A DNA stretch of 12,263 bases from Candidatus Hodarchaeota archaeon. GTDB lineage: Archaea > Asgardarchaeota > Heimdallarchaeia > Hodarchaeales > Hodarchaeaceae. This document shows positions 1 to 12,263 of this stretch, one piece after another. The stretch covers positions 1-12,263 of the forward strand of contig JAEOTC010000021.1 of assembly GCA_016840035.1 (NCBI GenBank), in the 5' to 3' direction. Below the pieces are notes generated by a model. That model had not been told where the DNA came from. It was given only the letters and a program-made list of their open reading frames with translations, and made no database searches. The stretch's first letter is position 1, and each line of letters opens with the position of its first letter. A program made the translations under genes and the position numbers.

Positions 1-611
1 GCACCAATTTCAGGAGTTGCTGATGTTACTCCATTCACTAGAGAACTTTTTCCGACATTAGGGTATCCCGCTATACAGAAAGTTGGTTGTTCAAAATCTA
101 TTCCAGGCATTAATCGCATTTCTCTTCTAACTGATTCTAAAAATTCGAGACGTGTCTTTAACTTCTTTATTACTGACTCCATCCTTCCAAACGCGGCTCT
201 ACGTAGATCTTTGGTCGCTAAGATTGAACTTGCATGCCAAACAGTACCTAAATATTCCCTCTTAATTTTCCAAATAATATCTGCAGAACCTGATAAGGAT
301 CCAAGGGTTTGACGAATCTTATCAATACTAAAACCTATATCGAGAATTTCCAGATAAAAATCATGAATATGCCCATCTTGGAGAGTTGGAAATTCTTCCA
401 CAATTTGAAACAATCTCTCACGTAACTTTCGTGAAAGGAGCTCGATTCGAGCTGCTTCCTTCTTCCGTGCTTTGCGAATTAGAGGAACAGATTTAGCCGA
501 GGTAGATGTCCCACGAATTGATGTTTTCATAACTATATTGTGAGATTGTGTAAACAGCTCATCTGAATAAGGGATCGGTTTTATTGCTCTGAAAGGGTTT
601 GTAGAAGGCAT
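1..611 (-). CDS. NOG1-family (Obg-like) GTP-binding protein, 3' end truncated by the window edge; not in the ORF track
   Basis: Manual translation from ATG at 611 (MPSTNPFRAIKPIPYSDELF...) is open to the window start. It has a helical N-terminal region (EEFPTL..HDFYLEIL, RRAAFGRM) followed by the G1 P-loop 'PTFCIAGYPNVGKSSLVN', the NOG1 signature. Confidence 0.9.
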   Translation of the reverse strand, partial: MPSTNPFRAIKPIPYSDELFTQSHNIVMKTSIRGTSTSAKSVPLIRKARKKEAARIELLSRKLRERLFQIVEEFPTLQDGHIHDFYLEILDIGFSIDKIRQTLGSLSGSADIIWKIKREYLGTVWHASSILATKDLRRAAFGRMESVIKKLKTRLEFLESVRREMRLMPGIDFEQPTFCIAGYPNVGKSSLVNGVTSATPEIG

Positions 612-655
612 AGTTTACACCAGTTGTTTGAAAAGACTAAAACTTGAATACTACT

Positions 656-1174
656 CTAATCAGTTGTTTGATTTAGTTCTTGTATACGTTTTAATCCATC
701 AATATCAGCAATTACTTTTTGGACGCTTAGAGGTACTAAATCCTCCCATTCTGCGCCCTCTATCATTAATTGCCTAATGTGTACCCCTTTATAGGAGGAT
801 CTTTTTACCAGTTTGGACGATTTAACTTCAAAGCCTGCTTCAACAAAGAGGCGTTTGATTAAACTGTGATTGGAAAAAACTACAGAGAAGGGGGGAATGA
901 AACTCTGTACATGACTCACCCAAACAGGATTCCGAAAAATGTCATAGACGGGAATGCAGTAAATATTTTCAAGGGGAATCCCTTCAGTTCTTAAACTCTC
1001 ATGGATCATTAGGACTCTTTCACCTGCAGTAAAAGGATCGGTCATGGTGTGCGACTGTTGAGCACTTCCAATAACTATAATGAGCTCATCAACTTCTGAA
1101 AGTATTGTTTTAATCATTTGAAGGTGACCTAAATGAAATGGACTGAAACGTCCAACAAATAATCCTCTAATCAT
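656..1174 (-). CDS. nadM: Nicotinamide-nucleotide adenylyltransferase (archaeal NMNAT)
   Basis: N-terminus RGLFVGRFSPFHLGH (HxGH motif), IGSAQQSHT..DPFTAGER and WVSHV match archaeal NadM; 172 aa. GGAGG SD-like sequence upstream on the minus strand. Confidence 0.93.
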   Translation of the reverse strand: MIRGLFVGRFSPFHLGHLQMIKTILSEVDELIIVIGSAQQSHTMTDPFTAGERVLMIHESLRTEGIPLENIYCIPVYDIFRNPVWVSHVQSFIPPFSVVFSNHSLIKRLFVEAGFEVKSSKLVKRSSYKGVHIRQLMIEGAEWEDLVPLSVQKVIADIDGLKRIQELNQTTD

Positions 1175-1196
1175 GTGTTTAAAGTCCTCCTTAACT

Positions 1197-2000
1197 TCAA
1201 GTGCTTTTTTTGTTATTATTTTGTTCAGTTTTTACTTTTAAAGCATCTAACATCGAAATTTTTCCTAATGCTACCATTTTAGCTAATTTAGAATCCAATG
1301 TAAGATTCCCTGACAGTTCTCTGCTCCGATTTTGAATTTCTTTAACCCGTCCAGGATGTATGTCATTTCTTACCATATGAGTTACCTCTTGTCCTTCCCT
1401 AAATCCGATTGTAATTGCCGCTTTCTCGTCAAGACTATACTTTTGCTGCGAAGTAGTTGTTTTAATGTTGGAAGCTACCTCATTCACGATTTCAAGATGT
1501 ATCTTAGGAATTTGCTGGAATATATGAAACAGCTTATTGAAAATCACCATTGATATGGATAGGGGCTTATCTCCAATCCGTATAATGATGATTTCTGATG
1601 GAAACGTTAATAGAAAACTCTGAATGGTATTAATTAAACCTTCAAGGGAGATTGTTTTGGCGGATAAAATCATTCCATCACATATTGCAGCAATGCCAAT
1701 GTTCTCCCCTGGATCAATACCAATGACCATTTTTTTAAACCGAGGGGTATGATTTCGAGCTATTAATCCTATAAGGGTAGGGATTGTGTTATCACCAAGA
1801 TTTTCGTAACTAAGATGAATTATTTTCTTATTTTCTTCTCCTGCATTAATTTTGTCGGTTGTAATAATTAGATCAAAGTGCTTCTTAGATATTGGTTGAT
1901 TTTCGGAAAAAAAATTGATTCTAAGACCCGTATCTTGACTAAGCTTTAGCATCTTGTGATAAAATCGCATATTTTTTGTTTTAACTGCAATGATCGCCAA
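1197..2000 (-). CDS. Conserved archaeal hypothetical protein with RNase H-like (YqgF/RuvC-type) fold domain
   Basis: IGIDPGENIGIAAICDG beta-strand motif with later IRIGD and IVNE acidic positions. The ORF track starts at 2030; the in-frame TTG at 2000 (LAIIAVKTKNMRFY) is a more plausible start (inference). Confidence 0.65.
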   Translation of the reverse strand: MAIIAVKTKNMRFYHKMLKLSQDTGLRINFFSENQPISKKHFDLIITTDKINAGEENKKIIHLSYENLGDNTIPTLIGLIARNHTPRFKKMVIGIDPGENIGIAAICDGMILSAKTISLEGLINTIQSFLLTFPSEIIIIRIGDKPLSISMVIFNKLFHIFQQIPKIHLEIVNEVASNIKTTTSQQKYSLDEKAAITIGFREGQEVTHMVRNDIHPGRVKEIQNRSRELSGNLTLDSKLAKMVALGKISMLDALKVKTEQNNNKKST

Positions 2001-2112
2001 AATCTGCCATCCAATGAAGATAAGTAACAATGATCTGAAAGCCTATAATAATATATTCAGTTGATGTTTCTTCAGTTAGACTCTCAATACTTCCCCGTAG
2101 CGATGATTCGGT

Positions 2113-2721
2113 TTGAATATTAAATTAAATCCTATCTTTCGATCGCAAAATGATGTTATTCACATTTTTGGACAACCTGGTACATACAAAACAGCATTCT
2201 TGGTTCAAATCATCTGGCAGAAACTTGAAGAAGGAGTAGAGCAGATATTTTTGGTTGATGTCAGTGGAAGTTTTCCATATGTGAAGTTAAGACCTATTGA
2301 AAAGCTTTTGACGAAATTAATAGTATTTCAACCGAAGTCATTAAGGGAAGAAGTTACAATCCTAGATGATCTAGAGCTAAAAGGAATTTCTGAAAGTTCA
2401 ATTCTCTTGATCGATGATATTTTTCATCGAATTAAACCAGAGGAAGAGAATCATCTTGAATCATATCTTCTAGCTGTTATTCAATCACTTTCCCAACAAA
2501 TCAAATTTCCTATCTTTATTACTAACGAAGGGAGAGGATTTGATGATAGAATTCAACCTTTAAGATCCACGTTGATGAGACATTACTTTAAAGAACACCT
2601 CTTCTTTCAGAAATCAATGAAAAAAGATGTCATTCAAATTCATCGAATGGTTAATGAAGACTATCGATATTTAACTGAATTATCAGTTGACGAATCTGGG
2701 TTATTCCCCGAAATATTTTGA
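2113..2721 (+). CDS. Short RecA/RadA-family paralog (RadB-like), ATPase core only
   Basis: Walker A-like IHIFGQPGTYKT, FLVDVSGSF, Walker B ILLIDD and PIFITNE (cf. ITNQ in RadA/RadB). 202 aa with no N-terminal HhH domain. Confidence 0.7.
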   Translation: MNIKLNPIFRSQNDVIHIFGQPGTYKTAFLVQIIWQKLEEGVEQIFLVDVSGSFPYVKLRPIEKLLTKLIVFQPKSLREEVTILDDLELKGISESSILLIDDIFHRIKPEEENHLESYLLAVIQSLSQQIKFPIFITNEGRGFDDRIQPLRSTLMRHYFKEHLFFQKSMKKDVIQIHRMVNEDYRYLTELSVDESGLFPEIF

Positions 2722-2730
2722 AAAAATAAA

Positions 2731-4512
2731 TCAAATTCGACGTGCCTGTTTTAACAACTCTTGATGTGTAATCCTGAAGTAGGTAGGCCGTCCATGGGCA
2801 CATATATGCGGATTTTCAGTTTTTGCTAGATGTGAGAGTAATTCTCGTGTTTGACGAAACGATAATTGATCTCCCGAGCGGTAAGACGTATGACAAGCAA
2901 TAACACTCAATATTTGTGTGATTTCATCTTTGAATATTGAAGTATCAATCTTTGACGAAAGTAATTCAAAAAATCCTTCAATATTTGTTTTTGAAAGAAT
3001 TTGTGGGATACCGTGTACTTCAATCACGTCAGTATAGTTTTTGGGAATACGGATATCAAAACCTAATTTAGAAAGCTGAGGAATTAGCCGTTCATCAACA
3101 TTGAATTTTGGAATTTTAAATGGTTGTAAAAGAGTTTGGATAGAGACTTTTCCTAGTTCATTTAAGTTAATTAATCGTTCAAGATTGACTCTTTCGTGAG
3201 CTGCATGAAAATCAAGAATGATCAAGTCATTTGAAGTCATATCCTCTAATAAGATAAATTCTTTTCCAAGATGTCCGCGGTAATTTAGATCTGCTCCTAT
3301 CAAATCAACTGTGTCAGCCGATGGAATAACATCACTTTTACCAGTAACAAATGGTGATTCATCACTGAAAGAAAGTTCAGTAGGAAGCGATTTCGGACGT
3401 AGTCGAAAACCATCACTTATCAGTGTACTGTTAGATGTTGTTGACTTTGATTGTGGAAAGTCTAATTGACTTCGTTGTTTCTTCAAGGCAACTGGGGTAA
3501 GTTGTGGAACCAAATTACTTGTCTTTAGACAATGATTTATCGCATTATAGATTGCTGTTCGGATCGATTTTTCGTCATAAAACAGGACTTCACGTTTTTG
3601 AGGATGAATATTGACGTCAAAATCCTGGGGGTCAATGTCTAGAAAGAGAAACGCGCAAGGGAATTCACTTTTCATTAAATATTCTCCATACCCTTCCTCT
3701 AACGCGTCTTGTATAATTTTAGAAATAATTTTTCGCCCATTAAGATAGAAAAACTGAAATTTACGATTTCGTTTATGAGAACCAGGCTTACTGATGTAAC
3801 CCATAATGGAAATGTTCCCATGGCCCACTACGCCCAAATTAAGCAATCCCTGTGCAATATCAGACCCAAATACTTTACGAATAGGAAACAAATAATCGGT
3901 AGCCCTAATTGTGTGAATTAGTATCTTCCCATCTGCGGTTAGTTTAAATGAAATCGCAGGATGAGCAACAGCATATTGGGCAATAATATCATAAATATAT
4001 CCTTGTTCGATGTAGGCCTTTTTTAGAAATTTTCGACGGACAATGAAATTGAAGAAGAGGTCTTTTACCCGAATAATTGTTCCTGAATTCGCAAGGATTT
4101 CTTCAGAGATAATAGCTTTTTCAATATCTCCAGTGACATCCACTTTTATAGCGATTTCGTCTTCATCTCTACGACTAAGTATTGAGAATCTGGAAACAGA
4201 AGCAATGGAATAGAGTGCTTCTCCACGAAATCCCATGGTATTTATCTGGGCAAGATCTTCTTCAGATTGAATTTTACTAGTGGAATGCCGCTGTATTGCG
4301 ATTGGTAATTCGTCAGCTTTAATTCCCTTCCCATTATCATGAATTTCAATAAGATCTTTTCCTCCCTCAACAATAGTAAGAGAAATTTCAGTAGCTCCCG
4401 CGTCTATGGCATTCTCTACTAATTCTTTCACAACTGAGGCTGGACGTTCAATTACTTCACCCGCTGCAATTTTACTGATCACCAATGGATCAAGAACCTG
4501 TAGTTTGGTCAT
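2731..4512 (-). CDS. mutL: DNA mismatch repair endonuclease MutL
   Basis: KIAAGEVIERPASVVKELVENAIDAGA, DNGKGI, RHSTSKI and GFRGEAL (GHKL ATPase), DVNIHPQKREV, and C-terminal endonuclease motifs DFHAAHERVNLE, ACH and CAHGRP. Start placed at ATG 4512 (MTKLQVLD), 4 nt after the mutS stop, rather than at 4542. Confidence 0.97.
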   Translation of the reverse strand: MTKLQVLDPLVISKIAAGEVIERPASVVKELVENAIDAGATEISLTIVEGGKDLIEIHDNGKGIKADELPIAIQRHSTSKIQSEEDLAQINTMGFRGEALYSIASVSRFSILSRRDEDEIAIKVDVTGDIEKAIISEEILANSGTIIRVKDLFFNFIVRRKFLKKAYIEQGYIYDIIAQYAVAHPAISFKLTADGKILIHTIRATDYLFPIRKVFGSDIAQGLLNLGVVGHGNISIMGYISKPGSHKRNRKFQFFYLNGRKIISKIIQDALEEGYGEYLMKSEFPCAFLFLDIDPQDFDVNIHPQKREVLFYDEKSIRTAIYNAINHCLKTSNLVPQLTPVALKKQRSQLDFPQSKSTTSNSTLISDGFRLRPKSLPTELSFSDESPFVTGKSDVIPSADTVDLIGADLNYRGHLGKEFILLEDMTSNDLIILDFHAAHERVNLERLINLNELGKVSIQTLLQPFKIPKFNVDERLIPQLSKLGFDIRIPKNYTDVIEVHGIPQILSKTNIEGFFELLSSKIDTSIFKDEITQILSVIACHTSYRSGDQLSFRQTRELLSHLAKTENPHICAHGRPTYFRITHQELLKQARRI

Positions 4513-4516
4513 TATT

Positions 4517-7252
4517 TTAGTACTCCTTGATCTGTTGTTCAAGCTTCTGCAGCTCTAGGACTAGCTCCTCAAGTTGTTTTAACGCTTCAATTGGAGTTTT
4601 ATAATTCACATCAATACCTGTATAACTTTTAAGAAACGCTAAGATCGTAATTTTCATATCTTTGAGTTTCTCTTCATATTTTTCTTTAGATATATTTTGA
4701 GATAATGCTTCAGCTAATGATAATTGACGAGGTTGTCCTTTCATTTCCCCAACTGCTTTCTTCATTGGAATACTACTGGAGGTTGACTCTAATTCCAAGA
4801 GCTTCTTTTGAGCATTATGGATGACACTTTGGGGAACTCCAGCCATTTTTGCTACACTAATTCCAAATGAATGGTCAGTTGCTCCTTGATGCAGTTTATA
4901 CAACAGCATTAACTCTCCATTACGCTCTTTAGCTGTTAAATGGAAGTTTTTAACCTTTGGTGACCGTTCTACTAGTTCACTTAATTGATGATAATGAGTA
5001 GCAAAAAGTGTTTTACATTTAATGTTCGTAACGATATGTTCAGCAATTGCCCACGCTAAAGAAAGACCATCATACGTACTTGTACCTCGGCCTACCTCAT
5101 CCAAGATAACTAAAGAGCGATCTGTCGCGTTATGTAAGATATGTGAGGTTTCAAGCATTTCTAACATGAATGTTGACTGACCAAAAGCTAAGCGATCAAA
5201 AGCTCCCACTCGAGTAAAAATTTTATCAACAATCCCGAACTCAAAGGACTGAGCAGGAACCCATGAACCTGATTGGGCCATTAATACCATTAAAGCCACT
5301 TGACGAATCAAAGTCGATTTACCTGACATATTAGGACCAGTAATTATATGGAGTTCGCTTCCCCCAAGATGGATTGAATTAGGTACGAAACCTGTTTCCT
5401 GTTGGAGATACTCCACAACGGCATGACGACCCTCTTGAATCTTGATTGTAGAATCAGCAATGATTTTAGGCTGGCAATATTTGTTTTTGAGAGCTGTGGA
5501 AGCAAAACAAGTTAATACGTCTAATTCCGCTAATAAATCTGAAAAAAGTTTGACCTGAGTCAAAGATTCAGAAATTTTATCACGAACTTCACAAAAAAGG
5601 TTGTATTCCAAGTCAATTATCTTCTCATCCAAATTTAAAATCTGTTCTTCTATCTCTTTTAATTTTGGGGTAATAAACCGTTCTGCACCCACTAAGGTCT
5701 GACGTCGAGTATAATCCGAGGGAATTGAATCCTCTCCTGCATCCCGTAATTGAGCTTTGGTAGCTTCAATGTAATAACCATGAACTGAATTGTACCCAAG
5801 CTTGATGTTAAATGGGGTCCGTTCTTGTTCAAAGACTTCTACTTCTCCTAAAATGTTTTTCTGGTTATTTTTCAATTCATAGAGTTTGAATAGCTCTCCA
5901 TGATATTCGGGTTTAATAATACCTCCTTCTGTTATTTTAGTAGGGGGATCTTCATGAATAGATTGCTCAATTAAACTTCTAATATCTATAAGATCTGTTG
6001 AATTAAAAGTAATAATTCTTTGCGAAATATCACTATCTAAAGGATTATTTGAGAGAAATTGTTGAATATCGAGACTTATAGTAATAGAATTCTTAAGAGT
6101 GGTGAGATCTCTTCCGTTGGCAGAGTGGTATTTAATTTTCGAAATTAAACGTGGGAAGTCAGATAATGAAGCAATGAGCTGGTTGATTTGGTCACACAGG
6201 TCAGGGTTTGAGAAAAAGGCTTGAACGGCATCTAAACGGGCATTAATAGTGTTAATATCGCGTAAAGGTTGTAATAACCATCTCCTTAACAAACGGGCTC
6301 CTGTACTAGAATTTATATCAGAATAAACTGATAATAGACTTCCAGTAATCTGACCATCAAACGCATTCCCTATGATTTCTAGATTTCTTTGTGTATTCGA
6401 ATCCAAAATAAGGGAGGATTCATCATCAAGGAGTTTGAGAGTGGTAAGGTTTGAGGGATAATCTGGTTTTAGCATGGCTAAATGGGAGATAACAGCTCCT
6501 GTAGCCCGAATTCCCTCTTCCATAGATTCGCATCCAAAACCTGCTAAGGATTTAACTTGAAAGTGGTTCAAAAGGGTTTCTTTAGCAGTTCCTAGGTTGA
6601 AAATTGTTTCATTAACAGGAGAAATCATAGTTTTGGAGGAAAGATTAATAATATTCTCAATCGCTAGTTGTAATTGTCCTTTCTGAGTTATCTCGGGTAA
6701 AATTATTTCTTTTGGACTGAATCGAGTGAATTCATCATTAAAACGCTCAATAATGTTATTATTAATTTCAGAAACAATCAATTCACCTGTTGATATGTCA
6801 ACAAAGGATAAACCGAGACTCTTTGTACGTTCATTAATTACTAAACTTAACATGAAATTATTTATCTTATCTTCCAAAATTGAGGATTCAAAAACTGTAC
6901 CTGGAGTTACAACACGAGTAACTCCCCGTTTAACAATTCTACCAGACGGAAGTTTCTTGGCATCTTCCAATTGATCAACAATCGCAACTTTGTATCCATT
7001 ATCAATTAATTTCTTCAAATATGAATCAATAGCCTTGATAGGAATACCAGCTAAAGGTATACGAGTATTTCCAACTCCCATACTTCGAGATGTTAGAGTA
7101 ATATTGAGGGCTTTCGATATAATCTTAGCGTCATCATTGAAAGTTTCGTAAAAGTCACCTAGCTGAAAAAAAACAATAGTATCTGGATAATCTTTCTTGA
7201 TATCCTCATATTGTGTCATTGCAGGAGTTTTTCTGCGAGGTTTTGAGCGCAT
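4517..7252 (-). CDS. mutS: DNA mismatch repair protein MutS (MutS1 type)
   Basis: TPAMTQY..K..YPD and GDFYE mismatch-recognition motif, ITGPNMSGKST Walker A, IFTRVGAFD, STFMLEM, ILDEVGRGTST, FATHYHQL and SFGISVAKMAG. Start is either ATG 7252 or TTG 7297. Confidence 0.97.
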   Translation of the reverse strand: MRSKPRRKTPAMTQYEDIKKDYPDTIVFFQLGDFYETFNDDAKIISKALNITLTSRSMGVGNTRIPLAGIPIKAIDSYLKKLIDNGYKVAIVDQLEDAKKLPSGRIVKRGVTRVVTPGTVFESSILEDKINNFMLSLVINERTKSLGLSFVDISTGELIVSEINNNIIERFNDEFTRFSPKEIILPEITQKGQLQLAIENIINLSSKTMISPVNETIFNLGTAKETLLNHFQVKSLAGFGCESMEEGIRATGAVISHLAMLKPDYPSNLTTLKLLDDESSLILDSNTQRNLEIIGNAFDGQITGSLLSVYSDINSSTGARLLRRWLLQPLRDINTINARLDAVQAFFSNPDLCDQINQLIASLSDFPRLISKIKYHSANGRDLTTLKNSITISLDIQQFLSNNPLDSDISQRIITFNSTDLIDIRSLIEQSIHEDPPTKITEGGIIKPEYHGELFKLYELKNNQKNILGEVEVFEQERTPFNIKLGYNSVHGYYIEATKAQLRDAGEDSIPSDYTRRQTLVGAERFITPKLKEIEEQILNLDEKIIDLEYNLFCEVRDKISESLTQVKLFSDLLAELDVLTCFASTALKNKYCQPKIIADSTIKIQEGRHAVVEYLQQETGFVPNSIHLGGSELHIITGPNMSGKSTLIRQVALMVLMAQSGSWVPAQSFEFGIVDKIFTRVGAFDRLAFGQSTFMLEMLETSHILHNATDRSLVILDEVGRGTSTYDGLSLAWAIAEHIVTNIKCKTLFATHYHQLSELVERSPKVKNFHLTAKERNGELMLLYKLHQGATDHSFGISVAKMAGVPQSVIHNAQKKLLELESTSSSIPMKKAVGEMKGQPRQLSLAEALSQNISKEKYEEKLKDMKITILAFLKSYTGIDVNYKTPIEALKQLEELVLELQKLEQQIKEY

Positions 7253-7319
7253 AGGAGTCAATTCACATATCTTTCTAATATACGAAGTTTTAGCCAAATG
7301 GAAAATATTTAATCACAAT

Positions 7320-7334
7320 TATTAAATCTTGCGT
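7320..7334 (-). promoter_or_regulatory. Putative BRE/TATA promoter of mutS-mutL
   Basis: Minus strand reads CGCAAGA-TTTAATAA, ending about 23 nt before the TTG at 7297; fits archaeal promoter geometry. Confidence 0.4.
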
Positions 7335-7436
7335 CTGTTAAGGGGAAAATTACGCCTCTCCATGAAAAAATCCTTAAGAGGAAAAAAGACAAGGAAAAAC
7401 GAGAAAAGATTTCAGATATAATGAAAAACAACTACT

Positions 7437-7521
7437 GCGGGGATTTCCCAGTCTGGTCAAAGGAGCTAGGTTCAGGTCCTAGTCGTGTAGACGTTCGTGA
7501 GTTCAAATCTCACTCCCCGCA
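7437..7521 (+). tRNA. tRNA-Leu(CAG), intronless, CCA not encoded
   Basis: Acceptor GCGGGGA/TCCCCGC plus discriminator A; anticodon arm CTAGG-TTCAGGT-CCTAG (CAG at 7473-7475); long variable arm; T arm GTGAG-TTCAAAT-CTCAC. Confidence 0.96.
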
Positions 7522-7539
7522 TCCTTAATATTCCAATTT

Positions 7540-7671
7540 GCCGAGGTAGCCAAGCGGTACGGCGCCAGACTCGAGCTATTAGTAAATAACGAGAGATCTG
7601 GTGTGCTTTGCACACGTGGGTTCAAGTTAAAGTATCCGTAAGGATACTTGAGGAAAATCCCACCCTCGGCG
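7540..7671 (+). tRNA. tRNA-Ser(CGA) with two introns (7576-7595 at 37/38; 7627-7657 at 59/60), CCA not encoded
   Basis: Acceptor GCCGAGG/CCTCGGC plus G73; D arm GCC-AAGCGGTAC-GGC; anticodon stem CCAGA/TCTGG with CGA at 7572-7574; variable arm TGTGC-TTT-GCACA; T stem GTGGG/CCCAC. Removing both inserts restores the 7-nt loops CTCGAGA and TTCAAGT, giving an 81-nt tRNA before CCA addition. Confidence 0.93.
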
Positions 7672-7859
7672 CTCCCTAGATATGTTGAAAGCGAAACTCA
7701 AATTACAGACATTGTTTTCTTACCGTAAGGTAACACACTTAAGGGGCTTACAGAGACGCGTTCTTTTGCATATAAAAAGAAAAATCTTGGGATATTAAAA
7801 CTAACTGGGAAGAATCTCCCTGCAAAAAGAAATAGGGGAAATTCCTCCTTTTCCAGATT

Positions 7860-7875
7860 AAAATATGTTTATAAG
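7860..7875 (+). promoter_or_regulatory. Putative BRE/TATA promoter of the MoxR-vWA locus
   Basis: AAAATATG-TTTATAAG (TATA at 7868-7875), about 30 nt upstream of a GGTGAT SD at 7905-7910. Confidence 0.45.
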
Positions 7876-7914
7876 AGAACTAAGTAATTATTTACTACTA
7901 CATTGGTGATTTTT

Positions 7915-8784
7915 TTGGATATCGAAAAAGCGATTTCAGAGATACAGGAGAAGTTTGGGGTAGTTGGACGAGAGCGTACGCTTCGAAAACTCATCCTTGG
8001 CAAAATGGCTAGCAAACATATCATAATTGAAGGGCCCGTAGGGGTTGGAAAAACGACATTGGCTCATGCAGTAGCCGCTTACTTTGATCAAGGGTTCATT
8101 CGAATTGATGGGGATGAACGATACACCGAAAGTAAACTGGTTGGACACTTCGAACCCCCTCTTGTTGTAGAAAAAGGGTGGATATGGGATGCATTTGTAC
8201 CAGGGCCGTTAACCTTAGCAATGAAAAATGGATCGATTCTGTTTATTAATGAAGCTAATCGACTAATAGAAGGGACGCAAAACGTACTTTTACCGTCAAT
8301 GGATGAAGGAATACTCATATTACCAAAATTAGGGGTAATAAAAGCAGTAGAAGGATTTTTAGTGGTTGCTACACAAAATCCAGAGTCATACATTGGAACA
8401 ACAGTGCTTTCTGAAGCATTAAAGGATCGGTTCGTATGGATCAAACTTGAGAATCAAGGATACGAAGCAGAACTTGATATTGTTAAACAGAAAGCCAATA
8501 TAGATGATAAAGATATATTAATCGCTGAAACATCAACAAAAATCACTCGTGCAACACGTAATCATCCTGATGTACGAAGAGGATCTTCAATTCGAGGTGC
8601 CATAGACTTAGCAAAAATACTAAGTTTGGTACAAAGTTTAACCCTTGAAACAGTGTCAGAATTATCTATTATGACCATTGCCACAAAAATTGAACTCGAA
8701 GATGGTGTAGAGAGACCCATCGAAGAAATTATCCATGAAATCGCAGAAGCGATACTCTCTGGGGACGAAGACCGTTTTTTATAA
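7915..8784 (+). CDS. MoxR-family AAA+ ATPase
   Basis: Walker A EGPVGVGKT, Walker B variant LFINEANR, QNVLLPSMDEG, sensor I ATQNP, ALKDRF arginine finger and GSSIRG sensor II. TTG at 7915 follows a GGTGAT SD; the ORF track start is 7903. Confidence 0.92.
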   Translation: MDIEKAISEIQEKFGVVGRERTLRKLILGKMASKHIIIEGPVGVGKTTLAHAVAAYFDQGFIRIDGDERYTESKLVGHFEPPLVVEKGWIWDAFVPGPLTLAMKNGSILFINEANRLIEGTQNVLLPSMDEGILILPKLGVIKAVEGFLVVATQNPESYIGTTVLSEALKDRFVWIKLENQGYEAELDIVKQKANIDDKDILIAETSTKITRATRNHPDVRRGSSIRGAIDLAKILSLVQSLTLETVSELSIMTIATKIELEDGVERPIEEIIHEIAEAILSGDEDRFL

Positions 8785-8843
8785 GGAAATCCCGAGTAGC
8801 CGCTCGGGAATATAAGAAGAACATTCGTCTCTTCGGTAGGCTA
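8775..8843 (+). promoter_or_regulatory. Candidate -1 programmed ribosomal frameshift signal (slippery heptamer plus stimulatory structure)
   Basis: T_TTT_TTA at 8775-8781 is in the MoxR frame, followed by an 8-nt spacer and the stem TCCCGAGT-AGCC-GCTCGGGA (8790-8809). The -1 frame has no stop from 8739 through the vWA ORF. Confidence 0.7.
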
Positions 8844-8846
8844 AAT

Positions 8847-9851
8847 ATGGAGGATTTAGCAGAGGCAGCAATCGCAGCAGGTGACTCTCTACCCAAACTG
8901 GACAAACTAGATATTGCTAGCATAGAACGGTTGACAGAATCCGCGATTGAACACGAAAATTTACCCGCATTGATGTCTTTGGCAAAAATCAATAAGTATG
9001 CAGTCTCCAATAGTTTGAATCCGGAGCGATTGGTGTCACTAGGAAGAGTAGCAGGATCAGGAGGCGTATATACCCCCCGATTGTTCTTTGTAATGCGAGG
9101 AGTTCTAGATAGGAAGCGAAGAAAAATTTTGAAACGGTTAACACGTACATCTATTCTCAAACTATCTCTGAGAATCGCTTCTGAAGGGTTACGTGGAGAT
9201 CTTCCCATACGAGGAGAATTTCAACCTGACTCTGACTTCGATCTCGAAGCCACGATGGAGCAAGTTTTAGAAAGATATCCTGCAGGAATTCCAAGACTTA
9301 GCAATACAGATATAATCGGTATTGAACGTCATGAACGAAAGAAAAATGGCGTATTAATCCTAGATGCTAGTGGATCCATGATGGGAGAACGAAATATCAA
9401 TGCTGCTCTCTCAGCTGCGGTCATGGCTTTTTCAATGCGGAAAGATCAGTTTGGTGTCGTTGCATTTAATACCAAAGGGTTTTTGATTAAAGGAATCAAA
9501 GATGACCTGAAAATCGAGGATATTATGGATAAAATTCTTGATTTAGAGGCAGTAGGCTATACTAATATCGAAGATGGTCTGAGAGTGGGTGCTATTCAAA
9601 TTAAAAATTTGAAAACTCGTTATAAATGGGCCATATTACTGACTGATGGAGCATATAATAAGGGAGATGATCCCCGCTACTTATGTCGTCAATTCGAGAA
9701 ATTACATGTCATCAATTTACCTGGAGGGAAAAAATGGGGAGAAAAGGTTTGTCAAGATCTTGCCCGATTGGGTGGAGGCCGATATGTTGTGGTCCGCAAT
9801 TATCATGAAGTACCACGAGCATTAATGAAAGTTCTCAGAAGTCCTTGGTAA
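8847..9851 (+). CDS. von Willebrand factor A (vWA) domain protein, MoxR partner; possibly translated as the C-terminal half of a frameshift fusion
   Basis: Complete MIDAS: LILDASGSM (DxSxS), GYTN (T) and LLTDG (D). DFDLEATME resembles the pre-vWA segment of ChlD/CoxE-like proteins. The frame is open upstream to 8739. Confidence 0.9.
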   Translation: MEDLAEAAIAAGDSLPKLDKLDIASIERLTESAIEHENLPALMSLAKINKYAVSNSLNPERLVSLGRVAGSGGVYTPRLFFVMRGVLDRKRRKILKRLTRTSILKLSLRIASEGLRGDLPIRGEFQPDSDFDLEATMEQVLERYPAGIPRLSNTDIIGIERHERKKNGVLILDASGSMMGERNINAALSAAVMAFSMRKDQFGVVAFNTKGFLIKGIKDDLKIEDIMDKILDLEAVGYTNIEDGLRVGAIQIKNLKTRYKWAILLTDGAYNKGDDPRYLCRQFEKLHVINLPGGKKWGEKVCQDLARLGGGRYVVVRNYHEVPRALMKVLRSPW

Positions 9852-10590
9852 GGACTTTAAACCATTTTTCTTTAGATAAAAGCTGGTTTAGGCGATCAGG
9901 GAAGTTAGTGAGGATTCCATCTACACCCAAAGCAACGACATGTTTCATCTCGGGGATTTCATCAGCAAAAAAATAGAATACTCGAATATCATGATCATGA
10001 CACTGTTGAATAAACGAGGGATTCAACGCACGTTGTCGAATTTGTGCTGTGTTGACTTCTAAGTGAAGTAATAGATCAAAATACTCCTCATTCGATCGGT
10101 CTTTTTGCAATAATCCACATTCAACGGAACTATCAATTGATTGAATACGTTGGATGTTTTCAATGTGTCTGGCCATAATTATAGCTCTTTTTTCTATATG
10201 ATGTTTATGAATCATTGAAACAACCGATTTCTCAAACCAATCAGAGTGTTTATCATAAAATTTTAATTCAATATTAAATTGAAGGGGTGAAGGAATTAGA
10301 ACTAACATTTCTGCTAATGTAGGAATTTGTTCCCCCTGAAAACGAGGATCAAACCAACTACCAGCATCTAAACTTCGTAAATATTGAAAAGATGATTCAA
10401 AGAGTGGTCCTTGCCCATTAGTGGTTCTTTCTATTCCTTGGCGATCGTGAAAAATCATAAGATGGTGATCACAAGAGGGTTGGACATCAAATTCAATCAT
10501 ATCAGCATATTTAATCCCCTCGTTAACGCAAGAGATGGTATTTTCAGGCGCTAAGCCTGCTCCTCCACGATGGGCAATATTTAGCACCAT
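9835..10590 (-). CDS. Glycerophosphodiester phosphodiesterase (GDPD/UgpQ family), cytoplasmic
   Basis: IAHRGGAGLAPENT, IEFDVQ, IFHD, ERTTNG, LDAGSWF, IPTLAE, NIELK and GVDGILTNFPD. No signal peptide. Overlaps the vWA 3' end by 17 nt. Confidence 0.93.
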   Translation of the reverse strand: MVLNIAHRGGAGLAPENTISCVNEGIKYADMIEFDVQPSCDHHLMIFHDRQGIERTTNGQGPLFESSFQYLRSLDAGSWFDPRFQGEQIPTLAEMLVLIPSPLQFNIELKFYDKHSDWFEKSVVSMIHKHHIEKRAIIMARHIENIQRIQSIDSSVECGLLQKDRSNEEYFDLLLHLEVNTAQIRQRALNPSFIQQCHDHDIRVFYFFADEIPEMKHVVALGVDGILTNFPDRLNQLLSKEKWFKVLTKDF

Positions 10591-10741
10591 AATTTTTAAC
10601 GAGGACCTTATCTAATTTATATTTACTCATATGGTAAGAATTCTTTCTATCGAAAAAGTTAAAAAAATCATTTTCCCTAAAAAATAGGAACTTCCATTAT
10701 ATGAAAATGTATTAGATTACAATAGAGGAGGTCGAATCATT

Positions 10742-12263
10742 TTGAGGAGAAATAAGAGTTTTAAAACGAGTTATATCGTATTTACAGTATTTGGATTGAT
10801 TATTACGTTATTATTAAGTTTTACAACGAGTTCGTTGACATCGAGTACACCACTCGAAGAAGTATCTATTGAAGATGCAATAACTAATGAACTGGGATAT
10901 ACTTTTACTGGGCAAGCAGCTTACGACTGGGCTGGAAATTATATCTCTACAATCGGTGATATTAATCAAGATAGTTATGATGATTTCCTTATTAGTGCTA
11001 TGAAAGGAAATGGTTCAACTGGAGAAGTATATCTTATTTATGGTCGTTCTAATGACCAGTGGAATAACATGAATTTAATGGATGCAGATGCCTCCTTTGT
11101 GGGAGAAGAAGTTGGTTCAAGCACAGGTCAGTGGCTTGCGGCAATAGGTGATATCAATCAGGATACGTATCCCGATTTTGCAATTGCTGCTCCACGAAAT
11201 AATGAATCTGGGAATTGGGCAGGACAAACATACATAATTTTTGGTAGTGATAGTTCTCAATGGACAAAGGATTATTCCCTTTCTCAAGTTAACGCTTCTT
11301 ATTTAGGAGAAGTTAGTTTTGATTATTCAGGCCATGGCCTTGCAGGATTAGGAGATATCAATGGTGATGGAATAGATGATTTCGCGATTAGTGCTGAAGG
11401 AAGTGACGAAAATGCACTCGATGCAGGTCAGGTCTATATAATCTTTGGTAGATCATCAAATACTTGGACAATGGATACCTCTTTAGCTCAAGCGAATGCC
11501 TCTTTGGTCGGTAATGAAACAAACCTCCTTTTGGGAGCAGATTTAGCAGGAGTAGGAGATGTCAATAAAGATGGAGTAGATGACTTTATCATGGGAGCAT
11601 ATCGAGTTGTAAATACTAAAAGATATAGATATGCTTACCTTGTTTTTGGAAAAGAACAAGGATGGGGAATGGGATCTTCAATAGAAACAGCTAACGTAAC
11701 ATTTGTCTTAGAGGAGGTACCTGAAGTAACAATGTGGCCTATCTCAGGAGATTTCATTTCTGGAGTTAATGATGTAAATCACGACGGATATGACGATATC
11801 TTGATAGGAGGAATACGGAGTGATCAGGGAGGAATAGATGCAGGTAGTGGTTATCTATTTTTGGGAAGAGCAACAGCTAGCTGGCAGAATCAATATTTAA
11901 AAGAGAATGCAGACGTTATCTTCACTGGAGAATCAGCAGATGGATGGGCGGGATGGTCTGTGGGAAGTGCTGGTGATGTGAATAAGGATACCTATGATGA
12001 TCTCTTGATTGGGGCAGTAAATTTATTTAATCCCTCAAGTGAAGGTAAAACCTATCTGATCCTCGGAAAAGAAAGCTGGACGACTAGCTCCTCTTTAAGT
12101 AATGCAGATTATATTTACACTCAAAAAAATGTAGGGGATGGTCTTGGATTCCATGTTGCAGGGATCGGGGATGTAAATAACGATGATCAGGATGATATTG
12201 CGATAGGGGCAATATTTAATGATCAAAATGGACCTGATGCAGGAATTGTCTATATGTCACTAA
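10742..12263 (+). CDS. Secreted/surface FG-GAP repeat (integrin-alpha-like beta-propeller) protein, 3' truncated; not in the ORF track
   Basis: GGAGGT SD at 10727-10732 and TTG start. MRRNKSFKTSYIVFTVFGLIITLLLSF is a signal or TM segment. Seven repeats: GDINQDSYDD, GDINQDTYPD, GDINGDGIDD, GDVNKDGVDD, NDVNHDGYDD, GDVNKDTYDD, GDVNNDDQDD, mostly followed by G.VY..FG-type strands. Open for 507 codons to the window end. Confidence 0.92.
   Translation, partial: MRRNKSFKTSYIVFTVFGLIITLLLSFTTSSLTSSTPLEEVSIEDAITNELGYTFTGQAAYDWAGNYISTIGDINQDSYDDFLISAMKGNGSTGEVYLIYGRSNDQWNNMNLMDADASFVGEEVGSSTGQWLAAIGDINQDTYPDFAIAAPRNNESGNWAGQTYIIFGSDSSQWTKDYSLSQVNASYLGEVSFDYSGHGLAGLGDINGDGIDDFAISAEGSDENALDAGQVYIIFGRSSNTWTMDTSLAQANASLVGNETNLLLGADLAGVGDVNKDGVDDFIMGAYRVVNTKRYRYAYLVFGKEQGWGMGSSIETANVTFVLEEVPEVTMWPISGDFISGVNDVNHDGYDDILIGGIRSDQGGIDAGSGYLFLGRATASWQNQYLKENADVIFTGESADGWAGWSVGSAGDVNKDTYDDLLIGAVNLFNPSSEGKTYLILGKESWTTSSSLSNADYIYTQKNVGDGLGFHVAGIGDVNNDDQDDIAIGAIFNDQNGPDAGIVYMSL

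Follow-up and report, generated by a model that had tools for sequence, protein, structure and literature searches.

Known systems and the locus under study

The frameshifted chlD genes (fs-chlD; PMC3711429; PMC9227772) each produce a short AAA+ and a long AAA+-vWA subunit from one gene. They combine an AT-rich slippery site with a downstream structure, shift by -1 more commonly than by +1, have fused relatives and occur in bacteria and archaea. The same features, with the two products as a prediction, recur in the family described below, whose studied member is a MoxR-vWA pair in a window of 12,263 nucleotides (the whole stretch of Hodarchaeales DNA that was analysed). The analogy to frameshifted chlD, drawn by a previous, sequence-only reading of this DNA, holds in that a recoding site joins AAA+ and vWA and that fused relatives exist. 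Given this junction, the locus would work like fs-chlD, which is a statement on how it works and not on membership.

The pairs NorQ-NorD, CbbQ-CbbO, CobS-CobT and RavA-ViaA (PMC9976466) resemble the studied locus in another respect: an AAA_5/AAA_3 ATPase is matched with a vWA partner carrying a MIDAS and a predicted finger. The NorQ hexamer binds one NorD via a finger in its pore (PMC9976466). As for frameshifting itself, fucA1 of S. solfataricus is, according to a 2021 review, the sole chromosomal -1 frameshift in archaea with experimental proof; it shares the combination of a heptamer and a stem-loop with the locus (PMC8211752). Literature searches covering few subscription papers returned nothing on a programmed frameshift with MoxR and nothing linking Asgard archaea to a MoxR-vWA frameshift, in line with the earlier remark that no such description was known for this MoxR family in archaea. 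The comparisons reported here suggest that the two ORFs are very probably a single recoded gene, from whose one message -1 ribosomal frameshifting would yield short and long subunits.

Anatomy of the locus

All features of the locus lie on the plus strand. The MoxR-type AAA+ ATPase ORF, encoding the short product, occupies positions 7903-8784 (frame 0), with TTG 7903, GTG 7906 or TTG 7915 as candidate starts (293 to 289 amino acids). Its 3' end reads CGT TTT TTA TAA: the slippery heptamer T_TTT_TTA (8775-8781) is phased as X_XXY_YYZ on the MoxR frame and stands directly 5' of the TAA stop (8782-8784), which in relatives may be TAA, TAG or TGA. The stop makes up the first 3 nt of an 8-nt spacer (8782-8789), a length within the 5-9 nt expected of an RNA structure stimulating a -1 frameshift. 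The spacer leads to a candidate stimulatory hairpin (8790-8809), a plain hairpin with a 7-8 bp stem. Its eight pairs (seven Watson-Crick and one U-G) have a predicted stability of -13.4 kcal/mol (z = -3.5), equalled by 0 of 200 shuffles.

The -1 frame, free of stops from 8739 to 9851, is the vWA frame. Upstream of the annotated Met it contains a 22-codon linker (8781-8846), translated only via recoding or an unusual start, of which the first 18 residues are predicted to be disordered. The remainder of the vWA ORF (8847-9851) encodes a helical domain, a beta-hairpin finger and the vWA domain. The heptamer, the TAA, the spacer, the 8-bp hairpin and the open -1 frame running through the linker into the vWA are thus all present as the sequence-only reading had described them. 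Its product lengths of 289 and 645 residues apply to a start at TTG 7915; a start at TTG 7903 gives an ATPase of 293 and a trans-frame product of 649 residues instead.

The neighbours are a tRNA-Leu, mutS/mutL and a phosphodiesterase. A tRNA-Leu(CAG) gene (7436-7524) lies upstream of the MoxR gene, a mutL-mutS pair occupies 2731-7297 on the minus strand, and a glycerophosphodiester phosphodiesterase gene (9835-10590, minus strand) overlaps the end of the vWA ORF by 17 nt with its own end. Further on, a secreted-looking repeat protein (10742-12262) is cut off by the end of the contig. Only within the genus do mutS and the phosphodiesterase keep their place beside the pair; in general, conservation of the neighbours stops at the genus or family, and no conserved client gene was found among them.

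Protein identity

The pair is NorQ/CbbQ-like MoxR-vWA and not a chelatase. The ATPase ORF matches the Pfam families AAA_5 (E 1.4e-18) and AAA_3 (E 1.7e-13) and has no Mg_chelatase match, and the model of a 66%-identical relative (P0001) best matches NorQ/CbbQ, with TM-scores of 0.80-0.87. Walker A, sensor and arginine-finger motifs are invariant; Walker B (window 8230-8270) reads N-E, and not the canonical hhhhDE, in 94 of 99 family members. The vWA ORF matches VWA_2, VWA_3 and VWA_CoxE. Its structure model (pLDDT 82) displays a beta-hairpin finger at about 9180-9340, and its best fold matches are the NorD VWA in NorQD complexes, followed by BatB and the MIDAS of MDN1/Rea1. The MIDAS motif D-x-S-x-S is found at 9363-9377 and is accompanied by the vWA-frame residues T261 and D289; these two and D195, S197 and S199 are invariant in the alignment.

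A chelatase identity was rejected on scores of 19-29 bits against cut-offs of 467-779 (TIGR02030, TIGR02031, TIGR02442). Pfam, profile scores and fold all agree with the non-chelatase assignment made earlier. No cobN/chlH gene (PF02514) was found in the host genome, which is 87% complete; this is weak evidence, some fs-chlD genomes also having none (PMC9227772). An orthologue of GvpN, NorQ or CbbQ was likewise discarded, the GvpN score being 89.7 bits against a cut-off of 266.8 and a cognate operon being absent. So was midasin (Rea1) orthology: there is a single AAA module here, and the top sequence rank of midasin arises only from summed repeats. Its best single module reaches 44 bits, below MoxR (67) and NorQ (56), so no special kinship to midasin is indicated.

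Conservation of the site within the genus

Taken alone, the host genome says little. Of its long frames (2585 in all), 51 have a strict heptamer at their end and 115 are overlapped by a long -1 frame. Three combine both features against about 2.3 expected, so the combination is not significant in a single genome, and the significance of the frameshift site comes from its conservation across genomes. The studied locus accounts for one of the three cases and a MoxR-vWA paralogue on contig C292 for another, and in each of these two the hairpin is strong. In the paralogue (L071, minus strand, stop at 50577-50579), A_AAA_AAC directly precedes TAG and is followed by the hairpin, and the -1 frame of 344 codons carries VWA_CoxE. 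The third case, on contig C98 near 29919 (plus strand), has G_GGA_AAA before the stop and a 339-codon -1 frame, but its hairpin is weak and a start codon follows after 29 nt.

Offset (-1) and heptamer are identical in all 19 other loci of the genus. Among named records, 'Ca. Heimdallarchaeota' genomes, for instance CP070695 and B3_Heim, come closest. Over the last 230 MoxR codons of 17 same-genus genomes, 166 degenerate columns are invariant in amino acid and only 7 of these in codon, three of the seven being the final CGT, TTT and TTA. Two codons of the hairpin stem are fixed as well (TCC 17/17, CGG 17/17), while the loop codons change amino acid freely. By this comparison of sequences, the slip site and the offset are conserved beyond the needs of the protein. 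Stops in the linker, which the earlier reading had named as evidence against it, are absent from the -1 (vWA) frame in all 17 genomes (0/17) and present in the other two frames in 14/17 and 17/17; the -1 frame shows synonymous variation. Compensatory changes in the hairpin were found to a limited extent: 98% of stem cells are paired and one pair exhibits a two-sided change, but the stem is otherwise mostly invariant in the genus, with five invariant pairs.

Family-wide comparison

The wider comparison covers 140 non-redundant orthologous loci, which are related, so that their counts overstate independence and are not independent draws. Most Asgard families covered by the search have orthologues, as do some Thermococci, Hadarchaeota, Thermoplasmata and Thermoproteota. 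The frame offsets are not random: 108 loci are at -1, 14 at +1 and 18 are fused, with no ordinary in-frame pair, which answers the earlier question of whether orthologues share the offset. In every split locus (122 of 122), the vWA frame continues past the ATPase stop without interruption. A heptamer of the pattern X_XXY_YYZ (GGA/GGT being allowed for XXX) is found in the last seven codons of 96 of the 108 -1 loci, versus 3% of control windows, so the slippery site proposed from one sequence is conserved as a pattern. Four more -1 loci have a heptamer further upstream, and a small clade (L112, L194) has a -1 overlap without a clear heptamer. The letters vary by lineage and the pattern is kept (T_TTT_TTA/C, G_GAT_TTT, A_AAT_TTT, G_GGT_TTT); A_AAA_AAN heptamers are found in paralogues. 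In one genome (L051/L110, G023:C424), the MoxR match falls into two parts and a TAG lies near residue 75-83; this may be a broken gene or an assembly error.

On the family tree, at least 12 state changes were counted by a quick method, the tree being partly unresolved. As read from these sequences, the two-product outcome persists while the recoding mechanism changes.

RNA structure downstream of the slip site

In 61% of 70 divergent loci, the 40 nt following the site rank within the top 10% for stability when set against other windows of the same gene. A kink-turn-shaped pattern (GA-stem-loop-stem-RNU-GA) is found in 27-29 of 70 other -1 loci, L185, L102, L106, L097, L118, L127 and L056 among them, versus a background of 0.8-2%. 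It starts 8 or 11 nt past the slip site, and its stems change freely. None of the 21 loci from this genus and its order shows the pattern, and a kink-turn was therefore discarded for the studied locus, which has a plain hairpin instead. A literature search covering few subscription papers found nothing linking kink-turns to frameshift stimulation.

Other candidates for this region were also rejected. In a three-stem pseudoknot (8790-8843), the second stem is paired in 58.6% and the third in 77.6%, no better than shuffles. A minus-strand terminator would have no gene there to terminate, and a plus-strand terminator using the T run would cut the message before its stop codon. An Rfam search of the window matched only a tRNA.

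Natural fusions and other candidate recoding devices

In-frame fusions, which the sequence-only reading had suggested looking for, exist at 18 of the 140 loci. Long homologues number 429 at E <= 1e-40. The closest natural fusions (647-655 amino acids) are 58-65% identical in both halves and have a collinear linker; the motif IRLFG of the studied linker, 5' of Met8847, aligns with four of them (P0001-P0004). These collinear proteins support the fusion as a real product, as far as alignment can tell. No slippery site was found at the junctions of the closest fusions; Thermoplasmata, Bathyarchaeia and the close relatives P0001-P0003 have a plain fusion devoid of it. No ATPase-only gene was found beside fused orthologues, within 2.5-4 kb or genome-wide, nor was a second close ATPase copy found in five genomes with a fused, slip-less orthologue (most of them incomplete, one a chromosome). 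The short form would thus be dispensable in some lineages. One paralogous locus (L058, G044:C74), the sole such case, has a separate ATPase-only gene followed by a fused ATPase-vWA gene, a layout resembling chlI plus chlD.

The 14 loci at +1 (L044-L050, L052-L055, L095, L101, L197) all carry TTT_TTT_CGN, whose background is 0.0002 per codon. They belong to at least two separate clades and lack strong downstream structure; the shift may be -2 instead of +1, the frames alone being compatible with either. In four fused genes of a Njordarchaeota family (L230-L233, in G124, G119, G143 and G098), TTT_TTT_CGN is retained in the corresponding position although the flanking residues differ, and the +1 frame meets a stop after another 2-4 codons; a relative of these genomes (G151) has the split +1 type. 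A_AAA_AAA is retained in three fused paralogues, where the -1 frame meets a stop after another 2-3 codons. By analogy, fused genes with a retained slip site suggest an inverse, dnaX-like layout; the retention may also reflect a recent origin of these fusions.

In bacterial relatives, which score 213 bits on the ATPase profile, a single in-frame UGA lies within GGN_UGA_AGR in 64-65 of 65 loci and would make a readthrough candidate. These loci (L240:3880-3900, L241, L242-L321) come from Rhodococcus plasmids and metagenomes; their ATPase and vWA share one frame, and the UGA splitting them comes after Pro-Gly.

Proposed mechanism and alternative explanations

The proposed sequence of events is as follows. 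On most ribosomes, translation would end at TAA 8782 and yield a MoxR-type AAA+ subunit approximately 290 amino acids long. A minority would slip by -1 on U_UUU_UUA, where tRNA-Phe can re-pair perfectly on UUU, helped by a pause due to the hairpin 8 nt downstream and probably also to the adjacent stop codon. Slipped ribosomes would then produce an ATPase-linker-helical-vWA protein of about 645-649 amino acids. That the slippage is ribosomal, and its rate, we infer.

One alternative places the slip in transcription: the polymerase would add a U in the T6 run, and some mRNAs would encode the fusion in frame. The studied locus has T6, some relatives have as many as T7-T8 and paralogues have A7-A10, and fs-chlD efficiency tracked poly-A length (PMC3711429). 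Polymerase slippage is nevertheless associated with T runs longer than 8 or A runs longer than 7 (PMC3711429). Many orthologues have only T4 (G_GAT_TTT, G_GGT_TTT), yet keep the codon phase and a structure 8 nt downstream. Phase and spacing matter to ribosomes and not to the polymerase, which counts against this explanation and leaves it improbable.

MoxR and vWA are normally separate genes, and the locus could be read as two translationally coupled ones, the vWA starting at Met8847 or at the codon overlapping the stop, while the overlap, T run and hairpin would serve coupling or mRNA stability. The studied genome does have ATG 8847 with a weak SD-like GGTAGG (8835-8840) upstream, and TGA stops give an NTG overlap in the -1 frame (ATG in L002 and L019). 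The sequence-only reading had named a start at Met8847 with this SD as the finding that would tell against it; neither is conserved. Among the 17 genomes of the genus, position 8847 is ATG in 6 and Leu or Ile in 11, the SD-like sequence is not maintained, and the codon overlapping the stop is ATA in 16. Moreover, 23 of 119 split loci (five from this genus) lack an ATG, GTG or TTG upstream of the first conserved helix, and the residues preceding the Met show conservation and can be aligned with fused proteins. Coupling also leaves unexplained the fixed synonymous slip codons, the +1 motif and the sites kept inside fused genes, and is judged similarly improbable.

Finally, an assembly error or the recent pseudogenisation of a fused gene, suggested by a homopolymer run in a metagenome-assembled genome and by the existence of fused homologues, can practically be dismissed. 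More than 100 independent assemblies show the same offset, and these include two complete Heimdallarchaeum chromosomes (CP084166 and CP084167). Within the genus, the vWA frame has stayed intact, with 85-97% conservation. The T6A is identical in all 19 other loci of the genus (19 of 19), which come from separate assemblies and include the chromosome-level record CP070695; an indel at the T run is thereby excluded in practice.

With -1 ribosomal frameshifting as the preferred reading, the short and long subunits would probably share one hexamer, by analogy with NorQ-NorD, one vWA finger plugging the pore and the MIDAS gripping the client; this is held with less confidence than the frameshift itself. 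The shift rate would set the supply of adaptor-bearing subunits, and since a NorQ hexamer binds one NorD, a minority rate would correspond to approximately one vWA per ring. The role in ring stoichiometry put forward by the sequence-only reading is thus moderately likely at this locus, but not as a universal requirement, because the five slip-less fusion genomes show no second close ATPase copy.

A broader reading, tentative as a whole and put at slightly below even chances, is that one ancient MoxR-vWA family kept its two-product output and repeatedly swapped its recoding device: -1 with a plain hairpin in this genus, -1 with a kink-turn, +1 at UUU_CGN, the inverse dnaX-like layout and bacterial UGA readthrough. 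As joint parts of this tentative reading, the mixed ring, with approximately one vWA per hexamer, would be a midasin-like assembly produced through recoding, and the ribosomes of Asgard archaea would support -1 and +1 sites of the eukaryotic-virus type. The kink-turn stimulator might be bound by a protein such as L7Ae.

Comparison with known systems

The slip sites of the family recall those of viruses described in the literature (PMC5009743), the difference being that MoxR-vWA is a cellular archaeal gene. The heptamer of the studied locus is the U_UUU_UUA of HIV-1, a pattern match only. The commonest heptamer of its relatives is the G_GAU_UUU of PEMV, with the stop 3 nt downstream in the virus and one codon later in the relatives. 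The +1 motif matches UCC_UUU_CGU of influenza PA-X, again as a pattern only. In E. coli dnaX, long and short subunits of one ring arise from one gene, as would be the case in the fused Njordarchaeota-family genes; at the studied locus, in contrast, the short form would be the default. Midasin (Rea1/Mdn1) offers a further likeness, its six AAA modules carrying one MIDAS. The locus would also suggest a testable way in which MoxR machines reach their geometry of six ATPases and one vWA.

In MoxR/VWA pairs such as NorQ-NorD, the two partners are separate genes and proteins, whereas the adaptor here has no conserved start and would be attached to a copy of the ATPase; Walker B is N-E here and not D-E, and no client gene is nearby. 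If the recoding reading is true, the start of the vWA gene is misannotated in most Asgard genomes. The fucA1 frameshift is known from few strains and gives a short product without a known role, whereas the MoxR-vWA site is phylum-wide and both of its products look functional. If confirmed, it would be a phylum-wide case of -1 frameshifting among the closest archaeal relatives of eukaryotes, and its many natural sequence variants would lend themselves to studying how archaeal ribosomes shift frame.

The differences from fs-chlD concern the proteins, the sites and the distribution: the ATPase is neither ChlI nor ChlD, its fold is nearest to NorQ/CbbQ and the genome shows no cobN/chlH; the sites are U-rich here and A_AAA_AAR there; and the distribution here is centred on Asgard archaea. 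The principle of fs-chlD would thereby be extended to a non-chelatase chaperone.
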